This document shows positions 1-64,000 of a stretch of DNA of 64,000 nucleotides, piece by piece. The notes under the pieces were generated by a model. That model was given only the letters and a program-made list of their open reading frames with translations, did not search any database and was not told the DNA's origin. The position numbers and the translations under genes were made by a program. Source of the DNA: Macrostomum lignano (taxonomy: Eukaryota); contig NIVC01002523.1 in the NCBI GenBank assembly GCA_002269645.1, forward strand, positions 1 to 64,000, given 5' to 3'. Positions within the stretch are counted from its first letter, which is position 1; the number at the start of each line of letters is the position of its first letter.

Positions 1-1094
1 TTAAGGACTACTAAACTAACTCCTTAATAAACTAATACATCAGCTGTGTACCGTGCAATACTCCAGCACCAACACTAGCAGCTAATTATTGAACCAATAG
101 GTCAGTTAACCAAACTGCCGCAGCAGATATATATTACAACTATATTTTATCTTGTTAAACTATAATAATCATTTTGACGCATTGCACTTGTTTCAAGGCA
201 ACTGAAGACTGAATCTTTCGGACTGATGTAGTTACCTCCGGAGTTGAGGGCATCGTGGGTTTTACTTGTACCTATATTAGTGAAAAACATTAGCTTCAGA
301 ATTCTTCATTCGATTAGATTTTACGATACTGATATTGTCAAGGTTTAGCTTTCGTGTGTCTATTACATGTAAGTGCAGTGAGTTTGAGAAGGGAGCTTTT
401 AAAATGAAGATGGTACTGAGTCGGAAGTATAAATGGTTTCATTAACTCCACAGTCAGAGCACGAAAGAAGCCAGACGCGAACACCTACAAGGGATCGCCA
501 GGGACTTCTAGAGCTGGCACCACAGTAATGCTATTTTTAGCAGTCCCTGCAAACAGACAAAGGGGAGGCAAATCAACGCGAGAAGAAGGCCTTAAAGCCA
601 GATCGGGGGGAGGTGGGTGCGCCAGAGAGACGGAGACGGGGCGCGACGGAGGCCGGAGAGAAAGAACATCCGACCGGTCACAAACCACACCGTAAGCGTC
701 ACGCACTCTTACGGATAATATTTGATGAACAGCTAGAGTTGACAAATTGGACAATTGCATGACAATACGGCCGGGGCACTGGCTAGGTGGCTGGAAGCAA
801 ACAATTGAGTAGCACTTAAGCAAATTGATTCGGTGCATCAGTGACGAAGAGAGCCGAGTCAATAGAATCTAATTAGGCAACTCTGAACAATATCCAATAG
901 TTGAAGCAACTCAGAAAACTAACTGTTCTTCTCGGAATCAAACCCATGTGTCTGACGGACGACAGCACGAAAGTTTATAAGCTGCACGGACTCTCATTAA
1001 TTAAAGTTTGAGTCGCCGAATTGAAGTGGCGCGCAGCTGAACTCACTCTAGTCTGCTTCAAGTTGAGTACCTTGGACGCTGCCAAGTACATATA

Positions 1095-1155
1095 CGGATT
1101 ACGCACTCGCTCACACTGGGTGTACAGCGGCCCTGACTTTCTCATCCGTTAGGCA
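1095..1155 (-). mobile_element. Short fragment of the same SINE-like family
   Basis: GTGTACAGCGGCCCTGACTTT...CGTTAGGCA matches the core of the 6856 and 30126 copies. Confidence 0.5.
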
Positions 1156-1628
1156 GTGAACTGCAAGGGCACCGGAAAGTTCACTTTCTCGAAAAATGTT
1201 GCCATGGTCACTTCGCTTGCTCACAGCTTAAACAAATTCAACTCTGAAGCTTCCCAGCGATAGCTTCTACTAATTCAATATTTGAGCACCATGCTAACCC
1301 GGCCCTTTGTGTGCTCTGCTCAGTGCTTGGTTTAACTGTCGTGACTGTTAATTAAAGCCTTGCAGTCGCTGAGCAAAGTGAGTCGGGGAAACGGCAGGCC
1401 AATATGCCACCAACTGCTTTATCAGCGTCGCATTCACTCAGCTCAGCAATCGCAATCAGCTTATTGGTTATAGCAAAAGGCTGCATTTGCTCTAGTATGT
1501 ATATATAAGAGGCTTGTCTACATCAGTTCATGCTCTGCTTACTTAGTTTGGTGAACTGCTAGCAGTCTGGCGCTGTGATACTTGGCAAATACTGCTGTGT
1601 GAGCCTGCGCTCCTACCCGAATAGATCG

Positions 1629-4487
1629 ATGCGGACTCAACAATACTCAGACCTCTGCTGCAGACTCTGCGTAGCAGTGCTCGTCTTGCTGTCATCAGGA
1701 GTGCATTCTCAAACAGAAGAAGCGGCATCTGGAGAGGAGCAGGTGATCCGATGGCTGAACCTGACCGCCAGGTACTGCAAGGAGGCGGCTCCGCCGCAGG
1801 ACAATGGCACCGCTACCTTGGTTACTGTGGACTGCCTTGTCAACGAGCTGCTTGAAGTGGTGAGTTGGCACCAGTAAATACCATAGATGTCCAAAAATAG
1901 TGATGTAGCGCTAGCGCTAATTCAATTAACCCCTGTCCGATAACGATGCTCCATCTTGTGCTGTTCCAGAATGATGTGAAGCAGTTGTTTTCTCTTGACA
2001 GCTACATAATGCTGGTAAGCTTGATGAGTTATTAGAAATATTGATGTTACATTCATGCTGAAAAAAACCTTTGTAACTCTTCCGCCCCCAAGCAATGGAC
2101 TGACAGGAGACTGGCCTGGGACAGGTCGGGCAATGCTGAGCTGCTGACAACTGACGAAATCTTCCTGCCACTCGACATGATTTGGGTGCCGGATGTCATT
2201 GTGATGAGGCCGTGAGTGCGACATCAGATTTCAGTTTATTAGCTCCATAGCTCAAGTGCAAAAGTTGCTCTTATCTTCTCTTCTCGTCCGGGATCGCGTC
2301 TCAAACTCCTCGAAATCCCACAGCTCCACGTTGGATGAAGGAGCGAACCATTGCAAAATCCGTTCAGACGGCACAACTGGCCAATCACCAGATTCGCTCC
2401 TGATAAAAATTGATTCAAAATTAGTCGATACTACTGAATTGCCAACAATCGAAAGTAGTATTCAGCAAGGACTACTAAAGTAGAAGGACATGGTAGAACT
2501 ACGGAGATAGGAAGTTCTCTTTTTTCAGCATAAAAATTGTTATTGCTTTCGATAGGAGGCAGACGCAATGCTCATCTTTGGATAAGATCTCTATTGATAT
2601 TCGTAAAGCTCTTTGTTCGGAAAATTGGGATTCTATGTTAATTTCATATTCTACGTACATTTCCTGTACCTAAAAAATCATTAAAATGCATGGCACGGCT
2701 CGAATCTTTAGTTTTAGCTCGTATGCATCTATTTTATCATTTCTGTTACACATATTGTTACACAGTAAGCCAAGGACAACTCAAAGATGAGCATTGGGTC
2801 TGCCTCCTATTGAAAGCAATAACAATTTTTGAGCTGAAAAAATGAAAACTTTCTATCTACATAGTGTATTTCTCGGCGAACAGTGGCCTTCAAAACATTT
2901 TGTATAGATTTAGCTCGTACAGTGTCGCGTCCTGTACGTTGCTTTAGTTGTCCGTGGTATTCAGTATTAGAAATATTTGGTGTTTTTGCGGCTTATAATT
3001 CAAACCTCTGACTGGTACTTTACTTATAATGATAAGTAAAAAGATATGAAGCGATGTATCTTTCATGATCTTTGGCTGGCTACTAACTCAAATATGATTC
3101 ACTAAAGCTTATAAAAAAGTATACGATGATTATTGCACTTTTGACACCAACTCACTTAAAAGCTACTCAACCTCTCTCATAGCATCGACATTCGCAGCTT
3201 CGAGAAGAACAGGCTGCTAGCGAAGGTGCTCGCGAATGGCCAGGTCACGGCACTGCTGTCCTACGGCACAACCAACAAGTGCAAGATGAAGCTGAACGAT
3301 TTCCCGTTCGACTCCCAGCACTGCTCAATCTACCTGTCCTCGTAGCGAAGGGTAGTAAATACATCAGGCTGAAGGCTTTACCAAGACCCAATGACCAGCA
3401 GATTGTCGTGACTGCTAGCCAAAATAATGAATTCTGCGTCACCAATGTCAATACATCCTGGAATAGTAAGATGGGACAACACGACATAGTGAATATCACT
3501 GTCAGCTTCAAGGTGAGATAGAAACTAGATACTCGTATATAAAGGTCCCCGAGGCTCGGCATTAAGTGCCCGCTCAGTCTCCCGCTCCCCATCCCTTTGC
3601 AGAGGCGGCCCCTCTACTACGTCATCGTGCTCATCATCCCCAGCGCCCTCATCCTCGCCACCTGCATCTTCGGCTTTCTCCTGCCAGCGGACTCGGGCGA
3701 CCGACTGGCACTGAATGTGGCCATCCTGCTGTCAATGAGTGTGTTCCTGCAGCTGGCGGGCAGCATCACCCCTGCTCAGAGCGAGTCTGTTCCAGTGCTC
3801 AGTGAGTCAGAGTGTATGGCTATTGATGTGTGCTGTGCTGTGCTGTGCTGTGCTGTGCTGTGCTGTGCTGTGCTGTGTTGTGCTGTGCTGTGCTGTGCTG
3901 TGCTGTGCTGTGCTGTACTGTGCTGTATTGTGCTGTGCTGTGCTGTGCTGTGCTGTGCTGTATTGTGCTGTGCTGTGCTGTGCTGTGCTGTGCTATGCAG
4001 CTACACTGAGCCAAGTCTGTCTCTGCCCATCCCCAGCCTGGTACTTCACGGTGGCCATGGCTGTGACCGCTCTGAGCACAATCGGCAGCATAGTTGTGCA
4101 CCTGTGCTACAGGAGAGCTGCATCGCGGGAGGCTGTGAGCAGCCCAGTGCTGAGGCTGCTGTTCCTCAACCGCCTGTGCGGCTGGAAGAACACTGTGGTG
4201 AGCATAAAGTTCTGAGTCTTTAATAACTCACTCGGATGCAGTTAGCAACTGTCGCACAATTTTTGCAGCAAAGCGTTGAGAACTGCAAGGAGAGCAACCA
4301 AGCCCAATCGCTCGAGTCGGTTTCCATGACAACAATCAAAACCAGTCCGGGATCCGAGTGGCAGCAGATTGGCTCAGCGATTGACCGCCTGCTGATAATC
4401 TGCTCCGTCAGCTGCTCTGTGGCCGTCTTGCTGCTGATTTTTGTCACCGCGGTCAAGAACGCTTCTAGCTGGTGTCCAACGTATTAG
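1629..4487 (+). CDS. Cys-loop ligand-gated ion channel subunit, divergent nicotinic-acetylcholine-receptor-like (non-alpha), ~443 aa, 7 exons; one 1-nt frameshift near 3340
   Basis: Exons 1629-1859, 1970-2014, 2093-2211, 3183-3512, 3603-3801, 4037-4197 and 4242-4487, all GT-AG and phase-compatible. Signal peptide; WTDRRLAW; IWVPDVIV (loop A); Cys-loop CKMKLNDFPFDSQHC; RRPLYYV-M1; PADSGDRL-M2; M3; EWQQIGSAIDRL-M4. The frame shifts at 3340-3342 (TCG TAG versus GTA GCG AAG); one base is missing. Confidence 0.92.
2466..2934. mobile_element. Degraded non-autonomous foldback/MITE, same family as 46999-47695, in channel intron 3
   Basis: Starts CAAGGACTACT like the 46999 copy. Arm ~2506-2582 is the reverse complement of arm ~2783-2858, and internal sequence matches the 47-kb copy. 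Confidence 0.75.
3829..3994. repeat. (TGCTG)n pentanucleotide microsatellite in channel intron 5
   Basis: Seen directly; it produces the spurious CCAVL reading in the ORF track. Confidence 0.97.
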
Positions 4488-4763
4488 CCGGCGAGTCAGG
4501 GACCAGCTAGTGATGGATTTGACTGCGCTTGACATGCAGCTAGCAGAGAAAAAATAATTAATATGACTTAATTTTAGGGCACGATCAGTTGATCATTGGA
4601 ATTGTCACAGCTCTTATTTTGTGCGCCATCTCTTTATCTTAAATCTATTTAGCAGACGCTCTCTATCTCTATAACTATTTAAGCTGGCAAATAACTTGAT
4701 AAGTTTTCAGTTGCGCTTTTTTATTCCAAAAATACTTAAGAGTAATTTTAACAAAGTGACTAG

Positions 4764-4968
4764 AAGTGAAGGAATGATGTGACAGACTGAGAAGTGACGG
4801 AATGATGTGACAGACTGAGAAGTGACGGAATAATGTGACAGACTGAGAAGTGACGGAATGATGTGACAGCCTGAGAAGTGACGGAATGATGTGACAGACT
4901 GAGAAGTGACGGAATGATGTGACAGCATGAGAAGTGACGGAATGATGTGACAGACTGAGAAGTGACGG
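4764..4968. repeat. 28-bp minisatellite (GAAGTGACGGAATGATGTGACAGACTGA)
   Basis: About 7 tandem units visible. Confidence 0.95.
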
Positions 4969-5284
4969 GAGGCTGTTACAGGAGAAACAGGCGTTACAAG
5001 AGCAGCTATAAGCAGCTCAAACAAAAGTCACGAGTAGATGCAGGACTCCGTTTAGGCAGTTGCTGGGAATGCTACTACCATTAGTAAAGTCTCACGGACA
5101 TTTGCAGTAATATCAATCCCATAGAGTATAATTGAATGCTGAGCAGTGAGCACTGTTGGCAGTATAATAGCGAACCGCTGCTAAAGGAGTCTTGCTAAAA
5201 ATAATAGTCGCGTAATTGGGGGTTGGCCTACAATGTAGCTGTCTTCAACCAGATCGCCGTTACGTACTTCGCGAACAGAAAATC

Positions 5285-5482
<198 letters not shown>

Positions 5483-6196
5483 CGATTTTTTTACCTAAAA
5501 CGCATTAGCAAATTTTGAGGAAATTTTAATGCTTTTATCATTAAAAATTTTCACTGTGCTTGGTTCATGGATGTAATCATTTTAATCCTATTCATTGAGA
5601 GAAGTCCTTACAACGCCCAAGCACACAGACAGACAGAGACCTCTAATACGCAGACAGAGCACTTCGTTCATTGCCTCACCTCAGAAACTCAATTACTTCT
5701 TAGTCTCTGGAGTTCCACCTAAAATTAATGCGACAACGCCTACAAACGAGTTCAGGAACTCCAGGTCCTCTGCTGGCTTTGACTCGTTGCAGTGCGTCCG
5801 TGATGCAGCCCATGATGTAGCAATTTAATGGATTGGATCGTAATAATAAAAACGCTAACTCCCATGCAGCCTCAGCATCTGATTGGCTCAGACTCCACTC
5901 AACCAGGGAGTTCCGCTACCTTTATAAATAGTTGGCTATAAGCAGGGAAACGAACCGCTTCGACGGGCGTCGTTGCTTCAGGTCAGCTATTAATAGACTT
6001 CACCCAAGCAGGCTCAAGAGGTTCTTGTCACCTGGACTCAAGGTAAGCGGAAATTATGCTCAGCAATAAGCGAACCCCCCCCCCCCAACTGACTAAGCTA
6101 CGGTCTCCAAAGTTCACATAGACACCCAACAATTATCTTCAGACTTTCCCAAGTAGTTAATAGACCGGACTCTGCACCGGAGCGATGAGACTAGAG

Positions 6197-6553
6197 ATGC
6201 GAGGCAAAGCCAGTCTCCTGCTGCTGCTGACCCTGGCGCTGCTCTCGGCCGAGGCGGCTGGGCGACCCTCACGGATGTCGGCGGGCGGCGGCGCCGAGGA
6301 TCCCCTGGAGGAGGCTGGGGAGACCTGGCCAGTCCGGGCTGGCAAAGGCAGACAGCGGCAGCTGGTGTCGGAGGCGGTCAAGGCGGCGCTGGGCCACCGG
6401 TTTCAAAGGTGATCATTGTCTGATTATAATAAATCTTCTTTATCTTCTCACGTCAGGGCGCAAGCTGTTGAAATCGGCCTTGGTGTAGGGTGCCAATTTC
6501 AACACCCGCGTATTGCTGCAAAGGGCATTTTGAGGATCTTCAACAACCTTTGA
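6197..6553 (+). CDS. Putative small secreted protein / peptide precursor, 2 coding exons (6197-6408, 6457-6553; alternative ATG at 6185)
   Basis: GC-rich ORF with a strong signal peptide MRGKASLLLLLTLALLSAEA. A 48-nt GT-AG intron (6409-6456) joins it in frame to RAQAVEIGLGVGCQFQHPRIAAKGILRIFNNL*. A TATA-like TATAAATA lies near 5922. Confidence 0.55.
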
Positions 6554-6855
6554 GAGTGTGCAGTAAATTCTAGCTCAGTATTGACTTTGAGTGACGCAAC
6601 TTGCGCCACGCGACGCAGAGTTGAGCTGGGTGAGGAGAGATTGGGAAGAGCGGAGGGCGAAGATTGGATGGATTGAAACTTCCGCCCGGTTTTCATAGTT
6701 TTTCAAGCATTTTTAATATCAAAATAGTTGGCCAGGTGATGGAGACACTGCTCACTGGGGCAAAGGGTGACGGCTTTTCAATGTTGCTGAGTATAAGTGA
6801 TAATAGTAATGATAAAGCTACTGTCGGCCTCCGTATGTTTTTTAGATAAGAGGCA

Positions 6856-7150
6856 GGGGGCTGTGTGCACCCTGGCGCATTTTAGGCGACATTGTCACAC
6901 AACCGGCGAAAGGCATTACTGCCCATTACGCCGACTCCCCTGAGCAGGCACACAAGCGCGCGGATACGTACGCAGTCACACGCACAGGCACACACTCACA
7001 GTAGTGTACAGCGGCCCTAACTTTATTTATCGTTAGGCATGTACACTTCACTGTGCCTCGGGGGTTGGCCCTCAAAGCCTTCAATTGCACGAGCGGAGCC
7101 AAGCCGAGATTCCAATTGGCCTGGGCGCCGCGCTAGGCGCGTAGGCTACG
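6856..7150 (-). mobile_element. SINE-like dispersed repeat copy (same family as 30126-30468)
   Basis: About 260 bp aligns by eye with 30126-30380 in the same orientation; a remnant of the head lies at 7110-7150. Confidence 0.7.
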
Positions 7151-8440
7151 CCCTCCCCTCTCATGTCTCTACACCAGAATTCCTGCAATCGATCCGAATT
7201 GACCCGAATTTCAGAATGCGGAAGTGGTGGCCAGTGAAGTACTGGGAGATTCCGGCTGAGCAAATTGAAGTCTAGAGTCGCGCCCGGCTCGCAACTCTTG
7301 AGGAGTGATCGCGGGACTCTGTCTAATTATCATTTATTAAAGATTATTCCTCGAAATAAAACCGCCGCTCGCCTCCGCCAAAGCGGATTTAATTATCCAT
7401 CTTTTTAATGCAGCAAAAAATGAAACTGTCAAGCCAGCAGTTTCCAGGTGTCAAGCGAAAAGTCAATTAGGGCACGCCAGGTTTAATTAAGCAGTTTATT
7501 TCCAAGGGCTGGCATCGAGAGCCAAGCTTTGGAAATGTGAATAATTTACATGTAGCTAGCGCCCCCCCTCCCCTCCGAAAATCAGTGCTCCCTCACGCAA
7601 AAGATGAGAAGACGCGGCGGCACGCATGCTCCCTGTGCGTGCCACGTTGCATCATTTTAATTGACAATCGCAGCAGAGCCATTTGACGAAAATCGTTGTA
7701 GACCTTCCGGGCTCGAACTTTGAAGAGTCCATCCAGCAAGCTGAGCTATACGATATACAGCCCCTAAGGGAGGCATTGCCAAAATTTAGAAAATAAACGT
7801 GTGTCCATACGCTCGCCATAGCCTAAAGATTTTCGAATGCACAGCAGCAGCAGCATTCTCTCGTACTGGGCATCGCCAGAGGCAGCCAGAATCACTGCTA
7901 ATTAATTAATTAGAAGGGGCCTTATGGGATGCATTATTTATTACTCTCCCTTGAATAAATTATTGCCGCGCATCCAGGCAGGCGCGTAATAAGCGTATTC
8001 TGCCAAAAAATGCGCGCCAAACTCCAAACCCCGTTGCCAGCTGTACCCGAAGGCCTGGCAGAGTGGCCCAGCGATTGTTAACCCAAATTTTTTAATTACT
8101 GACCAGCCAAATAACAGGACGGAAGGACTTGCCATGGGATTAGCCTCTGTATGTCCGATCTAATCGCAGGGAAACCCCAACTGCATTGTAAATAAGCTAC
8201 AATAATCTTCCACTTACTCAAGACAAGCTGACTGCAGCACTAGAGGTGTGGCGGGACGTATAGAGCAGGTGAGGGTGACAAGCCAGAGGCAAGGACGACC
8301 CACGTGGCAGAACTGGAAACATTCTTCTTAGAAAATCTTTAAAGAAACGATAGTGTATTGTTTCAAGTAAATTCAGCCTTCGAATGTTTTCCAAGAAAGG
8401 ATGCTTTACGTAATACTTAGAGCGTTCTTGGCGAAAAGCT

Positions 8441-8802
8441 GAGTGGTTGAAGGAGTGACAGGCTGAGTGGGTAAGGGAGTGACAGGCTGAGCGGGTGAGG
8501 GAGTGACAGGCTGAGTGGGTGAGGGAGTGACAGGCTGAGTGGGTGAGGGAGTGACAGACTGAGTGGATGAAGGAGTGACAGGCTGAGTGGGTAAAGGAGT
8601 GACAGGCTGAGTGGGTGAGGGAGTGACAGGCTGAGCGGGTGAGGGAGTGACAGGCTGAGCGGGTGAGGGAGTGACAGGCTGAGTGGGTGAGGGAGTGACA
8701 GGCTGAGTGGGTGAGGGAGTGACAGACTGAGTGGATGAAGGAGTGACAGGCTGAGTGGGTAAAGGAGTGACAGGCTGAGTGGGTGAGGGAGTGACAGGCT
8801 GA
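8441..8802. repeat. 24-bp minisatellite (GAGTGGGTGAGGGAGTGACAGGCT)
   Basis: About 15 tandem units. Confidence 0.96.
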
Positions 8803-9319
8803 GGAAAATTGAAAAGCAAAAAGAAATTCAAGCAAGCAAGTCAATGCTGAGTCAAGTCAAGTTCAATTATGTAAAAATACGAGCCCAAGTCGCAACAAAT
8901 CAGTGTAGTGTTCAACCTTGTGTAGTGAATAATAATAGCATGATTTTAAATATATATATTTATACGCAAGTGTTTTCAAACATCAAAATTATTTATATAA
9001 GAATAAAACATTACGAGAGGGATAATCACTGCATGAATAAAGCGGCTCTAAGGCTGGGAGTGGAGCATTCGATAATAAAAACTAACAGCACACTTGGCCA
9101 CCAGTTGATCTCGCATAGAAACCAAGGCTTTGAGTCAGTTTTTTGAGCACGAATACATAGCGTTTAAACTCGATTTTAATAACTAGCTAAGTTTCAAAAG
9201 CTGAATGAATAAAACTTTTCTGGAGGAGGTGCTGACAACAAACTGGCTAAAGTGCAGAGCTTAATATCAACCGCAGCATCGGCTGCGCAACTCTCAGCGA
9301 TCGGAAAGATGACACTCGC

Positions 9320-10092
9320 AACACATTAGGATAATCAATCTGCAGATCTCAACACATTAGGATTATCAATCTGCAGATCTCAACACATTAGGACAATCAA
9401 TCTGCAGATCTCAACACCTTAGGATAACCAATCTGCAGATCGCAACACATTAGGATAACCAATCTGCAGATCTCAACACATTAGGATAATCAATCTGCAG
9501 ATCTCAACACATTAGGATAATCAATCTGCAGATCTCAACACATTAGGATAACCAATCTGCAGATCTCAACACATTAGGATAATCAATCTGCAGATCGCAA
9601 CACATTAGGATAATCAATCTGCAGATGGCAACACATTAGGATAATCAATCTGCAGATCGCAACACATTAGGATAACCAATCTGCAGATCTCAACACATTA
9701 GGATAATCAATCTGCAGATCTCAACACATTAGGATAATCAATCTGCAGATCGCAACACATTAGGATAATCAATCTGCAGATCTCAACACATTAGGATAAC
9801 CAATCTGCAGATCTCAACACATTAGGATAATCAATCTGCAGATCGCAACACATTCGGATAATCAATCTGCAGATCGCAACACATTAGGATAATCAATCTG
9901 CAGATCGCAACACATTAGGATAACCAATCTGCAGATCTCAACACATTAGGATAACCAATCTGCAGATCTCAACACATTAGGATAACCAATCTGCAGATCG
10001 CAACACATTAGGATAACCAATCTGCAGATCTCAACACATTAGGATAATCAATCTGCAGATCTCAACACATTAGGATAACCAATCTGCAGATT
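9320..10092. repeat. 31-bp minisatellite (AACACATTAGGATAATCAATCTGCAGATCTC)
   Basis: About 25 units, each containing the palindrome ATCTGCAGAT. Confidence 0.97.
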
Positions 10093-10692
10093 TCAGTCAA
10101 AAGTAAGCTAGAAAAGTACATTTTAATCTAATAACAAAGAAACAGAGCGAAGTCAGTCATGCCATACAACACAACCGACTCACATTGAGTGGGTGTGTGA
10201 ACATGCAAGGAACAATTTGCTATCAAGAAATCACAGAAGCATCAACAGCAGTTCAATAAGGTTGGGAATTACGAGCATCGTACCATAGAAAGCTAGGGAT
10301 ATTGATAAATTGAATTTTGTCTAATATCACAATAATAAAAAAATCTCGGCATCTGAAAAATGGAAGGAACCGGCAACAGCAACTGATGCAATGCCGAACG
10401 ATCAATATTGATAGAGGCTTATAAAGAAACGGAAAAATATAAATTGAAACCGTGGAATGACCAATTAACAAACGGTTAGTGCGCTGATTGTGAAATAAGA
10501 AATGGCCTATTGGAAAAGTTATGGTGTCTGGAAAGTTTAAGCTAATGCCGACAGCTAAAATAAAAAATATATATAATTAACAGGCGTAAAGAACCAAATA
10601 GAGAAAGATGACCAAGTCTCCCGGATAGTGAAGTTAATCACAGAATGCTGATGAATAATAGCATCCGATGTCTGCATGGGGCCAGTAGCAGC

Positions 10693-11088
10693 TCACAAGT
10701 TTGTGACCTCCTCCTTTTCGCCAGCGAACACCGAGTCCATCGATGGTCCGCTTGATGACACGGAATTCTGCGATCCCATGGTCTGCCCAGACTGCTGCTG
10801 CTGCTGCTGCTGCTGTTGCTTCTGGGGTGGCTGAACCGGCGGCGGAGGCGGCCGCGGTCTGGCCGGCGTTGGAGCTAGCGGCGCTGGCAGAGCGGCCTCT
10901 GATTCCTCTTTGCCGCTTAGCGACAGATCCAGGCGGGGGGCGGCGGTGGTCGTTGATGACGGCGGAGCGGGCGGCCTGTTAGGTGGAATTGGTGGAGGCT
11001 GATGTGGCTGTTGCTGCTGTTGCTGCTGCTGCTGCTGCTGTGGCGGTGGAGGCGGCGGAGGCTGCTGCGGAGGCGGCGGCTGATGTGG

Positions 11089-11121
<33 letters not shown>

Positions 11122-14100
11122 TGGCGGTGGAGGCGGCGGAGGCTGCTGCGGAGGCGGCGGCTGATGTGGCTGTTGCTGTTGCTGCTGCTGTGGAGGTGGA
11201 GGTGGCGGAGGCTGCTGCGGAGGCGGCGGCTGATGTGGCTGTTGCTGTTGCTGCTGCTGTGGCGGTGGAGGCGGCGGAGGCTGCTGAGGCGGTTGCTGGG
11301 GCGGCGGAGGCTGCTGCGCAGGTGACGGTGAAGGCTGGTGGGGCTGCTGTTGCTGCACAGGTTCAGCCTGTTCAGTATGATTTCGCTGCTGTTGCTGAGT
11401 GGGCGGCGGCGGTGGCGGAGCCGCTTTTCTAGGTCGGGCGGGCGAGCTGGCGGGCAGGAAGGCCGTGGCCGGCCGGGCGGCGGGCGGGTCTGGGTGGTAC
11501 CGCGGGCTAAAATTGGCAACGGCGTTAAAAGAAGGGCTGGGTTTAGATACAACACTAATGATGGATTTATTGTGAATGTGATGACGAAACTGAGTAATCA
11601 TCAGTATTGAAAAAATAAACGTGACGCGCGTGCTTAAGTACCCATCTCCGTAGAGTGAAAAGAGGAAGACTTAAAATGCATGTATATTCATAAATCAGCT
11701 GAATGACAACCACCACAGTTTAAGGAATTAGCCTACGCATTTGGGAGAAGAGGGGTTTGATCTGGGGCGTGTGTACATTGTGCCTCATGGAGGTTGATCT
11801 GGGGCGTGTGTACATTGTGATTTATGAGGGTTGATCTGGGGCGTGTACATTGTGATTCATGAGGGTTGATCTGGGGCGTGTGTACATTGTGATTTATGAG
11901 GGTTGATCTGGGGCGTGTACATTGATCTGGGGCGTGTACATTGTGATTCATGAGGGTTGATCTGGAGTGTGTACATTGTGATTTATGAGTGTTGATCTGG
12001 GGCGTGTACATTGTGATTCATGAGGGTTGATCTGGGGTGTGTACATTGTGATTTATGAGGGTTGATCTGGAGTGTGTGTACATTGTGATTCATGAGGGTT
12101 GATCTGGAGTGTGTGTACATTGTGATTCATGGGGGTTGATCTGGGGTGTGTACATTGTGATTCATGAGGGTTGATCTGGAGTGTGTACATTGTGATTTAT
12201 GAGGGTTGATCTGGGGTGTGTACATTGTGATTCATGAGGGTTGATCTGGAGTGTGTACATTGTGATTTATGAGGGTTGATCTGGGGTGTGTACATTGTGA
12301 TTCATGAGGGTTGATCTGGAGTGTGTACATTGATTTATGAGGGTTGATCTGGGGTGTGTACATTGTGATTCATGAGGGTTGATCTGGAGTGTGTACATTG
12401 TGATTTATGAGGGTTGATCTGGGGCGTGTGTACAATGTGATTCATGGGGGTTGATCTGGGGTGTGTACATTGTGATTTATGAGGGTTGATCTGGGGTGTG
12501 TGTACAATGTGATTCATGAGGGTTGATCTGGGGTGTGTGTACAATGTGATTCATGGGGTTGATCTGGGATGTGTACAATGTGATTCATGGGTTTGATCTG
12601 GGGTGTGTGTACAATGTGATTCATGAGGGTTGATCTGGGGTGTGTACATTGTGATTTATGAGGGTTGATCTGGGGTGTGTGTACAATGTGATTCATGAGG
12701 GTTGATCTGGGGTGTGTGTACAATGTGATTCATGAGGGTTGATCTGGGGTGTGTGTACATTGTGATTCATGGGGTTGATCTGGGATGTGTACAATGTGAT
12801 TCATGGGTTTGATCTGGGGTGTGTGTACAATGTGATTCATGAGGGTTGATCTGGGGTGTGTGTACATTGACTGATAAAAATTTACTTCAGTACAAAAACG
12901 CTTCGTATTATTTTCAAATCGAAAACTCATTAAGCTCTACACGTCTGTATGCACGAAAATTAATCCAGATCTAGCTATTTTTTAGCAAATGTCTAATGGA
13001 CTGCGAGATTTAATGCATTTTTAAGTGAATGAAAAATATACACAGATACCCTACTAAGCTACTCTACTCATGCAAATCGCCCTTAAATGTAAGCAAAAAT
13101 AGAATAATTCAAACCATTGTGACAGTACACTGAGCAGCCATTTACCAGGTAGGGAGGAAATTGTATAATAAAAAGAACAGTAAATTAGAAAAGTGAGCCA
13201 GTGAGGCATCGCATTTGAACTGATTTTGAGTACGGCTAGTTGTTTGTCTAAAAATAATTATACAATCGTACACATATTTTAGTTGCTGAAGCCGGTGAAC
13301 ATTCAATCTCATGCTGTTGTTGCTGCTGTTCGCCGGTGATGCTGCTGCAGGAAAATCAATTGAAAAACTGTCAAAACATGCTGTCCCATGCATTTTGGGG
13401 TGATAACGGTCCAACTTGGCTACTGACTGGCTTCGTCAGTAGTAGCCATAGATTAGTGCCTTTAAAATCATCTACTAAACGAATTCGTTCTTGTGTATCT
13501 AACCAGATCTTTCTCATTAATTTTTTTGTCAAAAAAGTTTGTTAAAGTAGAATTATTGAAAAAATATGGAAATTTTAATGAATTGGTTGACGCTGGTTCT
13601 TAGACAAAAAAGTTCAATGCACGCCCAAATTTTTGTTTAGGATTTCATTCGATTATTTTCGTCTACAAAAACCGAACTATTTTAAAAAAATAGCTAGTAA
13701 TTAAATGTGAAAAAATGATTCAAAATTTATCAGTAAATATTGGAATCGGCGAATTACTCTTTACGAAATAATTTGATAGGAAACTGATGCAATAGCTATC
13801 TGATATATTTATAGCATTATAGTGGACCCAGTTATTGAACTAGCAACCATATTGTGTGACAAAAGAATGCAGGTAAGGCAATCAAAGAAATTCTGTTTGG
13901 CCGAACCGGTTAATTTTCAGACTGCCTTTGGACTTGAGCTTGCCGACCAAATGGCTGATGCTATTCTTCCTGTCGGGATTGTAAATGCAAAGCAACGCGC
14001 ATTTGCGCTGATTAGGAAGCCATTGACTGTCCGGTGCTGATAGTCAATCAAAATCTAGTGGGAAACTGTCAACAATCTGACTTGTAGTAAACTCCAGTCA

Positions 14101-17100
14101 CCAATCTACTGACTTGTGAACTCCAGTCACCAATCTACTGACTTTTGAACTCCAGTCACCATCCAATCTACTGACTTGTGAACTCCAGTCACCAATCTAC
14201 TGACTTGTGAACTCCAGTCACCATCCAATCTACTGACTTGTGAACTCCAGTCACCAATCTACTGACTTTTGAACTCCAGTCACCAATCTACTGACTTGTG
14301 AACTCCAGTCACCAATCTACTGACTTTTGAACTCCAGTCACCAATCTACTGACTTGTGAACTCCAGTCACCAATCTACTGACTTGTGAACTCCAGTCACC
14401 AATCTACTGACTTGTGAACTCCAGTCACCATCCAATCTACTGACTTGTGAACTCCAGTCACCAATCTACTGACTTGTGAACTCCAGTCACCATCCAATCT
14501 ACTGACTTGTGAACTCCAGTCACCAATCTACTGACTTTTGAACTTCAGTCACCAATCTACTGACTTGTGAACTCCAGTCACCAATCTACTGACTTGTGAA
14601 CTTCAGTCACCAATCTACTGACTTGTGAACTCCAGTCACCAATCTACTGACTTGTGAACTCCAGTCACCAATCTACTGACTTGTGAACTCCAGTCACCAT
14701 CCAATCTACTGACTTGTGAACTCCAGTCACCAATCTACTGACTTTTGAACTCCAGTCACCATCCAATCTACTGACTTGTGAACTCCAGTCACCAATCTAC
14801 TGACTTGTGAACTCCAGTCACCATCCAATCTACTGACTTGTGAACTCCAGTCACCAATCTACTGACTTTTGAACTCCAGTCACCAATCTACTGACTTGTG
14901 AACTCCAGTCACCAATCTACTGACTTGTGAACTTCAGTCACCAATCTACTGACTTGTGAACTCCAGTCACCATCCAATCTACTGACTTGTGAACTCCAGT
15001 CACCAATCTACTGACTTGTGAACTTCAGTCACCAATCTACTGACTTGTGAACTCCAGTCACCATCCAATCTACTGACTTGTGAACTTCAGTCACCAATCT
15101 ACTGACTTGTGAACTCCAGTCACCATCCAATCTACTGACTTGTGAACTCCAGTCACCAATCTACTGACTTGTGAACTCCAGTCACCATCCAATCTACTGA
15201 CTTGTGAACTCCAGTCACCAATCTACTGACTTTTGAACTCCAGTCACCATCCAATCTACTGACTTGTGAACTCCAGTCACCAATCTACTGACTTGTGAAC
15301 TCCAGTCACCATCCAATCTACTGACTTGTGAACTCCAGTCACCAATCTACTGACTTTTGAACTCCAGTCACCAATCTACTGACTTGTGAACTCCAGTCAC
15401 CAATCTACTGACTTGTGAACTTCAGTCACCAATCTACTGACTTGTGAACTCCAGTCACCATCCAATCTACTGACTTGTGAACTCCAGTCACCAATCTACT
15501 GACTTTTGAACTCCAGTCACCAATCTACTGACTTGTGAACTCCAGTCACCAATCTACTGACTTGTGAACTTCAGTCACCAATCTACTGACTTGTGAACTC
15601 CAGTCACCAATCTACTGACTTGTGAACTTCAGTCACCAATCTACTGACTTTTGAACTCCAGTCACCAATCTACTGACTTGTGAACTCCAGTCACCAATCT
15701 ACTGACTTTGAACTTCAGTCACCAATCTACTGACTTGTGAACTCCAGTCACCATCCAATCTACTGACTTGTGAACTCCAGTCACCAATCTACTGACTTTT
15801 GAACTCCAGTCACCAATCTACTGACTTGTGAACTCCAGTCACCAATCTACTGACTTGTGAACTTCAGTCACCAATCTACTGACTTGTGAACTTCAGTCAC
15901 CAATCTACTGACTTGTGAACTCCAGTCACCAATCTACTGACTTTTGAACTCCAGTCACCAATCTACTGACTTGTGAACTCCAGTCACCATCCAATCTACT
16001 GACTTGTGAACTCCAGTCACCAATCTACTGACTTGTGAACTCCAGTCACCATCCAATCTACTGACTTGTGAACTTCAGTCACCAATCTACTGACTTTTGA
16101 ACTCCAGTCACCAATCTACTGACTTGTGAACTCCAGTCACCAATCTACTGACTTGTGAACTTCAGTCACCAATCTACTGACTTTTGAACTCCAGTCACCA
16201 ATCTACTGACTTGTGAACTCCAGTCACCAATCTACTGACTTTTGAACTCCAGTCACCATCCAATCTACTGACTTGTGAACTCCAGTCACTAATCTACTGA
16301 CTTTTGAACTTCAGTCACCAATCTACTGACTTGTGAACTCCAGTCACCATTCAATCTACTGACTTGTGAACTTCAGTCACCAATCTACTGACTTTTGAAC
16401 TCCAGTCACCAATCTACTGACTTGTGAACTCCAGTCACCAATCTACTGACTTGTGAACTCCAGTCACCAATCTACTGACTTTGAACTCCAGTCACCATCC
16501 AATCTACTGACTTGTGAACTCCAGTCACCATCCAATCTACTGACTTGTGAACTCCAGTCACCAATCTACTGACTTGTGAACTCCAGTCACCAATCTACTG
16601 ACTTGTGAACTCCAGTCACCAATCTACTGACTTGTGAACTTCAGTCACCAATCTACTGACTTGTGAACTCAGTCACCAATCTACTGACTTGTGAACTCCA
16701 GTCACCAATCTACTGACTTGTGAACTCCAGTCACCAATCTACTGACTTGTGAACTCCAGTCACCAATCTACTGACTTGTGAACTCCAGTCACCAATCTAC
16801 TGACTTGTGAACTCCAGTCACCATCCAATCTACTGACTTGTGAACTCCAGTCACCAATCTACTGACTTGTGAACTCCAGTCACCATCCAATCTACTGACT
16901 TGTGAACTCCAGTCACCATCCAATCTACTGACTTGTGAACTCCAGTCACCAATCTACTGACTTGTGAACTCCAGTCACCAATCTACTGACTTGTGAACTC
17001 CAGTCACCAATCTACTGACTTGTGAACTCCAGTCACCAATCTACTGACTTGTGAACTCCAGTCACCAATCTACTGACTTGTGAACTCCAGTCACCAATCT

Positions 17101-20100
17101 ACTGACTTGTGAACTCCAGTCACCAATCTACTGACTTGTGAACTCCAGTCACCAATCTACTGACTTGTGAACTCCAGTCACCAATCTACTGACTTGTGAA
17201 CTCCAGTCACCAATCTACTGACTTGTGAACTCCAGTCACCAATCTACTGACTTGTGAACTCCAGTCACCAATCTACTGACTTGTGAACTCCAGTCACCAA
17301 TCTACTGACTTGTGAACTCCAGTCACCAATCTACTGACTTGTGAACTCCAGTCACCAAATCTACTGACTTGTGAACTCCAGTCACCAATCTACTGACTTG
17401 TGAACTCCAGTCACCAAATCTACTGACTTGTGAACTCCAGTCACCAATCTACTGACTTGTGAACTCCAGTCACCAATCTACTGACTTGTGAACTCCAGTC
17501 ACCAATCTACTGACTTGTGAACTCAGTCACCAATCTACTGACTTGTGAACTCCAGTCACCAAATCTACTGACTTGTGAACTCCAGTCACCAATCTACTGA
17601 CTTGTGAACTCCAGTCACCAATCTACTGACTTGTGAACTCCAGTCACCAATCTACTGACTTGTGAACTCAGTCACCAATCTACTGACTTGTGAACTCCAG
17701 TCACCAATCTACTGACTTGTGAACTCCAGTCACCAATCTACTGACTTGTGAACTCCAGTCACCATCCAATCTACTGACTTGTGAACTCCAGTCACCAATC
17801 TACTGACTTGTGAACTCCAGTCACCATCCAATCTACTGACTTGTGAACTCCAGTCACCAATCTACTGACTTGTGAACTCCAGTCACCATCCAATCTACTG
17901 ACTTGTGAACTCCAGTCACCAATCTACTGACTTGTGAACTCCAGTCACCAATCTACTGACTTGTGAACTCCAGTCACCAATCTACTGACTTGTGAACTCA
18001 GTCACCAATCTACTGACTTGTGAACTCCAGTCACCAATCTACTGACTTGTGAACTCCAGTCACCAATCTACTGACTTGTGAACTCCAGTCACCAATCTAC
18101 TGACTTGTGAACTCCAGTCACCAATCTACTGACTTGTGAACTCCAGTCACCAATCTACTGACTTGTGAACTCCAGTCACCAATCTACTGACTTGTGAACT
18201 TCCAGTCACCAATCTACTGACTTGTGAACTCCAGTCACCAATCTACTGACTTGTGAACTCCAGTCACCAATCTACTGACTTTGAACTCCAGTCACCAATC
18301 TACTGACTTGTGAACTCCAGTCACCAATCTACTGACTTGTGAACTCCAGTCACCAATCTACTGACTTGTGAACTCCAGTCACCAATCTACTGACTTGTGA
18401 ACTCCAGTCACCAATCTACTGACTTGTGAACTCCAGTCACCAATCTACTGACTTTGAACTCCAGTCACCAATCTACTGACTTGTGAACTCCAGTCACCAA
18501 TCTACTGACTTTTGAACTCCAGTCACCAATCTACTGACTTGTGAACTCCAGTCACCAATCTACTGACTTGTGAACTCCAGTCACCAATCTACTGACTTGT
18601 GAACTCCAGTCACCAAATCTACTGACTTGTGAACTCAGTCACCAATCTACTGACTTGTGAACTTCAGTCACCAATCTACTGACTTGTGAACTCCAGTCAC
18701 CAATCTACTGACTTGTGAACTTCAGTCACCAATCTACTGACTTGTGAACTCCAGTCACCAATCTACTGACTTGTGAACTTCAGTCACCAATCTACTGACT
18801 TTTGAACTCCAGTCACCAATCTACTGACTTGTGAACTCCAGTCACCAATCTACTGACTTTTGAACTTCAGTCACCAATCTACTGACTTGTGAACTCCAGT
18901 CACCAAATCTACTGACTTGTGAACTTCAGTCACCAATCTACTGACTTTGAACTCCAGTCACCAATCTACTGACTTGTGAACTCCAGTCACCAATCTACTG
19001 ACTTGTGAACTCAGTCACCAATCTACTGACTTGTGAACTCCAGTCACCAATCTACTGACTTGTGAACTTCAGTCACCAATCTACTGACTTTTGAACTCCA
19101 GTCACCAATCTACTGACTTGTGAACTCCAGTCACCAATCTACTGACTTTTGAACTCCAGTCACCAATCTACTGACTTGTGAACTCCAGTCACCAATCTAC
19201 TGACTTGTGAACTCAGTCACCAATCTACTGACTTGTGAACTCCAGTCACCAATCTACTGACTTGTGAACTCCAGTCACCATCCAATCTACTGACTTGTGA
19301 ACTCCAGTCACCAATCTACTGACTTGTGAACTCCAGTCACCATCCAATCTACTGACTTGTGAACTCCAGTCACCAATCTACTGACTTGTGAACTCCAGTC
19401 ACCATCCAATCTACTGACTTGTGAACTCCAGTCACCAATCTACTGACTTTGAACTCCAGTCACCAATCTACTGACTTGTGAACTCCAGTCACCAATCTAC
19501 TGACTTGTGAACTTCAGTCACCAATCTACTGACTTGTGAACTCCAGTCACCAAATCTACTGACTTGTGAACTCCAGTCACCAATCTACTGACTTGTGAAC
19601 TCCAGTCACCAATCTACTGACTTGTGAACTCCAGTCACCATCCAATCTACTGACTTGTGAACTTCAGTCACCAATCTACTGACTTGTGAACTCCAGTCAC
19701 CATCCAATCTACTGACTTGTGAACTCCAGTCACCAATCTACTGACTTGTGAACTCCAGTCACCATCCAATCTACTGACTTGTGAACTCCAGTCACCAATC
19801 TACTGACTTGTGAACTCCAGTCACCAAATCTACTGACTTGTGAACTCCAGTCACCAATCTACTGACTTGTGAACTCCAGTCACCATCCAATCTACTGACT
19901 TGTGAACTCCAGTCACCAATCTACTGACTTTGAACTCCAGTCACCAATCTACTGACTTGTGAACTCCAGTCACCAATCTACTGACTTGTGAACTTCAGTC
20001 ACCAATCTACTGACTTGTGAACTCCAGTCACCAAATCTACTGACTTGTGAACTCCAGTCACCAATCTACTGACTTTTGAACTCCAGTCACCAATCTACTG

Positions 20101-23100
20101 ACTTGTGAACTCCAGTCACCAATCTACTGACTTGTGAACTTCAGTCACCAATCTACTGACTTGTGAACTCCAGTCACCAATCTACTGACTTGTGAACTCA
20201 GTCACCAATCTACTGACTTTTGAACTCCAGTCACCAATCTACTGACTTGTGAACTCCAGTCACCAATCTACTGACTTGTGAACTTCAGTCACCAATCTAC
20301 TGACTTGTGAACTCCAGTCACCAATCTACTGACTTGTGAACTCCAGTCACCAATCTACTGACTTTGAACTCCAGTCACCAATCTACTGACTTGTGAACTC
20401 CAGTCACCAATCTACTGACTTGTGAACTTCAGTCACCAATCTACTGACTTTGAACTCCAGTCACCAATCTACTGACTTGTGAACTCCAGTCACCAATCTA
20501 CTGACTTTGAACTCCAGTCACCAATCTACTGACTTGTGAACTCCAGTCACCAATCTACTGACTTGTGAACTCCAGTCACCAATCTACTGACTTGTGAACT
20601 CCAGTCACCATCCAATCTACTGACTTGTGAACTCAGTCACCAATCTACTGACTTTGAACTCCAGTCACCAATCTACTGACTTGTGAACTCCAGTCACCAA
20701 TCTACTGACTTGTGAACTTCAGTCACCAATCTACTGACTTTTGAACTCCAGTCACCAATCTACTGACTTGTGAACTTCAGTCACCAATCTACTGACTTTT
20801 GAACTCCAGTCACCAATCTACTGACTTGTGAACTCCAGTCACCAATCTACTGACTTTTGAACTTCAGTCACCAATCTACTGACTTGTGAACTCCAGTCAC
20901 CAAATCTACTGACTTGTGAACTTCAGTCACCAATCTACTGACTTTTGAACTCCAGTCACCAATCTACTGACTTGTGAACTCCAGTCACCAATCTACTGAC
21001 TTGTGAACTTCAGTCACCAATCTACTGACTTTGAACTCCAGTCACCAATCTACTGACTTGTGAACTTCAGTCACCAATCTACTGACTTTGAACTCCAGTC
21101 ACCAATCTACTGACTTGTGAACTCCAGTCACCAATCTACTGACTTTTGAACTCCAGTCACCAATCTACTGACTTGTGAACTCCAGTCACCAATCTACTGA
21201 CTTGTGAACTCCAGTCACCAATCTACTGACTTGTGAACTCCAGTCACCAATCTACTGACTTGTGAACTCCAGTCACCAAATCTACTGACTTGTGAACTCC
21301 AGTCACCAATCTACTGACTTGTGAACTCAGTCACCAATCTACTGACTTGTGAACTCCAGTCACCATCCAATCTACTGACTTGTGAACTTCCAGTCACCAA
21401 TCTACTGACTTGTGAACTCCAGTCACCATCCAATCTACTGACTTGTGAACTCCAGTCACCAATCTACTGACTTGTGAACTCCAGTCACCATCCAATCTAC
21501 TGACTTGTGAACTCCAGTCACCAATCTACTGACTTTGAACTCCAGTCACCATCCAATCTACTGACTTGTGAACTCCAGTCACCAATCTACTGACTTGTGA
21601 ACTCCAGTCACCATCCAATCTACTGACTTGTGAACTCCAGTCACCAATCTACTGACTTGTGAACTCCAGTCACCATCCAATCTACTGACTTGTGAACTCA
21701 GTCACCAATCTACTGACTTTGAACTCCAGTCACCAATCTACTGACTTGTGAACTCCAGTCACCAATCTACTGACTTGTGAACTTCAGTCACCAATCTACT
21801 GACTTTTGAACTCCAGTCACCAATCTACTGACTTGTGAACTTCAGTCACCAATCTACTGACTTTTGAACTCCAGTCACCAATCTACTGACTTGTGAACTC
21901 CAGTCACCAATCTACTGACTTTGAACTTCAGTCACCAATCTACTGACTTGTGAACTCCAGTCACCAAATCTACTGACTTGTGAACTTCAGTCACCAATCT
22001 ACTGACTTTGAACTCCAGTCACCAATCTACTGACTTGTGAACTTCAGTCACCAATCTACTGACTTGTGAACTTCAGTCACCAATCTACTGACTTTGAACT
22101 CCAGTCACCAATCTACTGACTTGTGAACTTCAGTCACCAATCTACTGACTTTTGAACTCCAGTCACCAATCTACTGACTTGTGAACTCCAGTCACCAATC
22201 TACTGACTTTTGAACTCCAGTCACCAATCTACTGACTTGTGAACTCCAGTCACCAATCTACTGACTTGTGAACTCCAGTCACCAATCTACTGACTTGTGA
22301 ACTCCAGTCACCAATCTACTGACTTGTGAACTCCAGTCACCAATCTACTGACTTGTGAACTCCAGTCACCAATCTACTGACTTGTGAACTCCAGTCACCA
22401 ATCTACTGACTTGTGAACTTCAGTCACCAATCTACTGACTTGTGAACTCCAGTCACCAATCTACTGACTTGTGAACTTCAGTCACCAATCTACTGACTTT
22501 GAACTCCAGTCACCAATCTACTGACTTGTGAACTCCAGTCACCATCCAATCTACTGACTTGTGAACTCCAGTCACCAATCTACTGACTTGTGAACTCCAG
22601 TCACCAATCTACTGACTTTTGAACTCCAGTCACCAATCTACTGACTTTTGAACTCCAGTCACCAATCTACTGACTTGTGAACTTCAGTCACCAATCTACT
22701 GACTTTTGAACTCCAGTCACCAATCTACTGACTTCTATCAGACTGTCACACACATGTGGATATCTCAGTTGAGTAGGTAATTGCCTAGCCATCCATTGCT
22801 AACCTCGAAAATATTTGCTTATTTCGCGCAGGAAATCTAAATAAAGCCATTTAAAAAAAACAGAAAAAGGGAAAAATAGTTGCACAAATCCTTTTCTTCT
22901 ATTCTAGGCAGACGATGACGCCTTTCTTAAACTATTTATAAAGTCATCTCTCCCTGGCTAAAAACCAATATTTAATCATTTCGACCACTGAGAACTAATC
23001 GAGCAGAGATTAGCTGGGCACAGCTGGTTAAAAGCAAAAGAAAATTGCGCAATTATTTTTTAACTCTCTGTTTAACCGATGCAGCTCCAGCAGAGAAAAA

Positions 23101-26100
23101 AGATGGGAAAAACGCCTTTGTGTCCCCAGGTGTTTTTGGTTTTTGCTCTGCCAATTATTGACAGCAAAATATTTTCGGATCTTAAGCTGAGACGAAAGTG
23201 CAGAATGAAAATCGGTAGCATGAAAAGATAACACTGTAGCTCGCAGTGCAGCCAGATCCTGCAGTTCCTTGGCTTTTGAGAGCGGCAGAGAGATGCAGCT
23301 TTTTCCTAAAGGGCGGGGGAGTGGACAGGGCGGGCGGGAGAGCGGACAGGGCGGGCGGGAGAGCGGACAGGGCGGGCGGGAGAGCGGACAGGGCGGGCGG
23401 GAGAGCGGACAGGGCGGGAGAGTGGACAGGGAGGGCGGGAGAGCGGACAGGGAGGGCGGGAGAGCGGACAGGGCGGGAGAGCGGACAGGGCGGGAGAGCG
23501 GACAGGGCGGGAGAGTGGACAGGGAGGGCGGGAGAGCGGACAGGGCGGGAGAGTGGACAGGGAGGGCGGGAGAGCGGACAGGGCGGGAGAGCGGACAGGG
23601 CGGGAGAGCGGACAGGGAGGGAAAGCGGGCATCGAGGGTAAGAGAGCGGGCAGAGAGGACGGGATAGCCGGCACTGGGCACTGAGCACTGGGTAGGAGAA
23701 CAAGTGGAGAGGCTGGGAAAGGAAGCGAGACCAGAAAATGGAAGACAGATAAAAGGTAGCAAACTGATAACGGATAACAGGTGATGAAGCAAGCCAGGGA
23801 CAGTGATTCCCTAGTGGCCGATAAAATACGAGCTAGACACGAGTCTGTAGACTCACTCTCTCCTGGTCACGGGCCCGTCCGTAGAGTCAGCCAGCAGCAT
23901 TGTCTGACGCTGTTTAGCAGCAGTTGCGGCCGCGCCTCCAGCAAGATTATCGGAGCCCGACGATTGGCGTTGTAGCGGCAGCTTCGGTTTTGGTGGCAGC
24001 GTCAGATGTTGCTGCTGCTGCTGCTGCTGCTGCTGTGTGGACAAATTCTGCGGCAAACTCATGTAGGCCGTGTCTGAGAATGTATTTAATAGAAGTGAAT
24101 ACGCGAATTTAATTGTTGCTTTAAATTGTTCTGCAGCTGTTATTAATACTAATATTATTCATAACAATAACTCAAAATACAACAACGGTGAAGAAACTTG
24201 ACATGATATACAATAAAACAATTTGCTTTAACAATAAGGTAACAAAAATAGAGTGAAATAGCAATACACCAATATGCAAACAAGACTGATATGTGTAGAT
24301 TCTCTGAAAACTGCTGTCTACACTTAGTCATTCAGTACTCATAGCTGCTGCCATCTCTACTTCAGGTGCCGCTGCCACTAATACGTCAGGTGCCGCTGCC
24401 ACTAATACTTCAGGTGCCGCTGCCACTAATACTTCAGGTGCCGCTGCCACTAATACGTCAGGTGCCGCTGCCACTAATACTTCAGGTGCCGCTGCCACTA
24501 ATACTTCAGGCCCCACTGTCACTAATACTTCAGGCCCCGCTGCCACTATTACTTCAGGCCCCGCTGCCACTAATACTTCAGGCCCCGCTGCCACTAATAC
24601 TTCAGGCCCCGCTGCCACTAATACTTCAGGCCCCAATGCCACTAATACTTCAGGCCCCGCTGCCACTAATACTCGTACTTCAGGCCCCGCTGCCACTAAT
24701 ACTTCAGGCCCCAATGCCACTAATACTTCAGGTGCCGCTGCCACTAATACGTCAGGCCCCGCTGCCACTAATACTTCAGGCCCCGCTGCCACTAATACTT
24801 CAGGCCCCACTGTCACTAATACTTCAGGCCCCAATGCCACTAATACTTCAGGTGCCGCTGCCACTAATACTTCAGGCCCCAATGCCACTAATACTTCAGG
24901 TGCCGCTGCCACTAATACTTCAGGCCCCGCTGTCACTAATACTTCAGGTGCCGCTGCCACTAATACGTCAGGCCCCGTTGCCACTAATACTTCAGGCCCC
25001 ACTGCCACTAATACTTCAGGTGCCGCTGCCACTAATACTTCAGGTGCCGCTGCCACTAATACTTCAGGCCCCACTGCCACTAATACTTCAGGCCCCACTG
25101 CCACTAATACTTCAGGTGCCGCTGCCACTAATACTTCAGGTGCCGCTGTCACTAATACTTCAGGCCCCGCTGTCACTAATACTTCAGGCGCCGCTGCCAC
25201 TAATACTTCAGGTGCCGCTGCCACTAATACGTCAGGCCCTGCTGCCACTAATACTTTAGGCTCCGCTGCCACAAAAACTTCAGGTGCCGCTGCCACTAAT
25301 ACTTCAGGTGCCGCTGTCACTAATACTTCAGGCCCCGCTGTCACTAATACTTCAGGCGCCGCTGCCACTAATACTTCAGGTGCCGCTGCCACTAATACGT
25401 CAGGCCCTGCTGCCACTAATACTTTAGGCTCCGCTGCCACAAAAACTTCAGGCCCCGCTGCTAACCTCTACTTCAGGTTATGCTATGATTGTACTCAAGT
25501 GAGAAGCCAGGTGAACAAATAGAATGATCTAACTAACAGGTAAAAGCAAAGCGATTTTAAGGGATTTCAAATGCACTAAATCAGCACCATCGAAGTAGGC
25601 CGGATTATCCAGATTATCAACGGAAGAAGCGGACAACACAATTAAATCAGCAGTTGGAGGCTCGGCGGGCGAAGAGAGCAGAGCTTAAATTCAATATTTA
25701 AATATATCTCGTGATTTATTTGTTTAGTGACGTAGCCTAGTAAAGTGCTATTTTTAGTAACTCCTATGATATAATCTTTAACTAGGCCCTGGAATTGACG
25801 CCTGATAGCTGATATACCCGGGAGTACTAAAAGCAGAACAACAATTAGCAGCATATCACAGCCTAATATTACATAATACTGTAACAAAATAGTGCACTGG
25901 TACCGCGGGAAAAAGTAATAAGTGGTGCACGGACAAAGGAAGAGTTCGATAAAATAAAAAAGAAACTGAAAAGAAGCTGAAATAGTGTGTTTTTTTAATA
26001 AGTAAAAATACCTACTTTTGTTTAAGGGGCCCTCATTGAAAACTGAGGTGTTCAAGGGGTCTTATTGGAAACTGAGGTGTTTAAGGGGTCTCATTGGAAA

Positions 26101-29100
26101 CCCTGGTGTTCAAGGGGTCTCATTGGAAACCCTGGTGTTCAAGGGGTCTCATTGGAAACCCTGGTGTTCAAGGGGTCTCATTGGAAACCCTGGTGTTCAA
26201 GGGGTCTCATTGGAAACCCTGGTGTTCAAGGGGTCTCATTGGAAACCCTGGTGTTCAAGGGGTCTCATTGGAAACCCTGGTGTTCAAAGGGTCTCATTGG
26301 AAACCCTGGTGTTCAAGGGGTCTCATTGGAAACCCTGGTGTTCAAAGGGTCTCATTGGAAACCCTGGTGTTCAAGGGGTCTCATTGGAAACCCTGGTGTT
26401 CAAGGGGTCTCATTGGAAACCCTGGTGTTCAAGGGGTCTCATTGGAAACCCTGGTGTTCAAGGGGTCTCATTGGAAACCCTGGTGTTCAAGGGGTCTCAT
26501 TGGAAACTGAGGTGTCCAAGGTGTCTCATTGGAAACTGAGGTGTTCAAGGGGCCTCATGGGAAACCCAGGTGTTCAAGGTGTCTCATTGGAAACCCAGGT
26601 GTTCAAGGCGTCTCATTGGAAACTGAGGTGTCCAATGTGTCTCATTGGAAACTGAGGTGTCCAAGGTGTCTCATTGGAAACCCAGGTGTTCAAGGGGCCT
26701 CATGGGAAACCCAGGTGTTCAAGGGGTCTCATTGAAAACTGAGGTGTCCAAGGTGTCTCATTGGAAACCCTGGTGTTCAAGGGGCCTCATGGGAAACCCA
26801 GGTGTTCAAGGTGTCTCATTGGAAACCCTGGTGTTCAAGGTGTCTTATTGGAAACCCAGGTGTTTAAGGTGTCTCATTGGAAACTGAGGTGTTCAAGGGG
26901 CCTCATGGGAAACCCAGGTGTTCAAGGTGTCTCATTGGAAACCCAGGTGTTCAAGGCGTCTCATTGGAAACTGAGGTGTCCAAGGTGTCTCATTGGAAAC
27001 TGAGGTGTCCAAGGTGTCTCATTGGAAACCCAGGTGTTCAAGGGGCCTCATGGGAAACCCAGGTGTTCAAGGGGTCTCATTGAAAACTGAGGTGTCCAAG
27101 GTGTCTCATTGGAAACCCAGGTGTTCAAGGGGCCTCATGGGAAACCCAGGTGTTCAAGGTGTCTCATTGGAAACCCTGGTGTTCAAGGTGTCTTATTGGA
27201 AACCCAGGTGTTTAAGGTGTCTCATTGGAAACTGAGGTGTACAAGGTGTCTCATATCCCAGTGTCTTATTGGAAACCCAGGTGTTCTATATACACTATAT
27301 ACATGAAGAGTACAAAAAAATGAAAGAAGACAGAGGACTAATCAGCGCAGATAAATCTGCAGTTCAGTTCCCAATCAATAATAAAAGTGCAGGCCCGCAA
27401 CCAGCCCGAAGAACGAATAGCTAGATACCCCTGCCAATACAACAGGCTCTGACCTCGATACCGCAGCAGCCTGGCCGCTTCCAACTGAGCAGCAGACTGC
27501 TGATGGCCAGTGTCTGATTTAAGAAACCGATTCTCGTAAATTTGCCGCGCGCTTCGCACAAACTCTAGCTCCTGACGCCTGTCGCTTGGACAGTAGAGAC
27601 TGGCGGACATGCCGCCGCCATTGCCGGCGCGCAGGCTGTGCAAAGTCAGCGCAGTGTCGCAAACTTCGGCGTGAAATTTTTTTGCCTCAAACGAAGCGAC
27701 TGTAGGAGAACTATTCGACGAAGCGGTCGAAGGCTCCGTCTGGCTGAGCAGGGACTCGCGACGCCGCTGCAGCTGCTGCAGTTGGGCGGCATCCCGAGGC
27801 TGGGAAACTGCGCCGCCGCTACATGCCGCTGCTGCTCAAGCGCAGTTTCATTGAGGCAAATAGGGAGGCGAGCAAAGGGCAGAATTATCCCAGATTGGGA
27901 TAAAATGGGGATCGATGGGAAGAATGGGAGGTGGAGCGAATAAGATTCACAAATATCGCACAGAAAGTGAGATAAAATTGGACATTAAAATTTATGGAAC
28001 ATACATACGGTAAACGCACAAATCAGCTATTATACGTAGAATTCATCAAAAAATATTTTTAGCCACAGAAACATATTTCTTCTAGCTGCTCCTACTAACC
28101 TTCGGCTCCAAAGCAGAAATCGTGCACTAGAAGCAGATTCTCAACAATAAGAGTGCCCAAATTAGCCGATTGCAGGTCTTCAACGTTAACGCCGACTGGG
28201 CCGCCCCCGCCGGCTATATTCGGTCCAATACAGATAGCCAGATTCTTTGGCGACATCTTGTTGCGATCCTGGTGCTGGGCCACTCTGGCAAGGAATTTCA
28301 CCAGGTGGCGCAGGTTGGCGTACAGGCTGGGCCGCTCCTGCTGCAGCCGCTGGCAGCAGGCGTGCAATCGGAATCGCCGATTGTCTGGCTCGGCTGTGTC
28401 GCAGGCCTCCGCCCAGTCGTTGAGCAGGTCCTGGCTAACCAGAGGCTCGGGCAGCTGTTTCATATACTTTTTCAGCGTGCCGCACACTGTGGCGCTGTCG
28501 AAGTCGTTAATAACGGCCTCGGCTCGCATCACGTTTAGAAATGACTCCAGCTTCTGCACAGAACCGCTGGGACCGTTCAGGCGGAACAGGCCCTGTAGTG
28601 GGGGGCGGCGGTGCTGCTTAGCCAAGTTATTGGGGCGTTTTTAGCCTCCGTTGATGCTGGAGGTCAATCCGTGTTACTCACATAGCAGAGTGGGGCTCAT
28701 ATGCCTGTGCAGACAGTCACATATCAGAGTGGGGCTCATATGCCTGTGCAGACAGTCACATATCAGAGTGGGGCTCATATGCCTGTGCAGACAGTCACAT
28801 ATCAGAGTGGGGCTCATATGCCTGTGCAGACAGTCACATATCAGAGTGGGGCTCATATGCCTGTGCAGACAGTCACATATCAGAGTGGGGCTCATATGCC
28901 TGTGCAGACAGTCACATATCAGAGTGGGGCTCATATGCCTGTGCAGACAGTCACATATCAGAGTGGGGCTCATATGCCTGTGCAGACAGTCACATATCAG
29001 AGTGGGGCTCATATGCCTGTGCAGACAGTCACATATCAAAGTGGGGCTCATATGCCTGTGCAGACAGTCACATATCAGAGTGGGGCTCATATGCCTGTGC

Positions 29101-32100
29101 AGACAGTCACATATCAGAGTGGGGCTCATATGCCTGTGCAGACAGTCACATGACAGAGTGGGGCTCATATGCCTGTGCAGACAGTCACATATCAGAGTGG
29201 GGCTCATATGCCTGTGCAGACAGTCACATGACAGAGTGGGGCTCATATGCCTGAGCAGACAGTCACATAGCAGAGTGGGGCTCATATGCCTGTGCAGACA
29301 GTCACATATCAAAGTGGGGCTCATATGCCTGTGCAGACAGTCACATGACAGAGTGGGGCTCATATGCCTGTGCAGACAGTCACATGACAGAGTGGGGCTC
29401 ATATGCCTGAGCAGACAGTCACATAGCAGAGTGGGGCTCATATGCCTGTGCAGACAGTCACATGACAGAGTGGGGCTCATATGCCTGAGCAGACAGTCAC
29501 ATAGCAGAGTGGGGCTCATATGCCTGTGCAGACAGTCACATATCAGAGTGGGGCTCATATGCCTGTGCAGACAGTCACATGACAGAGTGGGGCTCATATG
29601 CCTGTGCAGACAGTCACATATCAGAGTGGGGCTCATATGCCTGTGCAGACAGTCACATGACAGAGCGGGTAGTCATAACAGTACAAGAGGAAAATATTTT
29701 CTGAATTGGTTTTGGCAATCGGAAATTACAAGTAAATTTTCCATCGCAATTTTAGAGAATCAGGCTGGCGATAAGCCACCTGGGAGCGGCTTAGGGACAA
29801 AAAGAAATCCCGGATAATCGCGCCAGTCATGCCCCACCCTCACCCCTTTCTGTGTAATCCTCCAAAATTGCTCAGGGCACCGTGAGACGGAACCACGTGT
29901 TTCTCACTAAAGAGTTGGCCAGCATTGTCATTTTGCAAGAATAAGCTTCAAATGCTCACAAATGGTGCCCACTCTCTTATTGCAAGCCTCAAACGGTTGT
30001 CTAGGCTTCGAAGTCGACCAATCACAAGAAAGAACGACCATAGACAATTCAGCTGGAACTGCAGTGTGTATGAGCTAACACACACACACAGACACAAAAT
30101 ATTTAAATATTACCCATAGAGACGAGGGCTGTGTGCATCCTGGCGCACTTTAAGCGACTTGGTCACACAACCGGCAAAAGGCATTACTGCCCATTCCGCC
30201 GACTTCCTTGAGCAGGCATACAAGCGCATGGATACGTGCGCAGTCATGCGCAAATACGCACACACTCACACAGGAGTGTACAGCAGCCCTAACTGTATTT
30301 ATCGTTAGGCATGTTATGCCTTGGAGGTTGGCCCTCAAGGCTGTTAATTGCACGAGCAGAGTCAAGCCGAGATTGTAATTTAGCCCCAAATTAATGTGAC
30401 TGCACTGGGAATCGAGCCCGGGCCGCTGGAACAACAGAACGCCGCGCCAGACCACTAGCCTACGGCCCCACCCAATACTATAGACTGTTTTGCTTTCTAT
30501 AAATAAACATCCGAAATCTCCGGCAGACTAAGAGTTTTGACCTATTAGACAGCTAGTTGTGTCAACTGCTTCTTGTGCTTTCTCTATTGCTCAATTAGCA
30601 GGTGTTCAAATGTGAAACACTCCTGTTTAAGTAGATCAAATTAAGAGAAAAATCACAAACTCAGCAGGGCCAAAGCGCAAGCACGATGAACCAATCTATG
30701 CAAAAAAAGAATTTTGCATTCTAAGTTTTGCTCAAAGTTTGATAAGAAACCCGACGATTAGTAAAATGGAAAATATCTGACCAAACATTCCTTGCACTTC
30801 AGTGTGCCTTGTCAGCTTTCTTTATGTTCCAACTTTCTAAATTAATGCGCCACTTTCTAAATTATTCTGCCACATTATAAATTAATCTGCCCCTTTTTAA
30901 ATCACTCTGCCATTTTCTAAATCACTCTGCTACTTTCTAAATCACTCTGCTACTTTCTAAATCACTCTGCTACTTTCTAAACCACTCTGCTACTTTCTAA
31001 ACCACTCTGCTACTTTCTAAATCACTCTGCTACTTTCTAAATCACTCTGCTACTTTCTAAACCACTCTGCTACTTTCTAAATCACTCTGCTACTTTCTAA
31101 ATCACTCTGCTACTTTCTAAATCACTCTGCTACATCCTAAATTAATCTGCCCCTTTTTAAAACACTCTGCCACTTTTAAATCACTCTGCTACTTTCTAAA
31201 CCACTCTGCTACTTTCTAAATCACTCTGCTACTTTCTAAACCACTCTGCTACTTTCTAAACCACTCTGCTACTTTCTAAATCACTCTGCTACTTTCTAAA
31301 TCACTCTGCTACTTTCTAAACCACTCTGCTACTTTCTAAATCACTCTGCTACTTTCTAAACCACTCTGCTACTTTCTAAATCACTCTGCTACTTTCTAAA
31401 CCACTCTGCTACTTTCTAAATCACTCTGCTACTTTCTAAATCACTCTGCTACTTTCTAAATCACTCTGCTACTTTCTAAATCACTCTGCTACTTTCTAAA
31501 TCACTCTGCTACTTTCTAAATCACTCTGCTACATCCTAAATTAATCTGCCCCTTTTTAAAACACTCTGCCACTTTTAAATCGCTCTGCCACTTTCTAAAT
31601 CACTCTGCCACTTTCTAAATCGCTCTGCCACTTTCTAAATCACTCTGCTACTTTCTAAATCACTCTGCTACTTTCTAAATCACTCTGCCATTTTCTAAAT
31701 CACTCTGCCACTTCCTAAATCACTCTGCCACTTTTTAATCGCTCTGCCACTTTCTAAATCACTCTGCCACTTTCTAAATCACTCTGCCACTTTCTAAATC
31801 GCTCTGCTACTTTCTAAATCACTCTGCTACTTTCTAAATCACTCTGCTACATCCTAAATAATCTGCCCCTTTTTAAATCACTCTGCCACTTTCTAAATCG
31901 CTCTGCTACTTTCTAAATCGCTCTGCTACTTTCTAAATCACTCTGCCACTTTCTAAATCGCTCTGCCACTTTCTAAATCACTCTGCTACTTCCTAAATCG
32001 CTCTGCCACTTTTTAAATCACTCTGCTACTTCCTAAATCACTCTGCCATTTTCTAAATCACTCTGCCACTTTTTAATTCACTATGCCATTTTCTAATCAA

Positions 32101-33639
32101 TATGCCACTTTCTAAATCACTCTGCCACTTTTTAATTCACTATGCCATTTTCTAATCAATATGCCACTTTCTAAATCACTCTGCCACTTTTTAATTCACT
32201 ATGCCATTTTCTAATCAATATGCCACTTTCTAAATCACTCTGCCACTTTTTAATTCACTATGCCATTTTCTAATCAATATGCCACTTTCTAAATCACTCT
32301 GCCATTTTCTTAATCTAGATTTCTAATTCTGATATCATGTTATTCACTGTCTAAAAAACAAATTAAAAAATTCTGAATTTAAAAGGATAAAAGACTCACC
32401 TCTTCAACTAGCACATCGTCACGATTCAAAGCGGCCGTGCACACGTCAATGACGTAGGCTACCTGTCGGCCAGTCTTAGTCAGATGCTCCTCTAGCGGCA
32501 CGCCGTAGCAGGGGCCCGCTAGGCTAGCGGCCGAGGCCACCGCGTCCTCAAGCGCGGGCAGCTGCTCCTCAAGCAGCTGGACGCACTGCCTGTGATAATC
32601 CAGCCTAGACCGCATCAGATCTAACAGTTGGTTGCACAGCCTGGGCCGTTCGCCAAGCAGTTCGTTCAACCGTACTATATAAACGTCGCGCTGCTTACGC
32701 TCGTCGTTCTCGCGGGTGCTCAAATCCAACTGCAGCTCATTTAGAGCGGCCTCGGCAGATTGTTGCTGATGCTGGCTCTGCTGATTCTGCTGCTGATGCT
32801 GCTTGTTCTGCCCGGCCAACAGGCGGCGACGCAGTTTGGCCACTTCTTGGCCGGTGCGGCCGAGGGCTCGCTTCTCCGACTGCAGGCCGGACAGATTCTG
32901 TTCAGCTTTGCGCGCGGCCTCCATCCATTCGGCCACACTGTCCGACTGGCTGTTGCGCTTGTCAACCAGAGCCTGCTCGGACTCGGACAGGCCGAGTAGT
33001 ACTCGTTCGAGAATCTCGTACTCTGCGAGTTTGTTTTTTTACCATAGATGGCCAGCTAGTGAAATCTCAGTGAAATCTCAGTCAGTGAAATCTCAGTCAG
33101 TGAAATCTCAGTCAGTGAAATCTCAGTCAGTGAAATCACAGTCAGCAAATTCTCAGCCAGTGGAATCTCAGTCAGCAAATTCTCAGCCAGTGGAATCTCA
33201 GTTAGCAAATTCTCAGTCAGTAGAATCTCAGTCAATCTCAGTATGCCATTTTACTGAGATTGGTGCCCCTTCCAGTCAATGGAATCCCAGTCAGTGGAAC
33301 CATTCATTCCCAAATGAGAATGTAAAATGTCATCAAAACCGCAGTTGCCTAAAAGTTTACATAAAAATGGACCACCAAATCCAGTTTTTACTCACCACCG
33401 CCTCTCTGCTGCTGCTGGCTTTGCCTGAGAGCATCTGCAGAGGAGCGCAATGCTTCTACAAGCGCCTCTTCTGGATGCTTGCGCACTACGCACTTCTCCG
33501 CTCGCTTGGCCAGGCGTTCAAAAGTGGCACGCAATGGCTCGGCGAGGTCCTCCACTGACTGGCAAGACTCTGGCAGGGCGGCCTCGTCCAGAGCTCCGGC
33601 CTGGGCCCCATCAGGACCAAATCCACTGCCAGGGTTCAT
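10693..33639 (-). CDS. BAR-domain Rho GTPase-activating protein, ARHGAP17/ARHGAP44/SH3BP1 (RICH) family, ~940 aa, 7 coding exons
   Basis: Exons on the minus strand: 33639-33396, 33022-32400, 28592-28100, 27831-27454, 24073-23857, 13344-13274 and 11489(or 11506)-10693. Phases are consistent, but the exon 6/7 junction is less certain. BAR helices are followed by CYGVPLEEHL..GRQVAYVIDVC..EE|GLFRL (arginine finger), LKKYMKQLPEPL and NKMSPKNLAICIGPN. The tail is Pro/Gln-rich and ends EEVTNL*. Confidence 0.9.
11755..12869. repeat. 35-37-bp minisatellite (GAGGGTTGATCTGGGGTGTGTACATTGTGATTCAT) in RhoGAP intron
   Basis: About 30 variant units. Confidence 0.96.
14085..22735. repeat. ~8.65-kb satellite array, 29-bp unit AACTCCAGTCACCAATCTACTGACTTGTG (33-bp +CATC variant), intronic
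   Basis: Roughly 290 near-identical units with no spacers. Variants are +CATC, TTTTGAA, CTTCAG and sporadic 1-nt indels. Confidence 0.99.
23313..23620. repeat. G-rich 17-21-bp minisatellite (GGGAGAGCGGACAGGGCGGGC)
   Basis: Tandem units with closely spaced GGG runs. Confidence 0.93.
24345..25477. repeat. 24-bp minisatellite (ACTAATACTTCAGGTGCCGCTGCC), ~45 units; possibly coding
   Basis: Tandem units with stop-free frames on both strands (TNTSGAAA on +, AAPEVLVA on -). Confidence 0.95.
26035..27290. repeat. 29-bp minisatellite (GGAAACCCTGGTGTTCAAGGGGTCTCATT) with a 348-bp (12-mer) higher-order duplication
   Basis: Near-identical ORFs recur 348 bp apart (26529/26877, 26645/26993, 26761/27109). 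Confidence 0.96.
28686..29665. repeat. 39-bp minisatellite (CAGAGTGGGGCTCATATGCCTGTGCAGACAGTCACATAT) in RhoGAP intron
   Basis: About 25 units lying between RhoGAP exons 2 and 3. Confidence 0.97.
30126..30468 (-). mobile_element. Putative tRNA-derived SINE
   Basis: The minus strand begins GGGCCGTAGGCTAGTGG (A-box-like) ... GGGCTCGATTCCC (B-box-like), followed by a ~260-bp body shared with 6856-7110. Confidence 0.6.
30830..32312. repeat. 20-bp AT-rich minisatellite (TTCTAAATCACTCTGCTACT) grading into a ~58-bp compound unit
   Basis: About 70 units. Confidence 0.96.
33060..33240. repeat. 15/30-bp repeat (GAAATCTCAGTCAGT) in RhoGAP intron 1
   Basis: Seen directly. Confidence 0.9.
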
Positions 33640-34829
33640 CCTGGGATTTTGGGATAATAAGATGGGATTCAATCTAGTATTCAAGTATGTACAGAGGATA
33701 AACAGAATCTATTTTTATTGTGCATTTTTTAGATCTTGTCCCACATATACCCAAAAAGTTCTCTCCTTGGAGAATGGACCATTAGTCCTTAAAAATCCTA
33801 TTTTGAATTACCACATTTATAAATTCCTTCTAATAGAGGGGGCCTAAGGAGAGGCCAATCAAAAATAGGGCCTAAACTTGATAATGATATAAACAAATTA
33901 AGTGTTTGCAACTTTTTAAACAAACTTTAAATTGAATATTTTTGTTTTATATCTAGGTTATATGGATGTAATGAATGTAAGTATGGATGAATGTAAGTAT
34001 CTAGTGCATCTTAGTTATTAATAGGGACTCCAATGACATTTTGTATTTTTTTGTAATTTTTTTTAATAAATCTCATTTGCTTGAATAAAAAGACACTTTA
34101 CTTTTGAAAATTAGTCAAGTAATAAAAAAGTTATAAAAAACTTTTTGCATCTTTAACTTTCGCCTTATAAATACCAATTAGCCTTAAGCCTAAAGGTATG
34201 CTAGACTATAGAAAAACATTTTTTGTCAGTTTTTGTTACAACTAGTATCTATAAACTGTTTTATTCTTATAGAATATATAATTTAATATTGAAATAAAAG
34301 TCCACGGAAATAGAAGCCCTTATTTTGTAAGTGGTATAGTTTTTTAAAGTTTGCCTTTTTTATCAAAAAGATGATATAGTTTATTATCATCCCAATGAGA
34401 GTTAGGTATATTTTCTAAAAAAAGGTTTTTTCTATGAAAAAATGATTTTTTACTTTCTAGTTTATATTTGCTTTTTGCAATTGCATTTCAAAGTTATTCA
34501 TTTGTAAAAAAACCTACTTTTATTTAAATTTACCTTTGAATAATCTATATTTATTGGCAAATCATGGGGACCCTTATTGGAATCTCTATTATTAGACTAA
34601 GCAAAGCCTAATGTTCTTACAATATAGTTGCATTGACATAAGTCCATACTTTTTTGCATACTATGTATGTATGAGGGGTGTCCTAGAAGTAATGTCACTT
34701 TTGCTTACTTTTATAAGTATTAATGTGTGTTTGGAAAATCTTATGCCTTAAAAGTTAGTGGCTTATTTTAGCTTTTATGCCAAGAAAGTCCAATTTTTGT
34801 AAGTGCTTGATCTCTACATATAAAAATCA

Positions 34830-35420
34830 AAACTCTGTGTGTGTGTGTGTCTGTCTGTGTGTGGACAATTTTGATCGCTATGGACTCCCAAACTGCTCAA
34901 CCAAATTACACCAAACTTTACACCCACCCTAAACTTACTACGGAGAATGTCTTAGGCTACCTTTAATTTCCTAGACTCAAGTCTTCCTACCTAAAAGTAC
35001 AAAAAACTGCTCAAAATACGCGATTTTTTCACTAAATCCTCCATAGCGCCGCTCCACTTCTACCGATTCTCTTCAAATTTGACACAGACAATCTTCAACT
35101 ATTTTGGCACAATCGTGTAAAGTTTCGAATCTTAAAGTTAATCCTGAATGGCGCTGTGCACTTTTAAAGTTAGGCTGTTTTTTTCAGCGTAGCAACCACC
35201 CCAACCTCCGCCCGCCTGCCTCTCTTTCCCGATACCGATCTGGGCCCAGATGTGTAAAAGGGGTTTCAAAATTGACTAACTTTCAGCTGCCATAAGTTTG
35301 TTCCACGTAAAGCGATTGACTTTAAACTTGACACAATTCTTCATTGACTCATTCTGTCTAAATGTAAAGTTTCAACTCTGTATCTCAATCAGGACGGAAA
35401 CTGTAAGCATGTGAAGTTTG
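34830..35420. mobile_element. Possible Helentron/DINE-like non-autonomous Helitron derivative
   Basis: A (TG)n/TCTGTC tract is followed by three related CCAAA/TCAAA..TTGACAC...TGTAAAGTTTC motifs, a layout reminiscent of HINE/DINE-1 elements. Termini were not identified. Confidence 0.3.
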
Positions 35421-36114
35421 TCTGCTTTTTCTGTTGTTTGTGCCATTCACTCACTCATTCCCCCAGCCCAGACGAAGGGTCAGGCGATAGGGCTGAATGT
35501 ATATGGCAACGTACAGTGTTTTGGAATAACTTTTAATAGCCTCTGCACCCCCGCGAGTGGAGAGGTGTGGAGAGGAGAGACAGTTTCAGTGAGAGATTCA
35601 ATCCACTGTCCTCTGTATAGACAAGTCTGCAGCAGTTTAACAGTGGATGGCAAACAGGCAAATCAAGGCGATGCGGGATGGTTTGTAAAAATAGCGAAAA
35701 ATTAATGAATAACTTATTACAATGCAATCCTACTAAATTAGTTACACCATGAAGCTTTTAACATAAAGTTTAGCATAGGGTAACTTTAAAATTTAAATGA
35801 CTCCTAAGAAATGCACATTTCCTTGGTTGTTAGACTGCTGCAGAGTGCAGACTGTGGTGGTGGAGCTGGAGATACACAAATTCCTCTCAGGGCTGCTAAT
35901 TGGCCAGAAAGGTGACGTGATTAAAGCATGAGAAATGATAACCATGATAGTACTACATCCCACAAACTGGCTTTCGAAGCAGGGATCGGTAGATTTTTAA
36001 CTCAAAGGCCAGATAAAGAATCCAGCTCATGGAGTCATGGGCACATGGCTGCGGGCCAGATGAGAGTGAAAAAGAATAGACTATTAGTCTATTAGAGTCT
36101 TTCTAATAGACTAT

Positions 36115-36409
36115 TAGAAAGAGAGGAAGGGTGAGAGGGGGGTAAGAGAAAAGATATAAGATAACAGGAGAGACGAGTGGGGTGAGGACGAGGAGAGAGC
36201 AGAGAATATGGGAGGAGGAAGCGAGAGGAGGGGAGACAGGAGGGAGAGGAAAGAGTAGAGGTGAGAAGAGGAAGAGAGAAGAGGGGAGAGATGAGACAGA
36301 GGATCGATGAGAGAGAAGAGTAGAGAAGAGTGAGAAGAGAATAGAGAATAGAGAACAGAGAGGAGATAGGAGAGAGAGGGAGAGAGGAGTGAGAAGAGAG
36401 GAGATAAGA

Positions 36410-36465
<56 letters not shown>

Positions 36466-37545
36466 GAGAAAGAAGAGAGGAGAAAGGAGAGATGATAAAG
36501 TAAAGGGAAGAAGAGGAGAGAGGAAAGAGATGAGATTGTGGAGATGAGAGAGTAGAGATGAGAGATGAAGGAAGAGAGGGCAGAGTGCAAAGAGACAAGA
36601 GAAGAGAATAGAGGGGAGAGAGTATAGAAGAGGGAAGAGAAGAGGAGTAAGAAGAGAGGATTAAGTAGAGGGGAAAGAGAAGAGTACACAGGAGAGTGGA
36701 GAGTAAAGATGACAGAAGAGAGTGGGGGTAGAGAGCAAAGATGAGAGTGAACGCAATATATGAGAGGAGAGAGGAGAGTGAAGAGAGAAGAGAGAAGACA
36801 AGAGAGGGAGAGAATAGAAGAGGGAAGAGAAGAGAAGGGAAAAAGGAGAAAGGAAAGAGAGAAGTCAAAAGAGGGGAAAGATCGAAGAGTACAGATGAGA
36901 GAGGTGAGAGAACATACGAGTATAAGAGAGTAAAGATGGCAGATGAGAGAGGGGAGATGAGAGACCAGAGAAGAGAGTGAACAGATAAGAGATGGGAGAG
37001 TGGAGAGAAAAAAGGATAGAAATAAGAGATGAGAGGTGAGACAAAGGGAGAGAGAAGTGAGTGAGGAGAGAGGAGGGGAGGGGAGAGAACCGAGAGGACA
37101 GGGGAAAGAGGAGAAAGGACGAGAGAGGAGAGGAAACAGGGGAGAGATTAGAGGAGAAAGAGATATGGGACAGGAGAGAGCAGAGAGATAAGAGGAGAGA
37201 GAGGGAGAGAGAGAGGAGAGAGAGAGGGAAAGAGAGAGGAGAAAACATGCAGAAAGAATGAGAAGAGAGAAGAGAGAAAAGATAAAAGAGGAGAAAGAAG
37301 AGATAGATAAGAGAGCAAAGACGAGAGAGAAGAGAGGTGAGGGAAGAGACGATAAAAGAGAGGAGAGAGGAGAGCGGAAAGAAGAGAAGAGATGAGAGGA
37401 GAGAGAGGAGAGAGTAGAGAGTAGAGAGGAGAGAGGAGAGGAGGGATAAAAGAATAGAAGGGAGAGAGAATAGATGAGAGAATAGGGGATAGAGGAGAGA
37501 GAGAAGAGACAGAGACGAGAGAGAGGAAAGGAAACAGAAGAGAAG
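36115..37545. repeat. ~1.4-kb polypurine (GA-rich) low-complexity tract including a (GA)n run at ~36410-36462
   Basis: The + strand is almost entirely purine. Confidence 0.95.
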
Positions 37546-40311
37546 ATCAAAGTTTTTAAGGATCCAAGGGACATAAGGAGAGGCAGAGGCCAGAGTTTGC
37601 CTGTTCGCAGCACCCCAGCCAACAATATAAATGTTTGCCTCAAATCCTAATTTTTCACGAATGTACTCTATTTTATGTTTAATTCTAACCTAACTATATA
37701 TTAACGAGTTTTTGTTTGAGTTTGACCTCAGATTTTAGAATACGAGTACATGCAAAAATAGTTCCAGGGATTGAAATTCCCCGGGTTCAAAATCTGCGGG
37801 TTTCAACAGCTTGTTTATATATATAACACAAGTAATGGTAGCAATACAAATGCAAATCAAATCTTGGTAAGCAATGCAAATCATAACACTTTGGAATATA
37901 CATGCTAAAATATGTATAGTTGAGCTTTAAGAGAAATTATAATTTTTAATCCATACAATATCTAATCAATTTAAATATATATTATTTGGCATATTGTACA
38001 TTTAAACTTTAGCACTAACAAGAACTAAAAGATTAACCTAGCTTGCTATAATAACCCTACAATATTATATAGTGCATGTATCTTGTTATATACATTTTAT
38101 TATGCTTGGTATATCAAAGATAAATATATATATAAATCATTAGGGGATTGAATTATAGACTAAAAACTTATATTTAGAGTTCTAAGTGTTACAATACAAT
38201 ATTATATATATATATCTTGAATTGTAGGCCTAAAAATTTTCATTTCAGACAAAATTACCAAATTGGCAAATAAATGAAATGATTTTTTATAAATATTAAT
38301 AGACAAAAATGTGGCAGATAAAATAGTAGGCCTAGATGAAATCACCATTAACACTAACCTTTCTTACCCCTGGGGGATGACCACTCTTCTATCTCTCAGT
38401 GGGATGACCTAGGGCCTATTATGCCTTAATTTTTTAGTTTGAGCTTGTTATAGGCCTTACATATTCTTATGAGATTTTAGTATAATGCATTGTTCTAATT
38501 TGAAAAATTCACTGGGAAAAAGGCTGACCACCTAATTAGTACCCCTTTTTCTAATTCTTGGAGATGCTAGGGCCTATATTGCCATTGTTTCTAATTGAAT
38601 TTAATGATATCTAATAATATAATATAATAGAAAATTCTAATCAATCCTAGGCCTATATGATCTCTAGATAAAACAAGGGCTACTATTAATAATAATAAAA
38701 CACTTTGATAAACTTGAAAACAATGCCAATGATAATTTTATATAGATAATACTTACACATTTTGAAAGATGCCTGGAAGTTTAAAAATGTTGCCAGCCAT
38801 ATTTTAATTTTAATGATTAGGCCCCTGTATATTTTAAAATGTAAGAAAAATTTAGCAAATGACTTTTTATCAAAATCTTTAGAATAAATAGCCTAGCTGA
38901 TCTAAAATTTGGAAGCCAGTCAGTCTGGCTCAGTGCTTAAATAAAAGATTATAGGCCTATTTGTGTTCAGATTAGGCCTATGCAGTAAGCCTACAGTTGC
39001 AAAACAAGACAGTGAGATGGACGATGGCTGCACGACTTATGTTGGAAGGATTAGAGACAGCTAGTTGACGATATATGCTGAAAGCTAGGCCTATCGAGTG
39101 CAAGTGCAAGTTCAGCCGGGTCCAAAAATATTGAAGTTGTCTATATTACTATATATGCCTACTAGCCTGTTTAGGCCTACTAATATTAATAAAACTAGGC
39201 CTAACTAACCGAGGGGCCTATAAGTAATAAAACTATTAGCCTTGAAATTAACTTACAACATAAAGATTTATATTTTTAAAAACTGAATCTGAATTAAGCA
39301 GCACAATTAGACTTGTATACGGAGACCACGAACTCAATTTTCATTTACATTTCTAGGAATATGACGGAGGCTTCACGATGGCTGCATGGTTAAATTACTT
39401 GTTATGTTGTTAAACGGGGGTGGGAGGAGGAGCGCTGCCCGCGGATCAGCCCTAAGGGGGCTCTGCCGCATGGATCTTGCTGTGGGCTATACTACCAGGG
39501 GCTTAGAGCCCGAGAGGCCACTATTGGAACCAGAGCTTAGGACTCTGGGGAGAGCATGAAGCATTGGAGCTACTAACCCAAACCTATGGACTAAGACACC
39601 GCCAACCCAAAAGTGGAATCAGGGACGGTGCTATAGGACCGAGTCCACCCAGACCAGCCCCAGCAGACAAGTCTTTGGGAGTGCGCAAAAAAATGGGATT
39701 GAAAAATGTTTGGGTTACTACTGAAAGCGGTCCGAGAGCGGGAAGACCCCTCACGGTTTTGTCGATTTTTTCATATTTTTTTCAGGAATTAGAATTAGTC
39801 GTTCTATTTTTAGTTACACACCATCCAATCTGATAGTCGTAGTGATAAAACTGAAATCGTAGGAACGCTTTAAATGTCCTCCATCAGAATGATTAAAGAT
39901 TCTCAAAGATTTTTCAAATTCTCAAATATTGGGCACAAATTAACATCTCTGGTACTCCCCCCTATTCAAGGCCTTGATTGAGATCATCACATCAGCATGT
40001 GGATAGGGGTCGCGCAGGCCATTAGAGAGGAACAGAAACCAAGTCAGGGCATATGTACAGAAACAACTTTAGATTGGTCAATAGCTAGAGAGGATTTCAG
40101 GGTATACTCACCGCTTGGTGGTGTACGGATACGTCGAGGCGTACAATTTCATTATCGCACATCCCCATACAACAAATAAGGAAAAGTTTAAAAGGGCTTT
40201 TTTGAAAACTAAATGATCAAGCGCAAATTATTTAAAGAGTTGGTTGTTTCTGAAGTCTGCTGGCAAACCTACATGTAAATACATATAAGCCGGCCTTACG
40301 ATCAGAGGCAC

Positions 40312-40627
40312 CAGGGGTGTCGCCATAGATTTTTTGGTGGGGGACAATTGCCAAGAATCCTAATGACTAAATTCCTACATTATTTTGGGAATCAGGGTTG
40401 TTAGCACTCATTTTGGCGCCGCCGCCGCATGCACTCATTTTGGCGCCACAGACCCTCATTTTGGCTCAGATCGAAAAGTGCTATGTTTTGACACCCTGAA
40501 GCAAAATTATAGATTTACATAACGGGTCACAAACGTGGGGTGGGGGGACAAAACATCGGCATGTCCCTCCATAGCTCTTACTAGGGGGGGGGGGGGGCTG
40601 TCCCCTACCCCGGTGGCGACACCACTA
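40312..40627. mobile_element. hAT-like MITE
   Basis: Imperfect TIRs CAGGGGTGTCGCCA / TGGCGACACCACTA; the 8-bp flanks AGAGGCAC / AAATGCAC match at 6 of 8 positions (decayed TSD). Confidence 0.6.
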
Positions 40628-41125
40628 AAATGCACTCCTTTTTGCGTAAGTTGAGATGCCTCCAAAAGTTTTTTTATTATAACTGCGTGAAAAATCAGTT
40701 GGAAGAATCAAATACACTTAGCATTTGGTAAGGATGACAACGACTCACGAGAGGTATTCTATACAAGAATCTATAGCGAACCTATAGGAACAATGGAAAA
40801 CTCCATGAATATTCTTTCGCCAGTACTAGAACAATGATAGATTTGCAGGAACAACTAAGTAATTGAAATTTAGCTGTCCATGCTAGCTAGCTAGTTATTG
40901 GAGGATGCAATCGAAAATAACTCCATTCCCGTCCAATGAATAGGGCGATTGCTTTTAGCTGCAGCATCATTATGGTCAGGACCATGCAGCGAACGGGATT
41001 GGAGGAGACCAAAAGCCACCATGTGTATAAATATGCCACACTAAATCATCTCATGAGCAGCTCTCGAGCTCGACGGGTTCAGATAAGCGTTCGTGAATTA
41101 TCCATAGCCAGCGCAAAATCTTTGA

Positions 41126-41851
41126 ATGCGTCTGTTGTTGTTGCAGCTTCTGCTCATTTTTGGGCTAGTTCTGCTCGCCCAGCAGCCCGAGCCGTCCATG
41201 GCTGCCCCTCCCGCGGGCTCGCCGGCCGATTACATCAACGAGGCTGGTGACGAAGGCTACTGCTGCTTCCCGGACCAGTGGCACGCCACTCTGTTGCAGA
41301 CGAGCCATCGCCACCTGCACTACCTGACCGGTAAAGTTCCGTCCGACAAGGACATTTTTTTTTCGACGATCGTCTCGGCCACCGTCGGCTACAAGAGTCC
41401 GACCGTTTTCGAGATGCGCTCCGACGAATGCTCCTTTCTGTTCTGGCGCGGACTGCTGTGGCTTCTGGATCCAACTGGCCGGAGGCCGAGCCGCCTGTTG
41501 AGCCGGAGAACCCCAGCCGGCCACACGCCGATGATCTGGCAGTGCCTGACCCGTCAAAACGGCTTCCGTCGGCTCAACGCCACACATTATCGACTGGACG
41601 AATCCGACGGAGACGGCAGCACCGAATGGCCGGCCCGCTACGGAACTGTCACCGACATCTTCGTCCGCTACGACAAGGATAGCGCCGTTGGCCAACGCAG
41701 GTCTGCTCGCACCTGTCAGTTGGAGTCGTTTGTTGTGCGAAGCCGCTACCGCTGGTTCGATCACAAGGATGGAAACGTGGCCCTCTCCAGCGATACGGTC
41801 ACCTACGCCGCTAACGGTTCTGCCCAGGCTGGATGGCCGGACAATGACTAA
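41126..41851 (+). CDS. Single-exon secreted protein, 241 aa, ependymin-related (EPDR)-like
   Basis: Starts at ATG with signal peptide MRLLLLQLLLIFGLVLLA; GC-rich coding-like codons. CCFPDQW resembles the N-terminal CxxPxQW motif of ependymin-related proteins. The family call rests on this motif alone. Confidence 0.6.
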   Translation: MRLLLLQLLLIFGLVLLAQQPEPSMAAPPAGSPADYINEAGDEGYCCFPDQWHATLLQTSHRHLHYLTGKVPSDKDIFFSTIVSATVGYKSPTVFEMRSDECSFLFWRGLLWLLDPTGRRPSRLLSRRTPAGHTPMIWQCLTRQNGFRRLNATHYRLDESDGDGSTEWPARYGTVTDIFVRYDKDSAVGQRRSARTCQLESFVVRSRYRWFDHKDGNVALSSDTVTYAANGSAQAGWPDND

Positions 41852-42332
41852 TGACCGACGTCCGCTTGCGATGACGTGTTCGGCATGCGGTCTACAGTTC
41901 TATCTGAAAAACAAACTATGCAAACAGTTTTTTAAAAGCAGCTCCTCCCTTCTAAATTCTAAAGCCTCTAAGTCCTGAAAGTCTGTCTAAAATTTTTCAA
42001 AAAAAAGTTTCAAATTTATTTTAATTTTTTTAAAGAGCTCTACTTTGCCCGAAAAAATCCATTAACACTATCCAAAATTGTTTTTAATCAACTTTTAAAG
42101 CTAAAAATAGGCTACTGATGCAAGTCAGTCCCCCTGTCCAGCAGCTGGCCAAAGCGGGGCCACCATAACTTCAAAATTTCAATCAAATTCCCCCTGCAAA
42201 CTCTCCAACCAGTTCGCTGAAAATGCGATAAAAAATAAACAAGCATTGTTAACCAAACAGCACTACACTGCTTTTAAGTTCATTCTATTAAAATATCGTT
42301 ACATTAATTAAGGCAGAAAGCGAGGTACGGAG

Positions 42333-42760
42333 ACTGAGATGCCATGGCTCAAGGGGAAGTTTCTGAGATGCCATGGCTCAAGGGGAAGTTTCTGAGATGC
42401 CATGGCTCAAGGGGAAGTTTCTGAGATGCCATGGCTCAAGAGGAAGTTTCTGAGATGCCATGGCTCAAGGGGAAGTTTCTGAGATGCCATGGCTCAAGGG
42501 GAAGTTTCTGAGATGCCATGGCTCAAGGGGAAGTTTCTGAGATGCCATGGCTCAAGAGGAAGTTTCTGAGATGCCATGGCTCAAGGGGAAGTTTCTGAGA
42601 TGCCATGGCTCAAGGGGAAGTTTCTGAGATGCCATGGCTCAAGGGAAGTTTCTGAGATGCCATGGCTCAAGAGGAAGTTTCTGAGATGCCATGGCTCAAG
42701 GGGAAGTTTCTGAGATGCCATGGCTCAAGGGGAAGTTTCTGAGATGCCATGGCTCAAGAG
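42333..42760. repeat. 29-bp minisatellite (CTGAGATGCCATGGCTCAAGGGGAAGTTT)
   Basis: About 15 units with the palindrome GCCATGGC and no spacers. Confidence 0.97.
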
Positions 42761-43519
42761 ACCAGACACCAAAGAGACCAAAGATCCCTTAGGAGAACAG
42801 TACCTGCCCAAAGTGCCAGGTATGGATAGAAAATGAAGTTCACATCCTGTTAAAGTGCAGTTGGAACTTTCTAGTGTTCAGCGCGATACATTTAAACAGA
42901 ATTCTCAGATAAAGATTCGAATTCTTTAAACCAATACTGCAGAGTATAAAGCGTTTTACCCAATGACCCAAGAAGATCGGGGCAGATTGGAAATTCTAGC
43001 ACAGCTCATCAAAGACAAGACACAAGCTGGAGTGCAACTGCCCTGAGGCTGGTACCAAAAAACAAGCTTGAGCTCTGTTTGCGCATGAGATTTCAACGTC
43101 TCAGCGTCCGAAGTTTTTATTTAACTAGATTTTTTTATTATCTTTCGTTGTATTAGTTAGTTAAACTAATTTAAAAATGTCATAAAATGTAAAAATCAGC
43201 ATCATAGGCGTGTGCATTTAATAATCATGATATTAATCATAGAATAATAGCAGTAATACGACTAAGCATAATTAAGAATATCTGCATTGACCAGCTATAC
43301 AGGCATTAGGCAGTAACGCAATAGTTTATAAATAAGAAAAAAGTATCTGCCGAATAAAGTGTTGGCTCTGAGGGTTGCGAATGAAAAAATTCTCAGCTCG
43401 CAGTTTTTAGCTTGTATATGGTGCAATTATATAGCTGTAATCTTCAGGGATTATGACATCCAAATAATCTTAGGATTTTGAAGTCTTGGTTAATAAATTT
43501 AGTGTCACATATTGTAAGG

Positions 43520-43815
43520 CAAGTCAGGAGTCTAAACCAGTCAGGTCAGCATGAGTCAGGAGTCTAAACCAGTCAGGTCAGCAGGGGTCAGGGGACTCAA
43601 TTAGTAATTTCAGCAGGGGTCAGGAGTCTCAATCAGTCAGTTCGGAAGGGGTCAGGAGTCTCAACCAGTCAGGTCAGCAAGGGTCAGGGGACTCAATTAG
43701 TAATTTCAGCAGGGGTCAGGAGTCTCAATCAGTCAGGTCGGAAGGGGTTAGGAGTCTCAATCAGTCAGGTCAGCAGGGGTCAGGAGTCTCAACCAGTCAG
43801 GTCAGCAGGGGTCAG
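43520..43815. repeat. ~32-bp minisatellite (GTCAGGAGTCTCAACCAGTCAGGTCAGCAGGG)
   Basis: About 9 variant units. Confidence 0.88.
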
Positions 43816-44467
43816 CAGTCCCCAGGTCCGATGCACAGCGCCTCACGAAAGGCCCGCCGCCACGGCACCACCTCTCGCCTACCAGACTTGACGGGCCAGT
43901 GGCGGACGTCCTGGGCGCTGACAGGGTGGTAGTATTCGCACTGTCGCTGCAGACTCTCGTACATGATGACGTACTGCTCTCCTCGGCCATAGTAGCTCTG
44001 CAAAATCTGCAGCCGCTTGTCCGTCAGCTCAAAAAATCGATCGCTAAGAAAATTAAACGAGAGGCAAGCAAATCAGAAAATAAAATGGTACAAATCTTTT
44101 ATTGTTTTACTCGTAGTTTACTTGCATTTCTACTATCAGTAGAATTATTCAAAGATATCCATCGCTATAAAAATCGCCGCTTTAAATTATCGATTGAACT
44201 GCTGATGAAGCTTTGAAAACTTCCTACTATTCCGAGCAGTTCGTAAAAGTGACTTCTTTTAAACAAAAATAAACGATTCGATCAAAGCTCACCGCTTGTA
44301 CACGTGGTGGGCCGCCACGCAGCCGTCTTTGACAAGAAATGCGGCCACCAGTTCGATCTTGCCGAGGATTTTTTGGCGCCATAGCGATCGGCAAATATCT
44401 TCTTGAGCCGCAGCGCCAGCTGCCAGTTCAGACTGGTGGCACCGAGCGAGTCCCCGGCCATGGCAAT
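43812..44467 (-). CDS. 3' exons (44467-44293, 44043-43812) of an alpha/beta-hydrolase-like gene; 1-nt frameshift in the A6 run near 44370; 5' exons unresolved
   Basis: IAMAGDSLG is a GxSxG nucleophile-elbow-like motif. Adding one A gives ...YGAKKILGKIELVAAFLVKDGCVAAHHVYKR, which splices in phase 2 (CG|gtgagc...ttag|C) to DRFFELTDKRLQILQSYY...GPGDC*. Confidence 0.6.
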
Positions 44468-44494
44468 CTGGCGTGGGTTTTGATTGTTTATCAA

Positions 44495-45215
44495 CTGATC
44501 AATCTGTCAATCTATCAGTCGATCAATCTAGCAATCGATCTATCTATCAAACAATTAATCTATCAGTTAACCTATCTATCGATTGATCATTCTATCATGC
44601 TATAAATTGTCAATCTATCAATCTATCAATCTATTGGTCGATCGATCTATCAATCTATCAATCTATGAATCTATCAATCTATCAATCTATTGATCTATTA
44701 GTCGATCGATCTATCAATCTATTGTTCGATCGATCTATCAATCTATCAATCTAACAATCTATTGGTCGATCGATCTATCAGTCTATCAATCTAACAATCT
44801 ATTGGTCGATCGATCTGTCAATCTATCAATTTATCAATCTAACAATCTATTGGTCGATCGATCTATCAATCTATCAATCTATCAATCTAACAATCTATTG
44901 GTCGATCGATTGATCAATCTATCAATCTAACAATCTATTGGTCGATCGATCTATCAATCTATCAATCTATCAATCTAACAATCTATTGGTCGATCGATCT
45001 GTCAATCTATCAATCTATCAATCTAACAATCTATTGGTCGATCGATCTATCAATCTATCAATCTATCAATCTAACAATCTATTGGTCGATCGATCTATCG
45101 ATCTATCAATCTATCAATCTACCAATCTATTGATCGATCGATCTATCAACCTGTCAATTTAACAATCTATTGGTCGATCGATCTATTATTCTATCAATTT
45201 ATCAAACCATCAATC
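44495..45215. repeat. Compound (ATCT/TCAA)-type microsatellite with recurring GGTCGATCGATC
   Basis: Seen directly. Confidence 0.93.
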
Positions 45216-45924
45216 TCACAAATATCACATTGTAATGAAAATAAAATCGATCAATTTTACTCAATTCATAATTCTATCCGTCAGAGAATCTACGAGCTAT
45301 CAGATCCTAATAAAATAGCTAGTTAACTCAATTGAAGCGAGTTCATAATTTGCATTTCTTTATTAGCTTTCTTAAGCTAAGGTGACTTGGAATCGCACAG
45401 CACAGCAGATAAGAATTGTGCAATTGCCAATATCTCTTACCTGCTATACCAAACTTATTTAATATTCAATAGCGAAAATTCATCTAGGTATTATCCAGCT
45501 CAGGTAGTTTAATAGCAGTGTCTCACATTGCAGCCACTGCTCGGCTATCTCTTCTCTCTCTCTGTATTCGAGCTTCTCTTTCTCAATTTTATAGCAACAG
45601 GCGCCAGAGAGTGCTACAGAAGAAGCCCAAGCAGCAGTTATCATCTTCATTGCTCAAAATGTCTCGCGTCTAATTATTATAACCATATAAGTACAATACG
45701 ATTTGTGCCCAGCACTTGGGCAATGTGCTGAAAACTGTGCTTTGTAATTGTCGGTTTGAAGATGAAGAGCAAACTCAGCTAGATTAAATAGCGATCTGCA
45801 GTTTCTTTCAGCGCTGCATTAGCTATTTCTTGCTTGGATTGAATGAGAGTACTCTACTACTTTCTTTGATCTTCAAAATAAAAATGCAATAAGCTCAGAA
45901 GGGCAGATTCAAGTAGCGGAGATT

Positions 45925-46548
45925 CACTGGGAACATAGTAAGCATTCACTGAGAGCTTAGAGAGCAGATTCACTGAGCTTAGTGAGCATTCACTAAGAGC
46001 TTAGTGAGCATATTCACCGAGCTTAGTAAACAGATTCACTGAGAGCTTAGTGAGCATATTCACTGAGCTTAGTAAACAGATTCACTGAGAGCTTAGTAAG
46101 CGGATTCATTGAGAGCTTAGTAAGCATTCACTGAGAGCTTAGTAAGCATTCACTGAGAGCTTAGTAAGCGGATTCATTGAGAGCTTAGTAAGCATTCACT
46201 GAGAGCTTAGTAAGCATTCACTGAGAGCTTAGTAAGCATTTACTGAGAGCTTAGTAAGCATTCACTGAGAGCTTAGAGAGCAGATTCACTGAGAGCTTAG
46301 TGAGCATTCACTGAGAGCTTAGTGAGCATTCACTGAGAGCTTAGAGAGCAGATTCACTGAGAGCTTAGTAAGCATTCACTGAGAGCTTAGAGAGCAGATT
46401 CACTGAGAGCTTAGTAAGCATTCACTGAGAGCTTAGTAAGCATTCACTGAGAGCTTAGTAAGCATTCACTGAGAGCTTAGTAAGCATTCACTGAGAGCTT
46501 AGTAAGCAGATTCACTGAGATCATAGTAAGCAGATTCACTGAGCTTAG
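45925..46548. repeat. 22-24-bp minisatellite (GCATTCACTGAGAGCTTAGTAA)
   Basis: About 27 units. Confidence 0.95.
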
Positions 46549-46860
46549 TGGGATTTGAGACGAGAGATGAAAGGAGAGGGGAGAGAGGAAAGAAGAGAGC
46601 TGAGAAGAGGCTCAAACATTGAGCCTGATTGCTATTGTGAAGTTTTAAAGGACCCGAGTACCGGATAGGAGGCTTTGCGTCTGGGCCAACATGGGCCAAC
46701 CGCAGGTTTATATCGCGCTATACCATAGACATAGAAAATATTACTGAATGCCGCTTAATGTTATGCTGTACGCTCGTATCTGTGAAATACATCTAGCTTT
46801 CACAACAAAACCCACGTGATGCCGGTAGTGCTTGTTTTTAACTTTAACAAGGCAAAACAA

Positions 46861-47825
46861 ATAGCATTTCCCGGTCAATTTGGTCCTAGAATCACTCAAT
46901 TTAATCCGCAATAGAGAAATCCAATTCATTCCGCCGTCATTAGAGATATTGATATGTCTATGGCCCAATATTCTGTTTCGTTCCACTCAATTTAATCCCA
47001 AGGACTACTTGAGTAGAAGGACGGGAGACCTCGTTTCTTAGAAAAGTTTTGAAGGCACTTTTTCCCGAAAAAATACACTACGGAGATAGGAAGTTTTCAT
47101 TTTTTCAGCACAAAAATTGTTATTGCGTTTGATAGGAGGCAGATCCAGTGTTCATCTCTTGATATGTTGTGCCTTTTTTATTGCTCTATCGATATTTATA
47201 GGAGCTTTTCGTTCAGAAAACTAGGATTCTATGTTAATTTTTTATTCTACGTATGTTTCCTGTATCTAAAAATCACAAAAATGCATGACACAGCTCCAAT
47301 ATTTGGTTTTATGAACCTATTTTATCATCTCTGTTACAAATATTTGCTACAGTCGGGTAAGAATGATAAAATAGACTCATAAAACAAAAGAGCCGAGCCG
47401 TGGCATTCTAATGTATTTCAAGCACAAGACACGCGAAAAAATACGAAGAATAAAAAATTAACATAGAATCCTAATTTCCTGAACGAAAAGCTTTATAAAT
47501 ATCGATAGAGCAATAAAAAAGGCACAACATATCAAGAGATGAACACTGGATCTGCCTCCTATCAAACGCAATAACAATTTTTGTGCTGAAAAAATGAAAA
47601 CTTCCTATCTCCGTAGTGTATTTTTTCGGGAAAAAGTGCCTTCAAAACTTTTCTAAGAAACGAGGTTTCCCGTCCTTCTACTTAAGTCGTCCTTGTTTAA
47701 TCCGGGGGCACCTATTTCGCGTATTTTCTTATTTTCGCATCTCTAGTGACGGCGGAATAAATTGGAATTCTCTATTGCGGATTAAATTGAGTGATTCTAG
47801 GACCAAATTGACCGGGAAATGCTAT
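46861..47825. mobile_element. Outer MITE-like element with ~85-bp TIRs, interrupted by the 46999-47695 insertion
   Basis: ATAGCATTTCCCGGTCAATTTGGTCCTAGAATCACTC...ATTAGAGAT (46861-~46948) is the reverse complement of ~47739-47825. Confidence 0.75.
46999..47695. mobile_element. 697-bp non-autonomous DNA transposon with long TIRs and 8-bp TSD (P-superfamily-like CANRG ends; hAT not excluded)
   Basis: Ends CAAGGAC...GTCCTTG; inverted arms exceed 200 bp; perfect TSD TTTAATCC at 46991-46998 and 47696-47703. Confidence 0.85.
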
Positions 47826-48386
47826 ATTAAACTCGTGTTCAACAATGACTTTATTGTTTAATTTAAGTAAAGCAAAATCTGAGAGTTTAAATTCTCAAAC
47901 TGGTTCCAAGCTTTTTTGTCTATCACCAGAACCATAAGATCTTAATGTGTCATCGCAAAATCAGATAGTTTTTTCTCACCTTTTCCCTGGTCAGCTGGTC
48001 TGACCATAAACCATAAACCATAGAATGTTAATGCACCACTGTACAAAGCCTTTATAGCCAAGAAGGTAACTATTTATACCCGACTTAGAAAAAACGACTT
48101 ACACTCAATATCTAGCCAATACTGTTACTGTTAACAGAAACTGTACTGTTACACTCAATATAACAGTACAGTTCACTCTAAAATCTGCCAAAACAGGCCT
48201 TTTTGCAAGAGAAAGCAAGGAAAGGTCTATTCAGAACATATACTTTTTCATCAAGGACTTCAAAACATTATCGGCAGTTAAGGCTGTTAGTCTTTTTTTC
48301 AGCGTATAATTTAGTCAAGCACGCCTACAGGAAGCATAAATAGGCAAAATCGCAAGTATTCATTAAGCTTGAATCGGGCCGTGCAG

Positions 48387-55811
<7,425 letters not shown>

Positions 55812-56324
55812 GGCGCTCTTCTTTGTAGAATATCGTTGAGCAATGATGACGCAGGAGGCAGTTTTGAGTAAATTTAGCTTGATATCTTGCCCTCTGTCGA
55901 GCCTTACGCGAGACTTTATGAGACTTAGGGCGCCATATTATTACAATAAGTTCTATATTGAACAGGAGCTTTGCACAAGCAGTGCAGAATCGCAGGGCTT
56001 CGTTTGAGAGGCAAAGAAAGGGGGGGGGGGTAAATGGTAGTAGGTTTTTCTCTCTGTCTGTCTATCCTACTCTACTCTAGCTCCTATTGTTAAATTACAT
56101 CCGACCCTCCTCCTGGTCAGAAGTGTACTCAGTGGGTGGATAGTGCAAGCCAACTAGCTGCATTCGACATCCTTGTTTTTAATAAGGGTTTAAAAAGCTA
56201 GAGCGAGCAATTAAAAATAGCTAACATCCAGGATGCTATTAGCTCAGGCTATGCTCGCACAATACGCTTAAGGCTACTCCGAGCAGAAGAACAAGTGCTG
56301 GAGCAATGCCCAATGAAATTGTGA

Positions 56325-56788
56325 TCTAGATAGAGATGGATTGGGATTTAGATAGAGATGGATTGGGATTTAGATAGAGATGGATTGGGATTTAGATAGA
56401 GATGGATTGGGATTTAGATAGAGATGAGATTGGGATTTAGATAGAGATGGATTGGGATTTAGATAGAGATGGATTGGGATTTAGATAGAGATGGATTGGG
56501 ATTTAGATAGAGATGGATTGGGATTTAGATAGAGATGGATTGGGATTTAGATAGAGATGGATTGGGATTTAGATAGAGATGGATTGGGATTTAGATAGAG
56601 ATGGATTGGGATTTAGATAGAGATGGATTGGGATTTAGATAGAGATGGATTGGGATTTAGATAGAGATGAGATTGGGATCTAGATAGAGATGAAATTGTG
56701 ATCTAGATAGAGATGGATTGGGATCTAGATACAGATGAAATTGTGATCTAGATAGAGATGGATTGGGATTTAGATAGAGATGAGATTG
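56325..56788. repeat. 22-bp minisatellite (GATAGAGATGGATTGGGATTTA)
   Basis: About 21 units, related in sequence to the 23-mer at 53878. Confidence 0.96.
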
Positions 56789-57042
56789 GAGTATGGAGTA
56801 TGGACCATAAGTATGGAGTAGTCATTAACGATTACGACAGCTATTATAACTTTGCAGAAATCATTAGGCAATTGTAGTTGCCAACTACGAGGTTGTACCT
56901 TGTAGAGTGTGGACGTAAGTTCTAAAAATAAAACCCATGCCATGTGTTCCACACATGCTTTCCAATCTCTTTCCGCTTTGGCAACCCCAATCAACCATTA
57001 ATAGAAAATCATACCTATAAATAGAAAATCTGCAGGTTCCCC

Positions 57043-57122
57043 TTCTAGAATTCGAATTCTAGAATATTCTAGAACAAAAAGAGAATCCATGGATTCCCGA
57101 GCCCACACCAATGGTATATATA
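57043..57122 (+). promoter_or_regulatory. Heat-shock element (perfect TTCnnGAAnnTTCnnGAA at 57057-57074, plus TTCnnGAA at 57043-57050) followed by CCAAT (57108) and TATATATA (57115-57122)
   Basis: The sequence matches the HSF nGAAn inverted-array consensus, and its spacing to the TATA box is typical of heat-shock promoters. Confidence 0.65.
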
Positions 57123-57205
57123 CAGCCGATTCACACCGCCCCTCGCCCCACCTGCTCCGCCCGACTCGCCCTGCCTCGCCTAGCCTCACCTTGCTCTCTT
57201 CTGTC

Positions 57206-58081
57206 ATGAATTCGAAGGTGAAACAGCAGCCGACAAAAATTATCGATACAATTAAAAGTATCAGTAGCAAAGACATCGCAAGCACGGCTGTCGCGATTGC
57301 CGCCATTAACGAAGAGGAGCAGGCCTCACTGTTTGAATGCTTGCAAAAAATCGATCGTGAATCGTTGAAAAAAGAGAAATCCGACGAGGCCAAGCGCTCC
57401 AGTAATGACAAGGAGCGCCGAGAAGCACGCTTCATAGCGCGTCTAAAAGAAAGTCTCAAAAAATTAAAAATGAGCAGATTGACATCAAGACGCGGTAAGT
57501 TTTTTTGCTTATTCTATTATTTGCAATCCTTGACTTGGTTAAAACGTGATTTAAATTACTTAAGGCTTTTATGATTTCTTGAAAGCGAAACATATTTTAC
57601 ATTATGATTCCATGTTATTGCTTTTTTTAGTTTCTACAACGCTAAAGCGTTATGCTTGGCCGATGTTCAAACGGATGTGGACGGAATGTTGACGCAGTTC
57701 GCCAGTTTAGAGTCCTTCATTGGGGACTTGGAGGTGCTCACCTGTCTGGCGAGAAAAAAGCAGGCGGAGATCCTCGCGTCTATTAAGACCCAAGGTCTCT
57801 CAACAGAAGGAGCCGCCAAGCGACTGGACATCGACCCCAAGTTCGCCGAACGATTGTACACCTTCCATGGGTTCATCACGAAGTACCCGAATTTAGTCTT
57901 CTCCGGGTACTCGTTCGAGTCGCTGCTCACATACAAAAGAGCGATCGAGAAAGAGGCGGAGCAGGACGACAACTTCTGCTGCAAGTTGGAGACCGATATT
58001 ACCATCGTGTTTCAAGGAGAGGACGAGGACGCCTTGCTGGAGGAGACTACGATGGAGTTGGAGACTGCATCAGTCGACTAA
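57206..58081 (+). CDS. Polinton accessory gene(s): coiled-coil ORF (57206-~57494) and acidic ORF with an HTH-like segment (~57631-58081), probably joined by an intron
   Basis: Coding-like codons; donor G|GTAAGT at 57494/5 and a poly-T acceptor at ~57630. The phases differ by one base, so the exact junction is unresolved. Confidence 0.55.
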
Positions 58082-58153
58082 GCCAAGGATGAATAAACTA
58101 AGCAAATTGTAACGTAAAAAATTTCATCCTGTTATTTTACCTTGAAAACTAGT

Positions 58154-58493
58154 TTACATTGATAAAATCCTGAAAAAAAATCCTGGAAAAAAATCCTGGA
58201 GATCCAGGAAAGTGTTTAGAAGACTACTATGAGTAGCTTACATTGATAAAATCCTGGAAAAAAATCCTGGAAAAAAATCCTGGAGATCCAGGAAAGTGTT
58301 TAGAAGACTACTATGAGTGGCTTACATTGATAAAATCCTGGAAAAAAATCCTGGAGATCCAGGAAAGTGTTAGAAGACTACTATGAGTAGCCCACATTGA
58401 TAAAATCCTGGAAAAAATCCTGGAAAAAAATCCTGGAGATCCAGGAAAGTGTTTAGAATTTTTTCGAAGCTAAGCCTACTCATAGTAGTTTTC
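58154..58493. repeat. ~84-bp tandem repeat (~3.8 copies) with internal palindrome TCCTGGAGATCCAGGA, followed by an inverted partial copy (58473-58493)
   Basis: Units start at 58154, 58238, 58322 and ~58392. AGCCTACTCATAGTAGTTTTC is the reverse complement of the unit's GAAGACTACTATGAGTAGCT, with mismatches. Confidence 0.9.
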
Positions 58494-58767
58494 AATGCAA
58501 TAATAACTGAATGAATTAACTAAGCAAATTATTATATGTAACTTTGAACAACTTTGTATTAATGTTTTTTTGCTTATAAACATAAAATAAAATATTTAAC
58601 CAAGCTCTTCACTTATTAAAATTTAATATTGATGAGTCTTTTTTTAAATCCTTCCCGACTCAAGCGTCTCTCTCTACCCCCATATCTTTCAAAAGTCTTC
58701 CCATTTGTTTGTTAGGAGCGCACAAAATAAACCCCGCTCCTGAGCCTCCGCCCTCTCTCCTCGTGCA

Positions 58768-59124
58768 CTAGCCCTCTCTCCCTGTGCACCCGCCCTCGCC
58801 TTCAACCCCCAACCCCAACTTTGTTTTACTAAAAATAACAGCTTTAACTAGCTTCCGAGCGATCGACTCACGAAATCCGCTTGAAGCCCCTATATTGTCT
58901 AGTCTCTTAAGCATTTCTTTGTCCCAGCGATTCTTCTCCTCAGGAAAATCTCTATATTTAACGTCGTGCCACATGCACACAGAGTCTAGCTCGTTCACAG
59001 GCTCATGCCCAGGATTTGGATTATCGTTTGTATCTAGCTGTATTTCAAGTGGATTCAAAGGCCCGCAATATTTGTACCCGGAAAGTGTCCAGCCTTTGTT
59101 TGGATGAGGAAGCTTTTCTATCAT
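58768..59124 (-). CDS. PLA2X: Parvovirus VP1u-like phospholipase A2 (PLA2X) of adintoviruses/Polintons, 118 aa
   Basis: Ca-binding loop GYKYCGPLN, PVNELDSVCMWHD with the catalytic HD, and C-terminal KTKLGLG. Confidence 0.88.
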   Translation of the reverse strand: MIEKLPHPNKGWTLSGYKYCGPLNPLEIQLDTNDNPNPGHEPVNELDSVCMWHDVKYRDFPEEKNRWDKEMLKRLDNIGASSGFRESIARKLVKAVIFSKTKLGLGVEGEGGCTGREG

Positions 59125-59204
59125 GGATTTTCTATCAGTCCATGTGAATCTAACTTACCACCAGAGTGTTGCATTATTTTATTTTAAATTTTATTTTTAA
59201 AAAA

Positions 59205-60242
59205 ATGACAGATCAGAAACTTAAAAAACTCTACTACAGCGACAAAGGATTCTTTGTAGGAAAAAATGCAGTCACCAAACTCGCAGAACTAAGCAAGGAA
59301 CCAAAAGATAGAGTAGAAAAGTGGCTCTCTAAGCAGGCTGTCTTTCAAGTCTATTTCCCACCAGTAAAATTTACAAGACCTCGCTTTAGCATCTATAAAC
59401 CTAATGAAGCGCACCAAGCAGATCTTTTGTTTCTCCCCAATGACTCGGGCTACAAGTATGCTCTCACAATTACAGACGTTGCCTCCAGATATAAGGAAGC
59501 TCGCCCACTCAAGACGAAGAAGTCAGAGGTTGTTGCCAGCGCACTGCAAGATATTTATAAAAACTCACCCCTTAGTTACCCTGAAATGTTCATGACCGAC
59601 CCGGGTAAGGAATTCATGGGTGCAGTGAAATCCCTTATGGAAAAGCACAATACAGAGATTCGCTATGGCAGAACAAACTTGCACAGAGACCAAGCGTACG
59701 TTGAGAGATTCAATCTAACTCTAGCCAAGAGGCTATTCACTAAGCAGACAGCTGAGGAGCTGAAACTAAAAAGTGGTCAGTACTATTCAAAATGGACAGA
59801 CCGGCTCCCCACTGTTATAGAGCAACTGAACAATGAAGTCACACGTATGACTGGATTGAAACCGTCCCATGCAATTAAACAAGACACTGTCGAACTTAAG
59901 TCATCTCATAAAACAGACAACAACACGACAACCCCACACAACACACACAACACAAAACACACCTCGAACTACCCTAAGCTTCCAGGAGTTGAATCACCAT
60001 ACATACTGACAAACTCTGAGTTTCTACGCTTTTTATATCTACCTGGAGAGCTAGAGAAAGACACCAAAAGAAGAGCTACAGATCCATACTTCAGCCTTGA
60101 TGTACATAAAATAGACAGACATTTTACCTCCGACTCCAGTGACTATTACTTTTTATCTCAGGCCTTTAACCCTAAATCCCCCACACGGTCATTCACTAGA
60201 GCTGAACTCCTAGTGATACCAGCTGACACGGAAATTAATTAA
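59205..60242 (+). CDS. int: Retroviral-like (rve, DDE) integrase of the Polinton
   Basis: AHQADL (D), MTDPGKEF (D) and QAYVERFN (E) in an intact frame. ATG at 59205 is in frame with the track ORF at 59166. Confidence 0.95.
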   Translation: MTDQKLKKLYYSDKGFFVGKNAVTKLAELSKEPKDRVEKWLSKQAVFQVYFPPVKFTRPRFSIYKPNEAHQADLLFLPNDSGYKYALTITDVASRYKEARPLKTKKSEVVASALQDIYKNSPLSYPEMFMTDPGKEFMGAVKSLMEKHNTEIRYGRTNLHRDQAYVERFNLTLAKRLFTKQTAEELKLKSGQYYSKWTDRLPTVIEQLNNEVTRMTGLKPSHAIKQDTVELKSSHKTDNNTTTPHNTHNTKHTSNYPKLPGVESPYILTNSEFLRFLYLPGELEKDTKRRATDPYFSLDVHKIDRHFTSDSSDYYFLSQAFNPKSPTRSFTRAELLVIPADTEIN

Positions 60243-60259
60243 AATATTAAAATAAAAAA

Positions 60260-60718
60260 ATGACAAAGATTGAAACCAGAACCATCAATAAACTCAATAA
60301 AATCATTGAATCAAAGAAACCAGGTCTTATTTCAATTAAAGGTGTCAAAGTAAAAATCGATCCCACGCAGCAAATAGTTGAGTGTAATGAGCAAAGCCAC
60401 AGTATCACAGATGAAAAGTCAGGAGGAATCCTACCATTAGCAGCTCTTATTCCGATCATTGCAGGCGCTGTAAGTGCCGCAGGTGGTGTAGCTGGAGGTG
60501 TAGCAACTGCTGTTAAAGCTGGGAATGATAGAGCCCACCAGCTAGAATTGCAAAAGATTGCAAGAGATAAAGGTATAACAATTAAGGCAGGAGATGGTTG
60601 CCCTGAGGGCTGCCCCGATCGTGATGATTTTGAGCATGAAAATTCTGTAAGCAAGTCTGACATTGTCAAAGCCATCATGACACTGCACAATGCTGGGTTT
60701 ACAATAATGCGCATGTGA
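60260..60718 (+). CDS. Adenovirus protein X (pX/mu-precursor)-like virion core protein, 152 aa
   Basis: GGILPLAALIPIIAGAVSAAGGVAGGVA resembles the adenoviral pX C-terminal GGILPLLIPLIAAAIGAVPGIA segment. Confidence 0.6.
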   Translation: MTKIETRTINKLNKIIESKKPGLISIKGVKVKIDPTQQIVECNEQSHSITDEKSGGILPLAALIPIIAGAVSAAGGVAGGVATAVKAGNDRAHQLELQKIARDKGITIKAGDGCPEGCPDRDDFEHENSVSKSDIVKAIMTLHNAGFTIMRM

Positions 60719-60839
60719 TGAGGTTTAAAACCCCACTTTATCCAGCTTCATAAACCTAATACTACTGATAGGATGTAGAAACAGTTCAACTTTTCTATCA
60801 GGGTGGTCACCCTCAAAAATTTTTTTTATTTTAGAGAAA

Positions 60840-63800
60840 AAACTGCCAAAAGCCAATCCAGCAAGAGATTTAGTCAACAAATATTTTTCAAAAGGCGTCT
60901 CATTTCAAGACAAAAGTAATTTACTAAGAGAAGCATGTAAACAAACGTTTAACACAGACCCTGGTCACCTGGGAAGCTATGAAAAACAGTTGGAAATCAT
61001 CAATCAATTAGAATCCAACCAGTATGCGCCTATAAAAAATTCTGCAAAGGAACACCAAGAGAGGAGTCGCAACTTAGTTAACAAATACGAAACTCTCACT
61101 GGTGAAAAAGCAAAGTACCCACAAAATAAGCAGGAACAAGAGAAATTAGAGCAATTAATCCATTTAAAAGAGTCGGAGCTTGCCATTGAAGAGATTAATT
61201 TTGCACAGAGGAAGTTTACAGAACATTACATAGAGTACACAATCCCAATTAAGGATACCACCGCAAACATCTACGACTATAAAGACAGCATCCAATCAGT
61301 TGTTGATCACACACTCAAAACACGCAAGACCTTTAAACTACAGATATCATTCAAGATTGCGTTTTATATGCCTGCAAAACCCACTGAGCATCTGAGTATT
61401 ACATGACAACAAAAAAGCCATTCACCCCTACTGACACACTGGATCCTTTCCTTCAAGATGTCACTAAGAAAATTGAAGCGTTTACATCCAGAGGTTCCGG
61501 ATGGGTCGTGGGAGGGATTCAAAGAGCGACTGTCATGGTCATGAAATATGACCCACTTAAAGCCTCCTCTTATATAGAGCTCCCGCATAAGCTAGCCGGC
61601 AAAAAAGCTTGCATAAATGTTAAAAATAAAGACAATTGCTGTGCTCTATGGGCAGTTCTTTCTGCACTTCTTCATGATAGTGTCCCTCACCACCCCGAAA
61701 GAACCTCAAATTATCAAAATTATTTCAACTACTATCTCATCGAATGCGAAAAAAAGGGAATCAGGTTTGAAAAAAGGAGGCTTGGCGATCTCTCAGATCC
61801 CAAAGCTAGAAGAAGTGTTTAATAACAAAATTAGAATCACAGTCTTTGAGTGGAGTGAAAAAACTGAGAACGTTCAACTGGTCAGATGTAGCAAAGACGT
61901 TTTAGATCCTGAGGGGAAAAGGCGGATTGAAGTAAGATCTTCTAGTGATTGGTAATTTACTAGAGGAGGCTCACTATGTTTGGATTAAAGATCTTTCAAG
62001 ACTCATTCACGAGCAGTTGAATAATCATCACGAGGCTGTTGCCATCTGCCGCTTGTGCCTTAAGCATTACAGTGGACCTGAACGCTTTGAAAAACTAGCA
62101 GAGCATGAATTATCATGCGAGGATCACCCAACAAACTGCTCTCTTCCTTCAGCTGAAGAGAAATATCTCCGGTTTAAGAACTATCACAAGATGGAGAAGC
62201 TCCCATTTGTTGTATATGCTGATTTCGAATGCTCAATCATGCCAGAAACTCAAAAACAAACTCAAACTCAAAACATGTCCCCAATTCAGTAGCATATGCC
62301 TTTATTAATACAAAAGGACTTGTTGAGTATAATTATTTCTTTGGAGAGCAGTGTGTGGAGCAGTTTATTGCCAGAATGTTAGAGTTGCAAAGAGTGATTA
62401 GCACCCTTCAACCTGTTCCAATAATGATGACTGAGGAGGATGAAAGTAATTTCCTATCAGCAACTCATTGCCACATCTGCAGGAAACATTTAACTTGCAC
62501 TAATATTAAAAACCCCACCGTTAGGGACCACTGCCACTTTACTGGGAAATTTAGAGGTGCAGCGCATAACACCTGTAATCTAAAGCTAAAATCGAACATT
62601 CATGATCTAACGATATTTTGTCACAACGCAAAGAACTATGACATGCATTTAATAGTTGAAAAAATCGGCATGATTCCAGACATACACCTTGACTGCATCG
62701 CAGAGAACAAGGAGAAGTTTAAGTGTGTTGATATTAAACAGGATAATTCGGGTACAGGTAAAATAAGACTGAAGGATTCATATCAATTTCTAGCTGCCAG
62801 TCTAGACGAACTAAGCAAGAATCTAAAAGATGAACAATGTACATATACAAAGATGTTTGCAAGTAAAATTAACAACAGTGATGAATCATTTAAACTCCTG
62901 AGAACCAAAGGCTTCTACCCCTATGAAAATATTACTGGGTATCACGTATTTGAAGAAGGTTTACCACCACAGGAGAAGTTCTTTTCAAAGCTAACAGACT
63001 CTGGAATCTCTGACAAAGACTATGAGCACGCGAAGCATGTCTATAATTACTTTAATTGTCAAAACTTCTTCCAGTATCACCTGCTTTACCTCTACACAGA
63101 TGTGTTTCTGCTGGCTGATGTGTTTGAAACCTTCAGATACACCTGGTACACAGCATATGGCCTCGATCCAGCACATTATGTGTCTCTGCCTGCCACTAGC
63201 TGGGAATCTTTGCTTAAAATGAAATGGGATCAAGATCCAGATTGGTACATTGAACTTCTTACAGACATTGACATGTACAATTTTGTCGAATCGTCAAAGC
63301 GAGGGGGATCTCAATTTGCACATAGGTATGCAAAAGCAAACAATCCCTACATTGAATCTTACAATAAGGAGCAGCCCTCAAACTACATTACTTACTTGGA
63401 CGCTAATAATCTCTACGGGTGGGCGATGAGTCAAGATCTTCCAGTTAGAGATTTTCGATGGCTACCCTCATCAGAATTCAAACGGACTTTTCATTGGCTG
63501 CCATTTATGAAGTTGATGTTTACATTCCACCAGAGCTTCACGACTATTTCTCTGACTTTCCACCCTTCCCAGAGAACATCAAGTGCCCGAAAATAATCGA
63601 AACTCCCAATGATAATAATGGAACTTGGCACCTGTCAGGAACAGAAAAAGAACATACAGAAAACTAACACAGAATCTAAACAACAAGACACGTTACAAAA
63701 TCCATTACAAACTGCTTCAGTATTTTATCTCACTTGGTTGCAGGGTCACCAAAGTTCACAGGGCTCTTACATTTACAGAGGAAGCGTGGATGAAACCCTA

Positions 63801-64000
63801 CATTGATAAGAACACCCAGTTTAGGACCAAAGCAACCAACGACTTTGACAAGAACCTCTTTAAGTTGGCCAACAACTCTGTCTATGGCAAGACTCTTGAG
63901 AATGAGCGGAAAAGAACAAACCTGAAACTTGTTACCTCATCAGAGCCTGCTGTTATTCAGGCAAATATGTCAAAGCCAACATTCAAAGAACTCCATATCT
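60840..64000 (+). CDS. polB: Protein-primed family B DNA polymerase with an endonuclease-VII-like insert; six 1-nt frameshifts; 3' end outside the window
   Basis: RGSGW...SYIELP...INVKNKD..C, HYVWIKDLSRL, ExoI YADFE, CHIC...VRDHCHFTGKFRGAAH..CNL, ExoII HNAKNYD, ExoIII YLYTD, PolA YLDANNLYGWAM and PolB FKLANNSVYGK. Frameshifts near 61390, 61772, 61935, 62272, 63483 and 63662; no in-frame nonsense codon after correction. The 5' start is uncertain (acceptor-like TTTTAG at ~60832). Confidence 0.93.

What the first reader, a model, noticed from the sequence alone, without database searches (positions are those of the whole stretch)
57043..57122. Perfect heat-shock element and TATA box at the start of an endogenous adintovirus/Polinton
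Seen: TTCTAGAATATTCTAGAA (four perfect alternating nGAAn units, 57057-57074) overlaps a perfect 22-bp palindrome (57043-57064). It lies 41 bp upstream of TATATATA and ~130 bp before the ATG of the element's first ORF, which has an HTH-like partner exon. Established: this is canonical HSF1 promoter architecture, and heat-responsive transposons exist (e.g. ONSEN in Arabidopsis). Inference: host proteotoxic stress may switch on a regulator of the integrated virus, a prophage-like stress induction in an animal. I do not know of this being described for Polintons.
Basis: partly seen in the sequence, partly recalled or inferred. Interest (0 to 1): 0.75.

Follow-up and report, generated by a model that had tools for sequence, protein, structure and literature searches.

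The report
Heat-shock promoter on flatworm Polinton arm
A perfect heat-shock-factor site and TATA box sit in front of a spliced, multicopy gene next to the core genes of an integrated Polinton virus in a flatworm (likely Macrostomum lignano), so heat likely switches that gene on, but nothing here shows that it wakes the virus.

Summary
The motif is real: the only four-unit HSE in 64 kb (1 of 100 shuffles), 40 bases before a TATA box and 132 before a two-exon gene whose splice is seen in RNA-like contigs. The gene's closest relatives are Macrostomum lignano proteins, with at least six near-identical copies. Sister variants keep the HSE: 0 of 24 trimer positions vary, 3 of 9 spacers do, and the TATA variant stays canonical (weak statistics, 39 rows hidden). 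In this species HSE-bearing LTR retrotransposons are strongly heat-induced (PMC12801592), so the promoter likely works. The neighbours (PLA2, rve integrase, pX, protein-primed PolB) are an adintovirus-type Polinton. Verdict: likely a heat-inducible accessory cassette acquired by a Polinton, a known transposon trick on a new carrier; prophage-like induction is untested (about 0.15).

The parts
56318..56789 (.). 22-bp tandem satellite, host flank on the left
   Evidence: TRF period 22, 21.2 copies
56817..56822 (+). AGTAGT, candidate (AGT)2 left end of the Polinton; not proven
   Evidence: motif as in PMC8097293; but other copies continue left with related, not random, sequence (table 7)
56830..56875 (.). 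segment shared with much more abundant repeat families
   Evidence: summed contig depth 20880 (X20) and 6545 (X16) against about 70-460 over ORF1; several kinds of loose ends at 56874-56877
57043..57064 (.). perfect 22-bp palindrome; holds an extra TTC-GAA pair out of register with the main HSE
57057..57074 (.). perfect four-unit heat-shock element
   Evidence: listed sister differences only at spacer positions 57061, 57065, 57075
57083..57096 (.). 14-bp palindrome with one GAA and one TTC, out of HSE register; role unknown
57115..57122 (+). TATA box (TATAWAWR)
   Evidence: the common sister variant at 57121 still fits TATAWAWR
57206..57494 (+). ORF1 exon 1 (helical N-terminus and long basic coiled helix); frame broken near its 3' end in the window
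   Evidence: none of the 4 runs shows the window's form as its main one (table 4)
57495..57630 (+). 136-bp GT..AG intron
   Evidence: joint in 1 X5 contig with 184 letters on the short side; matching loose ends in X1
57631..58081 (+). ORF1 exon 2, predicted HTH domain with ParB/KorB-like DNA-binding fold
58150..58458 (.). 84-bp repeat array with 14 copies of the palindrome TCCWGGA
58768..59124 (-). parvovirus-type phospholipase A2 domain gene (adintovirus PLA2X-like)
   Evidence: PF08398 E 4e-13
59205..60242 (+). rve integrase, open frame
   Evidence: PF00665 E 3e-9; 1563 relatives
60260..60718 (+). protein X-like core protein gene
   Evidence: PF05829 E 1.7e-6
61430..64000 (+). protein-primed DNA polymerase B with endonuclease VII-like zinc domain; several frame breaks; runs off the window
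   Evidence: PF03175 E 5.5e-11, PF02945 E 1.3e-4; tblastn pieces in three frames

Best explanation
The HSE-TATA block is likely a heat-shock-factor-driven promoter for ORF1, a spliced gene for a predicted HTH DNA-binding protein, and the cassette likely travels in the left arm of a Macrostomum Polinton family that acquired it separately from its core genes. Shown: the motif, its spacing, the splice, several copies, retention of the HSE in sister variants, the identity of the neighbours. Inferred: on heat, host HSF binds the four in-phase units (room for a trimer plus cooperative binding; established HSF biology, recalled), transcription starts about 30 bases after the TATA box, the 136-bp intron is removed and a roughly 246-residue protein is made from unbroken copies. 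The output is one early, stress-timed protein; integrase, pX and PolB lie 2-4 kb on, behind a polyadenylation signal, a repeat array and a convergent gene, so they would not be read directly from this promoter. What ORF1 binds is a guess: the 14 TCCWGGA palindromes just downstream are the nearest candidates.
For: Only four-unit HSE in 64 kb. Sister variants: 0 of 24 trimer positions and 3 of 9 spacer positions among listed differences (Fisher p 0.015; four-unit part alone 0 of 12 against 3 of 8, p 0.049); one X16 contig spans 56915-57105 with 7 differences, all upstream of 57040; the TATA variant stays canonical while an upstream TATA-like site at 57016 is changed in some copies. Overlapping contigs tile from 56848 through the HSE into exon 1 in X5 (table 8). 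Splice seen in runs of two studies. Five UniRef proteins in one 90% cluster plus one more at 90%. Same species: 4 of 6 HSE-bearing LTR families induced (log2FC 6.3-9.1), the two uninduced had one HSE, and HSE mutation abolished a reporter. For inclusion in the Polinton: (AGT)2 motif 240 bases upstream; no inverted copy of the left-end segment between ORF1 and PLA2; a 20-bp 19/20 direct repeat (58089, 58511) ties ORF1's 3' region across the only other AGTAGT. One PF03175+PF02945 transcript is up after heat (log2FC 2.8, baseMean 4.4, padj 0.01), not tied to this family.
Against: No heat data could be tied to ORF1 (no id mapping). Conservation is weak against the local background (P of 0 in 24 at 8.8% is 0.11), the test was chosen after seeing the table, and 39 of 79 difference rows were hidden. 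Depth at the TATA segment in X16 (678) exceeds that at the HSE (210), so some copies may share the TATA without this HSE. ORF1 GC3 0.65 and CpG o/e 1.27 against 0.39 and 0.50 for the core (Fisher 7e-13), and it has an intron, whereas vertebrate Maverick core genes are intronless. 81 related Polinton loci (446 kb, few known to reach an end) hold 7 three-unit HSEs against 8.9 expected, no four-unit HSE and no ORF1 homologue. Other copies continue left of 56816 with related sequence, not with unrelated flanks. Another PF03175 transcript is down after heat (log2FC -1.6). Canonical HSEs were not enough for 2 of 6 LTR families.
Confidence: 0.5

Rival explanations
1. The HSE-ORF1 cassette is heat-inducible but belongs to a separate multicopy element (or host gene family) lying beside the Polinton or interrupted by it; the Polinton begins after about 58.5 kb or has lost its end.
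For: Host-like GC3 and no CpG depletion; intron; ORF1 family found only as Macrostomum proteins and unnamed records, 14 clusters, none in 81 Polinton loci; 56830-56875 is shared with other abundant repeats whose left flanks resemble each other.
Against: No second terminal repeat between ORF1 and PLA2, and the 58089/58511 duplication spans the alternative AGTAGT; only 690 bases separate the two stop codons; accessory regions are usual in these elements.
Confidence: 0.27
2. Prophage-like switch: HSF turns on ORF1, which activates replication and virion genes, so stress induces the integrated virus.
For: First gene of the arm, predicted HTH, nearby palindrome array; one Polinton-type PolB transcript up after 2 h of heat; D. 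subobscura Polinton-1 rose slightly after heat, under 2-fold; mavirus shows that kin elements can be reactivated, though by a giant virus.
Against: No direct evidence; the PolB signal is tiny, unassigned and matched by one going down; ORF1 looks foreign to the core; coral polintovirus expression grouped by colony, not by heat treatment, without replicates; this copy's PolB is broken as assembled.
Confidence: 0.15
3. The block is not a working HSE: it is a palindromic protein-binding or hairpin site in the terminal region, or a silenced promoter.
For: Two overlapping perfect palindromes and a third nearby; predicted DNA hairpin -7.5 kcal/mol for 57036-57100 (no shuffle control); spliced ORF1 contigs occur in runs not known to be heat-treated.
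Against: Sister differences at 57061 and 57065 break palindrome symmetry but keep the HSE consensus; palindromy follows from the TTCTAGAA unit; TATA at a usual distance.
Confidence: 0.15
4. The promoter is a solo LTR of one of the worm's known HSE-bearing retrotransposons.
For: Such LTRs exist in this genome and share the TTCTAGAA octamer.
Against: Four short strings from the block were not found in the paper's 5 supplements (long rows are cut and FASTA lines wrap); the LTRs of 4 of 6 families look unrelated by eye; the two Copia LTRs were not seen.
Confidence: 0.04

Closest known systems
HSE-bearing Ty3/Mdg4 LTR retrotransposons of Macrostomum lignano (Mlig-id115, id36, id55, id38; PMC12801592)
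   Same: Same host, canonical HSE shortly upstream of a TATA box inside a mobile element; their heat induction and HSE dependence are shown.
   Different: Here the carrier is a DNA element; the promoter fronts one spliced accessory gene, not the whole genomic transcript; HSE-TATA gap 40 bases against roughly 15 read by eye in those LTRs; induction untested.
ONSEN (Arabidopsis) and Caenorhabditis Helitrons with HSEs (PMC6927752, listing only; both as described in PMC12801592)
   Same: Mobile element recruits host HSF through its own HSEs.
   Different: Neither is a capsid-related DNA virus; both are validated by experiment.
Alpha adintoviruses / Polintons-Mavericks (PMC8502044, PMC8097293)
   Same: PF03175 PolB, rve integrase, PLA2 and pX domains, (AGT)2 motif.
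   Different: PLA2 and pX are separate, opposed ORFs; no HSE or ORF1-like gene in 81 related loci; an intron-bearing, host-like first gene.
Mavirus provirophage (10.1101/068312)
   Same: Integrated Polinton-like element with conditional expression.
   Different: Its trigger is superinfection by a giant virus in a protist; here the proposed trigger is a host stress factor in an animal, and reactivation is not shown.
ParB/KorB/SopB DNA-binding domain
   Same: Best structural matches of exon 2 (8qa8_A Z 6.6, rmsd 3.1, 78 aligned; 1r71_A Z 6.0; 1vz0_A Z 5.8).
   Different: Z under 8, 10-14% identity, no CTPase domain; only a general HTH likeness is safe.

Membership tests
Canonical HSE promoter | three or more alternating nGAAn units | tested here: met
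   four units, 57057-57074
Canonical HSE promoter | proximal to a core promoter of a transcribed gene | tested here: met
   TATA 40 bases on; spliced ORF1 contigs; start site itself not mapped
Canonical HSE promoter | motif kept in sister copies | tested here: inconclusive
   0 of 24 core, 3 of 9 spacer positions vary; p 0.015-0.11 by control; 39 rows hidden
Canonical HSE promoter | HSF binding and heat induction | not testable with these tools
   heat table has no id that maps to ORF1
Polinton/Maverick (alpha adintovirus) | protein-primed PolB (PF03175) | tested here: met
   E 5.5e-11; broken frame as assembled
Polinton/Maverick (alpha adintovirus) | rve integrase | tested here: met
   PF00665 E 3e-9
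Polinton/Maverick (alpha adintovirus) | PLA2 and pX accessory virion domains | tested here: met
   PF08398, PF05829, in two ORFs
Polinton/Maverick (alpha adintovirus) | capsid proteins, packaging ATPase, adenain protease | not testable with these tools
   window ends inside PolB; no genome held
Polinton/Maverick (alpha adintovirus) | N-terminal OTU domain of PolB | not tested
   not looked for specifically; Pfam scan of two upstream pieces gave no such hit
Polinton/Maverick (alpha adintovirus) | [quoted passage not shown] | not testable with these tools
   right end outside the window; depth over the HSE region is about 1.3-4 times that of ORF1 and does not settle whether it lies in a TIR
Polinton/Maverick (alpha adintovirus) | (AGT)2 end motif marking a true terminus left of the HSE | tested here: inconclusive
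   motif at 56817, but related sequence continues leftward in other copies
Polinton/Maverick (alpha adintovirus) | HSE-ORF1 cassette linked to the core in other copies | not testable with these tools
   reads laid only to 58145; composition differs from core
Solo LTR of M. lignano HSE retrotransposons | sequence similarity to the six HSE-bearing LTRs | tested here: inconclusive
   string search blank; 4 of 6 unlike by eye; no alignment run
ParB/KorB-like HTH protein | HTH plus helical DNA-binding fold | tested here: inconclusive
   model pLDDT 85; top rows nearly all HTH proteins, Z up to 6.6; no Foldseek or Pfam hit at threshold

The most novel reading that the evidence does not exclude
An animal Polinton virus has wired itself to the host heat-shock factor: HSF switches on an early HTH regulator that binds the palindrome array and starts the viral programme, a stress-induced provirus switch like prophage induction.
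Probability: 0.15. Interest if true: 0.82.

Novelty: new variant of a known kind. Interest (0 to 1): 0.48.

Why it matters
What turns on endogenous Polintons in animals is open; the one trigger I found shown for a relative is giant-virus superinfection of mavirus. A host stress-factor site on a Polinton arm, in a species with transgenesis and a public heat-shock RNA-seq set, makes that question testable by re-mapping existing reads. If only ORF1 responds, it adds a DNA element to the HSE captures already known in this worm's retrotransposons. If the cassette is a separate element, it points to an undescribed heat-responsive repeat family.

Tried and rejected
No genome for the window, so sister loci could not be read directly. 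Earlier findings of the scan: five answered look-ups by place, sequence and words, all blank. Run search: no holder on record as RNA; 20 of 24 rows hold the stretch. Viral contigs: integrase alone found nothing, the integrase alignment one locus, distant ORF1 relatives none, the left-end 21-mer none; an HSE-plus-TATA pattern gave 4 loci, all inside phage-like coding genes, taken as chance. Weak ORF1-profile hits in the 81 loci (best E 0.05) are charged coiled stretches. Atlas searches gave only unnamed clusters or leads below the bar. Pfam End3 hit on ORF1 is below its cut-off. No Rfam match at 56700-58800. No mapping from Mlig gene ids (Mlig020038, Mlig000052) to the heat table's cluster ids. 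Contig depth was not used as a copy number or expression level. The 161-aa upstream-ATG reading (57089) and the antisense ORF 56998-57435 were set aside: all full-length homologues start at the methionine of 57206. UniRef names of ORF1 relatives are mutually inconsistent and were ignored. Supplements of the bioRxiv version of the heat paper are closed and might carry gene ids that map.

Full report
Observation. The four-unit HSE at 57057-57074 is the only one in the window; shuffles give 0.01 per window (1 of 100). The 22-bp palindrome is the longest in the window, but it is built from the same self-complementary octamer that makes the HSE (three copies: 57043, 57057, 57067), so it adds an out-of-register TTC-GAA pair and no independent evidence. 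TATATATA fits TATAWAWR; a second such match lies upstream at 57016.

Host and neighbours. The exon-2 peptide found 5 proteins among 29 candidates, all labelled Macrostomum lignano, at 49-97% identity, so the host is likely that flatworm. Downstream lie a PLA2-like gene (minus strand), an rve integrase, a protein X-like gene and a PF03175 polymerase with a PF02945 domain, the set that PMC8502044 (passages and section 3.1 read) gives for alpha adintoviruses. The polymerase aligns in pieces over three frames and runs off the window; capsid, ATPase and protease genes and the right end are out of reach, and no genome is held.

The gene under the promoter. ORF1 has two exons. One X5 contig joins 57494 to 57631 across a GT..AG intron, X1 has matching loose ends, and X5 has no cover over most of the intron (both runs are only guessed to be RNA, and the X5 contig carries the letters of a sister copy). 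The window's copy has a frame break near the end of exon 1; UniRef holds proteins of the same type with an unbroken frame, and the four runs differ from the window at single-base runs here and in the intron, so an assembly error is as likely as decay. The family is small: 14 clusters at 50% identity in 1.84 billion proteins, the named ones all M. lignano, several with 4-8 near-identical members. AlphaFold gives a helical N-terminus, a long charged helix and a compact C-terminal domain (pLDDT 84-85). The best structural rows are nearly all HTH proteins, led by KorB, Spo0J, ParB and SopB (Z 5.0-6.6); Foldseek and Pfam give nothing at threshold. 'HTH-like' is moderately supported.

Is the HSE kept in sister copies? 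Contigs of 4 of the 24 listed runs were laid on 56790-58145. Of 79 difference rows 40 were shown; 23 fall in 56876-57160. None touches the 24 GAA/TTC positions; three touch the 9 spacer or edge positions (57061, 57065, 57075; Fisher p 0.015, or 0.049 for the four-unit part; against the local background P is 0.11). The frequent change at 57121 keeps TATAWAWR. One abundant X16 contig spans 56915-57105 with 7 differences, all before 57040. Changes at 57061 and 57065 break the palindromes but not the HSE, which favours HSF over a hairpin.

Is it inside the Polinton? For: AGTAGT at 56817 is the commonest vertebrate Maverick end motif (PMC8097293, passages), a satellite lies to its left, no inverted copy of the left-end segment lies between ORF1 and PLA2, and a 19/20 direct repeat at 58089 and 58511 spans the only other AGTAGT. 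Against: 56830-56875 is shared with far more abundant repeats, and other copies continue left of 56816 with sequence related to each other and to the window, which is not what random insertion flanks give; ORF1 has GC3 0.65 and CpG o/e 1.27, close to a host gene in the window (GC3 0.73) and far from the viral core (0.39, 0.50; p 7e-13); 81 Polinton loci found with the integrase profile hold no ORF1 relative and no excess of HSEs (7 against 8.9 expected), though few are known to reach an end. I put membership at about 0.65. Whether the HSE lies in a TIR is open.

Does it respond to heat? Not testable here. PMC12801592 (parts 1-3 of 6 read; supplement 2 part 1 of 80 plus searches; supplement 5 parts 1 and 7 of 8) shows that in this species 4 of 6 HSE-bearing LTR families rise by log2FC 6.3-9.1 after 2 h at 37 C and that HSE mutation silences a reporter; it does not mention Polintons. 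By its three-unit rule this promoter has two overlapping HSEs. Its table lists two PF03175 transcripts, one up (2.8, baseMean 4.4, with PF02945 as here) and one down (-1.6); neither can be assigned, and ORF1 cannot be found for lack of an id map. I put function of the promoter at about 0.75, which with membership gives 0.5 for the best reading.

Mechanism. Likely HSF binding, transcription from about 30 bases past the TATA box, splicing and a DNA-binding protein. The core genes are separated from this promoter by AATAAA at 58092, an 84-bp array and the convergent PLA2 gene, so any effect on them would have to run through ORF1. The array holds 14 of the window's 18 TCCWGGA palindromes, a candidate target by inference only.

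Novelty. HSE capture by mobile elements is known (ONSEN and Helitron1_CE as described in PMC12801592; PMC6927752 seen as a listing; this worm's LTRs). For Polintons I found no report of an HSE: 'polinton' with 'heat shock element' gave one plant review (listing only), with 'heat shock factor' four papers, two checked by passage; searches added none by title or abstract start. Subscription papers are mostly not searched. Related notes: D. subobscura Polinton-1 rose under 2-fold after heat (PMC10627563, passages); coral polintovirus expression grouped by colony, not treatment (10.1101/2023.10.06.561300, passages); mavirus is reactivated by a giant virus (10.1101/068312, abstract). Also seen: PMC10748475, PMC5730564 and 10.1101/2024.12.18.629116 by passage; PMC5816591 and PMC7806878 by supplement search only.

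Verdict. A real, probably working heat-shock promoter on a multicopy cassette at the arm of a flatworm Polinton: a new carrier for a known trick, cheap to test with public reads. The prophage-like step has no direct support yet. Interest 0.48; 0.82 if the switch is real (about 0.15).

Noticed in passing
window 58089-58530: 84-bp array with 14 TCCWGGA palindromes, bracketed by a 20-bp direct repeat (58089, 58511) and a 10-bp inverted repeat (58142, 58486); possible binding array or duplicated terminator region.
   Followed up: partly
window 56830-56875: A 45-bp segment shared by several very abundant repeat families whose left flanks resemble each other; may be a conserved subterminal motif or a preferred target.
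   Followed up: partly
window 57161-57468: Both DNA-like runs show a contig that skips 306 bases, removing the ATG and most of exon 1 while keeping HSE and TATA: a deletion derivative that would leave a portable heat promoter.
   Followed up: no
window 56872-56970: Some copies carry a tandem duplication or a fold-back rearrangement in this stretch (joints in X16 and X20).
   Followed up: no
proteins P0005, P0023, P0154 (Mlig020038, Mlig000052, Mlig029811/Mlig022297): Several diverged ORF1 subfamilies each have 4-8 near-identical members in M. lignano, suggesting an undescribed mobile gene family.
   Followed up: partly
window 50243-52433: Long single-frame stretch with an ANF-receptor ligand-binding domain (glutamate-receptor-like host gene), used only as a codon-use control.
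   Followed up: no
window 14090-22734: 8.6-kb tandem array of a 29-bp unit (293 copies); the window is dense in minisatellites.
   Followed up: no
window 59920-59960: A low-complexity stretch (TTTPHNTHNTKH) in the integrase, which is about 15 residues longer than most listed relatives.
   Followed up: no
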